Assembly: GCA_016840405.1 (NCBI GenBank)
Contig: JAEOSK010000002.1
Location: forward strand, 1 to 64,000
Direction of reading: 5' to 3'
DNA: 64,000 nt
Source of the DNA: Candidatus Hermodarchaeum yapensis
GTDB lineage: Archaea > Asgardarchaeota > Hermodarchaeia > Hermodarchaeales > Hermodarchaeaceae
Positions within the stretch are counted from its first letter, which is position 1; each line of letters starts with the position of its first letter. Shown in pieces: positions 1-64,000 of the stretch. The notes beneath the pieces were generated by a model that was not told the origin of the DNA, made no database searches, and saw only the letters and a list, made by a program, of their open reading frames with translations. Both the position numbers and the translations under genes were made by a program.

Positions 1-1
1 C

Positions 2-577
2 ATCCCTCTATTTCGTCTCAGCATGGAAATTGAAAAAGACATCGTCCGTGGACCCCTCATCTCCTATCTTGCTCGACCCATTGATTATTCGGGTTTCAAG
101 GTCTTCGCCGAACTCCCCCGAACATTGGTATACCTTGCCTTTGGTGCACTTACCTATATGATCGCCTTGCTCCTCCTTCCACTAAATATCCCAACAATTT
201 ACAATCTGTTGCTCTTCATTGGCTTCTTCTACATCGCCTTCTTCATTGCCTTTCTCCTGGTCTTTGTTATCGCATTGGCAGCCTTCTGGATGAGTTCCCT
301 TTGGTGGATCCGACACCTTCTCGGCCTCACAATGTCCATCGCTGGAGGCGCCCTAATCCCTCTCACCTACTTTCCACACCTCGCACAGATAATCTTAGGT
401 TTACTTCCATTCCAGTATTTGTACTATGTACCAACTCTAATCCTACAAGGTTACTATCTGCCTGAACAACTGTTGCCGATGGCCATCCTGGGGATCTTCT
501 GGTTCATCGCCCTGTATTTGCTTTCACGTCTTATCTGGTATTTTGGACGTAGACGGTATGAAGGCGCAGGGGGTTAA
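2..577 (+). CDS. ABC-2 family transporter permease (5' partial)
   Basis: Frame is open from the window start. Multi-TM protein with DIVRGPLISYLARP, GGALIPL and LPFQYLYYVP motifs. Confidence 0.8.
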   Translation: MPLFRLSMEIEKDIVRGPLISYLARPIDYSGFKVFAELPRTLVYLAFGALTYMIALLLLPLNIPTIYNLLLFIGFFYIAFFIAFLLVFVIALAAFWMSSLWWIRHLLGLTMSIAGGALIPLTYFPHLAQIILGLLPFQYLYYVPTLILQGYYLPEQLLPMAILGIFWFIALYLLSRLIWYFGRRRYEGAGG

Positions 578-1932
578 AGGCAAATCCAGAACCCATACTC
601 TGGTGAATTGAGAATTCGTGTGTCGGAAGGTAAATGGATGTGATTCCGAGTGAGCCGAAAGATTTGTGCGCCAGCCTCGTAAACGAAGCCACAACGACCA
701 TGGGTAATGTCCGAATCGATGCCATCGACCCAGTAACTCTTTACAATTCCAGCAGTACCAATTGTCTCATACCATTGTAATTGGTAAGTGATGAGTCCTT
801 GATCGCCAAGGGACATGATGACATCAATCGCAGTGATGACTCCGTCTTGGAAAACGTCATTCCGGAGATTGTGCCGCGTGACCGTCACGTTGGTGAATTC
901 ATGGCGGACAGTGTTACCATCAATTGTGACTCGGGGAATAATCACTGAACCATTATTGACGTTCATTCGGTTGACTTCCTCGCGGAAGTTTTCATAGATG
1001 GCACCGAGTTCTGTTGGTGTTTCCCGGAAGAATTTCAACCACGCGCCATCTTTCCAGGGGTAATGGTCCATTCGGAAGGCGTTCTGTTCTGGCCAGCCGG
1101 CATCGTAAAAGATGCGATACCACCAGTTGGTCTCACCATTCAGCGAGTCAATTATGTGTGTGTTCATACTCGTGTTGAAATGATACTCGAGCTCCACTAA
1201 TCCTTGATTGTGTAGGTGAACTAGTACGTCAAAGGCTGAGAAGTACCCTGAGTTAAACAAGTCAGGGCGTAGGGTGTCGACTTCACTGGGGTCGAAGTCG
1301 AGTTGAAGATCTTCGACCCATACTTTGTTGGTTTCCTTTGTTGGTTGTATACCATTAAGTTGGATTGTCATGAGCATTCCTCCTGTGTCCCACCAAGTAA
1401 CCAGTAAGGCGGGGACTAGAATTGCTATGAGTAGGGTTGCGTTCACTGCTGAGCCAGAAATTTGACGACGGCCTAAAGCGAATTTGGCTCCAATTCCCAC
1501 ATGAATAAAGATGAGTACAATCAAGTAGATATCATAACTCAGGTGCTGAGCGAAGGGGAGCAAAGGGCTCAGTCCTATGACATACCAATCAAGCCCGGAC
1601 ACAACTACTAGTAATGCCAGAGCTATGATAGCGATTCCAGTAATACGTTGAATGAGCTTCAACCAATTCAACGAGGTTGCTGTGCCTACCCGAATTTTCT
1701 GCCCAGCTTGCTTCCAGTAGAACTTCGTCAATAGCGAGAGAACAACGTGTATCAATATGAGTCCAATAAAGAGGATCTCGAAGATAGTGTGATAAGGTAC
1801 AATTAACGCGAATTCAATGATGTTTCGAGCGGCTAAATAGCCTGTGAGAATTGTGCCAATGGCTGTCAGTAGTAGGAACCATGAAATATATCAGTTGAAC
1901 CTAATACGCTCTCGTGGAGCTAGTACCGCCAT
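574..1932 (-). pseudogene. Membrane protein (cytochrome b-like TM helices plus soluble C-terminal domain) with an in-frame TGA at codon 14
   Basis: ATG at 1930-1932 is in frame with ORF 574-1755 and reads MAVLAPRERIRFN*YISWFLLLTAIGTILTGY. The TGA is at 1891-1893. His-bearing TM helices. Confidence 0.6.
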
Positions 1933-2040
1933 ACTAGAAATGCAACTACGTTATTTATATTTTTTTACTTTTGAGTTAATAATTATTTATTATAGTAGGT
2001 GAGCTTAAATACAACACATTCATACGAATCCTGACTAACT

Positions 2041-2793
2041 ATGCCGTTTCACATCATTAATGGAAAACAGGTCTACTACGACATCCAGGGTCAAGGAACA
2101 CCAATCCTCATGATTCATGGATCAATGTCCACACACCGAGTCTGGGATAAACAGCGCATCCTTGCCAAGAACTATGCTTTACTTTTCTTAGACCTGCCAG
2201 GCCACGGACAATCCGAACCACTCGAAGGAGAAATAACGGTCCCACGATTCGCCGAAATCGTTGCTCAGCTAATTCAAGAAATGGATCACAAAGGAGTATT
2301 CGTGATGGGGCATTCATTGGGAGGTGCCATTGCTCTTCAGCTCGCTTTAGACCATGCTTCACTTCTTGGTGGTTTGGTGTTGGTGGGAACGGGTGCAAAG
2401 CTGGGTGTGCTTCCCGCAATCCTCGAAGGTTTACGAACGGATTATCAAGCAGGGATTGAACTCGCCACGGGTCAGATGGCATTTGCAATAGGTGCAGATC
2501 CAGAGCTGGTGGAACGCAGTAAGAAAGAGTGTCTGCAATGTCCCCAGGAAGTAGGGTATAACGACTTTGTGGCATGCAATAATTTCGATGTGCGAGAACG
2601 TTTGAGTGAAATCAAGGTTCCTTCGTTGGTTGTTGTAGGGGATGAGGACAAGCTCACCCCCGTGAAATGGTCACAGTACTTAGCGGACCATCTTTTGAAT
2701 TCTGAACTGACAATTATTGAACAGGCAGGTCACATGGTGATGTTGGAACAGTCCAAAAAATTCAATCAGGCGATTACTGCTTTTCTCGGTTAG
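2041..2793 (+). CDS. alpha/beta hydrolase
   Basis: IHG, DLPGHG, GHSLGG nucleophile elbow, GDED and GH motifs. Confidence 0.92.
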   Translation: MPFHIINGKQVYYDIQGQGTPILMIHGSMSTHRVWDKQRILAKNYALLFLDLPGHGQSEPLEGEITVPRFAEIVAQLIQEMDHKGVFVMGHSLGGAIALQLALDHASLLGGLVLVGTGAKLGVLPAILEGLRTDYQAGIELATGQMAFAIGADPELVERSKKECLQCPQEVGYNDFVACNNFDVRERLSEIKVPSLVVVGDEDKLTPVKWSQYLADHLLNSELTIIEQAGHMVMLEQSKKFNQAITAFLG

Positions 2794-2878
2794 AAGCCAA
2801 TATTTTATCCAACCTGGAGTTGCCGAAATCATAATCCATAATAAGCTAGGAATCATAATTCTACTGCTTCTCAAGACC

Positions 2879-2967
2879 GGGCGGAGACCCAGAGAAGCCT
2901 TGTAGGATGGTCGCATTGGCGGGATCACATGCCACCCAGCTGTTGGCGATTCTTCTTGTCTCCGCCC
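2879..2967 (-). ncRNA. Candidate structured RNA (long GC-rich hairpin)
   Basis: GGGCGGAGAC/GTCTCCGCCC 10-bp closing stem with nested stems. The inner GGGTGG/CCATCC stem pairs fully (G-U) only on the minus strand. Confidence 0.4.
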
Positions 2968-3043
2968 CCCTCTTCCTTTAAACCCGTATCTTTTTCTGCT
3001 ACAGAATCTAGTGGTTTCACATCTAATTGAGGTAGGGATACAA

Positions 3044-3868
3044 TTGCCAGAGTTACCCGATATTGTATTGCTGGCTGAAAGTATGAATCAAGCGTTAGTG
3101 GGAAAAACGATACACCAAGTTCAAGTAAATCAACCTAAGGTGCTCAATAGGACAATTCCTACATTCAAGAATAACGTTCAAGGACGCACCTTCCAAAACT
3201 TTCAACAACGAGGAAAATGGCTGTTAAGTAGATTAGATAATGACTGGACGCTAGCGTTTAATTTGGGAATGGGTGGTGAACTTCGAATTCATTGGTCAGT
3301 TGAAACACCTGACCCTAACCGTGAACGGGTGGTCTTTTATTTCAACGATGGTGATCAATTGTGGGTGCATTTTTGGTGGTTTGGTCACATTCATCTCATT
3401 AAACCCGGAAAAGTGCAAGATCATCCGCAAGTTGGTATTCTTGGCGAGGAGCCTCTTTGTGACGATTTCACTGTGAATAAGCTAGCATCGATGTTGGAGG
3501 GCAAACGAGGACGAATCAAAAGTTATCTGTTAGACCAACGGTTCATTGCTGGGATCGGAAATGTTTACGTGCAAGATATCCTTTGGCATGCAGAATTGCA
3601 TCCCAATCGAAAATCGAATACCCTCCGTTCAGATGACATTAAGAAACTGCATCATGCAATTCAACATGTCTTAAAGGAAGGAATACGCTGGGGTCCAGGT
3701 CCAGGAGAACAGGATGTCTGGGGTACTCGTGGACAGTGGGGGAAACAACCTGGATGGCCACACATCGCCTATCGAACAGAAAAACCATGTCCAACCTGTC
3801 AAACCCTAGTTGAAGAACTTCGTGTCGGCAGTACCACCAGTTACATCTGCCCAAAATGCCAGAAATAG
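3044..3868 (+). CDS. mutM: Fpg/Nei family DNA glycosylase
   Basis: TTG start gives MPELPD. RGKW, LLDQRFIAGIGNVY (H2TH) and C-terminal CPTC..CPKCQ zinc finger. Confidence 0.92.
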   Translation: MPELPDIVLLAESMNQALVGKTIHQVQVNQPKVLNRTIPTFKNNVQGRTFQNFQQRGKWLLSRLDNDWTLAFNLGMGGELRIHWSVETPDPNRERVVFYFNDGDQLWVHFWWFGHIHLIKPGKVQDHPQVGILGEEPLCDDFTVNKLASMLEGKRGRIKSYLLDQRFIAGIGNVYVQDILWHAELHPNRKSNTLRSDDIKKLHHAIQHVLKEGIRWGPGPGEQDVWGTRGQWGKQPGWPHIAYRTEKPCPTCQTLVEELRVGSTTSYICPKCQK

Positions 3869-3929
3869 TTTGCATTGGCGATAAGATTTTCAGACCCGAT
3901 TGACCCCCACTTACTGACTGGTGTTTTGC

Positions 3930-4382
3930 ATGAGTAAAAAAGCAATCCAGGATCAATGGACCGAATATGGAACAATGTGTTGGGGCTGTGGACGAAACAA
4001 CGAACACGGTCTCCAGATCAAAAGTTATTGGGACGGCGATGAAACCGTCGCAACCTGGCACCCCCAACCCTATCACCTTGCATTCCCCGGTGCCCTCAAT
4101 GGAGGAATCATCGCTGCACTAATCGACTGTCACAGCACAAACACAGCAAACGCAGCCGCAAATAAAGCTGAAGGTCACGAACTCAGCTCTGAAATAGTGA
4201 GAACATACGTGACAGGATCACTTTTTGTAAAATATCTTAAACCTACCCCAGTAGACACGCCTGTTACCCTACGAGCACGTGTTAAAGAAATGAAGGACCA
4301 GAAGGTCACCGTCACCTGCTCACTTTACTCAGAAGGCGTAGAATGCGTGACGGGTGAAGTCGTGGCTGTCCGCGTTAAGTAG
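3930..4382 (+). CDS. PaaI/hotdog-fold thioesterase
   Basis: CWGCG.NNEHGL, NGGIIAALIDCH and VKYLKPTP motifs. Confidence 0.88.
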   Translation: MSKKAIQDQWTEYGTMCWGCGRNNEHGLQIKSYWDGDETVATWHPQPYHLAFPGALNGGIIAALIDCHSTNTANAAANKAEGHELSSEIVRTYVTGSLFVKYLKPTPVDTPVTLRARVKEMKDQKVTVTCSLYSEGVECVTGEVVAVRVK

Positions 4383-4432
4383 CAAAGCTTAATGAGGAAC
4401 ACCGTTGCCAAAGTAAAGTTGGTGATGCGCCT

Positions 4433-5200
4433 TTGAAAAAACGGATACAACCACATATACGTCTAGGCGAAGGTGATGTGGCAAAAATCGTATTCATTGC
4501 TGGGAATCCGGATCGCATTCCCAAAATTGCTGCAAAAATGAAGGATGCTGAAGAACTTGCATACTATCGAGGACTACGATCCTATCGAGCTTTTACACCA
4601 AAAGGAGTTGAGGTAACCATCGCTACCTCTGGGATGGGCACCCCCTCAACAGGGATTGTAATCGAAGAACTAGCCAAACTTGGTGCTGAAGTATTCATCC
4701 GAATTGGATCATGTGGAGGTGTCAATCCGAACGTGAAAACGGGCGATGTCGTAGTTGCCACCGGTGCCGTTCGTGATGATCTCACCAGTTCAAATTATGC
4801 TCCGATATCCTATCCAGCCGTTGCAACACCCGAAATTTATATTGCGCTGCTAAAAGCACTAAAGGATTTACTACCACCAAAGCGTATTCATGCCGGAATT
4901 GTGTGGTCTACTGATATCTACTATGACCAGCGCGAAGGAAACATTCTGGATCGGTGGACTCGGGCTCAAGTACAATGTGTGGAAATGGAATCTTCCCTAT
5001 TGTTTGTCTTTGCTCAAACCAAGGGTCTCCAGGCCGGGTCTATACTCGCTTGTGATGGAAACCTTCATTCCGACCCGAAGGGCGAGCAAACCGATGAATC
5101 TGAAGCCACTGGAGAGCAGCATCCCCTACTGGTTGAAGCAGTTTCCAAAGAAATTGAAGCAGCTGTAACGGCCGTCGATAAATTATTCGCATCAAAATAG
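4433..5200 (+). CDS. Nucleoside (uridine-type) phosphorylase
   Basis: GNPDR, SGMGTPS, IRIGSCG and VEME motifs. Confidence 0.9.
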   Translation: MKKRIQPHIRLGEGDVAKIVFIAGNPDRIPKIAAKMKDAEELAYYRGLRSYRAFTPKGVEVTIATSGMGTPSTGIVIEELAKLGAEVFIRIGSCGGVNPNVKTGDVVVATGAVRDDLTSSNYAPISYPAVATPEIYIALLKALKDLLPPKRIHAGIVWSTDIYYDQREGNILDRWTRAQVQCVEMESSLLFVFAQTKGLQAGSILACDGNLHSDPKGEQTDESEATGEQHPLLVEAVSKEIEAAVTAVDKLFASK

Positions 5201-5255
5201 AAGAACGAGGTTTCGAAGGGATACTGATAAGAATCATTACCAAAAAATACATTGT

Positions 5256-5274
5256 TAAGGAGGTAACCTCCTTA
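5256..5274. promoter_or_regulatory. Palindrome TAAGGAGGT-A-ACCTCCTTA
   Basis: Perfect 9-1-9 inverted repeat between the nucleoside phosphorylase and the small gene at 5323. Confidence 0.4.
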
Positions 5275-5322
5275 TACCCAAACCCTCCCATCCAGATTCT
5301 TTGAGCGGTCATCTGATCAAAT

Positions 5323-5568
5323 ATGAAGATTGATAAGGCTCATCAGAAGGTGAACGTGCCATTGAGTTGTGCATTACGTGGCCATGATTACGCGGCCCTT
5401 TACGCTCGACTCAATAATGAAGCCGAAGGTCCCATTGAAGGTATCATGGAAGTCTGCCGGCGCTGCGGTAAACAAAGACCACTGCAAGGTCTACTTCGGA
5501 AGGGTGCAAAACTTTTCAATGATAAAGGTCAATGGCTGACCACTGTAAAAGAAGCTGCCGTCATCTAA
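5323..5568 (+). CDS. Small hypothetical protein, possible Zn binder
   Basis: CALRGHDY...CRRCGK ligand pattern; fills the intergenic space. Confidence 0.55.
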   Translation: MKIDKAHQKVNVPLSCALRGHDYAALYARLNNEAEGPIEGIMEVCRRCGKQRPLQGLLRKGAKLFNDKGQWLTTVKEAAVI

Positions 5569-5641
5569 TTTTTTTCGAAAGCTTTTACAGGAAAAACAAC
5601 TCTATTGGGATGATTTCTTCCGTGCTAAGAGGTCGTTTTAA

Positions 5642-6439
5642 ATGTCCAGTAAATCGAGAGCGTTGTTTTTCTTTCGAAAACTGTATCTTATCATGTTACT
5701 TATCATCATCATAGCATATTTTGGTATGAGGGCACTCTACGAGATTTATGCCTTGGGTGATCTGACCATTCTCCAATGGAATTTTCTTACTGTTTCCATT
5801 CTTATTGCGTTCCTAGCGTTCTTCAATTATATCATTTCAATCTATTATGATCAAGTACGCTGGCAACCATATACGCTCCTCTTATTCATCGCGATGATTT
5901 TTGGTTCCTTAGGTGATTTTCTCCTTGGTGGGTTTGTCCCTCTTCCCATTGAACCCCTTATTCTGGGCACCGTCGCCTTCGCAATTGGACAAGTCTTCTA
6001 TCTAGTCGCCATGCGAAACCTCTCACCCCTGCTCATTAGTACGAACACTTCTTCTGAAGACACCACCTCTAAGACTCGGACAATAGTATTTCGGAATTTC
6101 ATAATCTGGCTAGCCTTCATACTCTTCGGAATAGCACTCTTCATCCTCACAGTGTTCAACCCCAGTGAACTCGAAATCAGCATCGGAGCCTTATGTTATG
6201 GACTTCTCTTTCTCTCCGTAATTGGCTTTGCCCTGACAAAATTCCTCGATGATTACCCCATCTTGTTCCGTGGTGCACTCTTCATTGGACTCTTACTGTT
6301 CTTCATCTCCGACTACGTCTTAATCATTAATCGCTTAACCACTCCCATTCTCTATGCTGGTCTCATCATCACCGTGACTTACATTATCGGACAATGTCTA
6401 ATTCACCTTACACCTCTGCTCATAGGCAAGTCAAAATAG
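5642..6439 (+). CDS. YhhN/lysoplasmalogenase-like membrane protein
   Basis: SLGDFLL, AFAIGQVFY, LFFISDYVL and TYIIGQ motifs. Confidence 0.8.
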   Translation: MSSKSRALFFFRKLYLIMLLIIIIAYFGMRALYEIYALGDLTILQWNFLTVSILIAFLAFFNYIISIYYDQVRWQPYTLLLFIAMIFGSLGDFLLGGFVPLPIEPLILGTVAFAIGQVFYLVAMRNLSPLLISTNTSSEDTTSKTRTIVFRNFIIWLAFILFGIALFILTVFNPSELEISIGALCYGLLFLSVIGFALTKFLDDYPILFRGALFIGLLLFFISDYVLIINRLTTPILYAGLIITVTYIIGQCLIHLTPLLIGKSK

Positions 6440-6514
6440 AGTAGCAACTCGAAAGGATTTATGTAGCCTCATCCTGCCAAACCATCCTACAAACCATTCT
6501 TAGTGTTGATAAAA

Positions 6515-6691
6515 ATGGGAATACACTGTCATGATATGAAAAAAGGTCAAATCTATACTTGCCCCGAGTGTGGCATTGCGCTACAAGTGGTCAAAGAATG
6601 TGAGGAATGCGGAACCCCCAAAGGTGACTGTGGGTGTGCTGCCCCCTGCGTCTTTGAATGCTGTGGCAAACCTTTGACGCTTCAAAAATAA
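6515..6691 (+). CDS. Small Cys-rich desulforedoxin-like metal-binding protein
   Basis: YTCPECG...CCGKPL frame; 10 Cys in 58 aa; followed by a hairpin and T-tract. Confidence 0.75.
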   Translation: MGIHCHDMKKGQIYTCPECGIALQVVKECEECGTPKGDCGCAAPCVFECCGKPLTLQK

Positions 6692-6861
6692 TTCACAATC
6701 ACTCATCAGGAGGCATGGGGTCTGAGATAAGATCCCCTCATCATTTTTTTATCGATTTCACCTACACCTAAATTGAAAGACCCATTAGGCTCTTAATTTT
6801 CGTCCCCTATGAAGATTGAGGGGAAAACCGTAGGGCTCTAATACTTAAGGAGAATCACTGT

Positions 6862-7815
6862 ATGCAGGTAACTGAATTGACGGACCAACTGACTGATATC
6901 ATCATTGTGGGTGGCGGACCCGCTGGACTCGCAGCTGCTATCTACACAGCACGGATGGGGTTGAAGACCCTGCTCGTTGATGGTCAAATAATTGGCGGAC
7001 GAGCAGCAACTGCACCCCACGTTTGGAATTTCCCGGGATTCCCCGAAGGTATAACAGGTATCGAACTCATTGACCTCATGATGAAACAAGCCCAAAAATT
7101 CCAAGCAGAACTCAAGTTTCCAGACGAAGTCATCGAACTCTCCCTGAAAGATAAAATGAATAAGGTGATTACACGGTCTGGTCAATATTCCTCCCGTTCT
7201 GTAATACTCGCTACAGGTACTCAACGAAAGAAACTTCTAGTGCCTGGCGAAGAGACGCTTGTGGGTCGCGGAGTGTCTTATTGTCCGGTTTGTGATGGTC
7301 CACTCTATCGAGGATTGAACGTAGCTGTAATTGGTTCCGGGAGTGAAGCCTTTGAAGATGCCATTCACCTAGCAAATCTAGTATCAAAGGTCTTCTTGAT
7401 TACTCAAAGCGAAGAAATTATCGCAGAACAAGCACTAATTAACGAAGTCAAAGCAATCTCAAACCTAGAACTCATCAAAGGACAACTCCTCACGATCCAA
7501 GGCGATGACCTTGTTTCAGCACTAACCTATTCATTACACTCAGATGGATCAGAACACGAACTTCCCATTGATGGTGTCTTTATTGCGGTGGGAAGTGTTC
7601 CGATGACAAGTCTAATGAAAAAAGCAGGTATCACTGTCGATGATAAGGGCTGTGTCATGGTTAATCGTCGACAAGAGACAAATCTTCCGGGCGTCTACGC
7701 AGCAGGAGATTGTACCTGTGGAGGCATGCAAATAATCACCGCAACCGGTGAAGGTGCAATGGCTGCCATGCAAGCACACCGATTTGTCAAATCCCAAAAA
7801 AGTAAGAAAAAATAA
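6862..7815 (+). CDS. trxB: Thioredoxin reductase-like flavoprotein
   Basis: GGGPAG, GRGVSYCPVCDG and TNLPGVYAAGD motifs. Confidence 0.9.
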   Translation: MQVTELTDQLTDIIIVGGGPAGLAAAIYTARMGLKTLLVDGQIIGGRAATAPHVWNFPGFPEGITGIELIDLMMKQAQKFQAELKFPDEVIELSLKDKMNKVITRSGQYSSRSVILATGTQRKKLLVPGEETLVGRGVSYCPVCDGPLYRGLNVAVIGSGSEAFEDAIHLANLVSKVFLITQSEEIIAEQALINEVKAISNLELIKGQLLTIQGDDLVSALTYSLHSDGSEHELPIDGVFIAVGSVPMTSLMKKAGITVDDKGCVMVNRRQETNLPGVYAAGDCTCGGMQIITATGEGAMAAMQAHRFVKSQKSKKK

Positions 7816-7835
7816 CCTCCTTCGAGAAGAGAATA

Positions 7836-9077
7836 ATGCGAAGACGAACTGTGGCTATAATCTTAATTGTGTTCATTCTCGGTTCAGTCTTCGGAGTATT
7901 CTTTATTTTCACATTTCTTAGTCAATACTCACCCCTACCTCATGAAATGGTCTGCCAGCTAACTGGAGAAGACGCCCTCAACGACACCACTGTGGTTAAT
8001 GTTTATGGTGCAGATGTAGGTTTACTAGTTGAGTGGCAAGACCGGTTGCACTTCATTTTTGGCGACACCTTTGGTCCAGATAATTGGGATTGGCGATCAA
8101 ATACAATGGCCTATACGCTAGACACCGACCCCTCAGATGGTATCGTACTGACAGATTGGATTACTGACAATGTGACGCATTTTGCTAAGGAACTGATTCA
8201 TAGTCTTAAGCTTGATGAGGTTGAGATGACAGTAATACCAACTACTGCTTACAGCAGTGGAGACTGTCTTTATGTATACTATATGTCTGTAAATACCTGG
8301 GGAGAACACGGTGATTGGACCAGTAATAATGCTAGCATTGCGTATTCCTTCGATGGACACACCTTCTTCAAGGCAACCAATATGTCTTGGTCAGGCACCT
8401 CCAATTTCGTCGAATGGGGACTGGTCAAGGGTGATGATTCAGCCCCTTCAACAGGTGGATACCTCTATTTCCTCACAACAGGAAGTGGTCGATACCATGA
8501 TTGCTTCCTTGTTCGAGTTCCTGAAAACCACATTTTGCACCAAAGCAGCTACCAATACTACATAGGACTCGGAGCCGGAGATGCTCCAACTTGGTCATCA
8601 AATCAAGAGGATGCCCAGCCTGTACTTGAAGCTCCCACGGGAGAAATTTCAGTCATGTGGAACACGTATTTGGGCAAATACACGTTAATGAATCTTGACG
8701 ATGTCCAAAAACAGATTTTAATTCGAACCGCAGACTCGCCATGGGGTCCTTGGAGTGCACCACGAATCATTATCCAACGTCCAGAATACGTAGGCTTCTA
8801 TGCACCCAATATTGATCCCATTCTCGTTGAAGACAACGGTCGAATCGTCTATTTCACGATGAGTCTTTGGTTCGAGTATAATGTGTACCTTATGAAAGTC
8901 GATTTAACCTCCTTATGGGGTTTAGCCAGTAATCACCTACTGATATCTTGTCTAGTTGCCAGTTTTGTGTCAGCATTAATGTTTGACGCTATTCGTTCCA
9001 GTGGTGACAACGTTTTCAATGGCATTAAGGGTCTTGGAAAAATCATCTTCGGTGTGCACAAAAGATACAACACCTAA
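7836..9077 (+). CDS. DUF4185 family membrane-anchored beta-propeller protein
   Basis: N-terminal TM; GADVG, FGDTFG, WRSN, GEISVMWN and PWGPWS motifs. Confidence 0.8.
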   Translation: MRRRTVAIILIVFILGSVFGVFFIFTFLSQYSPLPHEMVCQLTGEDALNDTTVVNVYGADVGLLVEWQDRLHFIFGDTFGPDNWDWRSNTMAYTLDTDPSDGIVLTDWITDNVTHFAKELIHSLKLDEVEMTVIPTTAYSSGDCLYVYYMSVNTWGEHGDWTSNNASIAYSFDGHTFFKATNMSWSGTSNFVEWGLVKGDDSAPSTGGYLYFLTTGSGRYHDCFLVRVPENHILHQSSYQYYIGLGAGDAPTWSSNQEDAQPVLEAPTGEISVMWNTYLGKYTLMNLDDVQKQILIRTADSPWGPWSAPRIIIQRPEYVGFYAPNIDPILVEDNGRIVYFTMSLWFEYNVYLMKVDLTSLWGLASNHLLISCLVASFVSALMFDAIRSSGDNVFNGIKGLGKIIFGVHKRYNT

Positions 9078-10289
9078 GCCATGATACCCGAACACACCCT
9101 CTTCAAGTAACCGACTCTGAAACACATTCGTTTTTTCAATATCAAAGACTTTGCCTAGCTTTCCAGCTGTTATCGGGCCCTCCTTAAGAGGTTCCTTTAA
9201 CGAATGGATAAACAAAATGGACCCTTTACCCATCGCCCTCTCGTTTGCATTTGCTCTTTCAAGGACGTTGTTGATCTGACGCCGTAGCTGGTCCCCACGT
9301 TGATTCAGAGTAACGTATTTCTCCTTATACGATTTGAGGACTTCAAGGGTTGTAAGTCCTGCCGTCATGGTCAAGGGGTGACTGGAGAAGGTTCCACCAC
9401 CTACCCATCGTCCTCCTGGAGCACCAGGAACAGCTAGTGCCATAACATCCTCTCTGCCACCATAGACGCCAATGGGTAGACCGCCTGCCAAGACTTTGCC
9501 ATGGGTTTGGAGATCAGGTTTTACCCCATACAATTGAATTCCGGCAGATCCATAGCAGAGCCGAAATCCAGTGATGATTTCATCAAAGATGAGGAGTATA
9601 TCCCGGGCTTCAGTTTCTTCTCTGAGATAAGGGAGAAATTCAGAATCGGGTTCAATTCCTCCTCCGGCTCCTAGGACCGGTTCGATAACAAGGGCAGCTA
9701 ATTGTTTCCCATGTTTCTTCATGAGAGTATCAACACTTCGCATATCATTGTAATCGAAGGATACACCATTATAGTAGGGGTCGTCCGTGTATGGATACTT
9801 AAGGTGATAGCCGAGAGCGTCATTACCACCGTGCCATCCGCCCCACGCCTTTGCAACTAATTTTCGTCCAGTAAACAAACGTGCTAGTCGGGTTGCATAC
9901 ATGGTGGACTCGCTACCAGTTGTACAAAATCGCATCTTCTCTAACTCGGGGATAGCTTCTTGGATTTTCTCTGCAAATATCACTTGGTCTTCATTCAACG
10001 CACCCAAATGCCAGCCTTCTCGAAGTCGTTGTTCTAAGGCTTGATGGATTTGTGGAGAGTTGTGGCCTAAAATCATACAATAGTGGGTCATCCAGTAATC
10101 GATGTATTCATTCCCGTCCACATCCCAGATATGACTTCCCTCACCACGGTGCATAAATGGTGGATGAGCCTGACAGCTGTTCAATCCAAAGATTCGAATA
10201 TTATGATTGACTCCACCACAAAACACCTTTTGGGCACGTATCCAAAGTTGACTGGAATTTGGAGAGGCCTGTCGGTAGCGTTCAAGCAT
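8976..10289 (-). CDS. Class III PLP aminotransferase (GSA aminomutase-like)
   Basis: DVDGNEYID, LGH, GSEST, FDEIITGFR, GKVLAGG (PLP Lys) and GGTFS motifs. Confidence 0.9.
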   Translation of the reverse strand: MLERYRQASPNSSQLWIRAQKVFCGGVNHNIRIFGLNSCQAHPPFMHRGEGSHIWDVDGNEYIDYWMTHYCMILGHNSPQIHQALEQRLREGWHLGALNEDQVIFAEKIQEAIPELEKMRFCTTGSESTMYATRLARLFTGRKLVAKAWGGWHGGNDALGYHLKYPYTDDPYYNGVSFDYNDMRSVDTLMKKHGKQLAALVIEPVLGAGGGIEPDSEFLPYLREETEARDILLIFDEIITGFRLCYGSAGIQLYGVKPDLQTHGKVLAGGLPIGVYGGREDVMALAVPGAPGGRWVGGGTFSSHPLTMTAGLTTLEVLKSYKEKYVTLNQRGDQLRRQINNVLERANANERAMGKGSILFIHSLKEPLKEGPITAGKLGKVFDIEKTNVFQSRLLEEGVFGYHGLGVVSFVHTEDDFSKTLNAIENVVTTGTNSVKH

Positions 10290-10335
10290 TCTAAATTCAC
10301 CAATAATGGGTGAATGTGGTGTTTAATCCTTTTAA

Positions 10336-11767
10336 TTTATTTTTCGAGAGATCCCTGTCTTTAAAGATGGGGATGAATCGCCCAAACAGTTATCTGCACC
10401 CCCAAAAACCAGAAAACCCCCCACGACCTTCCGACCCACAGCATGACTCCGATGCTGCTGACACACAAAATCCTCATCGCTCCCACGCCAGAACAAGCCC
10501 AAGTCCTGTGGGTTTTATCCGAAAAATGTCGTCTTCTCTACAACTTTGCCCTCGCCGAACGCCACCAGCATTGGACCATCAATCGTACAAAGCCGAAGAA
10601 CAAACGCACGCATATTACGTACACACAACAACAAAACACTTTACCCGCCCTCAAAATCAAGTATCCTGAGTATGCCTAGGTCTATTCGAAGGTCCTGCAA
10701 ATGACCTTGCGACGGCTCAATACTGATTACAAAGCCTTTTTTGCCCGTTGGCGCCGTAGAGATCTCAAGGCCCGACCGCCCCGTTTCAAGGGTAAGCAAT
10801 ACTTTACCACCCTGTGCTACAACCAATCAGGTTTCACCCTCTACACAGTTCATAAGCGAATTCGTTTCGCCCACCGCCACCCCTCAGGTGTTGACCTCAC
10901 ATTTGCCCTTCCTTGGGTACCACCCCTTCCCAGCAAAGTCAAACAGGTAGACCTCTTCCAGGATCGACGACGTCGATGGTTTGTCACCATCAGAAGCGAA
11001 GTGGCAATCCCCCAGTATGTGGACAATGGCCGGTATCAAGCCATGGACTTGGGAGTGATCAACTTGGTCACCGCAGTCAACTTGCAAGGAAAATTTGTGC
11101 CAATTCGGAATCATCGGGCGGACCTGTATTGGAAGGGCAAACTTCAGGAGGTACAGTCTCGGCGTGATCATTGTCGGAAGCACAGTAATCGGTGGTGGTT
11201 CTATCAGCGGAAATGGCTTAAGATGCGCTAAAAGCTAACCAACCCGCTGCGGGATTTCCAGCATAAGGTGTCCAAGGTCGTGGCGACGAATACCCGGGCA
11301 AATACCATTGTCATTAGTAATCTTGACGTGAAAGCCATGGTGCGAAAAAAGAAAGCCACGGGTTGTAGGCAGCAAGATGCAGCGACTCGGACGTTACATC
11401 ATTCGATGCAAAACACCGGCTTCTTTGGCCGGTTCGCCGAATTCTTAACCTACAAAGCTAAACAGGTAGGGAAGAGAGTTGTAAGAATTAATGAATCGTA
11501 TACTACATAGACGTGTTGCCGATGTGAACAGGTACATAAGCGGCGCTTGTCCGAGCGGATTATTCAATGCGATTGTGGAATTGGCCTTGACCGTGATCAG
11601 AACGCAGCAGTGAACCTGATGGTTCGGTTCCTATTGCAGCAACCCCCTATGAACGGGGAGTCATTGCAAGATTTCTTGCGTGGCTTGCATCGACAGACAG
11701 CCCTCCCCCAAGTTTTTAGGGGAGTGGACTCGATGGAAGCTCCTGCCTTCATGCAGTGGCAGTTCAC
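10336..11767 (+). mobile_element. IS200/IS605-family TnpB-only (IS1341-like) element, inactive
   Basis: Left-end hairpin ATCCCTGTC-TTTAAA-GATGGGGAT at 10351-10374. Right end GAAG+hairpin...GTTCAC at 11736-11767. The left boundary is uncertain by about 5 bp. Confidence 0.85.
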
Positions 11768-11780
11768 ACCGAATCCTTGA
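10443..11780 (+). pseudogene. tnpB: TnpB pseudogene with three in-frame stops
   Basis: Four ORF pieces in one frame. LYNFALAER, PPRFKG, AMDLG (RuvC I), ESYT*TCCRC, DRDQNAA. Stops are TAG 10677, TAA 11229 and TAG 11508. Confidence 0.92.
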
Positions 11781-12801
11781 AGATGCGTTCTGTGTTATGT
11801 GGTGCTGGTATATCCCTCATGGTGTAAAGGCCAGGTTTGGCGTCAATTATTACAGGGATAAGGTTGAGGAGCATGCCAATCGTTGCATGATCGCCATGAA
11901 CGCCACCTTCCATTCGTTGATGAATACTGGGATGACCATCAATTCGGACTTCATCATATGCAGGATCAGCATCAGCATAGGCGTTGAAGTCTAGCGTGAT
12001 GAGGGTCTTTCCTGCTTTTTGGCCGATGGCTCGACTCTTTAGTCCTCGAACCATCCCTTTTTCAACCGTAGCAAAGGGGGTCACGATTTTCTTATCGGCA
12101 ATCACTGGTTCGGGAGGTAGTTCTTCGACATGTTCTAAGCCCATGTTAAGGGTGTCACCTATCATCTGTAGCGATTCAACCAATCCCACATGACCGGTAA
12201 TTGCTCCTGTGGAGATGGCATGCTCAAAGTCTTGTTTGGTCATACCGGTGCCTATTTTCTTCTGGAATGCTGCACGCCGTGAGCTGGAGTTCATATTTCG
12301 TGTTACATGAATGGTTTCCACATGCTGAATGGGGGCTGAGAGGAAGATTGGTAACAGGTCCATCAGGAATCCGGGGTTAATGCCAGTGCCTAGAATCGAT
12401 TTCTTTGTCTTTTGTCCCATTTCATCAAGTTTCTTTGAGAGTTCTGGGTTTTTCTCATATGGGAATGATAATTCTTCGCAGAGTGAAAGGACATCCATCC
12501 CAGCATTCAAGCAATCTGAGATGGTGGGAACCACTTTAGCGAGTGCTGATGAAGTTGAAACTATCGCCACGTCAGCAGGATTATCCTTGAAATCAGATAG
12601 GACTTGTTGGAGATCATCTCGAATAGTAAGAGTAGAATCAATTTCACCCTCGATTAAATCTGATAATCGTTTACCCTTCAACTCGGGATTAACGTCTACA
12701 ACGGCATCGAGTTGCAGATTCTCTCGTTGGATAATAGCTTTAGCAATTGAGCGACCCAATGTTCCAAAGCCGATTTGGATTACGCGGAATGGTTTAGGCA
12801 T
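11764..12801 (-). CDS. NAD(P)-dependent amine dehydrogenase (2,4-diaminopentanoate dehydrogenase/DapB-like)
   Basis: IGFGTLG, CEELSFP, GTGINPGFLMD, GHVGLVES and GGVHGDHAT motifs. Confidence 0.85.
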   Translation of the reverse strand: MPKPFRVIQIGFGTLGRSIAKAIIQRENLQLDAVVDVNPELKGKRLSDLIEGEIDSTLTIRDDLQQVLSDFKDNPADVAIVSTSSALAKVVPTISDCLNAGMDVLSLCEELSFPYEKNPELSKKLDEMGQKTKKSILGTGINPGFLMDLLPIFLSAPIQHVETIHVTRNMNSSSRRAAFQKKIGTGMTKQDFEHAISTGAITGHVGLVESLQMIGDTLNMGLEHVEELPPEPVIADKKIVTPFATVEKGMVRGLKSRAIGQKAGKTLITLDFNAYADADPAYDEVRIDGHPSIHQRMEGGVHGDHATIGMLLNLIPVIIDAKPGLYTMRDIPAPHNTERIFKDSV

Positions 12802-12874
12802 GATTGCATTCAGTAAAAAAGGTGCTTAAAAGCTGTTTCGATGAATTATTTCTCTGAATGCGGTGAATTTTTGG

Positions 12875-14227
12875 CTAATTTGTTGGAAGCGCTAATTTTG
12901 TCCAGTCAACGAAGTCTTCACGTTTCCGGTCAATACGAGTACTGAGCCAGCTAATGAGGTCGTGAACGGTTTTGATTGCTGCGGGATGCATCATCATAAA
13001 GACATCAACACCAGCAAGGAGGAACATGAGTGCTGTGGTGCTTTCCCAGATGGGTCCCCGAAGCTCACGAGGTCCAAGTTCAGGTCTTTTCATCCAGGCC
13101 TCACGGGCTGCCCAAGCATTCGTCGTACCACTGCTTAAGGGGAACTGGAGTTCTTCATCACCAATTATACCTGCAAGGCGCATACGTTCCATGATAGTAA
13201 AGCTGTACTCTGCACCATACCCCAATGCAGCAGTAGTTGGGTCAATGATAATCTGGTCAGGTGTGATGTAATCAAGTAGTCGACGGTTGAGCTCCTTTTG
13301 TTGATTGATGTCAATACTTGTCCAGGAAAGGACAAGTTGGTCATGAGCCTTTGCGGCTTTTGCAACTGGCTCCCACATATCGACCGTAGCCGAAGCTAGG
13401 AGGACCCGTTCGCCCTCGGCAACTTCGGCAGCCAATGATAGGACTTCTGCGTCCCTGGCAGGATCACCTGAAGCACCCACAATAATTGGCACCTTCACTG
13501 CCTGTAAGACGTTTTCTAAGCCTTTCATGGCTTCTTTGGCACTTGTATCCTTGAGGAGGGGATCTGTACTAATCATATGATAGGTGATGAGGTCTGCACC
13601 AAATTTGTCAATGACTAGCCTTGCCCACTCAGCAGGGTCATCCATAACATCATCGTAGTGCATGCGTACAGCTTTCGCAAGCTTGATGCGCATATCAAAG
13701 ACGTCAGCTGCAACTACGGGGGGATGCTTGGGCGGGGCTTGGAAAAGGTTCCATGCTGGACCCTTATGTCCGCCAACAGTGATGGTCTTACTCCGTGATC
13801 CTCCATTACCTTTCGTTGCACCAAGGGTGATTTCACGAATCTGACCCGAATACTCGGTGAGTGGCGCTTTAAAGCGAGCTTTCAGCAGTTCTGCTGGGCG
13901 AGTTGGCACTGGAATAGCAGGTATAGGCATTGTTGATTGACCCGTTGGAAGTTGCACCTGCATTCCTAACGCTGCGAGCATTTGCTGAGCGAATTGTTGT
14001 ACTGCAATAGCGTTTTGGGCAAGAAATTGTCGGGCTTGGTCAGACATGCCTGCTCCAGCGCCAGGTGGTACAGTGACTTCGAGTTCGTCGACATCAATGG
14101 TCATGTCTACCAGTTCGAGTTCCTCAAACTTCCCAAAGAGGGCTTCCAGTGGACCGAGGATTCCCAATTCGGGGTTGTCGGTGGAGACTGTGAGTTCACT
14201 TTTTTCTTTATTCTTCTCAGGCGACAT
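12875..14227 (-). CDS. cdhD: ACDS delta subunit (corrinoid FeS protein small subunit)
   Basis: GGSRSKTITVGG, DPAEWA, DPTTAALGYGAEY and MERMRLAG motifs; long N-terminal extension. Confidence 0.95.
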   Translation of the reverse strand: MSPEKNKEKSELTVSTDNPELGILGPLEALFGKFEELELVDMTIDVDELEVTVPPGAGAGMSDQARQFLAQNAIAVQQFAQQMLAALGMQVQLPTGQSTMPIPAIPVPTRPAELLKARFKAPLTEYSGQIREITLGATKGNGGSRSKTITVGGHKGPAWNLFQAPPKHPPVVAADVFDMRIKLAKAVRMHYDDVMDDPAEWARLVIDKFGADLITYHMISTDPLLKDTSAKEAMKGLENVLQAVKVPIIVGASGDPARDAEVLSLAAEVAEGERVLLASATVDMWEPVAKAAKAHDQLVLSWTSIDINQQKELNRRLLDYITPDQIIIDPTTAALGYGAEYSFTIMERMRLAGIIGDEELQFPLSSGTTNAWAAREAWMKRPELGPRELRGPIWESTTALMFLLAGVDVFMMMHPAAIKTVHDLISWLSTRIDRKREDFVDWTKLALPTN

Positions 14228-14239
14228 TATTCATCGCCT

Positions 14240-15673
14240 CTACGATTTTTTGCCCTTCTGATCTAGGCGTTTAATAATGACTTTCTCTGCATAAATTTTC
14301 GCGTTCTTAAAGATGATTTGGAATCCAGGACCACCGCCAGTTGCGGGCACCATCGTTGTCATTTGACCGGGCATCATGAAGGGTTGAGTCTGTTGACCTG
14401 CAGGCATGATTTCTTCCTGACGTTCTTCCTCTTCCAATCGCGCGGCAGCACCAGTCTCAACCCAGCGCTCAGCAACTGGGTGATGGTGGTCTTTAAGATA
14501 GGATTTCAATTCATCAATGCTAGATACGTCATTCTCAGTCGGGATAATATCTCGTAAATTCTCGGGCATGAAGTCATAGACCCGATCCTTTATGGCTTTG
14601 GGCAACCAGACAATCCGCTCCCACCCACCATCCACTTGAAGGAATTTTGGAGAGCGCATATATTCAATTGAAACGCCATGAAAACCAGGAATTTGACGTC
14701 CACCAGCTGTGGAATCTGCCATTGTGGAGAATGGAAGTCCATTCACGGCGTTTCCCTTATAGTCACGATGGACAAGTCCAAGACCATCGACTTCTGGGAT
14801 TACAAAGGCAATCGCTTCGAAACATCCACAACTAGTGTGCGGTTTTTCAAATGCACTGTACAAACAGACATCGGTTACTGCGCCTAGAGTTTTTTCTTTG
14901 TATGCCTGATTTACTCCCTCATATTCTCCCTTATATTCGTCAATGGGTGCTCCTTTTTCGATTGCAAATAAGGGTCCCTTTGGGTCCACTCGTGCAGCGG
15001 CGCGCCCGTCAAACCAACTAATTGCACCACAATTTGCATATCGTTGTGCAGTGATTGTGCAACAATGGGTAGGTGCGAAGCTCTGGCAGAGGGTGCAGCC
15101 ATAGAAGACATCAACTTCTTCATCTTTGAGGCCACGGGCACGTGCATCACGTTCGTCATAGCGGATGATGGCTTTATCATACTGTTCCGCGATTTTATCT
15201 GGGTCGGTGATGAAGGTGACCTGGATCTTTTCGATGATGGGAAGTTCGCTTTTATAGAGGCGCTCATAGACCTGACCCATGAGTTTGAAGGTATTGAGCC
15301 CTTTTTGGAAAGATTTCTTGCTAATCCGAATCCAGATGTCGTAGCGCTGGTTGAGGTGCATAACACCTTCCATGAAGTTTGTATATTCGTGAACGTGACG
15401 TTCAAGAACACCTTCTAAATCTTCTTCAACTTCCTTACCGGCGACTTCAATGAGGATACCTAGGGGATGGGCTCCACCTTCTTCGAGGTCTTTAAGGTCA
15501 GGACCAATGATCTCAACTTTGCCATCTTCGATTTCGTTCATCTTTTTGGTGACAACCAATTCGAATTTCTTTTCAATCTTGGGTCCACCAAGTTCAACTT
15601 GCATGTCAGCTTTTCGAATGCGTTCGCCTTCGAAGACGACACCGACAGCTACTGGTAAGTCTTCAAATGACAT
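14240..15673 (-). CDS. cdhC: Acetyl-CoA synthase (ACDS beta subunit)
   Basis: FEGERIRK, FYGCTLCQSFAPTH and PHTSCGCFE (A-cluster) motifs. Confidence 0.97.
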   Translation of the reverse strand: MSFEDLPVAVGVVFEGERIRKADMQVELGGPKIEKKFELVVTKKMNEIEDGKVEIIGPDLKDLEEGGAHPLGILIEVAGKEVEEDLEGVLERHVHEYTNFMEGVMHLNQRYDIWIRISKKSFQKGLNTFKLMGQVYERLYKSELPIIEKIQVTFITDPDKIAEQYDKAIIRYDERDARARGLKDEEVDVFYGCTLCQSFAPTHCCTITAQRYANCGAISWFDGRAAARVDPKGPLFAIEKGAPIDEYKGEYEGVNQAYKEKTLGAVTDVCLYSAFEKPHTSCGCFEAIAFVIPEVDGLGLVHRDYKGNAVNGLPFSTMADSTAGGRQIPGFHGVSIEYMRSPKFLQVDGGWERIVWLPKAIKDRVYDFMPENLRDIIPTENDVSSIDELKSYLKDHHHPVAERWVETGAAARLEEEERQEEIMPAGQQTQPFMMPGQMTTMVPATGGGPGFQIIFKNAKIYAEKVIIKRLDQKGKKS

Positions 15674-16243
15674 TTACTTTGTACCTCCTAAAATAGATAG
15701 GATTTCTTTGAGGGCATCATTCCATTTTTGTTTCTTGAGGTTTGGAAAGCTCCACGTTGCATGAGGTTGGAAATAACGACCGAGAGTAATGGTCTTGATT
15801 TGAGGGGCGAAGTTAATGAGCGCAGACAACATAAGCCATTCCATGTAGTATGGATATCCGAAGGTCATGACAAGGTCATGGGGTCCTTTCTTCGGAGCAA
15901 CCATCCAGTCGGGATCTTGAAGTTTTCCAGCGATTTCCATTACTCCGTGTGAGTAAACATTGTCAAAGTTCTTCTCTTTGAATGCTTTGATGGTGTTTGA
16001 TGTGGCAACGACTGGTATCTTTGCAGCTGTGGAAAGTTCAATGAAGTAGTCAATCATAGATTTTTTCCGCGTCTTTTCTGTTAGTGCGTTTGCACCTACT
16101 ATCAGAAGTGGGTGTTTTGCTTTTTTGAGAAGGGCTCCCACAACTACGGGTTTTTTGAGTTCTTGGGCTTTAGTTGGTCCGCAGACTTCAGCGGTTTGCC
16201 AGGGTTCAGCTCGCATCATTTTACTTGCTACCTCCATTGCCAC
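15674..16243 (-). CDS. cdhB: ACDS epsilon subunit
   Basis: KKAKHPLLIVG, LQDPDW and YFQPHATWSFPN motifs; lies between cdhA and cdhC. Confidence 0.93.
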   Translation of the reverse strand: MAMEVASKMMRAEPWQTAEVCGPTKAQELKKPVVVGALLKKAKHPLLIVGANALTEKTRKKSMIDYFIELSTAAKIPVVATSNTIKAFKEKNFDNVYSHGVMEIAGKLQDPDWMVAPKKGPHDLVMTFGYPYYMEWLMLSALINFAPQIKTITLGRYFQPHATWSFPNLKKQKWNDALKEILSILGGTK

Positions 16244-18578
16244 CGAACACCATTCGTTTCAATAGCGTCGGATCTGGAATGGGTCGTTCTTTCCACTTGT
16301 TTTCCTTCATCTGAGCATGAATTTTGTCTTTAAGAGTGATAGGAATATCTGTTTCTCTCCGAATAAACGTGTGAACATCATCGGGGAAGTAACCTTTGTA
16401 TCTCTCGTGTAGATCGATGTAATGGCTCAGTTTAATTGCTCGACCTCTAGCAGTGTCGTTTGGTCGGATAGCTAATTTGGCAGTTAGTACCATGCATTCC
16501 TCCATGTTTTCTACAGCATAGAACAGGTGTTCGGGACCTGGAGCAATTTGAACTTCGTTCCCTGTTCGAGCATCGTATACCATCCAGTCCTTTGCTCGAT
16601 CAGCGCGACCTAATAGCATTCGACGATATTTAGCCCCGTGTGGACCAACAATAACTGGAACGCCGAGTCGCCAGAAACCAGAAGCAATTGAAGCAGCTTT
16701 CTGTGACATAGCACCCCAAGAGATTCCGACAGCTCCCACTCGATTGTGTATGTAGTCCGCGATTTCTTCGTAGTTTCCACGTAGGTTACGTTTGGCGAAG
16801 ATGCTCGCAATTTTTATGGCTGCACCTGCGATGTGGGGGTTTGACACACAAGATCCAACATTTACAACACCACCGGCATCAAAGTGACCTGAGCGACGTT
16901 CGTAGATACTTTTCCCTTCATCGTCTTTGATAGTGCCCACAGTCATTGCTGCACATCCAGATAATACGATAATGAAGCGACGTTGAGCAAATTCCTCGCA
17001 CATGTCATGGATGGCACGTCCTCCATCGGGGTAGTTGGCACATCCTACATGCGCGATAACACCGGGAATTTCTCCGAAAACAACGGGTTGTCCAACGGCC
17101 CGGATTTCGGTATCTTTGATTGCCCCACGCCCAGTGCGAACTAGGTAGCTCTCATTCATCCAACGGTCTTTAGCAGCGGTTACCATCCAGCTATGGAGAT
17201 CGTATTCATTTGGGCAAGCGGACTCACACCGGGCACAACCGATACATTCATCATAGACATCACCTAGAGGACCGAAATTCGCTTCTTGTGCGGCAAGGAC
17301 CGCTTCCATAATTGGTTGGTCATTTGGACATGCCCGTCGACATTCCGAGCATTGACGACATGCTTGAGCGAGTTCTTGGATTTTCTTTTTACTTGGGAGT
17401 GAGGTCTTACCTTTGCGTTTCGGTTTCACGGCAATAGCTGTTTTCACCACTACTTCGCCAACCTTATTATGGTCACCTATAAACACTCCAGGCACTTTAA
17501 ATGAAACAAGGTCAGCGACGATGTCATCGACATCATCATTTGTGCGGTCTGGTAAACCCATACAGGATTTATCGCAAGTGGCGATTACTGGGGCGTTCAC
17601 TTTCTGAGCATGTTGGGCAATATCGGTACGAATACACTGTTCATCTACGACAACAACGTCAGCTATGCCACTCCTTACAAAGCGGAGCTGCCAGGAAATT
17701 GGACCTACAATTTTGGCTTTAGCATCATGACGTGTTATGTCCCAGGCAGTACAACAAATTCCACTGACATCGAGTTTATTTTGAAGGTTATGTTCCATAG
17801 CGTAGTCAGTGATAGCTGCAGCAGGGACAACATTGTGTCCAATGCACAGGATATTGGCCTTAGACTGATCCATCGAAGCCATACCTGCTTCAACTAGAGG
17901 TGCCTCAGGATCAGATTGAGGAAAGCCCATCGTAGAAATCTGCACCAAATCGGCAATCTCCATTCCTACTTGATCGACCATTCCTGCATGAAAGGCCTTG
18001 GATTCAAAATCTATCCAACTACCTTCCTGTCCTGTATGGACTGCCGAGAGGGTATGAGTTAATTGTGTTTCACAATAGTCGAGAATCGATGAGGCATCAT
18101 CAAGTGTACGTGGTCGAATTCCAGTCACTAATCGAGACACAGGTGCTTCAATATCCACACCTTCTCCCTGTGTCAATTGATATCGCGGACCAAATTCATG
18201 AATCAAGTGATCAACTAGATGTCGAGCATGCGCCAAGTGTGCTGCACACCCAATATTGCAAGCAGCCAACACAATTCGCGCTGACTGCGCCTTAATATCT
18301 AAACCACATGCTCCTCGTTTTCCCCCCGTCAAATCGCATTTTCCGAATGTACAAAGGCAGCATAGTTGACATGCTGGCATGTATGATGGTTCGTACTTTG
18401 TGAGGAGTTTGTGGTCCCAGTCACGAAGAGTTGTGACGCCTGGCATGGGTGTGGGTCCCATAGGCTCGTCCCAATCTTCATCGATGACTTTGCCGATGGT
18501 GACTTCGACGTTTCGGAAGGACCCGAATCCGGTGTCGAGTTTATCGGCTTTGATTCGTGCTCGTTTTTGTTCTGTCAA
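16221..18578 (-). CDS. cdhA: CO dehydrogenase (ACDS alpha subunit)
   Basis: GPTPMP, CQLCCLCTFGKC, CIGHN, DEQC, GCANYP, GSCVSN motifs and a 2x[4Fe-4S] insert. Confidence 0.97.
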   Translation of the reverse strand: MTEQKRARIKADKLDTGFGSFRNVEVTIGKVIDEDWDEPMGPTPMPGVTTLRDWDHKLLTKYEPSYMPACQLCCLCTFGKCDLTGGKRGACGLDIKAQSARIVLAACNIGCAAHLAHARHLVDHLIHEFGPRYQLTQGEGVDIEAPVSRLVTGIRPRTLDDASSILDYCETQLTHTLSAVHTGQEGSWIDFESKAFHAGMVDQVGMEIADLVQISTMGFPQSDPEAPLVEAGMASMDQSKANILCIGHNVVPAAAITDYAMEHNLQNKLDVSGICCTAWDITRHDAKAKIVGPISWQLRFVRSGIADVVVVDEQCIRTDIAQHAQKVNAPVIATCDKSCMGLPDRTNDDVDDIVADLVSFKVPGVFIGDHNKVGEVVVKTAIAVKPKRKGKTSLPSKKKIQELAQACRQCSECRRACPNDQPIMEAVLAAQEANFGPLGDVYDECIGCARCESACPNEYDLHSWMVTAAKDRWMNESYLVRTGRGAIKDTEIRAVGQPVVFGEIPGVIAHVGCANYPDGGRAIHDMCEEFAQRRFIIVLSGCAAMTVGTIKDDEGKSIYERRSGHFDAGGVVNVGSCVSNPHIAGAAIKIASIFAKRNLRGNYEEIADYIHNRVGAVGISWGAMSQKAASIASGFWRLGVPVIVGPHGAKYRRMLLGRADRAKDWMVYDARTGNEVQIAPGPEHLFYAVENMEECMVLTAKLAIRPNDTARGRAIKLSHYIDLHERYKGYFPDDVHTFIRRETDIPITLKDKIHAQMKENKWKERPIPDPTLLKRMVFGGNGGSK

Positions 18579-18728
18579 TGTTTAATCAACCTTTATTCTG
18601 CGCGCATTGTCAAAGGTGAAATGTTGTCAAAATAGTAGCAATATGTCCTTTAAGTTTTGATGCATCTGCAATGTTTTCCATTAACAGTGTAAATACGGGG
18701 GTTTAAACACACAAGAAGGAACCGAAAT

Positions 18729-19106
18729 TCACCTAATTCGTCTCCTTACTCGAATAATGACTAGAGGAATAATCACAAACAGGCAACCAACGAGAACGGA
18801 AATCCATGGATATCCCGGAACTGGTGGTGGAGCGATTGCCTCTACTGTGATGATAATCGTCGTAGAGAAGGAATTTCCATGAGCATCACACACTGTGATG
18901 GTTACAGAATATTCGCCTGGTTCAAGAAGGAGAGTATTGGTGAGTAAGCCACTGGAGCTGATGCTGAAATGGGTTATACCATCAATAGTACACTGAGTGA
19001 TTCCGGAAAGGTCAGTGGCATACATTCTATATAAAAATAAGGATGGCTTCCTCAACATTACGCTTCCATTCTGAGAGGCGATCAAGACGGTTGACGTCAC
19101 GATCAA
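18729..19106 (-). pseudogene. C-terminal fragment of a surface protein (Ig-like domain, PVPGYP, TM, basic tail)
   Basis: ATDLSGI...GEYSVTITVCDAHGN then a sorting tail; no signal peptide, so it appears truncated. Confidence 0.55.
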
Positions 19107-19150
19107 CTAATCAGCCTCTCTCCACTTTTTTCTAGCAGATATTCAAGATT

Positions 19151-20227
19151 CTAGAATCGTTTCCGTTTTTTGAAGTAGATGACCAAAACAATACACACAA
19201 TGACACAGCATAAAGTAACCACGATAAGTAGTTGGAACTGGATGGGAATTGTCTGAGACATTGTGTTGATGACGAAGAAATCGATGGTTGTATTGTCAGG
19301 TTGAATTGCGGTAACACTGACTTGGGTTGACTCCACATCGATTTTACAGAAATGGTATGCCTGATAAGCCACATCTCCGACTTGCCACTGTGGAGCGGTG
19401 GGATCCGGTGGATAAGGTGGGGCTCCTCCACCACCAGTGACAACGTAGTAGATACCATCACGGATACATCGGTAGTAATAATGGTCATGGCCACAAAAGA
19501 CGAGGTCGACACCATGTTGGACAAAGAGTTGGTGAAATTCTTGACGAATGGTTTCAGCTTGGTCCCATCGGTCTACTCGGTTTTGACGAATGGACCATGC
19601 GGGTCTATGGTATGAAGCTATGATGAAGTCTGTAGGTCGTGTATTGGCTAAATCGGTAAGTAACCAGTCCATTTGGGTTTGTGAGCAGTTGAAAATATCA
19701 GTGTCATAGTCAAAGTAGTCATCGGTGTTTAAGATGATGAAATGGATTCCGCCATAATCAAAGGAGTAATGGAGTTCGGTTTCACCAGGATTGTTAGTAA
19801 AATCAGCGAAATTGAAGAACTGACGATATTGAGTGAAATCCTCATCGGTGATGTTCCATTGATCCGTGTATTTTTCATGATTACCAACGACGCCGAAGAA
19901 GAGTATTCCAGCATCCCAGATGGGTTGGATTGAGTCATTGAATTCTAGCCACTGGTTCCAGATGCCACCTCTATTCACCATATCTCCGGTGTGAATGACA
20001 AAATCAGGATTTTGTTGCAAGTATGCTGTAACAATATCTGAATGGATGGGCGATACTGCGTCGTCTCCAGCCCCTCGAGAATCTCCGTAGGCAATGAATG
20101 TGAAATCAGAAAGGGGTTGAGCTAGTATGGAGGTAGACGTGATTAATTGAGGAGCAAGTATTGAAAAAAGGAGCACAAAGATTGCTGCAATCGTATTTTT
20201 TTGTGGTCGAACCATAATCATTGCCAT
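19151..20227 (-). CDS. Secreted, membrane-anchored metallophosphoesterase
   Basis: GDSR, HTGDMV, GNHE and GHDH motifs; signal peptide and C-terminal TM with KKRKR. Confidence 0.9.
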   Translation of the reverse strand: MAMIMVRPQKNTIAAIFVLLFSILAPQLITSTSILAQPLSDFTFIAYGDSRGAGDDAVSPIHSDIVTAYLQQNPDFVIHTGDMVNRGGIWNQWLEFNDSIQPIWDAGILFFGVVGNHEKYTDQWNITDEDFTQYRQFFNFADFTNNPGETELHYSFDYGGIHFIILNTDDYFDYDTDIFNCSQTQMDWLLTDLANTRPTDFIIASYHRPAWSIRQNRVDRWDQAETIRQEFHQLFVQHGVDLVFCGHDHYYYRCIRDGIYYVVTGGGGAPPYPPDPTAPQWQVGDVAYQAYHFCKIDVESTQVSVTAIQPDNTTIDFFVINTMSQTIPIQFQLLIVVTLCCVIVCIVLVIYFKKRKRF

Positions 20228-20417
20228 GAAGTTTGTCTTTGAGATAGGATAAATCGCTTTCTCATGGTTAATACGGGTGATTCAGAATTGTGTGGTTGAC
20301 AATAGTGGTGGTTTCTTTCTAAGTCAACAATGAGTTAAAGGTTCTAATCTTGAGAGTATTCTAGGTAAGCGAAAACTTGTCAGCTTTACATTATTCGTTT
20401 TACATTAGTGATTTAAC

Positions 20418-20435
20418 TGTTGACTTAAGTCAACA
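20418..20435. promoter_or_regulatory. Operator-like perfect palindrome TGTTGACTTAAGTCAACA
   Basis: 18-bp perfect palindrome next to TATA-like TTATTAAAA; extra half-site TAAGTCAACA near 20320. Confidence 0.6.
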
Positions 20436-20489
20436 TTATTAAAAGCTTAAGTAAAACTATTCCTAAACTTTTCTTTGAGGTGAAAGGTT

Positions 20490-20783
20490 ATGCCCCTTTA
20501 TATCACTCTCATGAAATTAACTGAAAAAGGCGTCAAAGAACTTCAGGATGCGCCCAAACGAATCGAAACCGGCATCAAGTACATGGAACGGCTTGGTGGA
20601 AAGTTACTGGGATTCTATGTGACATTCGGTGAATACGATTATATTGGAATTGCTGATGCTCCTAATGATGAGGTGGCGATGCGGTTCCTCCTTGGCTTGG
20701 GTTCAGCGGGTAATGTACGAACGACGACTCTCAAGGCGTTCACGAAAGAACAGTATGCAGAGATCATCAAGAAGATCCCGTGA
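20490..20783 (+). CDS. GYD domain protein
   Basis: YVTFGEYD and GNVRTTTLKAF motifs; GAGGTGA RBS. Confidence 0.9.
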   Translation: MPLYITLMKLTEKGVKELQDAPKRIETGIKYMERLGGKLLGFYVTFGEYDYIGIADAPNDEVAMRFLLGLGSAGNVRTTTLKAFTKEQYAEIIKKIP

Positions 20784-20795
20784 TGAGAGAGTAGG

Positions 20796-22010
20796 TTACT
20801 CTTCAATGGGTATTTTCTTGCCGTTGATGTAGACTTCGCTTACTTCACTATAGAATTCGAAGGGATGTCCAGTCCAGACTACGATATCGGCATCTTTACC
20901 GGGTTCGAGTGAGCCAACACGATCTTGGAGGTTGAGTATCTCAGCGGGATTAATGGTGACACATTTCAGTGCATCTTCTCGGCTCATCCCATGTTTGATA
21001 GCATACATGGGAAGCAGTGGGAAGTAATTCATCGGTGTCAGCGAGTCTGTCTGTAGGGCTACTTTTACTCCAGCGTCATTGAGGATGACCGCTGTTTTAA
21101 AGCCACGTTCACGGGTTTCAGGCTTGGAAACCCACAACATAGTGGGACCAATCACGGCTGGAACTTTTTTCTTTGCAAGATATTTCGCGATTTTATGACC
21201 TTCAGTGCAATGAATAATGACAAGTCGTAAATTAAATTCCTCAGCAATCCGAATGATAGTGGCAATATCATCCGCACGATGGGAGTGAGCGTGGAAAGGG
21301 ATTTCTCGTTTCAACACCTTCACTACAGTTTCCATTCCTAAGCTTCGCTCTGGCGTTTTCGGAGGTGGATCACCTTTCTTTTTAGCGTGTTTGGATTTCG
21401 TTCCGTAGACTTTCCATGCTTCTAGATAATTCTGGGCATCAGTGAGGGTTTTCCGAATTAACGCAGCAACACCCATGCGCGTTTGGGGCATTCGTTTATT
21501 CTCACTTCCGTGAACCCGTTTCGGATTTTCCCCTAAGGCAATTTTGAGTCCTGACGGAGACAGTACAACCATCTCATCAACGACATTACCAGCAACGGGT
21601 TTGATGACGAAACACTCACCACCGATTACATTACCTGATCCCGGTCCTGTATTGATAGTAGTGACCCCACCACGGATTACTTCTTTGAGTGATTTTTCAA
21701 AGGGATTGAAGCCATCCATCCCACGCATTTCTGGAGTAATGGGCGTTGTCATTTCGTTACCGTCTTGGCCCATAGGTCCAATCGAACCGTCAAAGAGTCC
21801 TTGGTGGCAATGGGCATCGATGAATCCCGGCAGCACATATTGTCCTTCGACGTCAATGGTTTTTGCTTTACTCGGAATTGGGATAGACTTCCCGACCCCG
21901 ACGATTTTTCCTTTATCAAAGAGAACCGTACCTTTTTCGATGCGACCCCGTACGGGGCACAGAATAGTTGCATTAGTAATCGCTCTCAAAGTATTCACCA
22001 CTCGGTACAT
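20796..22010 (-). CDS. Amidohydrolase family protein
   Basis: PGFIDAHCH, LKIALGENPKR, HSHRADD, HCTEG and GSLEPGKDAD motifs. Confidence 0.92.
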   Translation of the reverse strand: MYRVVNTLRAITNATILCPVRGRIEKGTVLFDKGKIVGVGKSIPIPSKAKTIDVEGQYVLPGFIDAHCHQGLFDGSIGPMGQDGNEMTTPITPEMRGMDGFNPFEKSLKEVIRGGVTTINTGPGSGNVIGGECFVIKPVAGNVVDEMVVLSPSGLKIALGENPKRVHGSENKRMPQTRMGVAALIRKTLTDAQNYLEAWKVYGTKSKHAKKKGDPPPKTPERSLGMETVVKVLKREIPFHAHSHRADDIATIIRIAEEFNLRLVIIHCTEGHKIAKYLAKKKVPAVIGPTMLWVSKPETRERGFKTAVILNDAGVKVALQTDSLTPMNYFPLLPMYAIKHGMSREDALKCVTINPAEILNLQDRVGSLEPGKDADIVVWTGHPFEFYSEVSEVYINGKKIPIEE

Positions 22011-22054
22011 TGGTTCAAGGGGTTACGAAAAGGTTTGGGTAATATCAGACTTCG

Positions 22055-22672
22055 CTAATCCTTCAGCTTCTTCAGCTTAGGAATAACTGCACCCGTACGC
22101 CTTTGATATTCTCGGTATTCATCACCGAAACGTTTGATCAAATCCTTTTCTTCGTAATGAATGATAATGGGGGTGACAATGATGATCATGATGATAGCCC
22201 AGATTGTTAGGAAGAGCGAGTTCATGAAGAGGGCAATGATAACAAACCAAGGCATTTCACCAACTGTTTGTGGATGACGGATATAGTTGTAAATTCCTCC
22301 AAACATCTCAGTGGACTGGGAGGGTTCCATAGCTTCTTTTCCAGCATCGATGGCACCTTTAATCCAAATAGGAGTGAAAATCATGGCTAGAATTATTCCG
22401 ATGAGAATGCTGAAAAGCCAGATAGAGTGGACTGACCAAGCAAGTTCTGGGATGGGAAACCATAACCAGAGAATCATGTTGACAGTCATGACACCCATAA
22501 AAACGCCAGTGATGATGCGATGCCTTTTTGCCATAGTCCAGGCTTGTTCACCATGTTTTTCTGACCGAGTAACTGGTTGGACGCTAAGAATGTAGAAATA
22601 CCAGCAGAAAACTGTAACAATATTTAGAATTAAGAAATTACTCCAAGCAATAACTGACATCGGGCTCCACAA
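22055..22672 (-). CDS. Isoprenylcysteine/PEMT-like membrane methyltransferase
   Basis: GIYNYIRHPQ and EEKDLIKRFGDEYREY motifs. Confidence 0.85.
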   Translation of the reverse strand: MWSPMSVIAWSNFLILNIVTVFCWYFYILSVQPVTRSEKHGEQAWTMAKRHRIITGVFMGVMTVNMILWLWFPIPELAWSVHSIWLFSILIGIILAMIFTPIWIKGAIDAGKEAMEPSQSTEMFGGIYNYIRHPQTVGEMPWFVIIALFMNSLFLTIWAIIMIIIVTPIIIHYEEKDLIKRFGDEYREYQRRTGAVIPKLKKLKD

Positions 22673-22779
22673 TGGGAGTTAAACTCGTTGGTAATAATTA
22701 TTTTCTTAATACGACTGCTTCTTAAGAAAAAAGGGAGCGCCTGACAGGAGCCAAGCCCATCAGACGATATGATGGGTAA

Positions 22780-23175
22780 TTAGTCTCGTACTTGGATGAA
22801 GTATCCGATGAGGAAGAGGAAGAGTAGGATTGCTAGTGTAGAGATTAAGAGAGTCCCGGCAAGCATTGTATACATGGGATCCAAGAACATATGAACGACA
22901 GCGCCAATCAAACCGAGAATGCACCAGAAAATTTCCACTTCTACGATAATACGAACGCGTACCCATTCTTTTGTAGCCAATGCGAGCACTGAACCAATAG
23001 TCAACGCTAGTAATGCTGCACCGAGTACCCGTGTTGATGGGTCATTGAAACCCATGGCAAATAATCCAAGAAACATTTCTGGGATAATGTAAAGACCAAT
23101 GCCAAAGATTGCTCCTAAAACGATGTGGATTAAGAATGTGATCTTAAGGACCATGTTATATTCTTCTTTAGCCAT
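22780..23175 (-). CDS. Four-TM hypothetical membrane protein
   Basis: Likely ATG at 23175 after GAGG; hydrophobic helices. Confidence 0.65.
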   Translation of the reverse strand: MAKEEYNMVLKITFLIHIVLGAIFGIGLYIIPEMFLGLFAMGFNDPSTRVLGAALLALTIGSVLALATKEWVRVRIIVEVEIFWCILGLIGAVVHMFLDPMYTMLAGTLLISTLAILLFLFLIGYFIQVRD

Positions 23176-23306
23176 TCTTCTCAACTCCTCAGAGTGTGAC
23201 GAATGTAGACCAACTGTATTTGATTCTACTATATAAATCGACATTTATGAGCAAGTTAAAACAGAAAAGGAAATACAAAGCGATTAGAATTCTAGTTGAC
23301 GTTTGT

Positions 23307-24119
23307 TTAGGGATCAGCGTTATTGAGTCTAGCACGGAGCTCTGGGATCAGGGCCCGGATGGCTCGGATTGCTGGTGAATCGTGAGCAAAATCGATTGGG
23401 GCTTTGCCTTTAAGGTTGGCAAGTCGGATGGCTTTATCGAAGGGGATGACAGTCAGTAAGGGGATTTGCAGTTCGTCTAATGTGGACCTGATGGCTTTTT
23501 CATCCATCTCGTCCATGACTTTATTCGCAACACCAAAGACGGTGTCAACACTGATGTCTTGAGCGAGTTTCTTGATTCGGGCAACGGTGGATATCGATGT
23601 TTGTCCTGGCTCAACAACGGTAATGAGTGCATCCATTCCTCGTGATGTTCCGCGTCCGAGGTTTTCAATACCGGCTTCAAGGTCCATAACAAAGGCTTCA
23701 TCGCTTCCCACGATGAGGTGTCGGATTAATGCTTTCAAGAGGGCGCCTGCAGGGCACATGCATCCTGCTCCACCAATTGTAACGGTTCCGGCTACAAGTA
23801 AAGTGACGTTATCCGGCGCAGGAACACCAAATTTCTCTGCAAGATCTGAGACGTGTGGATTTAGTTTGAACATTCCGCCGTAGGTTTTACGGTCCATCCC
23901 CGTACGCTCTTCGACTAGTTCATCATTTTCAGTGAGTGGTATGATTTGTTCTGCTACATCGGGAGAGACTCCTAGCGCTGATGCGAGTGTTGGATTTGGG
24001 TCGGCATCAACGGCTAGGACTTGGATTCCTTCCTTTCCTAAGAATCGTGCGAGAGTTCCTGCTACAAGGGTTTTTCCGACACCGCCTTTTCCGGCAACTG
24101 CTATTTTCATCAGGTTCAC
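23307..24119 (-). CDS. cooC: CODH nickel-insertion ATPase
   Basis: GKGGVGKT, DADP, GCMC and DLEAGIENLGRG motifs. Confidence 0.93.
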   Translation of the reverse strand: MNLMKIAVAGKGGVGKTLVAGTLARFLGKEGIQVLAVDADPNPTLASALGVSPDVAEQIIPLTENDELVEERTGMDRKTYGGMFKLNPHVSDLAEKFGVPAPDNVTLLVAGTVTIGGAGCMCPAGALLKALIRHLIVGSDEAFVMDLEAGIENLGRGTSRGMDALITVVEPGQTSISTVARIKKLAQDISVDTVFGVANKVMDEMDEKAIRSTLDELQIPLLTVIPFDKAIRLANLKGKAPIDFAHDSPAIRAIRALIPELRARLNNADP

Positions 24120-24182
24120 CCTTTGAGCGTAGGTACTTGTTGAGTGTGCTTAAAGCCTTCGCCATTATCCAGACCGATGATA

Positions 24183-25466
24183 TTACTGGAATTGGGTGAG
24201 AAGGTGTGTTATTACTTGATGTTCAGTAGGAATGTTTTGTGGTGCTTTTGCAAATGGTTTGAGGGGGACTGCTACGCCGTCCATACGATAGACGGTTCCG
24301 TCGGCTTCTACTCCAGTAAGGGCGGTGGGAATAACTACCATAGATTCCCGTGTGGTCATGGTAGGTTGAGTAGATAATGAAATGATTGGAATACTTTGAA
24401 GCGATTTTGCGATGGGTCCTGGAAGAAAGCTGAGCGCATCCCATCCGACAATTAAGGCTGCATCAAACTCATTGTTTCGTAATCCCTCTTGCATTGATGG
24501 ATAGGGTTTTGGTGTCTGTGAAGTGAAATCAACTAAAAACGGAAGCCCAGTTTCTTCTAAGCTCGTTTTAACTACTCCTGCTGAATTACAGAGTGTGACC
24601 ATGGGTAAGATAACACACGGTCGTTTTTTCTTGTCAAGTCGGTTTGCGACCTTGGCTAAAAGGGGAAGTGTGTTCGATTCATGAGGTGCATGTAATAATC
24701 CATTGCCATAGAATATGGCGATATAATCCGCCTCTTTGATCTGCTTGGAAAAACTGAGAAATTCGATTGCGGGGACTCCACCTACCTGTTCTGGTGGGGT
24801 ACCCAGGGTGCCTTTAAGTTCATTGAGTAGGGCGTTGAGGAAGTGTTCATCACCGTTTCTTGGATCAAGAATGAGTTGATGGTTTGCTAGCCGCATCGAT
24901 TCAGATTCACGAATGTCAACAACAGCAATAACGCGGCTTTCACGCCCCTCTGGAATATTAGTACCCTTCGGGAATACCGTATATCTACTTGCATGCCGAT
25001 GGTGACTTTCTGCAGGATTCACTCCCCAATAGACAATGAAATCCGCGAAGTTACGCACATCCTCTAACGTCGCTTTTTCGGCTTCCCCTCCCACAAGCTT
25101 GTAGTCTAAGAGCCGTCCATATTCAAAGCTAGCTGTACTATCAAAAACGCCCTTCAGACGTTTTGCCAAGGTTATACCCAAGCTCGAAACTTCGGAAGGG
25201 CTGTTGGACCACCCCAACAATAATGGTCGTTTACTCTCTGAAAGAATGGATACAGCTTGTTCATATGCCGCAGATAACGATACAGCCTGTTGTTTTCCCG
25301 TTCCCATTTTTACTTGGGGTTTAGTCAGTCGGGTTTTACTTCGAATGGAAGCACAATAAGCGTGGCCCAATGTGCAGAGCCCTAAAGATTGGAGATCAGA
25401 TTTCTTGAGAGAAACAGCTACGTCATCGCACACCACTGAACAACCACAGCAAACCGTATCTTGCAT
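24183..25466 (-). CDS. fwdB: Formylmethanofuran dehydrogenase subunit B-like protein with degenerate active site
   Basis: CxxCxxxCDD..C, ADFIVYWGVNPAESHHRH.SRY and GTVYRMDGV motifs are present. The CH and RGH motifs are replaced. Confidence 0.85.
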   Translation of the reverse strand: MQDTVCCGCSVVCDDVAVSLKKSDLQSLGLCTLGHAYCASIRSKTRLTKPQVKMGTGKQQAVSLSAAYEQAVSILSESKRPLLLGWSNSPSEVSSLGITLAKRLKGVFDSTASFEYGRLLDYKLVGGEAEKATLEDVRNFADFIVYWGVNPAESHHRHASRYTVFPKGTNIPEGRESRVIAVVDIRESESMRLANHQLILDPRNGDEHFLNALLNELKGTLGTPPEQVGGVPAIEFLSFSKQIKEADYIAIFYGNGLLHAPHESNTLPLLAKVANRLDKKKRPCVILPMVTLCNSAGVVKTSLEETGLPFLVDFTSQTPKPYPSMQEGLRNNEFDAALIVGWDALSFLPGPIAKSLQSIPIISLSTQPTMTTRESMVVIPTALTGVEADGTVYRMDGVAVPLKPFAKAPQNIPTEHQVITHLLTQFQ

Positions 25467-25493
25467 GAAATCTTCGACTCCTAGGTAGTTGGC

Positions 25494-25961
25494 TTACCAT
25501 ATTTCAATGGCTTTCACATAGCAACCTTGCTCACACACCCGACAATTCATGCGTTCAGGGGGAAATCGACGACATTTTTCGAGGTTAATAATTTTTGCAA
25601 TGCCATTTTCAACACGAAACACCGTGTCTTCTGATCGCGCGGCTTTACCTGATGCCGTGTCAGGTTCTACTGTTGCATCGACAGGACACACCACCACGCA
25701 GTTACCACATCCTGTACATTTCGTCTCATCAAGAGCTACGCCTGTCTCCTCCGCAGCCAGAAGTGGAGTGATTAGCTCAGTGAGTTGATTACGCTGATCA
25801 ATGTATTGATCTTCTTCGAAAAGAGGTGTACATTCTTTTAACTCGACTTCTCGCAGTGCTAGACGCGTGGCAAAAGCCATGCAGGTCATCCCACATTTCT
25901 TACAATTAGTTTGGGGAAGAAGCTTGTATATCTGCATAGGAGTGAGTTTTTGATCAGCCAT
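25494..25961 (-). CDS. FeS domain fused to an FwdG-like ferredoxin
   Basis: LLPQTNCKKCG.TCMAFA..C (FeS domain), then CTGCGNCVVVCP and CRVCEQGC. Confidence 0.8.
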   Translation of the reverse strand: MADQKLTPMQIYKLLPQTNCKKCGMTCMAFATRLALREVELKECTPLFEEDQYIDQRNQLTELITPLLAAEETGVALDETKCTGCGNCVVVCPVDATVEPDTASGKAARSEDTVFRVENGIAKIINLEKCRRFPPERMNCRVCEQGCYVKAIEIW

Positions 25962-26131
25962 TCAATCACGACACACTCTTCATTTAATTTTTGAGGATTC
26001 TTACCCCTTTATCTGTTCGGTAGCAACTAATGCTTTGATGTAGAGATTGCCTTAATAATTAAATTAGAAGATAGTAAGGTAAGAACTGTTATAGCTTGAA
26101 AAGCAGCATCGAAACATGGTAAATTCGTGCG

Positions 26132-28582
26132 GTGACATCTTTGGCTAAACCAGCAACAAAGAAGGGAACAAAAAGCCAGTCCAAAACCATACGCAAGAAA
26201 CCAGGTAAGAAATTCCCACCCAAAACAGCCTTATTTCTCTGTCACTGTGGATCAAATATCAAAACCATCATAGATATCGATCAATTGAAAACGCATTATG
26301 AGAAACAGCCCAACATCGTGGTTAATGATGACGCTCATTTTTGTATTGAACAGGGCCTGAATCTGATTCGTGATACGATTCGAGAAAACCAAGTTGATTA
26401 TGTGGTGGTGGCTGCCTGTTCACCGCAATTGCATGGCGAGTTGATGAGCCAAACCGTTGAAGAGGCTGGGCTTAACCGGGGGCATCTAGTCATCGCCAAT
26501 ATCCGTGAGCAATGTAGTTGGGTCCATTGGGATAACCCAGAAGCTGCCACTGCTAAGGCTCGATTGATGATTGATGCAGCAATCAAAATGGCTGAACACA
26601 GCCTTCCAATTCATTCTATTGATATACCAATTACGAAACGCGTACTTGTCATTGGTGGAGGAGTTGCAGGCGCTACTTCTGCCATCCAACTTGCTGACGC
26701 GGGATACGAAGTGATACTGGTTGAACAATCAGGATTCTTGGGCGGACATATGGCCAAATGGGATAAACTCTTTCCGAGCCTAGATTGCAGTTTATGCATC
26801 CTCGGACCTCTCCTAACCCGAGTGGCTACGCATCCCAAGATTACGATGCTGACCCTCAGTGAAGTCACCGATATCCAAGGTACACCCGGGGACTATGAAG
26901 TCAAAATCCATCAAGAACCTCGATATGTAGACTTAGAAACCTGTAATGGCTGCAACAAATGCATAGAAATCTGTCCAATCGATGAGCCCAATGAGTATAA
27001 CTATGGGTTAGGCACTCGGAAGGCAATTATCCGACCGTATCCTAGTTCAGTTCCCCTGGCTCCCTATATTGACATGGACGCATGTGTGGGCTGCCAATCC
27101 TGCGTCGGAGTTTGTGAAAAGGAATCGATTCGCTTTGAGGATTCAGACCGGGACCATACTTTCAAAATCGGAGCAATCGTTGTCGCAACGGGATTTCAAC
27201 CCTTCAACCCTGAACACCTTAAAGAATATGGCTATGAGCGCTACTCAGATGTGATTACTGCCCCAGAACTAGAACGACTGTTGAATCCTTCTGGACCTTC
27301 TCAAGGAACAGTCATCCAACCATCAAATGGTGAACAACCAAGAAAAGCTGCTTTTGTGCAATGTGTGGGAAGTCGCGATATTCGAATTAGACGACCCTAT
27401 TGCAGTCGCATTTGCTGTACGTACGCAGTCAAAGAAGCCGTGCAACTAAGACTCGCCCAACCTGACACAGAGGTCTATATCTTCTATACTGACATGCGAA
27501 CCTTTGGAAAGGGATTTGAAGAGCTCTATGAACGTGCCGCACGCGAACATGGGGTAAACTTCATCCGTGGTCGTGTAGCCGAAATTGAAGAAGATCCACA
27601 AACCAAGAAACTGTTGGTTCGAGCTGAAGATACTGAGCTTTGTGAACCAATCGAGTTACCTGTCGATCTCGTTGTGCTCAGTGTGGGAGTCGATCCAGCA
27701 CCCACCAACCCGAAACTAGCAACCATTTTGAATCTTCCATTGGATGAGAATAACTTTTTCCTGGAAAAGCATCCCAAGTTGAATCCTACAGGAACATATT
27801 CTGCAGGCATCTTTCTTGCAGGGAATGCGCAAGGGCCCAAGGATATTGCGGACACGGTTACCCATGCAGGTTTGGCTGCGGCTCAAGTCTCGACATTACT
27901 ACACCGACGAAAAATATCTCTTGAAGTCCACGCTCCAATTCTCAATTCCCAACTGTGTGAAAGTTGTCGACTGTGTGAAAAAACTTGTGATGCAAATGCG
28001 ATATCCTTTGAGGGTTCTGATATTCCTCTCATCGATGAACTCGCCTGTACCGGGTGTGGTGCCTGTGTGGCTGCTTGTCCAACAGGCGCTTTGGATTTAC
28101 CTGGGTTTACTCGACAACAACTAAAGACAGCAGTAGACACTGCGTGTCAGAACAATCCCCTCCAACCTATTGTAATTGGTTTCTTATGCAACTGGTGCGC
28201 CTATGCTGCAGCAGACAGTGCTGGTGTCAATCGACTCCGGTATCCCCCCCAACTCATTCCAATTCGCGTCCCATGCAGTGGTCGTCTTGACCCGCTCCTC
28301 ATTTTGGAAGCTTTCTCTCAAGGGGCGGATGGTGTAGCAATCCTAGGCTGTCACGAACATGATTGCTATTATCGAACTGGAATGACAAAAACCAAAGGCC
28401 GAGTAGAAAATATGCTACCTATACTAAATGAGATGGGAATTAATCCAGACCGACTTTTTCTTGAGGGTACAGCAGCGTCTGAAGGAGGTCGGCTGGTAGA
28501 ACTCGTTTCAGATTTTGTGAAGAAAATCGCAGAGATGGGTCCTTTGGGTGCCGAACTGATAGTCAGCACGAAAAGTCGATAG
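26132..28582 (+). CDS. hdrA: Heterodisulfide reductase A fused to MvhD
   Basis: CHCGSNI, ANIREQCSWVH, IGGGVAG, QCVGSRD and YCSRICC motifs; C-terminal FLCNWCAYAAAD / PCSGR / GCHEHDCYY (MvhD). Confidence 0.95.
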   Translation: MTSLAKPATKKGTKSQSKTIRKKPGKKFPPKTALFLCHCGSNIKTIIDIDQLKTHYEKQPNIVVNDDAHFCIEQGLNLIRDTIRENQVDYVVVAACSPQLHGELMSQTVEEAGLNRGHLVIANIREQCSWVHWDNPEAATAKARLMIDAAIKMAEHSLPIHSIDIPITKRVLVIGGGVAGATSAIQLADAGYEVILVEQSGFLGGHMAKWDKLFPSLDCSLCILGPLLTRVATHPKITMLTLSEVTDIQGTPGDYEVKIHQEPRYVDLETCNGCNKCIEICPIDEPNEYNYGLGTRKAIIRPYPSSVPLAPYIDMDACVGCQSCVGVCEKESIRFEDSDRDHTFKIGAIVVATGFQPFNPEHLKEYGYERYSDVITAPELERLLNPSGPSQGTVIQPSNGEQPRKAAFVQCVGSRDIRIRRPYCSRICCTYAVKEAVQLRLAQPDTEVYIFYTDMRTFGKGFEELYERAAREHGVNFIRGRVAEIEEDPQTKKLLVRAEDTELCEPIELPVDLVVLSVGVDPAPTNPKLATILNLPLDENNFFLEKHPKLNPTGTYSAGIFLAGNAQGPKDIADTVTHAGLAAAQVSTLLHRRKISLEVHAPILNSQLCESCRLCEKTCDANAISFEGSDIPLIDELACTGCGACVAACPTGALDLPGFTRQQLKTAVDTACQNNPLQPIVIGFLCNWCAYAAADSAGVNRLRYPPQLIPIRVPCSGRLDPLLILEAFSQGADGVAILGCHEHDCYYRTGMTKTKGRVENMLPILNEMGINPDRLFLEGTAASEGGRLVELVSDFVKKIAEMGPLGAELIVSTKSR

Positions 28583-28651
28583 AACCGATTACCCTTAACA
28601 CCAAAGTTAAAAGTGAATCCAATATAAAACCACTCGACGACTCATAGTGAG

Positions 28652-30343
28652 TTGGAGAGATTGAGGAAGGGTTTAGTCTTAGTTATATCATGCCTTCTTT
28701 TTTCCCTTCTACTCTTAGCTCCACTCTTGGTTATCGCCACTGCACAATCCCCTCAGTCGGACCTGACAATGGGCGATGACGATCTACTTTGGAGCTTCAA
28801 ATTTGGAGCAAACGACAGTCAAGACGCAGCATATTCAATAATCCAGTGTGAAGATGGTGGCTATCTAATCGTAGGCTCATCCCAGCTTGAAGAAACAACT
28901 GATGTGCTAATATTTCGATTAAATGATGCTGGAGAATTGGAATGGAGTGATATCCTAACTCAGGAGGGGACGGAAATCGCCAAAGAGGTCATTGAATGTG
29001 AATCTGGTGGTTACGCAATAATTGGATACAGCCAAAAACAAGGGGCAAATGGAACTCTATTAGAGTACGATGCCCTCCTGATTCGAATTGCCTCAAACGG
29101 GACGATTGTATGGATTCAAACCATTGGGGATAATTCATCACAACAAGCGTATTCTATTGTCGAGTGCCAGGATGGCGGATTTGCTTTTGCTGGCTATACT
29201 CACAGTTCTGAAAGCAATAACTTGGATTTCTGGCTCGTTCGAACATCCAGCGAAGGACAAGCGCTCTGGAACAGAACCTACGATACCATAGGAAATGAGA
29301 TTTGTAACTCATTGGTTGAAAATCATTATGGAGGATTTGTCCTGGTTGGAAGCAAAGAAAATATAGATACAGGAGAACTGGATGGCTGGATCATTTGCAC
29401 CGACAGCATAGGGAATCTTCATTGGGAACGAATTTTTGATATGTCTGGAGATGATGTGTGTAACAAGATTATACGCAAATCATATATCGGATATGTCATT
29501 GTGGGAACAACAGAGAATGTCCCCGAAGGAAGCTTCGACGCTTTTGCCCTAAGTGTTCTAGCAAATGGTAATTTTTCCTGGAACTCAATCCTAGAAGGAC
29601 CCTATGAAGAAGAAGCCTATGACATCACTTCTTGCCAAAATGGTGGATTTGCCATTACAGGATACACTATCGAAGAAACCGAGTTTGGGATGAAAACACA
29701 CCTCTTGTTAGCTCGATTGGAAAGCAACGGAGATGTACAATGGAACAAGCGGTATGGCGGGATGGGTAAAGAAATTGGCTGGTCAATAATTCAATCACCT
29801 TCTCACGATTTTATCATCGCAGGGACAACCAAATCATACAACAGTAATGAACCTGGGATTAATGCACTGATAATACGTGTACCAGATGCTGAAACCGATA
29901 CGAATCCTTTCGGAGAACCTGGTCCCCCGAACTACGATTTAATTGCCTTTGGTGCAATTTTCGGAATTATCATTATTGCAGGGATGTCAGTGATCTATTC
30001 TCGCAGTAAACGAGAAATTACTGAGGTTGAGATTGGCTTCTCAAATCGGCAGCTTGGACAAACATTCTTGATCCCACGTACACTAAAAGAGGTCACATCA
30101 ATTCTTCGAGGAATCGTCCGCTGTCGCAAATGTGGAACAATTCAAAAAAGAAAACAGATAATCTGCAATCATTGTATTGCACTACTGCACAGGTGCTTGT
30201 TTTGCGATAACACAATGGATAATGAGGATTTAGTCATTTTTTGTCCGAGTTGTAGGAATCTTTCTCATGCACATGAAATGATATCTTGGCTGAAAAAAAG
30301 AAAGACTTGTCCAATCTGTGGATTCAAATTAAAAAAAAGATAG
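28652..30343 (+). CDS. Single-pass protein: beta-propeller ectodomain, TM, cytoplasmic zinc ribbon and RING-like domain
   Basis: Signal peptide; about 7 repeats of GG(Y/F)xIxG...G...W; TM LIAFGAIFGIIIIAGMSVIY; CxxC..CxxC; CLFC-x12-CPSC-x4-H..W..CPIC. Confidence 0.8.
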   Translation: MERLRKGLVLVISCLLFSLLLLAPLLVIATAQSPQSDLTMGDDDLLWSFKFGANDSQDAAYSIIQCEDGGYLIVGSSQLEETTDVLIFRLNDAGELEWSDILTQEGTEIAKEVIECESGGYAIIGYSQKQGANGTLLEYDALLIRIASNGTIVWIQTIGDNSSQQAYSIVECQDGGFAFAGYTHSSESNNLDFWLVRTSSEGQALWNRTYDTIGNEICNSLVENHYGGFVLVGSKENIDTGELDGWIICTDSIGNLHWERIFDMSGDDVCNKIIRKSYIGYVIVGTTENVPEGSFDAFALSVLANGNFSWNSILEGPYEEEAYDITSCQNGGFAITGYTIEETEFGMKTHLLLARLESNGDVQWNKRYGGMGKEIGWSIIQSPSHDFIIAGTTKSYNSNEPGINALIIRVPDAETDTNPFGEPGPPNYDLIAFGAIFGIIIIAGMSVIYSRSKREITEVEIGFSNRQLGQTFLIPRTLKEVTSILRGIVRCRKCGTIQKRKQIICNHCIALLHRCLFCDNTMDNEDLVIFCPSCRNLSHAHEMISWLKKRKTCPICGFKLKKR

Positions 30344-30457
30344 ACCTCTCCCATAGATGTTTGCATTAAAACAAGGAAGGCTTCTAGGACGGTAACAAGC
30401 GTTAAAGGTGTCCAGTTGGAATGTTAAATTAGAGTGCTTGTGTGAAGGTTCTAATTA

Positions 30458-31918
30458 ATGACAAAAACGCACAGGGATCGAATCACCGTAGGCGAGCGCC
30501 CAAAGGTTACGAGTGAGATTCTCAACGATACCAATATCCAGTACAATTGGAAAACTTCGTTACTTAATAAGAACCTAAAATATGACCTAACTCGGTGTGT
30601 TGGCTGTAGTCTTTGTATTCCCTGTCCGTGGGATGCTATCGAATTGGGTCCAGTACAAGAAGTTGCTGCTGGTCGAATGGAAGGCGCCCCCCTCGTCCTC
30701 ATTGACGAAGACAAATGCACGTTTTGTGGATTGTGTGATTCAGCGTGCCTTTTCAACGCCATAGAAGCCCGGTTTGATGATATCCCTGCTGACGTTAAAT
30801 ATGCTCGATTAAAAGGCAAACATGAACTCGACGAAGACAAATGTGCGCCGTGTCTGCTATGTGCAAAGATTTGTCCACGCGAAGCAATCTCGGTTGAGCT
30901 CAAGGTTACCCCGAAAACTGGGTTAGTCAAATATCAAGACCCGAAAGCCGCTCAATGGGTGGCGAAAGGCAAACCCGAGGCCACCGGCTCTATCAAAATT
31001 GATGAAGACAAATGCACATGGTGCGGCCTGTGTGAATTACTATGCCCCGAATGCATTACCATTTACTGGCACGAAGAAAAACCCCAACCTCCCGATTTCA
31101 AACCCGCAGTGAGTATTCGGGTTGATACCACCCACTGTGATTATTGTGGACTCTGTGAAACCATCTGTCCCTCCGATGCTGTACGTGTGACTTGCGACAA
31201 ATCCCCCCCTCGCCAAATCAAGGACCCGAAAGTTGAAGGCACCATGACCATTGATGATGGCTTGTGTGTCGACTGCACACTCTGCGCCCTGAAATGTCCC
31301 TATGAAGCCCTAGATGTTACTCTTCCACTAACTGGGGATGTTGAAATCCATAATTTAGAGAAATGTGACCCGACAGGCTGTGTCAATTGTTTCAACATCT
31401 GTCCCACCAAAGCCATCTATGCAACGGGAGACAAAGACAAAATCGCCATCAACAAAGAGATATGTGTCTTCTGCGGCGCGTGCGAAAACGCGTGCCCTGA
31501 ACAAGTCCTCAAAGTCACCCGCGATAGTTACCAACTCTCCCAAATCGAAGAAGCCCGAGGTTGGGAACGGGGTCGTGCTCTACACTTTTATGATCAGCTA
31601 GTTGGACGTGAAGCACCTCAAAATAACATTTATGAACGTGTGATTAAAGCTTCCCCGGTTAAACCTTCAGTGCCTATCCAAACCAAATCTGAAGATTGGT
31701 CTGAAAGCAAACTTAATCGCCGACTAGCCCAAGACCGAGTCCGGAAAGTTCAGGAGTTTATCAAAAAGAATTGGCGATTACGATTGCTCTTTGAGAGAGG
31801 TCGTGTTGGTCCTCTCTTCACGGCTCTTCGTAAAGAGACTCTTAAGAAAACTAGTATACAAGCACCGAGTGAATCGAGGTCCGAACCGAAGAAAAACTCT
31901 TCAAAAAAGTCTCAATGA
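30458..31918 (+). CDS. fwdF: Polyferredoxin, FwdF-like
   Basis: Eight CxxCxxCxxxC-type motifs; PWDAIELGPV..VAAG and CDPTGCVNC motifs. Confidence 0.85.
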   Translation: MTKTHRDRITVGERPKVTSEILNDTNIQYNWKTSLLNKNLKYDLTRCVGCSLCIPCPWDAIELGPVQEVAAGRMEGAPLVLIDEDKCTFCGLCDSACLFNAIEARFDDIPADVKYARLKGKHELDEDKCAPCLLCAKICPREAISVELKVTPKTGLVKYQDPKAAQWVAKGKPEATGSIKIDEDKCTWCGLCELLCPECITIYWHEEKPQPPDFKPAVSIRVDTTHCDYCGLCETICPSDAVRVTCDKSPPRQIKDPKVEGTMTIDDGLCVDCTLCALKCPYEALDVTLPLTGDVEIHNLEKCDPTGCVNCFNICPTKAIYATGDKDKIAINKEICVFCGACENACPEQVLKVTRDSYQLSQIEEARGWERGRALHFYDQLVGREAPQNNIYERVIKASPVKPSVPIQTKSEDWSESKLNRRLAQDRVRKVQEFIKKNWRLRLLFERGRVGPLFTALRKETLKKTSIQAPSESRSEPKKNSSKKSQ

Positions 31919-31952
31919 ATCGCTAAGTCCTTTTCGATCCCCTCTTGTTAAA

Positions 31953-32333
31953 TTATGGAAGATCGGTTGAGGATGTTATTGGCCCTTTACTCGGTTTGAT
32001 AATCACTTCGGTTCCCTGGCTAGGAACCATGGACTCAATGACTGCATAAGCCCAGGGACTCGGTTGCATCAGAGCAATTCCTTCGGGTTGATTTTCCTTT
32101 AGCTGAGTTCTCACAATGACATTTCCTACCTTTGAGCTAACTTCAATGAAATTGCCCTCTTTGATACCTAATCGTTGTGCATCTCGAACTGAAATCGTAA
32201 TACGGGCCGCCACTTTTTCATATTCTTTGGATAGGGTACCTTGACCAGCTTGGACTTCGTCAACTTCAAGTGTACGCGCAAGTAATAATCGTACTTCGAG
32301 CTGTGGGTAGAGAAAATCACGTAACGCCATCAC
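31953..32333 (-). CDS. fwdD: FwdD-like molybdopterin dinucleotide-binding domain protein (divergent)
   Basis: SKEY..VAA, DAQRLGIKEG, VSSKVGNVIV and PW motifs; GRT replaced by ART. Confidence 0.75.
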   Translation of the reverse strand: MMALRDFLYPQLEVRLLLARTLEVDEVQAGQGTLSKEYEKVAARITISVRDAQRLGIKEGNFIEVSSKVGNVIVRTQLKENQPEGIALMQPSPWAYAVIESMVPSQGTEVIIKPSKGPITSSTDLP

Positions 32334-32367
32334 TTGTCACACACCGAGTATATGGTACTATGCCTTC

Positions 32368-32519
32368 ATATTTCTTATTTTTTGGCATGGGATAAAATTT
32401 GAAAATAATAGAGCACCCTGTTGATGTTCGAATATCAGCTAAGATAACGGTACTAAGTTTCAAGAAGAGTAAGCGCTATTCCGAGAAAAAAGTTCAGTAA
32501 GGCTAAGTATTGTGTGTAA
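32368..32519. repeat. 152-bp direct repeat copy 1, ending in a 27-bp site
   Basis: Ungapped match to 33834-33985, about 80% identical by manual count. Confidence 0.92.
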
Positions 32520-32597
32520 AGAAGCATCGATTATAGATTTTGCCAATAAAATAAATTGAAGTACGAATTCGAAAAAAGGGAGAATCACAGATTTTAA

Positions 32598-33158
32598 TCA
32601 TTCATTCTTGCATGGATTCTTCGATTTTTCTCCCAATTTAAATTGTTTGATTTTATAGAACAACATGACCGCCAGTGCAACTAGGGTTGCTAATATACAA
32701 AGATTACCAAGATTCCAAAAGATGATCACGAATTCGTTAATGGTAAAACGCCATCCCATAAATCCCCAAAGGCTTGAAGACCGGAAGGAGAGTCCAGCGA
32801 AACCTCCAATTGAATACGACACAATAGCGAGAAATACTGATAAGATTATGATACCCTTTCCATATTCGGGGTTCTTCCTGTAAAGGTGGACGAAAATCAG
32901 AATGGCTAGTTGTGCGCATAGGACATAACCGCCCACCATTATGATTAACTCATACGGAATATAGGAGATGCTTAAGATGATCTGGCGCAGAATTATGGAG
33001 ATGCGAAAGATGATCTGCTGTATGTGAAAGATGATCTGCTGCGGAATCATTCCTGAAACAACTATTATCCAGAGGATGGTGACGACACAGGCTAGGATGA
33101 GTGACATCAACACTATTTTTAGGAACTTGCGTTTTGCATTATTCATTCGACTTCCCAT
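32598..33158 (-). CDS. Orphan membrane protein with short internal tandem repeats
   Basis: Hydrophobic helices; QQIIFHIQQIIFRI repeat. Confidence 0.6.
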   Translation of the reverse strand: MGSRMNNAKRKFLKIVLMSLILACVVTILWIIVVSGMIPQQIIFHIQQIIFRISIILRQIILSISYIPYELIIMVGGYVLCAQLAILIFVHLYRKNPEYGKGIIILSVFLAIVSYSIGGFAGLSFRSSSLWGFMGWRFTINEFVIIFWNLGNLCILATLVALAVMLFYKIKQFKLGEKSKNPCKNE

Positions 33159-33159
33159 T

Positions 33160-33627
33160 TTATATCACTAACATTAACACAACAAATCCATCCGAGGATG
33201 CCGTAACCATATAGTTTTGGAGGATATGAAGAGTCAGCGTCATTTCAATCAATCTACTCCTCCACATATGTTTCTCGCTGTACCGATAGGGTTCGTTGTA
33301 CTCGCCGCCCTTGGCTTCCAACCAAAGCAGGTGGTGGTTCCAGCAATAGCAAAGCCTCCATTCAAACAGATCATAACCATCTTCAATCCTATAGTAACCA
33401 AGCGTGTAGGTTGTATTCCATATGGCACTCTTAATCGGAGCGTTGTACTTGTTTTTGATAGTAGACGGAAGAATATCTTGAGTCGAAACTAATACTCGAA
33501 AAGATTGTCTTTGTACTGAAGTAAAAGAAGCAAGTAGGTGCAGTATTATAATTACCGCGAATAGGTAAAGTTGTATGATTGGTGCTGTCTTGAATACCGC
33601 TTTATTCGGGTAGACAGCAGATTGCAC
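33160..33627 (-). CDS. Orphan protein, possibly degraded
   Basis: GGGGAG RBS before GTG; abuts the next ORF; no recognisable family. Confidence 0.4.
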   Translation of the reverse strand: MQSAVYPNKAVFKTAPIIQLYLFAVIIILHLLASFTSVQRQSFRVLVSTQDILPSTIKNKYNAPIKSAIWNTTYTLGYYRIEDGYDLFEWRLCYCWNHHLLWLEAKGGEYNEPYRYSEKHMWRSRLIEMTLTLHILQNYMVTASSDGFVVLMLVI

Positions 33628-33718
33628 TTAACTCCCCTGAACATGAGAAGATAGCAATTCGAAGTACAAAAACACTCGTATTCACAGCTAGGAGCTAGAT
33701 GTTTTTCTGACGAAAAAT

Positions 33719-33745
33719 TTTAGTAAGGCTTGGATTTGTAAGTTC
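33719..33745. repeat. 27-bp site copy
   Basis: TTTAGTAAGGCTTGGATTTGTAAGTTC after an A-tract. Confidence 0.75.
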
Positions 33746-33833
33746 AAACTAATTATTAGTTGATTAATTGAATTTGCTATACATTAGATGTAAACATATA
33801 ATTACAGGAAAATATACCTCAATGTTGATTAAA

Positions 33834-33985
33834 ATATTTCTTATTTTTTGACAGAGCATAAGATATGAAAATAATAGAGTACCCTGTTGCTGTTCGAATA
33901 TCAGTTAAGAATACGGGACTATGTTTCGCGTAGAGTAAGCGCTATTCTGAGGAAAAATTTCAGTGAGCTCTGATTTTGTGAGTAT
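33834..33985. repeat. 152-bp direct repeat copy 2, ending in a 27-bp site
   Basis: Matches 32368-32519. Confidence 0.92.
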
Positions 33986-34304
33986 TAAATCTTTTACACT
34001 CACAGGTTAACATAATAGAAAAACGAATAAAATAATCAAACTCTTAGGGAATACTCATCTTTAGTAAATATATGTCTGACTGAAACTCCTGCTGGTTCCT
34101 CCTTACTAAGGTCCAACGACTTGCAGTACTCTCTATTTGTTGAGTATTTTTTTGAATCCATCACACAACTCAGGGTTGCGGAGTATAACTCTGATTGTCG
34201 CAACTGAATCTGATAGATATTTGATTTCGTAGCGATTGGTTTTACGGAAAACCCTGGAAAGCATTTCGTAGTCTGGAGTATTACGCCATAAATACATGAG
34301 AACC

Positions 34305-34336
34305 AAAAAAAGAAAAGAAGGGAGGCCAAGCCTCCC
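34305..34336 (-). terminator. Hairpin plus T-tract terminator
   Basis: GGGAGGC-CAA-GCCTCCC followed by a T-rich run on the minus strand, just after the stop at 34347. Confidence 0.7.
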
Positions 34337-34346
34337 AAAAATGCAA

Positions 34347-34835
34347 TCACTCAGTTACAATAAGGGTTTCAATAAAGACCAGCACAGGTTCGTGTCCGAT
34401 ATAAAGCTCGACTCGCCAGTCATACTCGCCGGGTGTGAAGTAGTCCGCTTCGAAAATTATATAGTAAATGAACGCGTGATAAGGTCCTGGTAACTCTGGG
34501 TCATAGTAGTCTTTATCGTTGAAAACAAAGTGTTTGTTCTTAAGATCGATTTCCGTGTCGTCAATGAATAGCTTCGCTTCAAAAGGTCGCCATTCTGAGA
34601 GAAAATTACTCGGAATACCAAAGCAGCCGTGCCATACGTTACTTTGTTTACTAGCACTAATTTCCATACTAACCCACGGATGAATACGTTGGCCATGGCT
34701 CTCTATCCAATCTACAAACTCCCACGGACCATATTGTTTTGCTTGCACGGATTGTAGACAGGGGAGCACGCAGAACACGAGCAAACACACCAGACTTACT
34801 TTTAGCAACTGTTTCTGTTTCATTGAAATTTCCAC
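34347..34835 (-). CDS. Orphan secreted protein
   Basis: Signal peptide ending VQA; own TATA and terminator. Confidence 0.7.
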   Translation of the reverse strand: MEISMKQKQLLKVSLVCLLVFCVLPCLQSVQAKQYGPWEFVDWIESHGQRIHPWVSMEISASKQSNVWHGCFGIPSNFLSEWRPFEAKLFIDDTEIDLKNKHFVFNDKDYYDPELPGPYHAFIYYIIFEADYFTPGEYDWRVELYIGHEPVLVFIETLIVTE

Positions 34836-34960
34836 TCCAATTGTACGCCACTTCGTGGCGTCGAGTTAAAGTATGATATATATCGTATATAAGAGTTAGA
34901 GGTTTTTTTCTCTACACGCCGTTTTACTTAGATAAACATTTAACCATCAGATAAAAAAAG

Positions 34961-34987
34961 CCCAGTAAGGCTTGGGTTTATGAGTAG
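34961..34987. repeat. 27-bp site copy
   Basis: CCCAGTAAGGCTTGGGTTTATGAGTAG after an A-tract; a half copy TGATTCTGTGAGTAA lies at 35042-35056. Confidence 0.75.
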
Positions 34988-35106
34988 TGTCTTTAGTGTT
35001 AGTGGCGATTTCTTCTTTCGCCACATAAGATGAGCGTTGCGTGATTCTGTGAGTAAAAGCATATCGGATGTCTTTGACCCACTTCTTTTAGTTTTTATTG
35101 GATTAT

Positions 35107-36063
35107 TCAAGGCTTCTTCCTGATAACCCCTGAGAAACCCATTAAGATTAATCCGATTAGGGAAATAAGCAAGGCTACCCCGGATAAAATGAGTGGAAGT
35201 GGATTCTCAGGCGTCATCCAGGGGTATCGAGGGCTTCCAGTGACCCCGGATAAATAGTATGTGAAGTAAAAAAATACTGCCAAGAGTATTCCCATTATGC
35301 ATACGGTGATACCACTCCACCGCATGATTGTACCAATTAGTGTAAAATCTCTTTTGAAGTAGAAATCTGACTCTATTGGTTCAAGTGAATGATAGAATCT
35401 TAGTATCCCTAAGACTGCTGCTCCAAATATGGACACAATTTGTAGTATTGGTAGAAAATAACCTAATGAGAATACAGATATTGGGAGAAAGTACCACGAA
35501 CCAAATGCAATTGTAAGGATACCTGCAATTATGAAAAAGGTAGTAGTAGTCTTTTGAATCGAATGGGATTTCGAATTAATTGGTATCTTCCTAAAAGCTA
35601 TTCCCCAGATTACCAAACCAAACCCGATTAGGAGATTAAGGGCTAAAAGCGTGTACAATTCGGAGAAAATGAAGATAATGAAAGCCGGTTGTGTAAGTAT
35701 TGTTGGCAACCAGAATTGGAAAGAAAGAAATAGTGCCGTAATTGTAATTCCTGTAAACAGGATAGAATAGCCAGTAACAAACAGGGCTATTTCAGACTGA
35801 TAAATTCTCCAATACCCCAAGAATGCGACCCCGATGAGAATTACACTTAGAAACTTCAGGAAAAAGATGACAATCCAGGTTCCTTGAGGTAACCCCATGT
35901 ATGCTCCTGCATTAAGAGAATAAGCAACAATTAGTAGGATCATTCCGATGATCCCAAGGTGAAAATAGACTCTTATCCGAGCCTCAGGCTGTTCAACAGG
36001 TTTTAGAGTTCGCTCTTTTGCACTTTCAATCGAAAATGTGATATTCGGCAAGAATTCCCGCAC
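35107..36063 (-). CDS. Orphan polytopic membrane protein
   Basis: About 8 TM helices; AT-rich. Confidence 0.7.
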   Translation of the reverse strand: MREFLPNITFSIESAKERTLKPVEQPEARIRVYFHLGIIGMILLIVAYSLNAGAYMGLPQGTWIVIFFLKFLSVILIGVAFLGYWRIYQSEIALFVTGYSILFTGITITALFLSFQFWLPTILTQPAFIIFIFSELYTLLALNLLIGFGLVIWGIAFRKIPINSKSHSIQKTTTTFFIIAGILTIAFGSWYFLPISVFSLGYFLPILQIVSIFGAAVLGILRFYHSLEPIESDFYFKRDFTLIGTIMRWSGITVCIMGILLAVFFYFTYYLSGVTGSPRYPWMTPENPLPLILSGVALLISLIGLILMGFSGVIRKKP

Positions 36064-36143
36064 CCACAGGTTTGAAGGTGTATCGAATTAATAAGCGTTT
36101 AGAAAACAATCGTGAAGATCAAATTTCCCAATTGATTAAAAAA

Positions 36144-36170
36144 ATAAGAAAGGCCTGGTTTTGTGAGTAA
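36144..36170. repeat. 27-bp site copy
   Basis: ATAAGAAAGGCCTGGTTTTGTGAGTAA after an A-tract. Confidence 0.75.
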
Positions 36171-36315
36171 AAAGGCGTTAGTTATCCCAAGTTGACTATG
36201 AATTTTTTCCTCAGAGGGTTCTTCGCCCCCTTCATTACACTAATAAGGTGAATCTGAACCAGTAATGCTTGAGGGAATTGCCGGTAACGCCCCACACTAG
36301 GAGCTGACCGTCACC

Positions 36316-38274
36316 ATGGGGATGTCATACAAGAATCGTCTCCTCTTCTGTTCACTCATACTCATCTGCTTAATTGGCGCCACAAGTCTTTTTGCACCTG
36401 ACACTTCGGTAACGAGTCGGGCGGATTGGACCTATCCTAGTGGCTTCGACCCCCATGGTGGCCATATTGACCGATTGACTATGGTAGTTTATCCTTCAAA
36501 TGCGACATCGAGAGCTCTACAGGATTTGGAGGCGAACAATATCTATGCCTACGACGACAACGTCCCCCTTTCTTCCATCGATGAACTCGTAATGCAATCC
36601 AACATTGAGGTCAATACGGAACAGGGTACCGGCTTACTCTTATTCTCATTCCGCAATTGGTTCCCCGCAAACATTTCGGGGTATCGTCGTGCACTCGCTT
36701 ATGCACTAGATAAATACGTTGTATGTGAACGGTCAACCGATGGCTATGCATTGCCTATTGATGGGGTTATCCCTCTTGCCAACTCAACTTATTCGTATGA
36801 ATCCCAGATTACCGAGTATTTCTATAGTAAAGAAATTGTGAAAGCAAATGCTTCCTTGGAAGCTTGTGGTTTCCGCGATTTGGACGGTGACGGCTGGCGT
36901 GAATACGATGCAAACAACAACAGCCTATGGGACGCTGATATAGACGTTGATGATGGCAGTTGGGCTCACGATTTCTTATGGCTTCCCATATACGTATGGC
37001 TAGGTGACGATCCTGCTTTTCATGCTGCTGAAATACTGGTTGAAGGTATGGCAGAATGTGGGCTTCATGGAGCTGTTATTGAATGGGACCCATATACATA
37101 TACTGAGTGGCCCCCTGAGAAGGCCTGGTGTTCCATGTGGAATGGACCAATTTCTGAAGAGCCAAACTTCCTTTATTTATTACATACTGGTTCTTATACC
37201 AGTCAATACTTGGACTACAGTAATCCAGAGTATGATGTAAACGTCACTCTCATGTACGGGGCTTCAACGAAACTAGAGGTTCGAGACTGGGCCTGGAACT
37301 GTTCTCAGATTCTTCTCCAGGATATGCCAATCATCCCGTGCTATAACGATGTCATCACCCAAGCTTACTGGACCGATCTGTGGGAGGGCTATGTGAATAT
37401 GCTGGGGGTCAATCGGTTGGGGAATAATCCCTGGACCTTTACCCACCTCCGCCTTAAGGATGAAGCGGGTGGTCCATTTGGTCCCTACCCCACAGAATAC
37501 CTTTGTGCCCTTACTGAGGGGATGGATTCTACGAATATTCGAGTATCCAGCAGTCGTTACGCGGATCGGGTGTTTATGAATGTGTATAGTCGTTTATGGC
37601 AGATGGATCCCCTCACCTGGGAGGAAGTCCCTGACCTCGCATACGACTGGATGATTGAACCCACTGAGCCTTCCGGGGATATCCGCTTGGGACAGAAGTT
37701 CACCTTCCACCTTTATGAGAACGTAACCTGGCATGATGGGACGCTTTTCACTGCTCAGGATGTTGCATTCAGTTTTAATCATATTTGGAAAGGGATGAGT
37801 AGTTGGGAAGGCGGTTTCTATACAACTGACCCTGTCGATAATATCTATCGCATCGACACCCCTGACGATTATACTGTTGTCATTTACACCAACCAAACTG
37901 GATACTTGGAATTTTATAAAGGCACACATCACTATATCCTGCCAAAACATATTTGGGAACAACATCTATGGAATGGAACCGACTCTCTCATGGATTGGGA
38001 GCCTTCAACACCACAGGATTTGGTAGGAACTGGCCCGTTTCGTTGGGTGAATCGAGTTCCCGGTTCGTATATCGTGTTGGATCGCCATTATAACTGGCAT
38101 TTCACTGTTGATCAGTCTCTACGAACACCAATGATTCCATGGACTCTATACATATTCATTTCTCTGGGAATTATCATTGTTCTCATCCAGATCGGGATTC
38201 TCGGATATCTCCTCAATAAGCGAAGGGCGTCTAAGACCAAACATCAATATAACCAGAAAAAGGGTGACGCCTGA
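36316..38274 (+). CDS. ABC peptide/nickel-type substrate-binding protein (family 5), C-terminally anchored
   Basis: RRALAYALDK, VPDLAYDW, TWHDGT.FTAQDVAFS and VGTGPF motifs. Confidence 0.88.
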   Translation: MGMSYKNRLLFCSLILICLIGATSLFAPDTSVTSRADWTYPSGFDPHGGHIDRLTMVVYPSNATSRALQDLEANNIYAYDDNVPLSSIDELVMQSNIEVNTEQGTGLLLFSFRNWFPANISGYRRALAYALDKYVVCERSTDGYALPIDGVIPLANSTYSYESQITEYFYSKEIVKANASLEACGFRDLDGDGWREYDANNNSLWDADIDVDDGSWAHDFLWLPIYVWLGDDPAFHAAEILVEGMAECGLHGAVIEWDPYTYTEWPPEKAWCSMWNGPISEEPNFLYLLHTGSYTSQYLDYSNPEYDVNVTLMYGASTKLEVRDWAWNCSQILLQDMPIIPCYNDVITQAYWTDLWEGYVNMLGVNRLGNNPWTFTHLRLKDEAGGPFGPYPTEYLCALTEGMDSTNIRVSSSRYADRVFMNVYSRLWQMDPLTWEEVPDLAYDWMIEPTEPSGDIRLGQKFTFHLYENVTWHDGTLFTAQDVAFSFNHIWKGMSSWEGGFYTTDPVDNIYRIDTPDDYTVVIYTNQTGYLEFYKGTHHYILPKHIWEQHLWNGTDSLMDWEPSTPQDLVGTGPFRWVNRVPGSYIVLDRHYNWHFTVDQSLRTPMIPWTLYIFISLGIIIVLIQIGILGYLLNKRRASKTKHQYNQKKGDA

Positions 38275-38275
38275 G

Positions 38276-40159
38276 ATGAGACACAAACCAAGAATAACCC
38301 TTTGGGTAGGTGTGGTTTTTTTTTGTATACTCATCTTCATTCAGGGCTGTTCCTCCCTCTCCTCACAACCCATTCCATCAAAGACGTGGACCTATCCCGA
38401 CGGTTATGACCCCCACGGCGGATACCTGGACCGGGTGACCTTCGTCGTCTATCCCCCCGAAGACGAACAACTGGGGCTCCAAGCCCTTCAGGCGAACATT
38501 ATCTATGCGTGGGACGAGCATGTCTCTGCCGAGAACATTACCGAGCTTGAAGCGGCACCCGGTGTGGAGGTTGCCACTGAACCCGGGGATTTGTATCGCA
38601 TGTTTGCGCTTGACTGTGGAACATTCCCCATGAATATTACCGGATACCGGCGAGCTATTGCTTTTGCCCTAGATAAATATGCTGTCGTTCAGGGGTCAAC
38701 AGATGGCCTTGGATTACCCCAAGATTGTGCAATTCCACGCGCTCTGACCAATTGGACCTATGAAAGTCAGCTCACTGAAACCTACTATGCACAAGATATC
38801 GTCAAAGCTAACGCCTCCTTGGAGGCAGCAGGTTTCCGAGACCTCACGAGTGACGGCTGGCGAGACTACGATGCGGATTTGAGTGGGACACTAACCTCTG
38901 GCGATAAGAATAGTCATGAAGTCGCGATCAGTTTTTTATATACAGGACATATTCCCTTGACCAATGCTATCACATTGGCAATAGAAGGATTGGCTAAGTG
39001 TGGTATTCGTGCTTATACCGTCCCTTGGGACCCTTACGATCCTATTGGACGATATTATGATGTAGGGACTCATACAATCAATCTTAAGGAATCCGGGGAT
39101 CTGTTTTTGTTGTATCACTTTTTCCATAGTTCCACAGGTGCCAACGAATGGTATTTTGGAGGCTGGAGGAACGACACTTACAATCAATACGCTGAGAACC
39201 TGATGGCTGCACGAACCAAAGAGGAGGTTCAGTACTGGACCTGGAAATGTCAGGAGATTCTTTGGTATGAACAGCCCATGATTGTCTGCTACAACGACGT
39301 CTTTACCAATGCTTATCGAACGGACATCTGGGAAGACTACATCAACATGCAAGGTCGGAACCGGATCGGGAACGGCTACAGCCTCGTGCACATCAAGCTC
39401 AAGGAAGAAGCAGGCGGTCCCTTCGGGTGTTTCCCTACCGAGTATATCATGAGCCTGAACGAAGGGCTAGATACGACCAACTATCTACGGAGCAATTCAG
39501 AATACACAAAAACGGTATTCCAGCTCGTCTACGAGAGACTTTGGACCTACTCACCCTATGATTGGACCCCCCAGCCGTCACTCGCCTATGCTTGGGAAAC
39601 GGAAGCTACTGTTGCCTCCGGGGATATCCAAGAGGGGGAGAAGTACACTTTCCATCTCTTTGAGAATGCCACCTGGCACGATGGAACTCCGGTCACTGCC
39701 GATGATGTGGCATTTAGTGTGTCACTGGGATTACAAGATCCGTACAACGCGGAAAACTATCAACACGTTTACAAGACCAACATTGTCGATAACATGACGA
39801 TTGAAATCTTCACCAACGCAACGGGCTTCTTCGAGTGGACACGGGCCACGGGTTTTACCGTCTATCCCGCACACATCTGGTCACTCCCATCTAGCATCTT
39901 CTCGTGGGTTCCAACCGTGCCTGAACTGGTGGGGTCCGGACCCTACATCTTCGCTGCCTATGTCCAAGGGCAATATGTGGTGTTGGACCGCAATCCTGAG
40001 TGGCACTTTGCTGTATCACAACCTCCACGCACTCCATGTCCTGTAACAGTTGATTGCTTTTGGTGTTATCCTTTGCTCTTGGGGATCATCATTATTCAAG
40101 TTTGCATCTTAGTGTATTTGGTTAATCGGCGTCGCAGTAGGGACGCTTCCAAGAAATGA
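38276..40159 (+). CDS. ABC substrate-binding protein (family 5), tandem paralog
   Basis: ATG at 38276; same motifs and domain order as the upstream gene. Confidence 0.88.
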   Translation: MRHKPRITLWVGVVFFCILIFIQGCSSLSSQPIPSKTWTYPDGYDPHGGYLDRVTFVVYPPEDEQLGLQALQANIIYAWDEHVSAENITELEAAPGVEVATEPGDLYRMFALDCGTFPMNITGYRRAIAFALDKYAVVQGSTDGLGLPQDCAIPRALTNWTYESQLTETYYAQDIVKANASLEAAGFRDLTSDGWRDYDADLSGTLTSGDKNSHEVAISFLYTGHIPLTNAITLAIEGLAKCGIRAYTVPWDPYDPIGRYYDVGTHTINLKESGDLFLLYHFFHSSTGANEWYFGGWRNDTYNQYAENLMAARTKEEVQYWTWKCQEILWYEQPMIVCYNDVFTNAYRTDIWEDYINMQGRNRIGNGYSLVHIKLKEEAGGPFGCFPTEYIMSLNEGLDTTNYLRSNSEYTKTVFQLVYERLWTYSPYDWTPQPSLAYAWETEATVASGDIQEGEKYTFHLFENATWHDGTPVTADDVAFSVSLGLQDPYNAENYQHVYKTNIVDNMTIEIFTNATGFFEWTRATGFTVYPAHIWSLPSSIFSWVPTVPELVGSGPYIFAAYVQGQYVVLDRNPEWHFAVSQPPRTPCPVTVDCFWCYPLLLGIIIIQVCILVYLVNRRRSRDASKK

Positions 40160-40194
40160 CAAATCTAAACTTGTGTTTAATGGGAGTCGAGAGA

Positions 40195-40359
40195 TTATTT
40201 TAATTTATTGCGGTGGGGTTCGGCGTAAAAGTTCATGACGCAGCAGAAAGGGTGAAAGGTTTCAGAATGGGTAACGCCTTCGGGGATGAAATAGGATTTC
40301 CCGGGATTCAACTCATGGGTCATGCCACTGATGGTGAGTGTAAAGGAGCCTTCGACGGT
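40195..40359 (-). pseudogene. Cupin-domain remnant
   Basis: My translation TVEGSFTLTISGMTHELNPGKSYFIPEGVTHS matches cupin motif 2; an in-frame TGA lies directly upstream. Confidence 0.65.
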
Positions 40360-40545
40360 TCACGGGGCCCCCAGCTCACTTGCTGGAATCAGTATCAACG
40401 TCGTGTCTGGAAGAACGGTTAAGGAGAAAGAATTCAATTTTATTTATGGGATTGGAAAAGAGTGATGAACCGTACTGATAACGTGGTGATCGCACTGTTC
40501 ATTTCTGGCGTGTGTGTTGCGGTGGAGAATCACCATCAAACGGCT

Positions 40546-40618
40546 GAAAATATTCCTCAGGTGCAAGAATATACCTCAGGAAAATATACCTGAGTGGTTA
40601 TTGAAATGTTTCTTATTT
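40546..40618. promoter_or_regulatory. Repeated operator-like motif CTCAGG-AAAATATA-CCTGAG
   Basis: Three tandem AATAT(A/T)CCT(C/G)AG units; 40577-40618 resembles 33805-33846. Confidence 0.55.
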
Positions 40619-40705
40619 CCATCACTCAATCACAAAGCATAATAAGCCAAAATTGGAAGCCAAGCCAGAGACAACACCTAGATTTCCATTCGGAGACGAC
40701 TTAAC

Positions 40706-41392
40706 GTGACTTATGCGTACGCCTATCGGCCCTTGAGGCCGTATATGACATATACGCTCATTCTCCTTAATACCTTCATTCATCTCATGCAATACGTCAT
40801 ACCAATGATAACCACAGTCTTTACCATGGTTCCCGCTAATATCATTGTGGGTCAAGCACTCATCACGTTGGTAACGAGTACTTTCCTTCATGCCGATTTT
40901 TTCCATCTTTTTATTAACATGTACTTTCTCTTCATCTTCGGAACCGTGGTCGAGGGAGAAATGCATCCTTTCTCCTACTTTGCTCTCTATCTCGTAGCCG
41001 GAATCTTCGGAAGCCTCGGACACGTCCTCATTACTGCAACTTTGGGAGTTATCTTTGATCCAATGGGTATTGGTATTGGTATTCCCGCTCTCGGTGCCTC
41101 TGGTGCCATTTTTGGTGTCATGGCGGCGTACGCCTACCTCCTCCCACGTCGTCCTCTTGGGGTCTATAGGGATGGTGGACGAACCACAGCCGCCTGGAGT
41201 ATTATCATCATCTATTTCTTCCTTGAACTCTTCCAGATGTTTCTCTCATTCGGAAGTGGCGTAGCCCATGGAGCTCATGTTTTCGGTTTTGTTGGGGGAT
41301 TCATCTTCGCTCTTTTCTATCGGTTTATTCGCATTCAAATGAATAAACGGAGACCTGAAGTCCAATATGATCCCTACGAATACTATGTGTGA
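40706..41392 (+). CDS. Rhomboid intramembrane serine protease
   Basis: FLHADFFHLFINM, GASGAIFG and AHGAHVFG motifs. Confidence 0.93.
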   Translation: MTYAYAYRPLRPYMTYTLILLNTFIHLMQYVIPMITTVFTMVPANIIVGQALITLVTSTFLHADFFHLFINMYFLFIFGTVVEGEMHPFSYFALYLVAGIFGSLGHVLITATLGVIFDPMGIGIGIPALGASGAIFGVMAAYAYLLPRRPLGVYRDGGRTTAAWSIIIIYFFLELFQMFLSFGSGVAHGAHVFGFVGGFIFALFYRFIRIQMNKRRPEVQYDPYEYYV

Positions 41393-42081
41393 TTGAAGAA
41401 AAGAGAACGATGAAGTTGAGTAGCACGGTGGCTTTAATCCCTGTCCGTTTTCTTCCTGAAGCAAAACACCGTCTCGCAGAAAATTGGGATACAACAAGCC
41501 GTAGAACGCTTGTTCAAGCCATGCTTGCAGATGTTCTCAAAGCCTTAGAGTTTTCAAAAGCAATTGGTCAGCGTATAATCGTAACCGGCGATGATAACTT
41601 CTCCCCTATATATTCTCAAAATAACGTTGAAACATATAGAAGTACAGTTAAAGGACTTAATTCTGAGCTCATGGCCTACATTCAACTTCTGACAGAAAAT
41701 GGAGTTAAAGATGTCGTCATTATCTTGGCAGACTTACCATTACTCACCGATGTTGCATTGGACGAAATCGTTACGATTGGGAAGCGTACTCAAAGACCTG
41801 TGATTGCCCAAGACTGGAAAGGCACGGGAACAAACATTCTCTTCAGCCTCCTCCCACTTCCCATTGAATTATGCTTTGGAAATCAGAGTCTTCAAAACTT
41901 TAGAACTAGATTAGAAGAAGCGAATCTGATACCCATCATCTATCATTCAGTTGAATCCGCATTAGACATCGATGATGACTTAGCAATCGAACGATTCTTG
42001 TTCCTTTCTCGCCTTGACAAGAAACGACAACAAACACACACCTATCGTCTATTAGACCGTGAAGAAAAAAAGAGGAAGTAA
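41389..42081 (+). CDS. cofC: 2-phospho-L-lactate guanylyltransferase
   Basis: LIPV....AKHRL, AMLADV, GLN, ADLPLL, GTGTN and LDID motifs. Confidence 0.85.
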   Translation: MIEEKRTMKLSSTVALIPVRFLPEAKHRLAENWDTTSRRTLVQAMLADVLKALEFSKAIGQRIIVTGDDNFSPIYSQNNVETYRSTVKGLNSELMAYIQLLTENGVKDVVIILADLPLLTDVALDEIVTIGKRTQRPVIAQDWKGTGTNILFSLLPLPIELCFGNQSLQNFRTRLEEANLIPIIYHSVESALDIDDDLAIERFLFLSRLDKKRQQTHTYRLLDREEKKRK

Positions 42082-42105
42082 AGCAACGAAGATCAATTCG
42101 TCGCT

Positions 42106-43479
42106 TTACGAGGTTTTTGGTTTCACTGAAGTATCATATTTTGAAAAGTCTGGATCAATGTCAGTGAATTGAAGTACAAGTACAGCAAACACAAGGAAGA
42201 TTGCATACACTGGGCCCCACCAGAAAAATCCGAAGTTAACAGGAGGAGGTCCTGGATCGACCTGTAACACAAATAGGAACCAACCAAGAAACGTGGTTCC
42301 AACAGCTTGGAAAGCATTCAATGGCACTCCCTGAAATCCTTCATAGATTCCGGCTCGAGCTTCACCGGTTTCGAGTTCATTTTTGTGGGCAATATCGGCA
42401 AGAACGACATAACGCATCACATAAGTGACTGCGATACAACATGCCAGAGGAATGGCAAAGATAAGCACTTGATATACTACTGGTCCAAACATTGGTAGGC
42501 CTAGTACAGCTGTGAATGGTAGAATCGCGGCTAGAATTAGCAGTGCAGCCCTAAGGATACCTTTCTTGCTGAAGCGTTTGAATAGGAATGACAGAACAAA
42601 TGGAAAAGTCATGATGATGACAAGGAACGCAATCATGGGTACCATCAATTCTGCTAATCCAAGGCCCAACCCACTCTCAAGCATTAGCATAATGATTTGT
42701 GTAATTGTGATAATTGTAAAGGACCAGAATCCAACCACAAAAATCCATTTCACAAAATTGCGATTCTTGAGGACAGTTTTTGTTTCGGCAGCAATTGATC
42801 GTTCTATCACTTTTATTCCAGGACGTTCTCGTACAAAGAGCATAGCAGGTATGTATAATACAAAACACAGGAGACAGATGGTTACTAGGATACCTAATCC
42901 TATTGGAGTGAGTATACCAATTCCTGCGATGAATAGAAGGCTTGGGAGAAAACCTAGGACTATGCCCACTCCAGTGCCAATCCAAGTTGCTGTATTTTCC
43001 ATTGCTGCAACATTAGGTCGTTCATCGGGATCAGCAATCTCTGGAAGCCATGCTTGATAGGCGGTTACTAGAAAGGCATAGAAGAATTTGAATAAGGCTA
43101 ACGTCGTGAGATAATACGCAAAGTTGATGGCTTGCCAAGCTGGATCGCCTGGAGGGTTCGGGGAGGGTGGAATGAACCAATGGGGAATGAAGATAAGGAA
43201 TGCCGTGATGGCTAAGGCTGGTGCTCCAATCATGATGTAGGGGCGACGTCTACCAAAACGGCTTTTTGTTCTGTCACTTGCATATCCCATGAACCAGTGG
43301 CTGAGTCCAACAACGATAAATCCAAAGGCAGCTGCTAGCCCTGCGTAGAGTGGATTGAGTAGGAAATAGGCATAATAGACGTTTAATCCGGCGAAATCAA
43401 CGAAGGTCAATAGCAACGAAGAACCTGTACGTCCCATGCTATAGGAGACACGCTTTGGAATTGATAACAAGACATTCAC
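42106..43479 (-). CDS. MFS (GPH family) transporter
   Basis: GYASDRTKSRFGRRRPY and TGEARAGIYEG motifs; about 12 TM. Confidence 0.9.
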   Translation of the reverse strand: MNVLLSIPKRVSYSMGRTGSSLLLTFVDFAGLNVYYAYFLLNPLYAGLAAAFGFIVVGLSHWFMGYASDRTKSRFGRRRPYIMIGAPALAITAFLIFIPHWFIPPSPNPPGDPAWQAINFAYYLTTLALFKFFYAFLVTAYQAWLPEIADPDERPNVAAMENTATWIGTGVGIVLGFLPSLLFIAGIGILTPIGLGILVTICLLCFVLYIPAMLFVRERPGIKVIERSIAAETKTVLKNRNFVKWIFVVGFWSFTIITITQIIMLMLESGLGLGLAELMVPMIAFLVIIMTFPFVLSFLFKRFSKKGILRAALLILAAILPFTAVLGLPMFGPVVYQVLIFAIPLACCIAVTYVMRYVVLADIAHKNELETGEARAGIYEGFQGVPLNAFQAVGTTFLGWFLFVLQVDPGPPPVNFGFFWWGPVYAIFLVFAVLVLQFTDIDPDFSKYDTSVKPKTS

Positions 43480-43682
43480 ACATCCTAAAGAGATTCAGGA
43501 CAAGTCATACTAGCTGGAAAGTTCCATTTAAGATGCCACCCTTTACTTAGGCGAATACTTAACCATCAGTGAGTGAGACACGGAAAATCAATACGTTTAT
43601 TAGGTGGCTAGAAGGTCGTGGTTGCAGTTAGAGCGGGTGAGCAATAGCTACACGTCGTCTACATAAAACCACACTGAGGATT

Positions 43683-46397
43683 ATGACTATGACAGCGAAA
43701 TGGGTATATCTGTTCAGTGAAGGCAAAAAAGAAATGCGTGACCTCCTCGGCGGAAAAGGCGCAAATATTGCTGAAATGACCAATGCTGGGCTTCCTGTCC
43801 CTCCTGGATTTACGATCACAACTGAGGCATGTATAGCCTACTTTGCGAATAAGAAGCAATTCCCTGAAGGCATGTGGGAACAAGTATTGAACGCAATTGA
43901 GGTTTTAGAGAAGCATAGTGGGAAGAAACTGGGTGATCCAAAAAACCCCTTACTGGTTTCAGCACGTTCGGGTGCTCGAGTATCAATGCCCGGCATGATG
44001 GACACTGTTCTCAACATCGGATTCAACCCAAAGGTCTTGAAAGGATATGCTGAATTAACCGGTAATGAACGTGTCGCGTGGGATGCCTACCGTCGACTAG
44101 TCCAAATGTTTGGTAACATCGTAAAAGAGATTGATCGGCACAAGTTTGAAGTCATTCTTGATAAATACAAGGCGCAAACGATAGGTGGGCGGGATACAGA
44201 TCTCACAGTGAATATGCTCAAAGGCGTGGTTAAAGACTTCAAAGCACTATATGAGTATGAATTAGGGGAGAAGTTCCCAGATGACCCTCTTGAACAAATC
44301 CGTCAAGCCATCGCCGCGGTATTCAACTCCTGGTTCGGTGCTCCGGCAACCACTTATCGGAAAGCAGAAGGAATCCCCGAAGATTGGGGTACTGCAGTCA
44401 ATATTCAGACCATGGTGTTTGGTAACATGGGAGAAACCAGTGGCACAGGAGTCGCTTTCACGCGAAATCCTGCTACTGGCGAAAAGGAAGTATGGGGAGA
44501 ATACTTACTTAATGCCCAAGGTGAAGATGTCGTAGCTGGGATTCGAACACCCAAACCAATCTCTCAATTGCAGGGTGAAATGCCAGCGGTCTATAAGGAA
44601 TTCCTTAAAATCTCTGATCGGCTTGAACGTCATTATCATGACATGCAAGACATGGAATTCACTATAGAACGTACAAAATTATGGATGCTTCAAACCCGTA
44701 CAGGAAAACGGACAGCCCTAGCTGCAGTGAAAATCGCAGTGGATATGGTCAACGAGGGCCTTATAACAAAAGAGGAAGCTCTTCTGCGAGTTGACCCCAA
44801 TCAAATTGATCAATTCTTACACCCGCGGTTCGATCCTGTTGAGGTTGAAAAAGCAAAATTTGATGGAAGGTTGTTAGCTACTGGACTGAACGCATCACCT
44901 GGAGCCGCTACAGGCATCGCAATATTCGATGCCGATTTAGCTGAGGAAAAAGGTCAGGGAGGAGCGACTGTTATTCTTGTCCGCCCTGAAACCAATCCCG
45001 ATGATGTTCACGGAATGATTGAGTCCCAAGGAATCCTTACCCAGCGAGGTGGAATGACTTCACATGCCGCTGTTGTAGCACGGGGTTGGGGCAAAGCTTG
45101 CGTAGCAGGATGTGAAACTATCTCAATCGACCTAGATGCAAGGGCATTTCGAGTAGGCGACAAAGTCATTCGGGAAGGCGATTTCATATCTATTGATGGA
45201 TCAACAGGTGCTGTATTTGAAGGAAAAATCCCAACCATCGAGGCTAGTTTTGATGAAGAAAGTGACCTAGTAACTCTGCTTACATGGGCTGATGAAGTCC
45301 GCAAATTGGGTGTATGGACCAATGCTGACACACCAAATGATGCAGCACGAGCCCGTAGTTTTGGAGCAGAAGGTATCGGGCTTTGTCGAACTGAACATAT
45401 GTTCTTCGAAGAAGAACGGCGTCCAATCGTCGTGAAGATGATTATGTCTGATGACGAAACGGAACGACGGAAATTACTCAAGAAACTTCTTCCCTTCCAA
45501 CGTGAGGACTTTGAAGGCATCTTCAAGGCCATGGACGGATTACCCGTTATCATCCGGCTAATTGATCCACCGATGCATGAATTCCTTCCAACAAAGGACG
45601 AACTTGGGGAAGAAATTTGTCAACTCAAATTGGCGCTCAATAGCAATCCAACTCAAGTTAAACGAAAACGGTTAGAAAAGAAACTAGCTGAAGTAGAAGC
45701 CCTCCTAACCATTGTAGAATCTATGTGGGAAGTCAATCCTATGATGGGGCTTCGTGGATGCCGGGCAGGCATCATGTATCCCGGCCTGACAGAAATGCAG
45801 GTTCGTGCTATCTTCGAGGCTGCCTGCAATGTTGTCAAAGAAGGTGTCAAAGTCTATCCTGAAGTAATGATTCCCCTAGTCAGTCATGTTAATGAGCTAC
45901 GCCTCGAACGTGAGAAACTCGAAGGTGTCGCAAAAAGGGTTATGAAAGAGAAGAATTGTAAATTCGACTACAAATTTGGCCTAATGATAGAAACACCTCG
46001 TGCAGCCCTAACGGCCGATATCGTAGCTGAATCTGCTGATTTCTTTTCCTTTGGTACAAATGACCTAACTCAGATGACCTACGGTGTGAGCCGAGACGAC
46101 GCTGAAGGCAAATTCCTCCGACGATATGTTGACAAAAATATCTTACCGAACAATCCCTTCGAAATTCTTGACCGAGAAGGCGTGGGCGAACTCATGCGAA
46201 TCGCCATCCAAAAAGGTCGCGCAACAAATCGCAAACTCGAAATCGGAGGATGCGGTGAACACTTCGGAGAACCACACTCAATCGAGTTCTCACATATTGT
46301 TGGATTGAATTATGTCAGTGCATCACCCTTCCGTGTGCCAATCGCTCGATTAGCTGCCGCACAAGCCGCTCTTCAACATAAATATGGATTGAAATAA
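43683..46397 (+). CDS. ppdK: Pyruvate, phosphate dikinase
   Basis: LLGGKGAN, SMPGMMDT, GGMTSHAAVVAR, GIGLCRTEHMF and FSFGTNDLTQ motifs. Confidence 0.97.
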   Translation: MTMTAKWVYLFSEGKKEMRDLLGGKGANIAEMTNAGLPVPPGFTITTEACIAYFANKKQFPEGMWEQVLNAIEVLEKHSGKKLGDPKNPLLVSARSGARVSMPGMMDTVLNIGFNPKVLKGYAELTGNERVAWDAYRRLVQMFGNIVKEIDRHKFEVILDKYKAQTIGGRDTDLTVNMLKGVVKDFKALYEYELGEKFPDDPLEQIRQAIAAVFNSWFGAPATTYRKAEGIPEDWGTAVNIQTMVFGNMGETSGTGVAFTRNPATGEKEVWGEYLLNAQGEDVVAGIRTPKPISQLQGEMPAVYKEFLKISDRLERHYHDMQDMEFTIERTKLWMLQTRTGKRTALAAVKIAVDMVNEGLITKEEALLRVDPNQIDQFLHPRFDPVEVEKAKFDGRLLATGLNASPGAATGIAIFDADLAEEKGQGGATVILVRPETNPDDVHGMIESQGILTQRGGMTSHAAVVARGWGKACVAGCETISIDLDARAFRVGDKVIREGDFISIDGSTGAVFEGKIPTIEASFDEESDLVTLLTWADEVRKLGVWTNADTPNDAARARSFGAEGIGLCRTEHMFFEEERRPIVVKMIMSDDETERRKLLKKLLPFQREDFEGIFKAMDGLPVIIRLIDPPMHEFLPTKDELGEEICQLKLALNSNPTQVKRKRLEKKLAEVEALLTIVESMWEVNPMMGLRGCRAGIMYPGLTEMQVRAIFEAACNVVKEGVKVYPEVMIPLVSHVNELRLEREKLEGVAKRVMKEKNCKFDYKFGLMIETPRAALTADIVAESADFFSFGTNDLTQMTYGVSRDDAEGKFLRRYVDKNILPNNPFEILDREGVGELMRIAIQKGRATNRKLEIGGCGEHFGEPHSIEFSHIVGLNYVSASPFRVPIARLAAAQAALQHKYGLK

Positions 46398-46417
46398 CGC
46401 AAACGAAGTGAAACTCC

Positions 46418-47239
46418 GTGGATTCAAATCCACCACACATTCGACCAATGCGTGAAGAAGATTGGAGCTCATTGGACCAACTAGAAGCTGAAATATTTCC
46501 TGAAGACCGATTAAATGAGAAAGACTTTCAGCGCATACTAGTCACTCAACGTATGTTCGCCCTCGAATCAGAATCAAATCAGCTTATTGGCTACCTCTAT
46601 GTAGCTCCATTTGGAGACGACACCGGAATAATTGGACGTATTGGTGTCACAAAAAAACAGCAGAAAAAAGGACTAGGCAGTCAACTCATGCAATACGCTC
46701 TAAACTGGTTCCAAGAACATGGAGGAATTCGCAAAGTCATACTCAATACCCAAGACTTCAACATGGCCGCTCAAAAACTCTATACAAAATTCGGCTTTCG
46801 CACCGTAGGAACCACCTGGCACTACTTTGTACCCTTTAATACAATCCAACCTCAAGGTCGATATACATGCCAGGAAATCAGTAGCAAGGAAATTGACTCC
46901 ATAAGCACAATTTATCCCGAAACGATGCCAGCTAGCCAGATTCATAGGTGGCTCGAAAATGATCTCTTTGTATTTACTCTTAAAACAACAACAAAGAAGA
47001 TTATTGGTGCTTGTCGGTTCACACCAGACTTCCCAGGAGCTTATCCATTTAATTTAGAAGTCATTGAAGCGTTTGATGATTTCATTGAAGGAATTCGTGC
47101 CTTCAGTCTACCTTCTTATGATTATGTACGTGTCACCTTCGAAGATAATTTAGAGCTTGCGAAATTAATGGCGCATCGGAAGTACAAACTTCATCATCGA
47201 CTGTTTAAAATGGAATTGAACCTAGCTAAAAAAGAGTAG
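46418..47239 (+). CDS. GNAT acetyltransferase
   Basis: QQKKGLGSQL and N.AAQKLY.KFGF motifs. Confidence 0.87.
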   Translation: MDSNPPHIRPMREEDWSSLDQLEAEIFPEDRLNEKDFQRILVTQRMFALESESNQLIGYLYVAPFGDDTGIIGRIGVTKKQQKKGLGSQLMQYALNWFQEHGGIRKVILNTQDFNMAAQKLYTKFGFRTVGTTWHYFVPFNTIQPQGRYTCQEISSKEIDSISTIYPETMPASQIHRWLENDLFVFTLKTTTKKIIGACRFTPDFPGAYPFNLEVIEAFDDFIEGIRAFSLPSYDYVRVTFEDNLELAKLMAHRKYKLHHRLFKMELNLAKKE

Positions 47240-47241
47240 AA

Positions 47242-47262
47242 AGTGGAGGCAGTGCCTCCACT
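47242..47262. terminator. Hairpin between convergent genes
   Basis: AGTGGAGGC-AGT-GCCTCCACT. Confidence 0.65.
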
Positions 47263-47269
47263 GCGAATT

Positions 47270-49153
47270 TTACTTCTGGTTGTTGCGTCGACGTCGTACA
47301 AGGAAAATGGCACCTAGACTGAGAAGTAGTCCAAGGGCGATAGCTTCGAGGGGGAATCCAGGAATTGGTGGGAATGGTGGTATTTCCGGTATTCCAACCG
47401 CGAAGACGCCATCTGAAATGTCTACTCCCGTCATGCCATAATCCATGGCTTGGACTCGAATGAGCGAGAGTGGACTAAATAGAAGACCTGTAACGTTCCA
47501 GCTTATGCTAGTATCTGTTAGTCCAGAGGCAATGGTTGACCATGAAGAACCGTTGTCAGGACTATACGAGACTGTATAACTATGGATGAGGTCGTTGTTT
47601 GGGTCGTACGCGGACCAAGAGATTGTTTCAACTCCAGTAGTATAGGTCTCGCCACCATTTGGAGAAAGGACTGTCACTACTGGAGCCCGGTTCTCACCTA
47701 GCCACTTGATCGTGTTCATGGCTAGAATATCATTGTCACTATCATAGTAGTTCATGTCCATATCACCATCCGCATCGCTGGAACTGTCGAAGGCATTGAA
47801 ATCAGTACCAATTACAATTCGTCCACGTTGATACTCTAAAGTCGCGAACACAGGAATCTCTGGAGCCGCTGTGTTGTTACTCCAATAGGATGTGCCATCA
47901 ATGTCAGTAATGATGACATCAACAGCCTCAGCTGGTTTTCTGACAATTGCATTACTCAAATAGAACTCGACTCTAGTTACACCTTGGGTAATCGGATGTG
48001 TGATGAGATTGCTATCTTCATAAGCAACCCAATAGGGTGTTGCCGCAATGTAATCATCAGTATCATTTAGAGAAACCAAATTCAATTCGAAATTAAACCC
48101 AAACTGTTCAGCGATTGGATCTACTTCAAAAGCATATGAACTATAATCCCCTATCAGAAGGAGACTACCACCTTGCGAAACGAAGTCTTCAATTATTGTC
48201 AATTCTCCACCAGTATAGACGTCATTGGGATAAGAGATTACTAAGACATCACTAGCATTCAGATAATCGCTTGTGAAGGTATCCATCTGAGAGACTGCAA
48301 ATCCTGCAGCCCGTAAATCTTCACGCCAACCCCAAAATTCCATGTCAATTTCATAGCCGTTTGAATGCGAATCATCAAAGACAACATGTCGATGAAGGCG
48401 AATGGCATTAGCAAGAATGGTTTCAAAGTTGGGTTCAACTGTGAAATAGTCATAACCGATCATAACGAAGTGGCCCTTACCGATCATATCATGCATAACG
48501 ACATAATCGCCAGCACTCACAACCTTCGTAATTGAGGTTGTTTCATCATAAGATACAGTCATGCTTTCCTCTGTCCACGACGCTGCCGCGCCTTGGCCAA
48601 GGGCGTCACTGGTATGTATCTTGTTCACCGTAACCCATCCAGGACCACCCGGGTCATACGCCGCGATGAAGCTGATAAACCCGGCAGACATCATGAGCCG
48701 TCCATTAACCCCAATCGCTCCAGATGGAGCAGAGTAACCATCACACGAAATGACAATGCCGCCTCTTTCAACGTAATCATGGAGAATGGGATCCCATGCC
48801 GCTCCAATCGTATCCATAGTAGTCATCGTACCCCATTCTTGCTCAGGAATCAAGAAGATATCATGGACCTTGAGAGCCTCTTCCAGATTATTCCAATCCG
48901 ACAGATTTGTCCAAGTGAAATCCGGGCCATAGGTGTTAGTAATGACATCACGGGTTCGAAAGACCTCACCACTACCGTTGTTATCTGCGAATTCTATATA
49001 TGCTAAGATGCTGGGACCGTCCGGTGAAGGAACCGGCGGAGCGAACGCAGTCGAAAGTGTCGATTCTGAGGCAGTCACTGGGAAACCAAGAGGTGTTAAT
49101 AAAACAAAGAATGAAGCTAGTAAAACAAAACAAAGGATTTTCGAAATTTTCAT
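47270..49153 (-). CDS. Surface protein with GldG/IFT52 (GIFT/DUF4350)-like domains, Ig domain and IPGF-TM-basic tail
   Basis: Probable ATG at 49153. VVFDDSH, DVLVISYP, FVSQGGSLLLIGD, GRIV, VLSPNGGE and PPIPGFP motifs. Confidence 0.78.
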   Translation of the reverse strand: MKISKILCFVLLASFFVLLTPLGFPVTASESTLSTAFAPPVPSPDGPSILAYIEFADNNGSGEVFRTRDVITNTYGPDFTWTNLSDWNNLEEALKVHDIFLIPEQEWGTMTTMDTIGAAWDPILHDYVERGGIVISCDGYSAPSGAIGVNGRLMMSAGFISFIAAYDPGGPGWVTVNKIHTSDALGQGAAASWTEESMTVSYDETTSITKVVSAGDYVVMHDMIGKGHFVMIGYDYFTVEPNFETILANAIRLHRHVVFDDSHSNGYEIDMEFWGWREDLRAAGFAVSQMDTFTSDYLNASDVLVISYPNDVYTGGELTIIEDFVSQGGSLLLIGDYSSYAFEVDPIAEQFGFNFELNLVSLNDTDDYIAATPYWVAYEDSNLITHPITQGVTRVEFYLSNAIVRKPAEAVDVIITDIDGTSYWSNNTAAPEIPVFATLEYQRGRIVIGTDFNAFDSSSDADGDMDMNYYDSDNDILAMNTIKWLGENRAPVVTVLSPNGGETYTTGVETISWSAYDPNNDLIHSYTVSYSPDNGSSWSTIASGLTDTSISWNVTGLLFSPLSLIRVQAMDYGMTGVDISDGVFAVGIPEIPPFPPIPGFPLEAIALGLLLSLGAIFLVRRRRNNQK

Positions 49154-49424
49154 ATTATATCCCCTAATGTTGACCTGCAAATGATGTGAAGCCTTCTCAA
49201 AGGTCGAAGAATCACAAACCTCCCATCAAAACCGCAAGTCAAACCTGCTTAATATGCACGGAACGAGGTTATTTAAACATAAGTGTAGGGTACCCGGAAC
49301 TAAACACCAATCAAATGCAGGTCTATTGAATAGTTGAGACTTCCAAATGGCGTTTAAGGGTATGCTTATAATGGCGTCTTAACATAGAGTCAGCAAATTT
49401 CCTTTTTTGGGAATTAATTGGTAG

Positions 49425-51095
49425 ATGATAATGGTTTCAAAGAAAGGTGTAAACTCAAAGATACTTACAGGGCTATGCCTATGTCTCCTTCTTACCTTGC
49501 TTTCCGGAACAGCATTAGTAACTGCGGCGTCATTCCCGGTTGTTTTAAATCCCGGATTTGAAGCCCCTGGTGCAGGGCCACCTGTCTTTCCGAATAACTG
49601 GGTTTTCACTACAACGCTCGATCCACCTGATGATTTCCTTTGGCTGTATCCAACAGGATTTCCCCATACTGGAGCAGAATCAGCAGGTATCATGGTGAAC
49701 TCACCCAACGGAGCAGAACCTGGTGACCATGCCGAGTGGAGTCAATTAGCTGTAATCCCAGTGTATCCTAGTACCACGTATAACCTCTCAGCCTGGGTGT
49801 TCATGACAACCCCTCCAAACCTGTTCGTTGATATTGGTGTAATTTGGGAAGACAGCGGTGGTACCCCGCTTGGGACAGCATTCACAGCACCCGTCAATGT
49901 TCCCCAAGCAGCCTGGTTCGAACTCTACCACATCGCAACATCACCCGCTGGAACCGCCCAAGTAACAATTGTCTTACGGGCTACGCTAATTGGTGGTGAT
50001 GCCATTACCTGGGGAGATATCTTCTTTGACGATGTTGCATTCTACCCTCTAGGAGACTCTAGCTTGGGTGGAAATACTCCAGGTGATCATGGCAACTATT
50101 TCGATCCAGATGCTGATCCCTATAACGAGATGCTGCAAGTCAACGTTACTGCAACTAACGAAGGATTAACCCAAATCAATTTCACCCTTGCTGCATATGG
50201 CACAGCAGATGACAGTACTGACATCGCAGAAGTCGACTTGATTTACGATCAAAATGCGAATGGCCTCTATGATAGTGGGACTGAATCTATCTTGGATAGT
50301 GGCGTCTATGCTTCTGACAATGGTACTCTCCAATTAGATTCAGGTCATACCGTCCCACAAGGGCAAAGCCATGCTTTCTTGATTGTGTATCAATTGACTT
50401 TCACAGCGACTGCCGGAGAAACCTTCCAGTTCAACGTCACGCAAATCCGTGCCTTAGGACAAACCTCTGGATTAACCTTGAATCTTCCAGGTCCGCCATA
50501 TACGTCTGCAGTCAAGACAATGGTGGGAAGTGTCGTTGCCTCAGTTGGTGATAACTCTCCTGGCAATCATGATTGGGCTCCCAATGGAATAACTCCGAAC
50601 GTGTTACTCCAACTCGACTTATTTGCCATTGGGGAAGACTTCACTGTTGAAGGCATTACCCTCTCATTTACTAGGGGCGACACAGCTCACGTAATTGCCG
50701 TACTAATCATCTTGGATGTTGATGGTAATGGAGAATATGATGCCACTGATGAACTGGTGGGAACAGGTCTGGGTCAAGCAACACAGACAATTACCCTTGA
50801 TCCTACAGTATTAGTCAGCCAAGGGGAAACGGAGCATTTCCTTATCGCACTTACTATGGCAACTACTGCTGTAGAAGGAGCAACCTATTCAGTGGATGTC
50901 ACCGACGTTGATGTTGTTGGCGCTATCGATTCGAGCACACAAGTAGTCAGCCTCCCAATAAGATCCTCAACGAAAACGATAATTGCACCGCCTCCGTTAC
51001 CCTTCGATCCGCTATTGCTAATCCTTGGCATTGTGATACTAATCCTCGTCATACTCGTCATTGTGTTACTTATTCGCCGACGTAGAAGTGGCTAA
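49425..51095 (+). CDS. Surface protein with CBM-like N-terminal domain, repeated beta domains and C-terminal anchor
   Basis: NPGFE...FFDDV; two DxNxNGxYD-type Ca loops; PPPLP, TM and RRRR. Confidence 0.75.
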   Translation: MIMVSKKGVNSKILTGLCLCLLLTLLSGTALVTAASFPVVLNPGFEAPGAGPPVFPNNWVFTTTLDPPDDFLWLYPTGFPHTGAESAGIMVNSPNGAEPGDHAEWSQLAVIPVYPSTTYNLSAWVFMTTPPNLFVDIGVIWEDSGGTPLGTAFTAPVNVPQAAWFELYHIATSPAGTAQVTIVLRATLIGGDAITWGDIFFDDVAFYPLGDSSLGGNTPGDHGNYFDPDADPYNEMLQVNVTATNEGLTQINFTLAAYGTADDSTDIAEVDLIYDQNANGLYDSGTESILDSGVYASDNGTLQLDSGHTVPQGQSHAFLIVYQLTFTATAGETFQFNVTQIRALGQTSGLTLNLPGPPYTSAVKTMVGSVVASVGDNSPGNHDWAPNGITPNVLLQLDLFAIGEDFTVEGITLSFTRGDTAHVIAVLIILDVDGNGEYDATDELVGTGLGQATQTITLDPTVLVSQGETEHFLIALTMATTAVEGATYSVDVTDVDVVGAIDSSTQVVSLPIRSSTKTIIAPPPLPFDPLLLILGIVILILVILVIVLLIRRRRSG

Positions 51096-51130
51096 TAGCA
51101 CAAATTCAACCTACAAATCTCTGGTAGAAT

Positions 51131-51167
51131 AAGGGGCTCCCAAGGAGCCCTTTCTCTTCTTTTTCTT
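51131..51167 (+). terminator. Hairpin plus T-tract terminator
   Basis: AAGGGGCTCC-CAA-GGAGCCCTTT followed by a pyrimidine run. Confidence 0.75.
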
Positions 51168-51320
51168 GAAAGCCCTTGTAAAAGCGACTCATTTGTAATC
51201 GTACATCTCGGTAAAGCCGTGTTAGTTCAAAACCACATTTTTTCCATACTGATATCAACGTAGATAAGGCTAAAATAGAGCCTTACATCCCAGTGTAACC
51301 AATTCATGCACTGTAGGTAG

Positions 51321-52655
51321 ATGACGAAAATGTCACCACATGATGATCTCCCAATAGAAAGTCAACCCAATGCACTCCCCGACGAAATCGATCCAGAGAA
51401 ATATGTCATTGCGACCTACTACTTTGGTGCGCCCATTGGATTACCCATCAAAGATATTTGTGAAATGGCAGCTGTTGAGCAAAGCACTGGAACCTGGGTG
51501 CTGGTTCCAGGCGAAACTCCACAAATGCGGAAAAAATATGTCGCCAAAGTCATTGGCATCTATGAAGGACCATACCCCGAATATAGTCAACCCAAAGATG
51601 TCACCCACCGCCACTACATTGTCCAAGTCGCCTTTCCATGGGTGAATTTCGGGCAACAAATCCCCATGCTCCTCTCAACTGTTGTGGGAAATATCAGCAT
51701 GGGTGGACGCGTGAAGGTTCTGGACCTTCGATTTCCGAAAAGCTGGCTGAAAGGGTTCCAAGGTCCAAAGTTTGGCACAAAGGGTGTGTTCAAAGTCCTT
51801 GGAGTGAAAGGTCGACCCCTGTTGAACAATATGATTAAACCTTGCACTGGTTATCCTCCCAAGGTCGGTGCCAAGCTTCTCTATGAAGCGGCACGGGGTG
51901 GTGCGGATATCATCAAGGATGACGAACTCATCGCTGATCCCGTGTTTAATCGCATCACTGAGCGCCTCCCCTTGTACATGGATGCAATCGATAAGGCGAA
52001 CTCTGAGAAGGACGAAAAAACCCTATACACCATCAACATTACGGACCGAATTCCGAAACTTATGGAAAATGCTGAAGCGGCCCTCGAACATGGAGCCAAC
52101 GCCTTGATGATTAATTACCTTGCTGTCGGATATAGTGCCGTCAGGCAAGTCACAGATGATCCCAGTATCAATGTACCCGTCCTAGGACACATGGACATTG
52201 CTGGGGCCCTCAGTTATTCCCCAATCAGTGGTCTCTCAACTCAGTTAGTCATTGGAAAACTCCCTCGACTCGCGGGTATCGATATTGAAGTGTTCCCTGC
52301 ACCCTATGGCAAAGCACCACTGCTTAAACAACGGTATATCGAAATGGCTCGAGCGATGAATTATCCTTTACAACACATTAAACCGACTATGCCCATGCCC
52401 AGTGGTGGAATAACACCCGGACACGTACCCATGGTGGTGGAGGATCTCGGCTTAGAAATCATGATAGGAACCGGTGGCGGTATCCATGCCTACCCCGCAG
52501 AACACGGAGGGCCCTCAGCTGGAGCCAAGGCATTCCGCCAAGCCATCGATGCCACGGTTAAAGGTATCACATTGAAAGACTACGCAGAAGACCATTCGGA
52601 ATTGAAAGTTGCACTTGACAAATGGGGCGCTGGGAAAACTGGGTTCGAAATGTAG
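51321..52655 (+). CDS. RuBisCO-like protein (form IV)
   Basis: EQSTGTW, GADIIKDDEL and PSGG motifs; the K177, R295 and H327 equivalents are substituted. Confidence 0.9.
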   Translation: MTKMSPHDDLPIESQPNALPDEIDPEKYVIATYYFGAPIGLPIKDICEMAAVEQSTGTWVLVPGETPQMRKKYVAKVIGIYEGPYPEYSQPKDVTHRHYIVQVAFPWVNFGQQIPMLLSTVVGNISMGGRVKVLDLRFPKSWLKGFQGPKFGTKGVFKVLGVKGRPLLNNMIKPCTGYPPKVGAKLLYEAARGGADIIKDDELIADPVFNRITERLPLYMDAIDKANSEKDEKTLYTINITDRIPKLMENAEAALEHGANALMINYLAVGYSAVRQVTDDPSINVPVLGHMDIAGALSYSPISGLSTQLVIGKLPRLAGIDIEVFPAPYGKAPLLKQRYIEMARAMNYPLQHIKPTMPMPSGGITPGHVPMVVEDLGLEIMIGTGGGIHAYPAEHGGPSAGAKAFRQAIDATVKGITLKDYAEDHSELKVALDKWGAGKTGFEM

Positions 52656-52827
52656 GAGAACATCACTCCCACTGTTGACCCACTACACTTGATTCGAAAC
52701 GCACTCATCAGGTTGACAATTTTTATTGGCAACGTGGTTAACGGTCGAAAACCGCACTTTCCGGTATAGATGAGTATATCTAATACTACTTCGGCAGGAT
52801 ACCTGCCTTGAGTTAATCAAGGAACTG

Positions 52828-54264
52828 GTGATATCAATGAAAGATTCCCATGCAATTCTTTTAACGATACTCTTAGCTTCGCAATTCTTCATTTTACCAG
52901 CAGCAATAGCTAGTCAGTCACCATTTACGCAAATTCCCGTGCCCCTCGGCTTGGCGCAAGATGGTGCCAACGAATTCGGCACGAATATCCGCGTCACGGA
53001 TGGCACCTCACCTTACACAGATCAAGTTGAGCCAACCATGGCAATAACGAGTGATGGACGCATACTCGTAGGTTGGAAAGAAGCTGAATCCCATGACGGA
53101 CCTGGTCGCCGTGTAGGGTTCGCCTATTCCCTCGATGGCGGAATCACCTACACTCCAAATATTCTGATGACCCGGATGGATGACAATAACTTCCAATCGG
53201 ACCCTTGGTTGGAAGCCGATGCTGATGATAATGTCTATTTTGTGTGGATTGAATTCAATGACATTGTTAACAACTACGACCCTGAAGGGGTCGGAGTAGC
53301 AAAAACTACAGATGGTGGTGAAACTTGGGGAACTCCTGTGAATGCAGCAGACACCACATATTTCGATGACAAAGAAACAGCATGTATCGATTCCAATGGA
53401 AACATATACATTGTCTGGGATCACATTGAAATCGATTCCGACTACATCGAACAGAGTTGGGATTTACGATTTACTAAATCCATTGATGGTGGAGCCTCAT
53501 TCACGCCAACAACAACACCGGCTGAACCATGGATCCCTTACCTCCACTGCACCTCCAACGATTCACTTTACATGACCTATGTAAATGGCACATCGGATAC
53601 CGCACCACTTACACAGATTTTCTTCACCCGATCCGATGACCAAGGAACTACTTGGACACCTGGTGTCCTTGTCAATCCTCCATATATTTCGTTAAACCTC
53701 ATTACAGTAGTGCGAAGTGATAGTTCACAAAACGTCTATGTCGCCTACAGCGCTGGTCTCGACACTAGCCCACAATATCATGAAATCTATGTCATCAAAT
53801 CCATTGATGGCGGTCGGACATGGAATACTGCTGTGCAAGTCAATGATGACTACACAGGGATGCAGCGAATGGTGGAAATGTACATCACTGATGATGACAC
53901 CATCCACATGGCGTGGCTGGATGCCCGGTTGGGCGAATGGAACATCTACTACAGCTATTCCAGCGATGGTGGAGCCACCTTTTCCGATGACGAACGCATC
54001 TCCGATGTGGGGTTTCCGCTCACCTTCACACGTCCAGGTGATTACTTCTGCCTACGCCCTGCCCCGAATGGGGATATGTGCATAGTCTGGACTGATGGTC
54101 GCAACGGCTTAAACCACGACATCTACTTCGCTCGACAAGGTCTCGTTCTTGCCCCTGTAATGCAGTTTCCTGCTGAATGGCTACTAATCATTGTGGCCGT
54201 AGCTGTAGTTGTCGTTGTCATCATTATCGTTGTGTGGCTTATGTTGAGACGAAAAGGCGAGTAA
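52828..54264 (+). CDS. BNR/Asp-box (sialidase-like) surface protein
   Basis: Six SxDGGxTW-type boxes; signal peptide; C-terminal TM with RRK. Confidence 0.85.
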   Translation: MISMKDSHAILLTILLASQFFILPAAIASQSPFTQIPVPLGLAQDGANEFGTNIRVTDGTSPYTDQVEPTMAITSDGRILVGWKEAESHDGPGRRVGFAYSLDGGITYTPNILMTRMDDNNFQSDPWLEADADDNVYFVWIEFNDIVNNYDPEGVGVAKTTDGGETWGTPVNAADTTYFDDKETACIDSNGNIYIVWDHIEIDSDYIEQSWDLRFTKSIDGGASFTPTTTPAEPWIPYLHCTSNDSLYMTYVNGTSDTAPLTQIFFTRSDDQGTTWTPGVLVNPPYISLNLITVVRSDSSQNVYVAYSAGLDTSPQYHEIYVIKSIDGGRTWNTAVQVNDDYTGMQRMVEMYITDDDTIHMAWLDARLGEWNIYYSYSSDGGATFSDDERISDVGFPLTFTRPGDYFCLRPAPNGDMCIVWTDGRNGLNHDIYFARQGLVLAPVMQFPAEWLLIIVAVAVVVVVIIIVVWLMLRRKGE

Positions 54265-54391
54265 TAGTGAAAAACAGAGATTGTGGAAATTCCATAATCC
54301 TTCTCTTCTTCTTCTTTTTTCCTTGTATTTCGGAGTCCTTTTATTTTCTCTAATTCAAAGATTGCTAGGATTTCGATAAAAGGTTCTGTCA

Positions 54392-55069
54392 ATGGCGAAA
54401 AGCGGATTTCAGATTAGCCGGGTCAACCGATCACGATCAGATGCTAAGCGAACCTACGACCGGTATAGTCGATGGTATGATTGGATTAGCGGTTCGTTTG
54501 AAAGGAAATACGCCGAAGTTGGCGTTGCACAATTAGCGGTTCAACATGGAGAACATATTCTAGAGATCGGATACGGTACTGGTCATATGCTAATAACTGT
54601 AGCAAAACAAGTGGGATCCACTGGCAAGGTCGTTGGGATAGATATCTCGAAGGGTATGTATGATATAGCCCTCAAACGAGTTCAAAAGTCGGGTGTTACT
54701 GACCGTGTCAAGATTGTCTGTGGGGATGCTGTAATCTTACCCTTTGAGTCCAACACGTTTGATGTAGTCTTCATGAGCTTCACACTGGAGCTGTTTGATA
54801 CACCTGACATTCCTCGACTCTTGTTTGAGTGTCAACGAGTGTTACGGAAGGGTGGGCGAATGGGTGTTGTTTCACTTTCGAAGAAAGGATCCGAAGGCGT
54901 CGTCACAAGAATCTATGAAAAATTGCATTCGCTGTTTCCAAAATGGGTTGATTGTCGCCCCATCTATCTCGCCCATATTTTGAATGAAAATGGGTTTCAA
55001 GTTGTAAAGGAAAGTATGCAATTTATGTTTGGCTTAAACGTTGAAATCGTTGTAGTGACGAATCCTTAA
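54392..55069 (+). CDS. Class I SAM methyltransferase (UbiE-like)
   Basis: LEIGYGTG, GIDIS, LPFESNTFD and RVLRKGG motifs. Confidence 0.9.
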   Translation: MAKSGFQISRVNRSRSDAKRTYDRYSRWYDWISGSFERKYAEVGVAQLAVQHGEHILEIGYGTGHMLITVAKQVGSTGKVVGIDISKGMYDIALKRVQKSGVTDRVKIVCGDAVILPFESNTFDVVFMSFTLELFDTPDIPRLLFECQRVLRKGGRMGVVSLSKKGSEGVVTRIYEKLHSLFPKWVDCRPIYLAHILNENGFQVVKESMQFMFGLNVEIVVVTNP

Positions 55070-55126
55070 ACCCAAAGTATGTTTGCCTCGAACGCTTTAG
55101 AGATATGACATTCTGATTGTATTAAT

Positions 55127-55609
55127 ATGGCTCTGACTCCTATTCCCCATGAGAGATGTTCTTCAATGACTCAAACTAAGGAACAGATACTACAAGTTGC
55201 TAAGGACTTTGATGATGTGATTGAAACCCAAGATATTGAACGGATTTTACCTTTCTTTGCAAAAGACTGTAGTATCGAACTATTTGGTATAACTTTACAC
55301 GGACATGAAGGTGCTCGAAAATGGTTAGATTGGATGTTTCACCATCTAACTGAAATTTCCTTTGAGCCAATTAGTATAATGGTGGATGACAACGTGTTTT
55401 TCGAAGAATTCATCGTTCAAGGCAAATTACAGGATGGTCGTACAGTGCAATCCAAACAGGCAGAACTCCTTGTGTATGAAAACCTGTTAGTGAAATCGCT
55501 GCGGTTATACTTTGATCGCCTGGATTTTGCTGAAGCGGTGTCATCAAGTTGGATCAATCGAAAGATTATCCATAAGATCATCAAAGAATCCACCAAGGGT
55601 CTTGAATAA
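55127..55609 (+). CDS. SnoaL/NTF2-like protein
   Basis: FFAKDC...LHGHEG and LRLYFDR motifs. Confidence 0.75.
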   Translation: MALTPIPHERCSSMTQTKEQILQVAKDFDDVIETQDIERILPFFAKDCSIELFGITLHGHEGARKWLDWMFHHLTEISFEPISIMVDDNVFFEEFIVQGKLQDGRTVQSKQAELLVYENLLVKSLRLYFDRLDFAEAVSSSWINRKIIHKIIKESTKGLE

Positions 55610-55623
55610 AGAGGGAACCGATT

Positions 55624-56241
55624 ATGGAGCAGGAAGAACAAGCAATTCAAGACACTCTCAAATCAACACGAAAGCTACTGATTGCTTTTATCGGATTAAG
55701 CGTGTTTGCGTTTTTACTGGTGTTCATTGCGGTTGAGTTGTTTTTGAATACGGCTTTTGTTTTGTTAGTGTTTGGCGTTAATGGGCCTTGGCCACCTGAA
55801 TTATTTCCAACCTTCACTCTAACGCAGTTTCATGACATTGGAATTGTACTCGCCTCCGTGGGACTGGTGCTTCTGTATTTACCTATCACCTTGACTCTAG
55901 TGATAGTTGAACAATCTGAAACACGGCCAACTCGCATTCGAAGTCGAGTGATACACCTATTTAGTCATTCAGATTTCTTCAAGATTGTTGGTTTTCTCGG
56001 ACTTTTTCTCGCTGCAGGAGGAATATGGTTTTGCATGCATCAAGCCTTTCTCTTTCAGGGTGAATGGCTGAAAGGCACACTGCTCTTCAACAATTACATC
56101 TTCTTGAGTTTGGAAATCTCGCCGATGATTCTTCACCTTTTTGGGAATTTATTAGTACTTGGTGGACTCGGTACAATTGTTCTCATCAGTTCTGTAAAGC
56201 TAATCTTAGGACTCTTAGCACAGATGGGACGGCTCAGATAA
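55624..56241 (+). CDS. Hypothetical membrane protein
   Basis: Four TM helices. Confidence 0.6.
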   Translation: MEQEEQAIQDTLKSTRKLLIAFIGLSVFAFLLVFIAVELFLNTAFVLLVFGVNGPWPPELFPTFTLTQFHDIGIVLASVGLVLLYLPITLTLVIVEQSETRPTRIRSRVIHLFSHSDFFKIVGFLGLFLAAGGIWFCMHQAFLFQGEWLKGTLLFNNYIFLSLEISPMILHLFGNLLVLGGLGTIVLISSVKLILGLLAQMGRLR

Positions 56242-56858
56242 TGAATGAACAACAACCTAACAAACAGGAACGTTGGATAGATCGGGTTCGATTCGTCGAA
56301 CACGATTGGGTTTTCTATTCTGCAGCTTTCATTCCATTCTTTATCATCGCCTTTGCTGTTTGGATTTGTTTGGATGAAGCCATCTTTGCCCTCCGTTACC
56401 GCATTGTTATCCAATGGTCCCTATTTCCCATTCTCCGAATATTTCCAGATACCTGGCATTACATTGGCATAGCCTTTTTCGTGATTGGTCTAATCATAAT
56501 GGGATTCACGTTTTCTCTACAACGCGCTCCGTCAAATGAAACGTCTCAGACCCGGAAACAACAAGAATGGTTCCGCGTCATCAGCCGATTTCGTCACTGG
56601 CTCAGTGAAAGTCATTTACTTGTAATTCTTGGTATCCTTGGAATGAGTTGTTTGACTATCGCACTGGTTGCCATGCGATACGCCTTCATCTCCCAACTCG
56701 CCTGTTCAGCAGTTAGTCCAGGAATTCCTTGCTTCACAAATCTCTTCGGACTTATTATCATCGAATCCCTATTCTTACATCAGATTGCCGATGTTCTCGT
56801 TGCCATCGGACTAGCCCTAATATTTATCGTGCTCATACGCGAACGATCTGAAGACTGA
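56241..56858 (+). CDS. Hypothetical membrane protein, probable paralog of the upstream gene
   Basis: TAATG coupling at 56239-56243; shared LFP..HxIG and LH..G/A.L pattern. Confidence 0.6.
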   Translation: MNEQQPNKQERWIDRVRFVEHDWVFYSAAFIPFFIIAFAVWICLDEAIFALRYRIVIQWSLFPILRIFPDTWHYIGIAFFVIGLIIMGFTFSLQRAPSNETSQTRKQQEWFRVISRFRHWLSESHLLVILGILGMSCLTIALVAMRYAFISQLACSAVSPGIPCFTNLFGLIIIESLFLHQIADVLVAIGLALIFIVLIRERSED

Positions 56859-56895
56859 CCAACATCAAAAATCAAAGAATGGTTTTATTTCGTTG

Positions 56896-57270
56896 CTAAG
56901 AAATCAATGTTTCAATACCACGTAAACGAAGGTAGCTAGCCTGAAACCTTAGCTCTGCTGCCAATTGCGTATCGCCGATCCGCTCATAAATTTTGGCGAT
57001 GCGCTCCAACGCGTCAGCTGCTTGAGAAAAATCTTCTGTACTCAAACTTTGCTGGACCTGCATTTCAAAGCATGCCAGCGCTTGATCTTCATATTTCCGG
57101 GGGGAGCGATTCACCTTATGAGCAATTTTGGCAGCCCGTTGATAGAAAACACCAGCTGTGTAAAAATCTTGTAAATTCTTCCGTTTTCGCGCCTCGCGGA
57201 TATACCCGCGGATTTTCGCGGCATACAGTTCAGTGCTCAAGCTCTCCACAGCCTGGCCCACGGTAGTCAC
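56896..57270 (-). CDS. Small TPR/SNAP-like helical protein
   Basis: AGVFYQRAA and AADALERIAKIYE helical repeats. Confidence 0.55.
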   Translation of the reverse strand: MTTVGQAVESLSTELYAAKIRGYIREARKRKNLQDFYTAGVFYQRAAKIAHKVNRSPRKYEDQALACFEMQVQQSLSTEDFSQAADALERIAKIYERIGDTQLAAELRFQASYLRLRGIETLIS

Positions 57271-57472
57271 TACCGTGCCCTACCCAGATATATACACTCT
57301 CAGAACCCGCATAAGTGTTTCTTTTACAGGTTTTACTGGGGATAAGTGAATCCACAAGTTTGTTTTAGCAAACTCTATTCCTTCGTTTATTTAGTACCTC
57401 GTCGCCCGGCTCGCATGACGAGGTAAATTACGAGTTTGAAGGCGACGAAGAACAGTGTCAAAAGATAGCTGG

Positions 57473-57943
57473 TCAGGTCTTAAGTTGCGTAGCAATTTTC
57501 TTTCCGAAATCTTTGGATTTGGGCAACTCTCCATCTGTGACTGGTCCTTTCATTCCGTCGACCCGTATGGACAGGCCCGAAGTGATTAGCTTCAATTTGG
57601 GAACTTTTTCGTTTATTCTCTTCTCCATCTTTTTCACAGATTTTTCGAAGTCTTCTCCTAGATAAGTGTCGAAAAGAGCAACCCATTTCGCCTTTGTGTC
57701 AAGTTTGCCCAGTTTATCAATAAACTTCTTGATACCCCTAACAGGTCCCCCAAAATGTGTTGGTGACCCGATGACTATTGCATCATAATCTGCTGCCTCT
57801 TTGGGATCGGTATCCTTGACATCACTGATAGTAGTTTCTATTCCCTCGACTTCACTTACCCCTTCCATAATCTTTTCCGCTACAAGCTTTGTGTTACCAT
57901 ATTTCGTATCATAAACGATAATAGTTCTTATCATTTCGTTCAC
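57473..57943 (-). CDS. Flavodoxin
   Basis: VYDTKYGNT, IGSPTH and FDT motifs. Confidence 0.9.
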   Translation of the reverse strand: MNEMIRTIIVYDTKYGNTKLVAEKIMEGVSEVEGIETTISDVKDTDPKEAADYDAIVIGSPTHFGGPVRGIKKFIDKLGKLDTKAKWVALFDTYLGEDFEKSVKKMEKRINEKVPKLKLITSGLSIRVDGMKGPVTDGELPKSKDFGKKIATQLKT

Positions 57944-58104
57944 CAGCCATTTTAGCAGTATTCCACGTTTTTTTAACTTGTTGTTTGTTTTGGCTTAAAC
58001 TCGGCCTGTCATGATTTGACTTCATAACACAAATACCCATAGTAAAAACTGTGTCTTCGGAAAAAAAGGAAAAAGGGTAGGGTGAGTGCCTTACACGCAC
58101 CTGA

Positions 58105-59028
58105 TTAGGGGTGTCGCCGGAAGTAGAGGATGACGAGGACGATGATGACGATCAGCTCAATAGCACTGACAGCAATCAACGGCAGCGTAAAGTCCAGTGG
58201 TGGAGGTGGTGGTTCAGTTGGTTCAGGTGGTTCAGGGGGCGGAGGTGGAGGAACAACGTAGTCATATATTGCCACATTATCAATGGCCTGACCAGTTAGA
58301 CCGGCAAAGATGAAGTAACCCGATGGGATAGTAATTTGTTCCTGTTGAGACATGCGGAGAGTTCCGTTGATATATACATTGAAATACCCAGTTGAGTTTC
58401 GTGTCACATCGAAGTGGGTCCAGCAATTGTTCCATGAATACGAAGGTGGTCCAACATCATAGCTTCCAAGACTTGTATGTTCAGTTCCAACAAGTCTCCA
58501 GAAGTCAATCGTTGGCTGGTAATAATATTCGCCTATATTATGTGTGATCATCACAAAGCAGTAACTGTAATTCATACCTGGACCTGGGATTGTTGAAATT
58601 TCCTGTGCTGGATTATAGTGATCAGCAATTAAGTGAACCACGCACTCCGCACCAGGAGTATCGACTACAAACAGGTCGAAGCTCCAGGTGCCATAATTCA
58701 CTGAGTGATTCAAGTACGCTAAATTCATGTATTGTAGGTCCCAGGTGGTTTCTGATCCGTTGACCCTCAAAGTCTTATCAGCAGCAGTGAAATTACCGAC
58801 ACCAGCATCATAGTACCTGTAATCCGTTCTATTGTACAATATTCCGAAAGTATCCCAGCCATCGTAATTCATGTCATTGAAATTGTCTGTGATGAGTTCT
58901 GTTGCTTTAACCGGGTCTTGTAATGGAAGTTGTAAAGATAGTACCAACAGAAGAGCGATGGCGACAAGAAGAGTTGTCAATCTTCTGTGCTTCACGAACA
59001 ATTTAGATATCTCCTTTTTTTTCTCCAA
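58105..59028 (-). CDS. Surface protein with ConA/LamG-like domain, Pro-rich stalk and C-terminal anchor
   Basis: DNFND, GTWSFD, HFDVTRN..G.FNVYING and IDNV motifs; PPPPPPEPPEP stalk. Confidence 0.75.
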   Translation of the reverse strand: MEKKKEISKLFVKHRRLTTLLVAIALLLVLSLQLPLQDPVKATELITDNFNDMNYDGWDTFGILYNRTDYRYYDAGVGNFTAADKTLRVNGSETTWDLQYMNLAYLNHSVNYGTWSFDLFVVDTPGAECVVHLIADHYNPAQEISTIPGPGMNYSYCFVMITHNIGEYYYQPTIDFWRLVGTEHTSLGSYDVGPPSYSWNNCWTHFDVTRNSTGYFNVYINGTLRMSQQEQITIPSGYFIFAGLTGQAIDNVAIYDYVVPPPPPPEPPEPTEPPPPPLDFTLPLIAVSAIELIVIIVLVILYFRRHP

Positions 59029-59118
59029 ATCCTCCTCAAGGGAAGGATTGTATCCACACTATTCTCATGAACCCTATAAATCTGATTTTATTACTAAATT
59101 TGCACTTTGATTATTTTG

Positions 59119-59151
59119 AAAAAAGGGAGGGGTGTAGGGCGTTTGCCCTAC
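59119..59151 (-). terminator. Hairpin plus T-tract terminator
   Basis: GTAGGGC-GTTT-GCCCTAC; a similar element follows the paralog near 58061-58100. Confidence 0.65.
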
Positions 59152-59161
59152 GACCACCTGC

Positions 59162-60058
59162 TTATGAGCGTCGTCTGAGGTAGAAGATGACTAGCACAAT
59201 TATGATGATGAGTTCGATGGTGCCGATTGCTATCATGAGTGTTGTGTTGTTAGGTGGTGGTGGGGGCGTTTCGGGTGTTTCGGGTGTTTCGGGGGGCGGA
59301 TGTGGAACGATGTAATCAAATATTGCCACGTTATCAATGGCCCAACCACTCTGGGCTTCAAAGGCGAAGTAACCAGATATGGGAAAAACAGCGTCTTGTA
59401 CTGAGATGCAGTGAGTTCCATTAAGATAGATGTTGAAATACCCGGTGGAATTTCGGGTTATATCGAAGTGATTCCAGCAATTTGACCAAGTAGCCGTGCC
59501 TGGCAAAACCGCATGTTGCCCCTCAAGAGTGTAAGTACCGTCATAGCATCGTTCAAGGGTAATCGTAGGCTGATAATAGTGTGATCCTAGATTCCGCGTG
59601 TATATCCAAATTTCGTAACTGTAATTCTTGTATGGACCCGGAATATTGGACCAACCTTCTATGGGATTATAGGAATCGCCAATTAATTGAACGAAACACC
59701 AACCCAGTGTATTGTTGAATACAAACACATCGAAGCTCCATGTGCCATAGCAAATTGAGCTATTTATGTACGCCATACTCAAGTAGTGAAAGGTCTCATT
59801 TTCTGAGGGTCCAATGACCTTCAATGTTTGATCAGCAGCAGAAAAATTACCAACACCATCAGGAAAATACTCCATAAATGCAATTTTATTAAGAAATCTT
59901 CCGTAGGTATCCCAGCCCATATAGTCCATGTCATTGAAGGTATCCGCAATCACATCCGTTGCCCGCACCGCATCAGAGAACGGCAACAGCATCGACATCG
60001 CCCAGAGCACAGCTATTACAACTAGCAGACCACTCAACTTTCTCTGTTTTTTCATCAA
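59162..60058 (-). CDS. Tandem paralog of 58105-59028
   Basis: Same motifs; PETPETPETP stalk. Confidence 0.75.
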   Translation of the reverse strand: MMKKQRKLSGLLVVIAVLWAMSMLLPFSDAVRATDVIADTFNDMDYMGWDTYGRFLNKIAFMEYFPDGVGNFSAADQTLKVIGPSENETFHYLSMAYINSSICYGTWSFDVFVFNNTLGWCFVQLIGDSYNPIEGWSNIPGPYKNYSYEIWIYTRNLGSHYYQPTITLERCYDGTYTLEGQHAVLPGTATWSNCWNHFDITRNSTGYFNIYLNGTHCISVQDAVFPISGYFAFEAQSGWAIDNVAIFDYIVPHPPPETPETPETPPPPPNNTTLMIAIGTIELIIIIVLVIFYLRRRS

Positions 60059-60436
60059 ATTCGGACTCTCCTAGACTTACTCCTACACCCTTCCGCCCAG
60101 GAAGGGTTGGACGCCCTCCCTTATCCTTCGAACCTTAAAAATTCGATTTTTCGATAAAACGTGAGGTTTAGTATTTCTTATTAATGGAAAACCGTAGATT
60201 AGTAAATTTGAACGCCAGATGACTTTCTAAATAAGTATGGTATCTTTTGGCTTCTTCATAATTGGAGACTCCCGGATTGTTTTTTGGTGAAGTATAGGTG
60301 GGGCTCAGGGTTCCTTTAGCAAAAATAGAAACTGGCTCATTTTCATTATGAGGATCTCATTCTACCAGAAAAGATTTCGATAGCACTGTGAGAAGACGAT
60401 TATGTATTCCGTTTTGGAGCTTAAGCCATGAGAACG

Positions 60437-60548
60437 GTCCTGCCAGATGAGTTCCTCAGTGGGAATCTCGGGGTCTAAGTAGCACTCGGGGTACCATGTC
60501 GTGGTACATCAGCTTGAACCACACCCAAACGAAGGCGTCTGCGAGCTG
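60437..60548 (-). pseudogene. katG: Catalase-peroxidase remnant
   Basis: QLADAFVWVWFKLMYHDMVPR, a frameshift, then CYLDPEIPTEELIWQD; compare the KatG consensus FADAFARAWFKLTHRDMGP..RYLGPEVP.E.LIWQD. Confidence 0.85.
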
Positions 60549-60549
60549 A

Positions 60550-62007
60550 TTATCCGCCTTTCACGCCTTTGGCTATGCGGTCGCCGATTTCCTTATCGAT
60601 GTTGCGCCAGTATTCAAAGGCCCGCTGCAGAACGGGTTCGGACACGCCGTTTTGCAAATGCCCCACCACATTGGACACCAGCCGGTCGCGCTGCGCATCG
60701 TCCATGACCTTGCGCACCAGTGTGCCAGGTTGACCGAAATCGTCGTCGTCCTTGCGTTTGGTGTAGGCGGCACGGATGAACTCGCCGCTGGCACTCCAGA
60801 TGGCCACCTCGGGATACCGCTCAGGGTCGGCTTTGGGGCCGCCTTTTGAGTTGGGCGTATAGACAGGATCTGAGACGTTGTCAATCCGCATGGCCCCGCC
60901 CTTGCTGTAGTTGTGCACTGGTACTTTGGGTCGGTTGACTGGAATCTGCTTGTAGTTGACACCTAGACGAGCCCGGTGGGCGTCAGCATATGAAACCAGA
61001 CGGGCGAGCAGCATTTTATCCGGGCTCGGACCGATTCCGGGGACGAGGTTGTTCGGCCCGAACGCCGCCTGCTCAATCTCAGCGTGAAAATCGCTCGGAT
61101 TACGGTCCAGCGTCAGCTGGCCCACTTCGTGTACCGGGTAATCTCCGTGGGGCCACACCTTGGTCAGGTCGAAGGGGTTGAATCGGTAAGTCTCGGCCTC
61201 TTTGAAGGGCATGATCTGGACTTTCAGGGTCCAACTGGGGTAATCCCCCCGCTTGATCGCCTCGAACAGATCGCGGCGGTGGTAATCGGCATCAACACCG
61301 GCAATCCGGTCGGCCTCTTCCTGGGTGAGGAAGTCAATGCCCTGGTTTGTCTTGAAGTGATACTTCACCCAGTATCGCTCGCCTTTGGCATTGACCCACA
61401 TAAATGTGTGGCTCGAGTAGCCGTTCATGTGCCGATAGCTTTTGGGGACTCCACGATCACTCATCAAGATGGTGACTTGATGGGCCGTCTCGGGTGAAAG
61501 CGTCCAGAAGTCCCACTGCATGTCGTTATCACGCAGGCCGCTGTCCGCACGGCGCTTCTGGGAGTGGATGAAGTGCTGGAACTTCATAGGATCACGTACG
61601 AAGAAAACAGGGGTGTTGTTTCCCACCATGTCATAATTGCCTTCTGTGGTGTAAAACTTCAGCGCAAAGCCGCGTACATCCCGCCAGGTATCGGGACTGC
61701 CGCTTTCGCCAGCTACAGTGGAGAATCGGGCCAACACCTCGGTCTTCGTGCCCGGTTGGAACACGGCTGCCTTTGTATAAGTACTGACGTCCTTGGTCAC
61801 CTCAAAGTATCCGAAGGCCCCGGAACCCTTTGCGTGGGGCTGGCGGTCTGGAATCATCTCCCTGTTAAAGTTGGCCATCTGCTCCATCAAGTAGTGGTCC
61901 TGCAGCAGAATTGGGCCATCAGGCCCTACGGTAAGAGAAAACTCATCGCTGGCTACTGGGATCCCGGCATCTGTTGTTGTGGGTTTTAGTCTTTTTTTCT
62001 TTGCCAA
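60550..62007 (-). CDS. katA: Monofunctional heme catalase (small subunit)
   Basis: [30 protein letters not shown] and [10 protein letters not shown] motifs; GC-rich codons. Confidence 0.97.
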
Positions 62008-62277
62008 TACTTAATCCTCCAAAATTTGATTGATTAGTAATAGTGCTATTCGACTTTAAAATTCATTACTTCTTCTTAATCGGCAAAGGTTTTTACTTTC
62101 TAATTATTAGCACTGACAAACCTAACCAGAAAAGGGTGATGTTTTGTGTGCTCCATGCTTGAACAGTTCATCAATAATTAGACTTAAATAAGATGTCTTG
62201 TTTAAGCTCTTCCTTGAGGGATAGGTTTCTGGTAATTAAGAAATCTATCAGGAAGATATTCAGGTATTAAAAAAAGG

Positions 62278-62583
62278 TTGGTCAAAATGAAGTATATCGC
62301 CTATTGGGAGGCTGACATGGAAAAATTAGATGCGCTTGTGAAGAAAAATGCAGAACTTATAGCGATTTACGAAAAAGGCACCGATAAGTATCCTAAGGTC
62401 AAATATGGCCCTTACAACATTATTAGCGAAAGTGGAAATCGAGGGTTTGTAATCCTTGATGTCGATGATCCCCATCAATTAGTTCGATGGAACCTTCATT
62501 ACGCTGGCTTATCTGAGTGGACCTTCGTTCCGATTTATAGTACTGCAAAAACCACCGATGTTTATTTGAAAGAGATGAAGTAA
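62278..62583 (+). CDS. DUF3303/GYD-like small ferredoxin-fold protein
   Basis: MKYIAYWE, GFVILDVDD and WTFVPI motifs. Confidence 0.65.
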   Translation: MVKMKYIAYWEADMEKLDALVKKNAELIAIYEKGTDKYPKVKYGPYNIISESGNRGFVILDVDDPHQLVRWNLHYAGLSEWTFVPIYSTAKTTDVYLKEMK

Positions 62584-62700
62584 ATCCCCAAAAAACGAAA
62601 CGCAATGGAATTAATACCTCCACATCTCCTAGAAGATAGATTAACTACTACTCAGTCCTTTGAATTAGGTCAATAGTCTATAAACAACAAAAGGAAAAGA

Positions 62701-62841
62701 GGATCTTTTTACCCCAGAACTACCACGTGTTAATGTGTTTATGACCTAACACGTAAAGGTTGGAATTCATCCAACAACGCGTGTTAGCTTGACTAACTAA
62801 ACCGGAAAACGGTGATGTTTAGTGTTTCTAACACGTGTTAG
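62701..62841. repeat. Structured repeat unit with ACACGTGT boxes
   Basis: 62701-62731 matches 63969-63999 at 28/31. 62806-62829 resembles 62130-62152 and 60156-60178. Perfect palindrome CTAACACGTGTTAG at 62828-62841. Confidence 0.8.
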
Positions 62842-63075
62842 CTTTTCCGTCAAGATGAATAGATGAGTGTTTCCAAACTCTCCCAAATTCAGGACAAGTA
62901 CATCGCAAATAAACTTTAAACGTTCAGCGAGGGTGTTTAAAGGTGAAATGATCGACGTACAGCTTCTTAAACAGTTTTTTCTAGACCCACAATTTGCTCC
63001 CTAGTCATACAGAAATTATATCTAACACAAACATTATATTAAGCACAACCACTATGTATAACATGGTGAAAATAA

Positions 63076-63318
63076 GTGACGACGATTTCCATTAAAGAGG
63101 ATACAAGAAAACATCTCCTCAAAATTGCAGCTGATCTTCAGCGGCAACAAGGTCGAAGAGTCGACTTTGATGCCACTATTAAGCATTTAATCCACTTTTT
63201 TGAGCACCAGAAAAAAGATATAGCTTCGTGGGAGTCATTTACAACACCAGAGCCTGGACTAGATTTTGATGAACTTTATCAACTACTGATACAGGAGCGA
63301 CTCAAAGACAATGGCTAA
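63076..63318 (+). CDS. Antitoxin (RHH/VapB-like)
   Basis: MTTISIKEDTRKHL...DFDATI; overlaps the PIN gene. Confidence 0.75.
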   Translation: MTTISIKEDTRKHLLKIAADLQRQQGRRVDFDATIKHLIHFFEHQKKDIASWESFTTPEPGLDFDELYQLLIQERLKDNG

Positions 63319-63736
63319 AGAAACTAAGCCTGCAGTCTTCGTTCTTGATGGTGGTGTCCTAATCGCACTGGCTACAGGAGAAAAAAGAACAGAAGATTTA
63401 GCTCAGGAAATTGCAGCAGGAAACAGCCTATTTGCTTGTACTGAACTAGCAATGAGTGAACTAGCTTACATTATCTGTAGGAAAGCAGGGTGGGAAACAG
63501 CATCAAAAAAAGTAAAGAGCCTTATTAAATCAGCTACTATCCAAACAATTCCTGCTTCGTCATTGTGGCAACTTTCAGCGCAACTAAAGTGCAAGGCTGC
63601 TATTGCACTTCCTGATTGTTTCACCATTGCTGCAGCCCAGATCCTCAAGGGTGCTGCACTTTTTGTACGAAAAGAAAAGGAATTAAAAAAAGCCATTGAC
63701 CACAGATTAGTACCCAACATCCTACAATTTCTGTAA
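63311..63736 (+). CDS. vapC: PIN-domain toxin
   Basis: FVLDGGVLIA, ELAYIICR and LPDCFTIAAA motifs. Confidence 0.82.
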   Translation: MAKETKPAVFVLDGGVLIALATGEKRTEDLAQEIAAGNSLFACTELAMSELAYIICRKAGWETASKKVKSLIKSATIQTIPASSLWQLSAQLKCKAAIALPDCFTIAAAQILKGAALFVRKEKELKKAIDHRLVPNILQFL

Positions 63737-63968
63737 TTACAATTCAATGGAACAACGCATGAATGTCAGCTATAATCCTAGTTAATGAAATCTTCAATTG
63801 TGTTTCCACCTTTGACTTTAGTCCATTCTATCCTAATTGTTCTAAATATGATAATATGCTAAAAAATACTGTCTAATGCAGGTGGAGCTATCTTTAGTTA
63901 CATCTATGTCTTCGAACTGTGACATAGTGAAAGTTCTCAACCTGTGCTAATATCTTGATTACTAATGG

Positions 63969-64000
63969 GGGTCTTTTTATCCCAGAGCTACCACGTGTTG
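63969..64000. repeat. Start of the next copy of the 62701 repeat (cut by the window end)
   Basis: GGGTCTTTTTATCCCAGAGCTACCACGTGTT. Confidence 0.8.

Follow-up and report, generated by a model that had tools for sequence, protein, structure and literature searches.

The locus analyzed here raises the question of what a membrane protein with a RING-like zinc tail does in an Asgard archaeon, and whether its place between two redox genes has any bearing on that role. In the 64,000-nucleotide stretch of Candidatus Hermodarchaeum yapensis DNA that was analyzed (the window), a preliminary description had noted a receptor-like protein with a signal peptide, an ectodomain of about seven repeats, one transmembrane (TM) segment, a cytoplasmic CxxC/CxxC ribbon and a terminal RING motif, encoded between hdrA-mvhD and fwdF. 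The flanking genes do encode an HdrA-MvhD fusion and an FwdF-like polyferredoxin, which are separated from the RING gene by 69 and 114 bp, respectively, all on one strand (Table 1). The open reading frame (ORF) comprises 563 codons from a TTG start, which is possibly a few codons off. No Pfam or NCBIfam family scored above its cut-off for any part of the 563-aa product, and a match to DUF2064 was repeat-level only.

Table 1. Features of the RING gene and its neighbors (positions in the window)
Feature	Position	Strand	Basis
Whole ORF, single-pass membrane protein, 563 aa	28652..30343	+	open frame
Signal peptide or signal anchor (putative), residues 1-31, basic start, hydrophobic core 10-28	28652..28744	+	hydropathy, AlphaFold2
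Seven-bladed beta-propeller ectodomain, residues 47-410, ~52-aa repeats	28790..29881	+	AlphaFold2, fold comparison
Transmembrane helix, residues 430-448, then basic stretch (positive inside)	29939..29995	+	hydropathy, AlphaFold2
Cytoplasmic linker, residues 452-488, two short helices against zinc module in the model	30005..30115	+	model
C4 zinc ribbon, C491, C494, C505, C508	30122..30175	+	Pfam, alignment
RING finger, C515-C556, ligand order C4-H-E-C2; F517, W546, P554 at E2-facing positions	30194..30319	+	fold, alignment
Glu542 (GAA), in place of the family's His zinc ligand 6	30275..30277	+	alignment
Gly557, linchpin position (Arg in 16/16 operon RINGs examined)	30320..30322	+	alignment
hdrA-mvhD fusion, upstream neighbor (context only)	26132..28582	+	NF040770 E 1e-275, PF02662
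fwdF-like polyferredoxin, downstream neighbor (context only)	30458..31918	+	NF042909 E 2e-64, under cut-off

Hydropathy analysis revealed only two hydrophobic segments, residues 10-28 and 430-448. An AlphaFold2 model (mean pLDDT 84; 24-sequence alignment as input) placed helices at residues 2-31 and from residue 428, in agreement with the putative signal peptide and the single TM segment first described, and 28 strands in residues 47-410; a confidently modeled zinc module follows the second helix. The strands form seven four-stranded blades, with closure by the first strand, and the repeat count of the ectodomain is thereby borne out. Six N-glycosylation sequons were found in the ectodomain, one of which is kept in 22 of 32 orthologues, and conserved Cys residues occur in six of the seven blades. 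Taken together, the sequons and the basic residues after the TM helix suggest that the propeller is extracellular and the zinc module cytoplasmic. These features are best explained by a type I topology, in which a glycosylated propeller lies outside the cell and the ribbon+RING inside.

The closest solved fold to the propeller was that of CylK (E 2e-22, rmsd of about 4 Å over 400 columns, 19% identity); this likeness is one of fold only, and no CylK-like enzyme activity was assigned to the propeller. Neighbors of the propeller in the Atlas were secreted or surface propellers, a match to TIGR02608 fell far under the cut-off, and the ~52-aa repeats are shared with archaeal and bacterial seven-bladed surface propellers (delta-60/DUF5122/SBBP-like). 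The genome itself encodes at least eight propeller paralogues, all of which lack a RING tail. Surface propellers of this kind form a large family, whose members are too distant for a ligand or an activity to be transferred to the 563-aa protein.

The cytoplasmic tail contains a ribbon, C491-x2-C494-x10-C505-x2-C508, followed by C515LFC-x12-C531PSC-x4-H539AHE542-x3-W546-x6-C553PIC, letter for letter as first described. All ten Cys residues and H539 were invariant in the cytoplasmic alignment. That these last 75 residues might form tandem zinc ribbons and no cross-brace RING was raised by weak matches of the excised piece to Pfam models (DZR and ribbons, E 2e-4) and by the RING-H2 model (C3H2C3; zf-RING_2, PF13639), which differs in ligand order and scored 25.1 bits, below its cut-off of 27.3. 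In a model of residues 452-563 (pLDDT 89), however, the separate ribbon was confined to C491-C508, and the remainder adopted a RING fold with a central helix at residues 540-550, which superposed on RNF38, RNF13 and Ark2C/RNF165 at 1.2-1.5 Å over 46-49 residues (29-33% identity), the RNF13 superposition being 1.3 Å over 49 residues. The best matches of the family profile among PDB sequences were RING-H2 E3s (E 4e-8), and Prok-RING_1 (PF14446) reached 20.9 bits against a cut-off of 29.1, with half of the model matched. Seven of the eight zinc-ligand positions of the RING hold Cys or His, and the sixth holds Glu542; we regard the tandem-ribbon alternative as barely tenable.

About 30 distinct full-length orthologues (32-86% identity) carry the entire architecture, which is therefore not a chance pattern, and it was present in 13 of the 15 genomes of the genus. 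Those homologues that carry a taxon name come from Hermodarchaeota/Promethearchaeota. The ribbon+RING cassette reached further: matches were found in 108 of 151 sampled genomes (E 1e-8), with 302 representatives at E 1e-10, and the ligand order of this family is C4-H2-C2, as in the RINGs encoded in Asgard ubiquitin operons. Among 136 non-orthologous representatives, hydropathy alone predicted a TM segment before the RING in 84 and a long ectodomain in 23, so the architecture is not unique to the 563-aa gene. The cassette is a common Asgard module, and five other RING-cassette proteins are encoded in this genome. In the sister genus (G015-G018; e.g., L018, L033, L038) the cassette has expanded, with 10-32 ribbon+RING matches per genome where this genus has 3-7. 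The copies frequently lie clustered in tandem and sit on a wide variety of membrane proteins, one of them a 926-aa propeller-TM-ribbon-RING protein.

The placement between hdrA-mvhD and fwdF is retained in orthologues down to 32% identity, and this retention, with the common strand and short gaps, could be read as a sign that the RING protein assists or controls the HdrA-MvhD/FwdF redox module, for instance by tethering or degrading it. The site does not require the gene, however. In G016 and G017, which belong to the sister genus, the redox genes lie within about 20 bp of each other and nothing intervenes; in G003 the RING gene is likewise missing and 130 bp separate hdrA-mvhD from fwdF; and in G013 a RING-less propeller-TM gene lies alone between them. 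Such a RING-less gene (27% identity; L014:9707-11086, L091/L096 and several of L022-L030) stands as a second gene in tandem at the locus in many relatives. Since the whole region around hdrA-fwdF is syntenic among relatives, the position is inherited and not selected, and a redox role for the protein appears very improbable. Genes for surface proteins insert at this site, the RING gene being one such passenger, and the hdrA/fwdF context indicates no link to redox metabolism. The ribbon+RING tail is itself a detachable cassette: orthologue P0013 (55% identity, same locus) stops immediately behind its TM helix, which leaves no space for a tail. In its two occurrences (L101:3501-4856 and L102:1552-2907) the gene ends 94 bp before fwdF, and the cytoplasmic cassette has been cleanly lost. 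A promoter and terminator scan gave counts at chance level, its model being bacterial and the host archaeal.

Several other features were observed nearby. On the minus strand at 24183-25466 of the window, an FwdB-like protein is encoded that exceeds the TIGR03129 cut-off (339 vs 327.8 bits) and reads STASFEYG at the position where FwdB has its metal-ligating Cys; no fwdA/C or hdrB/C was found between 20 and 40 kb of the window. Downstream, at 32479-36168, minus-strand orphan genes are separated by a 39-nt element that occurs in five direct copies, and 151-nt and 42-nt repeat pairs nearby extend to 40618; this segment, with its repeats, looks like an inserted cargo island. Two tandem, related secreted proteins of 650 aa with C-terminal TM anchors (36316-40159, plus strand) look like peptide-binding ABC components. 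Relatives carry a 1320-aa PEP synthase-like gene in which intein and LAGLIDADG matches occur (L011:14829-17662, L014:16176-17626).

The preliminary description had suggested that the sixth zinc ligand is either Glu or a His shifted by one position. Ligand 6 was His in 18 orthologues and Glu in 14, including the 563-aa protein, and was His in 130 of the 136 other family representatives. The shifted His was rejected: P0009, a Glu protein, has Asn at the neighboring position, and elsewhere this position holds His, Glu, Asn, Ser, Leu, Lys, Asp or Pro beside a normal His ligand. That this Glu-clade member lacks the neighboring His implies that Glu is the substitute, and this half of the suggestion stands. 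The Glu orthologues form one clade (support 100/100, 51-86% identity) nested among the His orthologues. A second family in the same genomes, of short TM-ribbon-RING proteins, also has Glu at ligand 6, and a single origin of all Glu RINGs was rejected by the AU test (p=0.006) with the ligand column masked, over 73 columns only. The His-to-Glu change thus arose at least twice. A short TM-ribbon-RING paralogue with Glu at ligand 6 and a Gly linchpin lies on the same contig outside the window (G000:C39:85462-86022; L046); it is conserved in several genomes of the genus, and its Glu is of independent origin.

Some RINGs have carboxylate ligands, for example the Asp of RBX1 and TRAF6, which makes a Cys2-His-Glu site plausible. 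We infer that zinc site 1 would be Cys2-His-Glu in place of Cys2-His2, with Glu542 as a putative ligand. The rate of the RING, expressed as tree length relative to the propeller, was 0.48 in the Glu clade versus 1.04 on the His branches, a ratio of 0.46 (0.27-0.76 in 60 column bootstraps; 38 columns, protein rates). The corresponding ratio for the ribbon was 0.41, and 25 overlapping propeller windows gave 0.48-1.84, all above the RING value. This is moderate evidence that the Glu-clade RING did not decay after the change, its relative rate being about half that of its His relatives. Of the two possibilities raised at the outset, a variant RING or an inactive one, conservation across the 14-member clade favors the former, and the rate ratio counts against decay.

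The genome encodes the partners that a RING ligase would need. Its E2 scored above the Pfam cut-off and carries HPN, a catalytic Cys and both loop motifs, PY and PS; its ubiquitin ends in GG, with E1 adjacent and a small RING in the same operon. The absence of E2 and ubiquitin, which would have spoken against a ligase, is thus contradicted by a RING-ubiquitin-E2-E1 operon, and all but one of the 19 class genomes have an E2. Genes for a Vps23-like protein with a UEV domain and for a Vps4-like ATPase are present as well. Contigs C19 and C40 overlap, end to start, inside the E2 gene, so that the ESCRT, RING, ubiquitin, E2 and E1 genes form one cluster. The RING of the 563-aa protein aligned with the operon RING of this genome ungapped and with the same spacing (30% identity), and it has the spacing C-x2-C-x12-C-x2-C-x4-H-x2-X-x3-W-x6-CP-x-C of the Asgard operon-type RING E3. 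Operon RINGs are active E3s in Caldiarchaeum (PMC5654768) and in a Helarchaeon, where the RING acts with UEV-Vps23 in one pathway (10.1101/2023.07.25.550441). We found no assay in the literature for any membrane-bound Asgard RING.

Position by position, the RING retains part of what an E2 would contact. In the Caldiarchaeum RING, srfp, Ile30, Trp58 and Arg69 are all important to the cascade, and R69A impaired it (PMC5654768); by alignment, these residues would correspond to F517, W546 and G557. The Trp and CPxC of E2-binding RINGs had been described as retained, and W546, F517 and P554 are invariant in all 14 Glu-clade proteins. The position equivalent to Ile30 is Phe in the 563-aa protein, and Val or Ile in 133 of 136 family representatives. 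The linchpin was Gly in 21, Arg in 7 and Lys in 1 of the 32 orthologues; Arg occurs in 7 of the 14 Glu-clade proteins, and Gly in 14 of the 18 His-type orthologues. In RNF38, R454G lowered the affinity for E2~Ub 36-fold (PMC12326332). The linchpin Gly, more than Glu542, would therefore argue against a strong stand-alone ligase. A co-fold of the ribbon+RING with the E2 of the genome scored 0.00 in a run made without controls and was counted neither for nor against E2 binding.

Three groups of known systems invite comparison. The operon RINGs of Caldiarchaeum subterraneum, Helarchaeota Hel_GB_B and the same genome share the RING fold, the Trp and the loop hydrophobics (the first two were compared by their descriptions, and the ligand spacing is identical to that of the genome's own operon RING). 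The 563-aa protein differs from them in its fused ribbon, TM helix and 370-aa ectodomain, in the location of its gene outside the operon, and at two residues: its ligand 6 position is Glu and its linchpin Gly, whereas the 16 class operon RINGs examined all have His and Arg there. With the PA-TM-RING ligases (RNF13, RNF43, ZNRF3), to which the protein had been likened, it shares a putative signal peptide, an ectodomain, one TM segment and a cytoplasmic RING. The topology holds but the ectodomain does not, since these ligases have a PA domain and the 563-aa protein has a propeller with no PA match; it also has the extra ribbon, and C4-H-E-C2 instead of C3H2C3. The likeness is best taken as an analogy of layout, and not as established common descent. 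Finally, a C-terminal ribbon directly followed by a RING is shared with GATOR2/SEACAT (MIOS, WDR24, WDR59) and IFT-A (WDR19/IFT144, IFT122), and the family profile over the whole tandem matched WDR19, WDR24 and MIOS (E 1e-6 to 4e-6). The top matches of the tail model were GATOR2 chains (Foldseek E 5e-4), with IFT-A also present; in the VIA comparison the top match was WDR59 with Z 7.5 (rmsd 5.2 Å, 87 aligned), against 6.6 for RING E3s, which is a tie. These subunits are soluble cytoplasmic WD40-solenoid scaffolds, whereas the 563-aa protein is anchored in the membrane; its propeller is extracellular and not of the WD40 type, it has no solenoid, and only a 37-residue linker follows the TM helix. 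It lies outside the RING-H2, PA-TM-RING and GATOR2/IFT-A families, and it differs from operon RINGs at two hallmark residues. Literature searches, confined for the most part to openly available papers, yielded no description of Asgard ectodomain-TM-RING proteins, of a link between Asgard and GATOR2 RINGs, or of Glu-ligated RINGs, which does not prove that there is none.

We infer that the 563-aa protein is a membrane-anchored E3, probably weak or dependent on a partner, and give this reading a probability of about 0.5. Its RING would bind the genome's E2~ubiquitin via F517, W546 and P554 and promote ubiquitin transfer to its own tail, which has 11 cytoplasmic lysines, or to adjacent bound membrane proteins; the ubiquitin might then mark targets for the UEV-Vps23/ESCRT machinery encoded beside ubiquitin. 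Control of the ligase by the ectodomain, if any, would be a further step. This reading is favored by the superposition on active RING-H2 E3s, the operon-RING spacing, the Ub/E1/E2 set, the invariant E2-facing residues and the slowed RING of the Glu clade. It is weakened by G557, by Glu542 and by Phe at the Ile30 position, by the fact that GATOR2/IFT-A tails match the tandem no less well than E3s match the isolated RING, and by the loss of the tail or gene in some relatives. The absent linchpin Arg is the reason for supposing a weak ligase, or one that needs a partner RING or a dimer. Alternatively, the tail may be a zinc-stabilized interaction module, as in GATOR2/SEACAT and IFT-A, that does not activate E2 by itself but makes dimers or clusters of surface proteins, or assists another RING as a non-catalytic partner, for which the five other RING-cassette proteins are candidates. 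The fold and whole-tandem matches suit such a role, as do Gly557 and Glu542 and the strong conservation that includes the ribbon, and in yeast the Sea2/3/4 RINGs are required to keep the complex together (PMC8534245). Against it, the structural match is a tie, Z values under 8 being common; the protein has neither an alpha-solenoid nor a cytoplasmic WD40 domain; the Trp and Pro that would face E2 are still in place, and the linchpin is Arg in half of the Glu clade; and WDR24 itself has been proposed as an E3, although this is contested (PMC12507694). We consider this scaffold role possible but somewhat doubtful.

The RING could also be an inactive remnant that lost a zinc ligand, with only the surface propeller being of consequence. 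Both ligand 6 and the linchpin deviate, P0013 ends after its TM helix, G003 lacks the gene and G013 has the propeller-TM gene only. Against this, a clade of 51-86% identity shows no variation in the other seven ligands or in the Trp, Phe and Pro, the RING slowed and did not accelerate after the Glu change, and the same substitution was fixed independently in the second family; a remnant is accordingly quite improbable. At the other extreme, binding at the propeller might control ubiquitination by a selected Cys2-His-Glu RING, which would make the protein a ligand-regulated receptor E3 in a prokaryote. We hold this to be unlikely. If true, it would represent an independently assembled Asgard counterpart of RNF43/ZNRF3-type signaling, built on the same ribbon+RING cassette as eukaryotic GATOR2 and IFT-A.

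What appears to be new here, at the level of sequence, is the variation in the Glu ligand and the linchpin within an Asgard ectodomain-TM-RING orthogroup. Asgard ubiquitin cascades have so far been reconstituted with small soluble RINGs only, and membrane-anchored ribbon+RING proteins are direct candidates for the ubiquitination of membrane cargo for the Asgard ESCRT machinery. The orthogroup gives natural pairs that differ in ligand 6 (His or Glu), in the linchpin (Arg or Gly) and in whether the tail is present or deleted. These pairs make the choice between ligase and scaffold testable, a question that bears on the ancestor of the GATOR2 and IFT-A tails.

Follow-up and report, generated by a model that had tools for sequence, protein, structure and literature searches.

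Sedentary chromosomal integrons and CALINs, archaeal ones included, have been described (Ghaly et al. 2022, PMC9668308), as have the pdif modules of Acinetobacter (PMC9455709) and the archaeal XerA/dif system (Cortez et al. 2010, PMC2958812; reviewed in PMC8371274). The simple site of attI has a 7-5-7 box geometry, and pdif sites alternate in orientation. The 64,000-nucleotide stretch of Hermodarchaeota DNA analysed here (the window) carries an array of repeated sites that likely belongs to a genus-wide, site-specific gene-cassette system, of which it would be a satellite, partly decayed array.

Like integrons and CALINs, the system comprises tandem accessory-gene cassettes between same-direction sites, their order differing among relatives; it also shares with them one fixed primary site at one end (the htrA copy) and satellite clusters without an integrase. 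Unlike integrons, it shows no attC hairpin, no GTTRRRY/RYYYAAC pair and no IntI; its arms are sequence-conserved double-strand motifs, and its cargo includes multi-gene blocks, both gene directions and long upstream regions. Because integron finders seek attC hairpins and IntI, they are blind to this system, and archaeal cassette-based gene capture may be undercounted. The arrays also resemble pdif modules and IMEX arrays in their site-bounded accessory modules (alcohol dehydrogenase, arsenite efflux with ArsR, GNAT, esterases), in having one conserved and one variable arm, and in the position of the main array near a candidate dif site (6-16 kb). In contrast to pdif and dif, the cassette site lacks 11-6-11 symmetry, its central part is invariant rather than free, the arrays are chromosomal with all sites facing one way, and the Xer protein has a separate palindrome. 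The likeness to archaeal XerA/dif, a single Xer with a neighbouring 11-6-11 palindrome, covers that palindrome and not the cassette site. CRISPR arrays and casposons differ in that no Cas1 was found in the 86%-complete genome, intervals range from 69 bp to ~5 kb and an Rfam search of three arrays gave no match; IS110, serine-integrase and HUH elements differ in that no co-occurrence of their cognate enzymes with the site was seen, IS110 being in 3 of 19 genomes and the other enzymes not being found in the incomplete genome of the window. The open-access literature that we searched holds no description of the cassette system; subscription journals were not covered.

The site spans ~46 bp, consisting of a 19-bp left arm, a 7-bp core (GTGAGTA) and a semi-conserved right arm of ~20 bp, plus an A-tract. 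The core is present in the large majority of 83 sites. Six copies lie on a single strand of the window (Table 1), with successive spacings of 1226, 240, 1002, 69 and 1114 bp, and the A-tract precedes the full copies. The first-pass annotation, made from sequence alone, had reported these positions, the single orientation, the spacings and the A-tract correctly. Its 27-bp site length failed, since the right arm continues beyond that 27-mer; its "half copy" ending at 35056 is a full site at 35030 with a second, recurrent left-arm type (type B, 16 of 99 sites). The window copies are worn: only one of five lies within three mismatches of the earlier consensus, and 4-7 of their 28 compared positions deviate from the genus consensus, whereas copies elsewhere average 3.2 deviations. 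The claim that the site is neither attC nor dif-symmetric held in both hairpin and dyad tests. In array and circle forms alike, the complement of the core (R'') was not enriched upstream, own-circle junctions folded or paired no better than random arm pairs, and the cassette core did not match the integron core GTTRRRY. No centre of dyad symmetry stood out in the cassette site (best 4.5 of 12 pairs versus 3.2 expected), and comparison of its arms disclosed no inverted repeats. The absence of a clear dyad is unusual for a tyrosine recombinase target.

Table 1. Features of the window and its flanks, numbered from the first nucleotide of the window
Feature	Position	Strand	Remarks
FwdD-like core gene	31953..32333	-	left flank; adjoins rhomboid gene in relatives
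Island unit 1, left end	32368..32492	+	opens with 13-bp direct repeat
Cassette site 1	32493..32538	+	type A left arm; core 32512-32518, one mismatch
186-aa predicted membrane protein	32598..33158	-	cassette cargo; homologue 37% identical in array of genome G005
155-aa orphan ORF	33160..33627	-	
Cassette site 2	33719..33764	+	type A, worn; core 33738-33744
Tandem island-unit junction	33765..33958	+	unit 1 right end, 13-bp repeat 33834-33846, unit 2 left end
Cassette site 3	33959..34004	+	core 33978-33984
Short, doubtful ORF	34036-34350	-	
Possible decayed site (tentative)	34045..34085	+	86 bp past site 3; core 5/7 at 34064-34070
Secreted-type orphan, 158-162 aa	34347-34835	-	
Cassette site 4	34961..35006	+	type A, worn
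Cassette site 5 (earlier "half copy")	35030..35075	+	type B left arm; intact core 35049-35055, intact right arm
318-aa multi-pass membrane protein	35107..36063	-	cargo of 35030-36170 cassette
Cassette site 6	36144..36189	+	final site of array; core 36163-36169
Two SBP_bac_5 solute-binding protein genes	36316..40159	+	within insertion, beyond last site
Right end of whole insertion	40577..40618	+	terminates in 13-bp repeat (40606-40618)
Rhomboid gene	40706-41392		right flank, past insertion end

A position-weight-matrix scan of the 2.7-Mb genome returned nine matches above 20 bits, versus one in a shuffle, all of them in the window or on contig C63, defining two clusters only; the C63 cluster is larger and anchored at the htrA start codon. 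Elsewhere in the genome the motif is missing. The site was seen in one Hermodarchaeota genus only, where a pattern search found it in 10 of 15 genomes, always clustered and on one strand (12 of 15 counting later loci); it was not found in four genomes of the sister genus. Viral contigs searched gave no exact motif match, and no motif lay next to proviral-type integrases or IS110 genes of the family. Each genome in which the htrA region is assembled has one special copy at the start codon of that gene; its left arm repeats the core as an inverted complement, an arrangement of two 7-bp boxes around a 5-bp spacer that resembles the attI geometry. Across seven genomes, four different right arms adjoin this htrA-anchored site, and the first cassette beside it varies between genomes. 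No integrase gene was found beside this primary site.

A cassette consists of core, right arm, cargo (0 to ~5 kb), A-tract and left arm. Gain, loss and reordering of cassettes all involve a crossover that falls in the near-invariant core, between positions 19 and 26 of the motif. Among 83 sites we distinguished 47 left families, 49 right families and 77 different junctions; 36 site pairs share the left flank only, 54 the right only and five both. Pairs with the same right flank agree at 0.7-0.96 from position 30 onward, where same-left pairs drop to background. Minor alleles at positions 27-28 track the right flank (22/49 and 25/37 versus 3/47 and 5/35), whereas that at position 14 tracks the left (15/24 versus 0/38). 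The genomes compared are kin, and site pairs are not independent. Orientation was kept in all 64 shared cassette matches, 14 of them end to end, and a sister strain 96.8% identical to C63 carries 7.2 kb of extra sequence, the core being where both blocks of homology stop. An attI1-like crossover at G-TT just before the motif was ruled out, as positions 1-14 travel with the left flank. These findings support the earlier inference of a gene-capture system of a different type, since content varies among relatives with breakpoints inside the motif; fixed positions at conserved core genes, which would have refuted it, were not observed.

Cargo genes point either way (56 on one strand and 39 on the other, of 95) and keep their own upstream regions, so the co-orientation seen in the window holds there only. 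Multi-gene blocks are common among cassettes of the genus arrays, and TPR proteins occur alongside the modules named above. The system offers a concrete route for an Asgard lineage to take up and reshuffle accessory genes. The long intervals of the window were correctly described as holding AT-rich, minus-strand orphan genes (39-40% GC versus 45% for the genome, with no Pfam family above cut-off), and sites 4 and 5 flank a recurrent 69-bp unit without genes. The 35030-36170 cassette recurs end to end (78.6% nucleotide identity) in the htrA array of sister strain L230. The right arm of site 3 is of the type found after the htrA-anchored site in several genomes, and 33973-34071 is 92% identical to C63:5948-6046.

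The array lies within a larger insertion between fwdD and the rhomboid gene. In 10 genus relatives the two genes adjoin each other and no site lies there; in two more the interval holds other sequence, again without a site. The segment 32368-32492 has a second copy (85%) at 33834-33958, which forms the left end of unit 2, and 33805-33846 is 86% identical to 40577-40618. The SBP genes are missing at the same locus in every relative examined; they belong to the same insertion as the array, which ends near 40618. The earlier statement that core genes bound the array on both sides thus failed on the right. An assembly chimera at 33834 was rejected, as three other assemblies are 100% identical across the position, though possibly from the same population. 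One strain contig joins 32498 to 36155, so that the whole array is absent and the joint falls inside a site; another joins 33791 to 40570. These joints are single low-depth contigs placed at 85% likeness; joints with sides shorter than 30 letters (33973 to 36159) were left out of the count, and run shares below 0.2 were excluded from habitat use.

We infer that a site-specific recombinase would release a cassette in circular form by recombining two direct sites, and that the excised cassette would insert at another core, preferably at the htrA site in an attI-like role. The enzyme is inferred to be most likely of the tyrosine family because the 7-bp core is invariant and polarity strict; it would act in trans, its identity not being established. 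In the window, a larger insertion may have brought a site into the fwdD-rhomboid intergenic region; two alleles of this insertion (32368-33846 and 33834-40618) would now stand in tandem, and the site may then have acquired cassettes from the pool of the main array. No circular intermediate was demonstrated in strain contigs of the sequencing runs, where circles had been sought; one "goes back" joint, seen in two runs, has a type B arm on one side and, on the other, the right flank of the htrA site on C63, and a circle cannot be distinguished from another allele.

That the recombinase is encoded elsewhere remains unproven. None lies next to any array examined, and the genome's one chromosomal tyrosine recombinase of the Xer type has a different candidate target. 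In this genome, 86% complete, we found no serine recombinase, HUH transposase, Cas1, DDE transposase (two families) or reverse transcriptase, and no match to PF00239, PF07508 or PF01797 in what is assembled. That the enzyme is one missing from the bins or unrecognised is about as likely as not. With scores of 152.8 and 64.4, the two tyrosine recombinases fall far short of the TIGR02249 (IntI) cut-off of 265, and no IntI-type extra domain was found as an insertion relative to XerC. A second SAM-like match on contig C38 had no catalytic domain match, and a conserved 524-aa gene near htrA showed no recombinase likeness in Atlas; both were discarded. A bolder reading, somewhat less likely than not, is a second, independently evolved integron-like system with a chromosomal primary site at the htrA start, hairpin-free, sequence-defined double-strand sites and, as recombinase, an enzyme outside both IntI and Xer that escapes current families. 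If so, each primary-site insertion would also replace sequence where the htrA promoter must lie, linking capture to a stress protease.

The best-surviving rival, a specific form of the cassette explanation, is that chromosomal Xer drives the arrays as pdif/IMEX-like modules on a degenerate version of its own site; this, like the lineage's Xer as the enzyme, is possible but less likely than not, with no binding or recombination data. The Xer protein (gene at C16:6331-7275; NF040815 XerA score 274 versus cut-off 220) is alone among the tyrosine recombinases in being conserved, with matches in 12 of 15 genus genomes at E below 1e-37; its catalytic residues R-K-H-R-H-Y are intact and its recognition helix lacks the usual basic residue. 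Beyond its own clade, bacterial XerC proteins come closest (40-46%). Its conservation, intact residues and unusual helix speak for the rival. Also in favour, Xer was not found in the four sister-genus genomes, which also lack the cassette site; in five genomes its gene and htrA share a contig and stand 10-19 kb apart; in genome G011 two dif-like copies flank a GNAT gene that three genomes carry as cassette cargo; and the best fit of the dif-arm profile lands on the core. Against it, a separate candidate target exists for Xer: an 11-6-11 palindrome whose spacer is free, present in one or two good copies per genome at 0.7-9 kb from its gene, and also beside distant Xer homologues at loci without the cassette site; the dif-arm profile gives the cassette site -10 bits, compared with +16 on itself; arm polarity is opposite (T-run, core, A-run versus A-run, spacer, T-run in the dif-like site); and the sole dif-resembling 11-6-11 register needs a crossover right of position 29, whereas positions 27-28 travel with the right flank. 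A first dif candidate at C33:41724 was dropped as more likely an operator, having several intergenic copies per genome, one beside a TrmB-like regulator gene. With site, primary site, candidate enzyme and the separate dif-like target of that enzyme in hand, a direct recombination assay is now feasible; any new site-recombinase pair could serve as a genetic tool.

An unlikely alternative sees in the repeat a terminator or operator common to accessory genes, with modules shuffled at it by ordinary homologous or microhomology recombination and no dedicated enzyme. The A-tract does read as a T-tract on the strand of most cargo genes (56/95), the htrA copy is an operator-like palindrome directly upstream of the start codon, and 28 bp of near identity could support direct-repeat deletion. 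However, the motif is absent outside the arrays, neighbouring genes stand 24-670 bp away in either orientation, crossovers between unlike left-arm types have only ~10 bp in common, cassette insertion is seen besides deletion, and promoter and terminator scans stayed at chance level. Least likely are non-autonomous cut-and-paste or IS110-type elements with the core as target-site duplication and the arms as element ends: the core-element-core geometry suits a 7-9-bp duplication and the genome has one IS110 gene, but the arms do not form inverted repeats, of 91 occurrences of the 8-bp core in the genome only those in arrays are used, IS110 is found in 3 of 19 genomes with no motif piece on its contig, and neither DDE_Tnp_1 nor rve gave a match.

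Two minor features of the window array complete the description. A 450-bp part of the 155-aa ORF (33161-33610) is absent from strain contigs of four runs, an indel unconnected to any site. At the tentative decayed site, a loose end at 34065 in run X9 runs on into a core and a common right arm.

The repeat proved to be a real feature: the positions and spacings at which the first-pass annotation had placed a 27-bp site in this stretch both held. A weight matrix derived from the window's five full copies and applied at a threshold of 20 bits gave nine matches above it in the 2.7-Mb genome versus one in a shuffled genome, all nine confined to the window and contig C63, which carries the main array, anchored at htrA. 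The window copies are worn, with 4–7 differences from the genus consensus versus a mean of 3.2 elsewhere. Genes between the window sites have a GC content of 39–40% (genome, 45%), and a Pfam search of this cargo returned no family above cut-off.

Coordinates of the features described in the text. Positions without a prefix lie in the window; C-numbers are other contigs of the same genome, and L-numbers are loci.
Feature	Coordinates	Remarks
Cassette-site copies	32493, 33719, 33959, 34961, 35030, 36144	All on one strand; 35030 has a type B left arm
Inverted 17-bp copy of site 3 left flank (33946-33962)	36199-36215	94%; shortly past the last site
13-bp direct repeat	32368, 33834, 40606	
Cassette common to an htrA array	35030-36170	Over its whole length 78.6% identical to a cassette of L230, the htrA array of a sister strain
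Gene-less mini-cassettes	33973-34071, L001:5948-6476	~100-bp and 69-bp units; recur in many arrays
450-bp insertion	33161-33610	Holds most of a 155-aa ORF; ends not at the motif; missing from strain contigs in four runs of four compared
21-bp tandem repeat	32968-33041	Inside the 186-aa gene
Island right end	33805-33846, 40577-40618, C57:36116-36180	C57 copy is the only further one in the genome and lacks a cassette site
Xer gene	C16:6331-7275 (L005)	
dif candidate	L005:17-44, L005:3178-3205 (C16)	Only two copies in the genome; near the Xer gene
Divergent integrase gene	L004:4215-5186 (C53)	Overlaps a tRNA-like sequence
Match to first 150 bp of C53	C63:3188-3336	93%; inside the htrA array
Phage-like HNH endonuclease gene	L076:17163-17777 (genome G012)	Directly adjoins the dif candidate; homologues in the same place in G001 and G003
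Another 11-6-11-like palindrome	C33:41724 (L170), C68:2093	Several intergenic copies per genome, one of which precedes a TrmB-like regulator gene

In the site alignment, an A-tract leads into a left arm of 19 bp, followed by a core that hardly varies (positions 17–29, centered on GTGAGTA) and by a partly conserved right arm reaching about position 46. Most left arms are of type A (66 of 99 sites); type B accounts for 16 and type D for 8. Type D, the inverted complement of the core across a 5-bp spacer, is single-copy within a genome and sits right at the start codon of htrA in every assembly that covers the region; searched for as an exact pattern, it turned up in 5 of 251 Asgard genomes, each of them a member of the genus. 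The right arm adjoining it is of four types among seven genomes.

Arrays next to htrA hold overlapping gene sets whose order differs between genomes, with cargo including alcohol dehydrogenase, ACR3 with ArsR, GNAT, carboxylesterase, SnoaL pairs, hydrolases and TPR proteins. The sites themselves are modular. Across 69 sites compared, 36 pairs had only the distal left flank in common, 54 pairs only the right, and 5 pairs both; when 83 sites were sorted by flank, 47 families on the left and 49 on the right were combined in 77 different junctions. From position 30 on, same-right-flank pairs agreed at 0.7–0.96 and same-left-flank pairs at background level. At positions 27 and 28 minor alleles travel with the right flank, at position 14 with the left, and the C that type B carries at position 18 remains linked to the type B left arm; the crossover therefore lies between positions 19 and 26. 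Cassette matches between different arrays kept the same orientation relative to the site in 64/64 cases and extended end to end in 14. At strain level, the L230 array is 96.8% identical to that of C63 and longer by 7.2 kb, and both homology blocks stop within positions 15–29 of one site, showing gain and loss. The expectation that gene content between sites varies among relatives, with breakpoints inside the motif, thus held. These counts are descriptive rather than a test, because related genomes are not independent samples.

In what we consider the most likely mechanism, a recombinase acting in trans would swap strands within the core; cassettes would be excised between direct sites and then inserted at another core, with the type D palindrome at htrA as the primary insertion site. 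Modularity, the crossover interval, polarity and gain and loss between strains are demonstrated by the sequences; the circles, the enzyme and its family, and the preference for the htrA site are all inferred, and the proposal does not account for the first entry of new cargo between two arms. The type D core lies <30 bp from the htrA start codon, and judging by this position alone, every newly inserted first cassette would replace the sequence in which an htrA promoter is expected. The gene-less ~100-bp unit contains a TATA-like element that faces htrA.

Pattern-bearing genomes carry the labels Hermodarchaeota or Promethearchaeota. With ≤3 mismatches the pattern was found in 10 of 15 genus genomes (two more were added via later loci) and in 0 of 26 other Asgard genomes searched. 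When one genome per GTDB species was scanned for exact matches, the only hits were contigs of already known carriers, and no site was found in the viral contigs searched. The genomes are 72–91% complete, so missing matches do not count as absences.

Two tyrosine recombinases are encoded in the genome, the chromosomal Xer and a divergent one on the 5-kb contig C53. Xer scores above the XerA cut-off and below that of IntI, retains its catalytic residues and lies 10–19 kb from htrA on the same contig in five genomes; a search of the sister genus did not find it. It belongs to a tight Hermodarchaeota clade (33 proteins at ≥59%), the nearest outsiders being bacterial XerC (40–46%), and in its recognition helix a hydrophobic residue takes the place of the basic one found in XerA, XerC and XerD (motif from PMC2958812). 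A search of the Xer region for conserved inverted repeats revealed an 11-6-11 palindrome whose 6-bp spacer is free to vary, distinct from the cassette site and consistent with published dif architecture (PMC8371274). Matches occur in 13 of the 15 genus genomes and also next to three distant homologues of Xer, and its copies flank variable genes in pairs in two genomes (G000 and G011), like dif modules. By inference, this palindrome is probably the Xer target, the dif site of a single-recombinase system. The cassette site scores −10 bits against the palindrome's profile (the palindrome itself, +16) and so does not fit it, and the existence of a separate dif candidate argues against Xer as the cassette enzyme. 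The divergent integrase has no cassette motif beside its gene, and C53 may have been assigned to this bin in error. Searches of this genome returned no serine recombinase, HUH transposase, Cas1, reverse transcriptase or member of two DDE families, and IS110 occurrence is sporadic. The enzyme acting on the cassette site was thus not identified among the recombinases found. The other palindrome, on C33 and C68, is likely a transcription-factor operator.

Among known systems, pdif modules (PMC9455709) are alike in cargo and in closeness to a dif-like site, but their symmetry is not present in the cassette site. Integrons function likewise, yet by the criteria in PMC9668308 the system is not one: it lacks the attC fold, the GTTRRRY core and IntI, and its cargo runs in both directions. 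The first-pass reading, a site-specific gene-capture system with neither attC nor dif sites, is supported, its recombinase remaining unidentified. No paper describing this system was found in the literature searched.

The window array occupies a locus otherwise empty in relatives. In ten genus relatives fwdD directly neighbours the rhomboid gene and the interval lacks a site, and two further relatives have other sequence there, likewise without a site. Here 8.2 kb separate them as two tandem units, each with a 125-bp left end (85% identical between units) and a similar right end; two SBP genes lie inside unit 2, and the sequence spanning the junction of the units is identical in three other assemblies. 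One contig from sequencing run X9 joins 33791 to 40570, a simpler allele with unit 1 only. Another joins 32498 to 36155 inside the motif, leaving one site and zero cassettes, and may equally represent unit 2 without cassettes, because five letters at the joint match the 33959 copy. Both joints rest on single contigs at depth 3–5, placed at 85% likeness. Since one window cassette recurs in a main array and the 186-aa gene has a homologue (37%) in another, we interpret the window as a satellite array fed by the same pool, with strain-level alleles. G006 and G014 likewise carry sites away from htrA. The recurring island right end hints at a possible second mobile layer inserting at the AT-rich 13-bp target. 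The tandem repeat within the 186-aa gene is one unit shorter in one contig from run X6.
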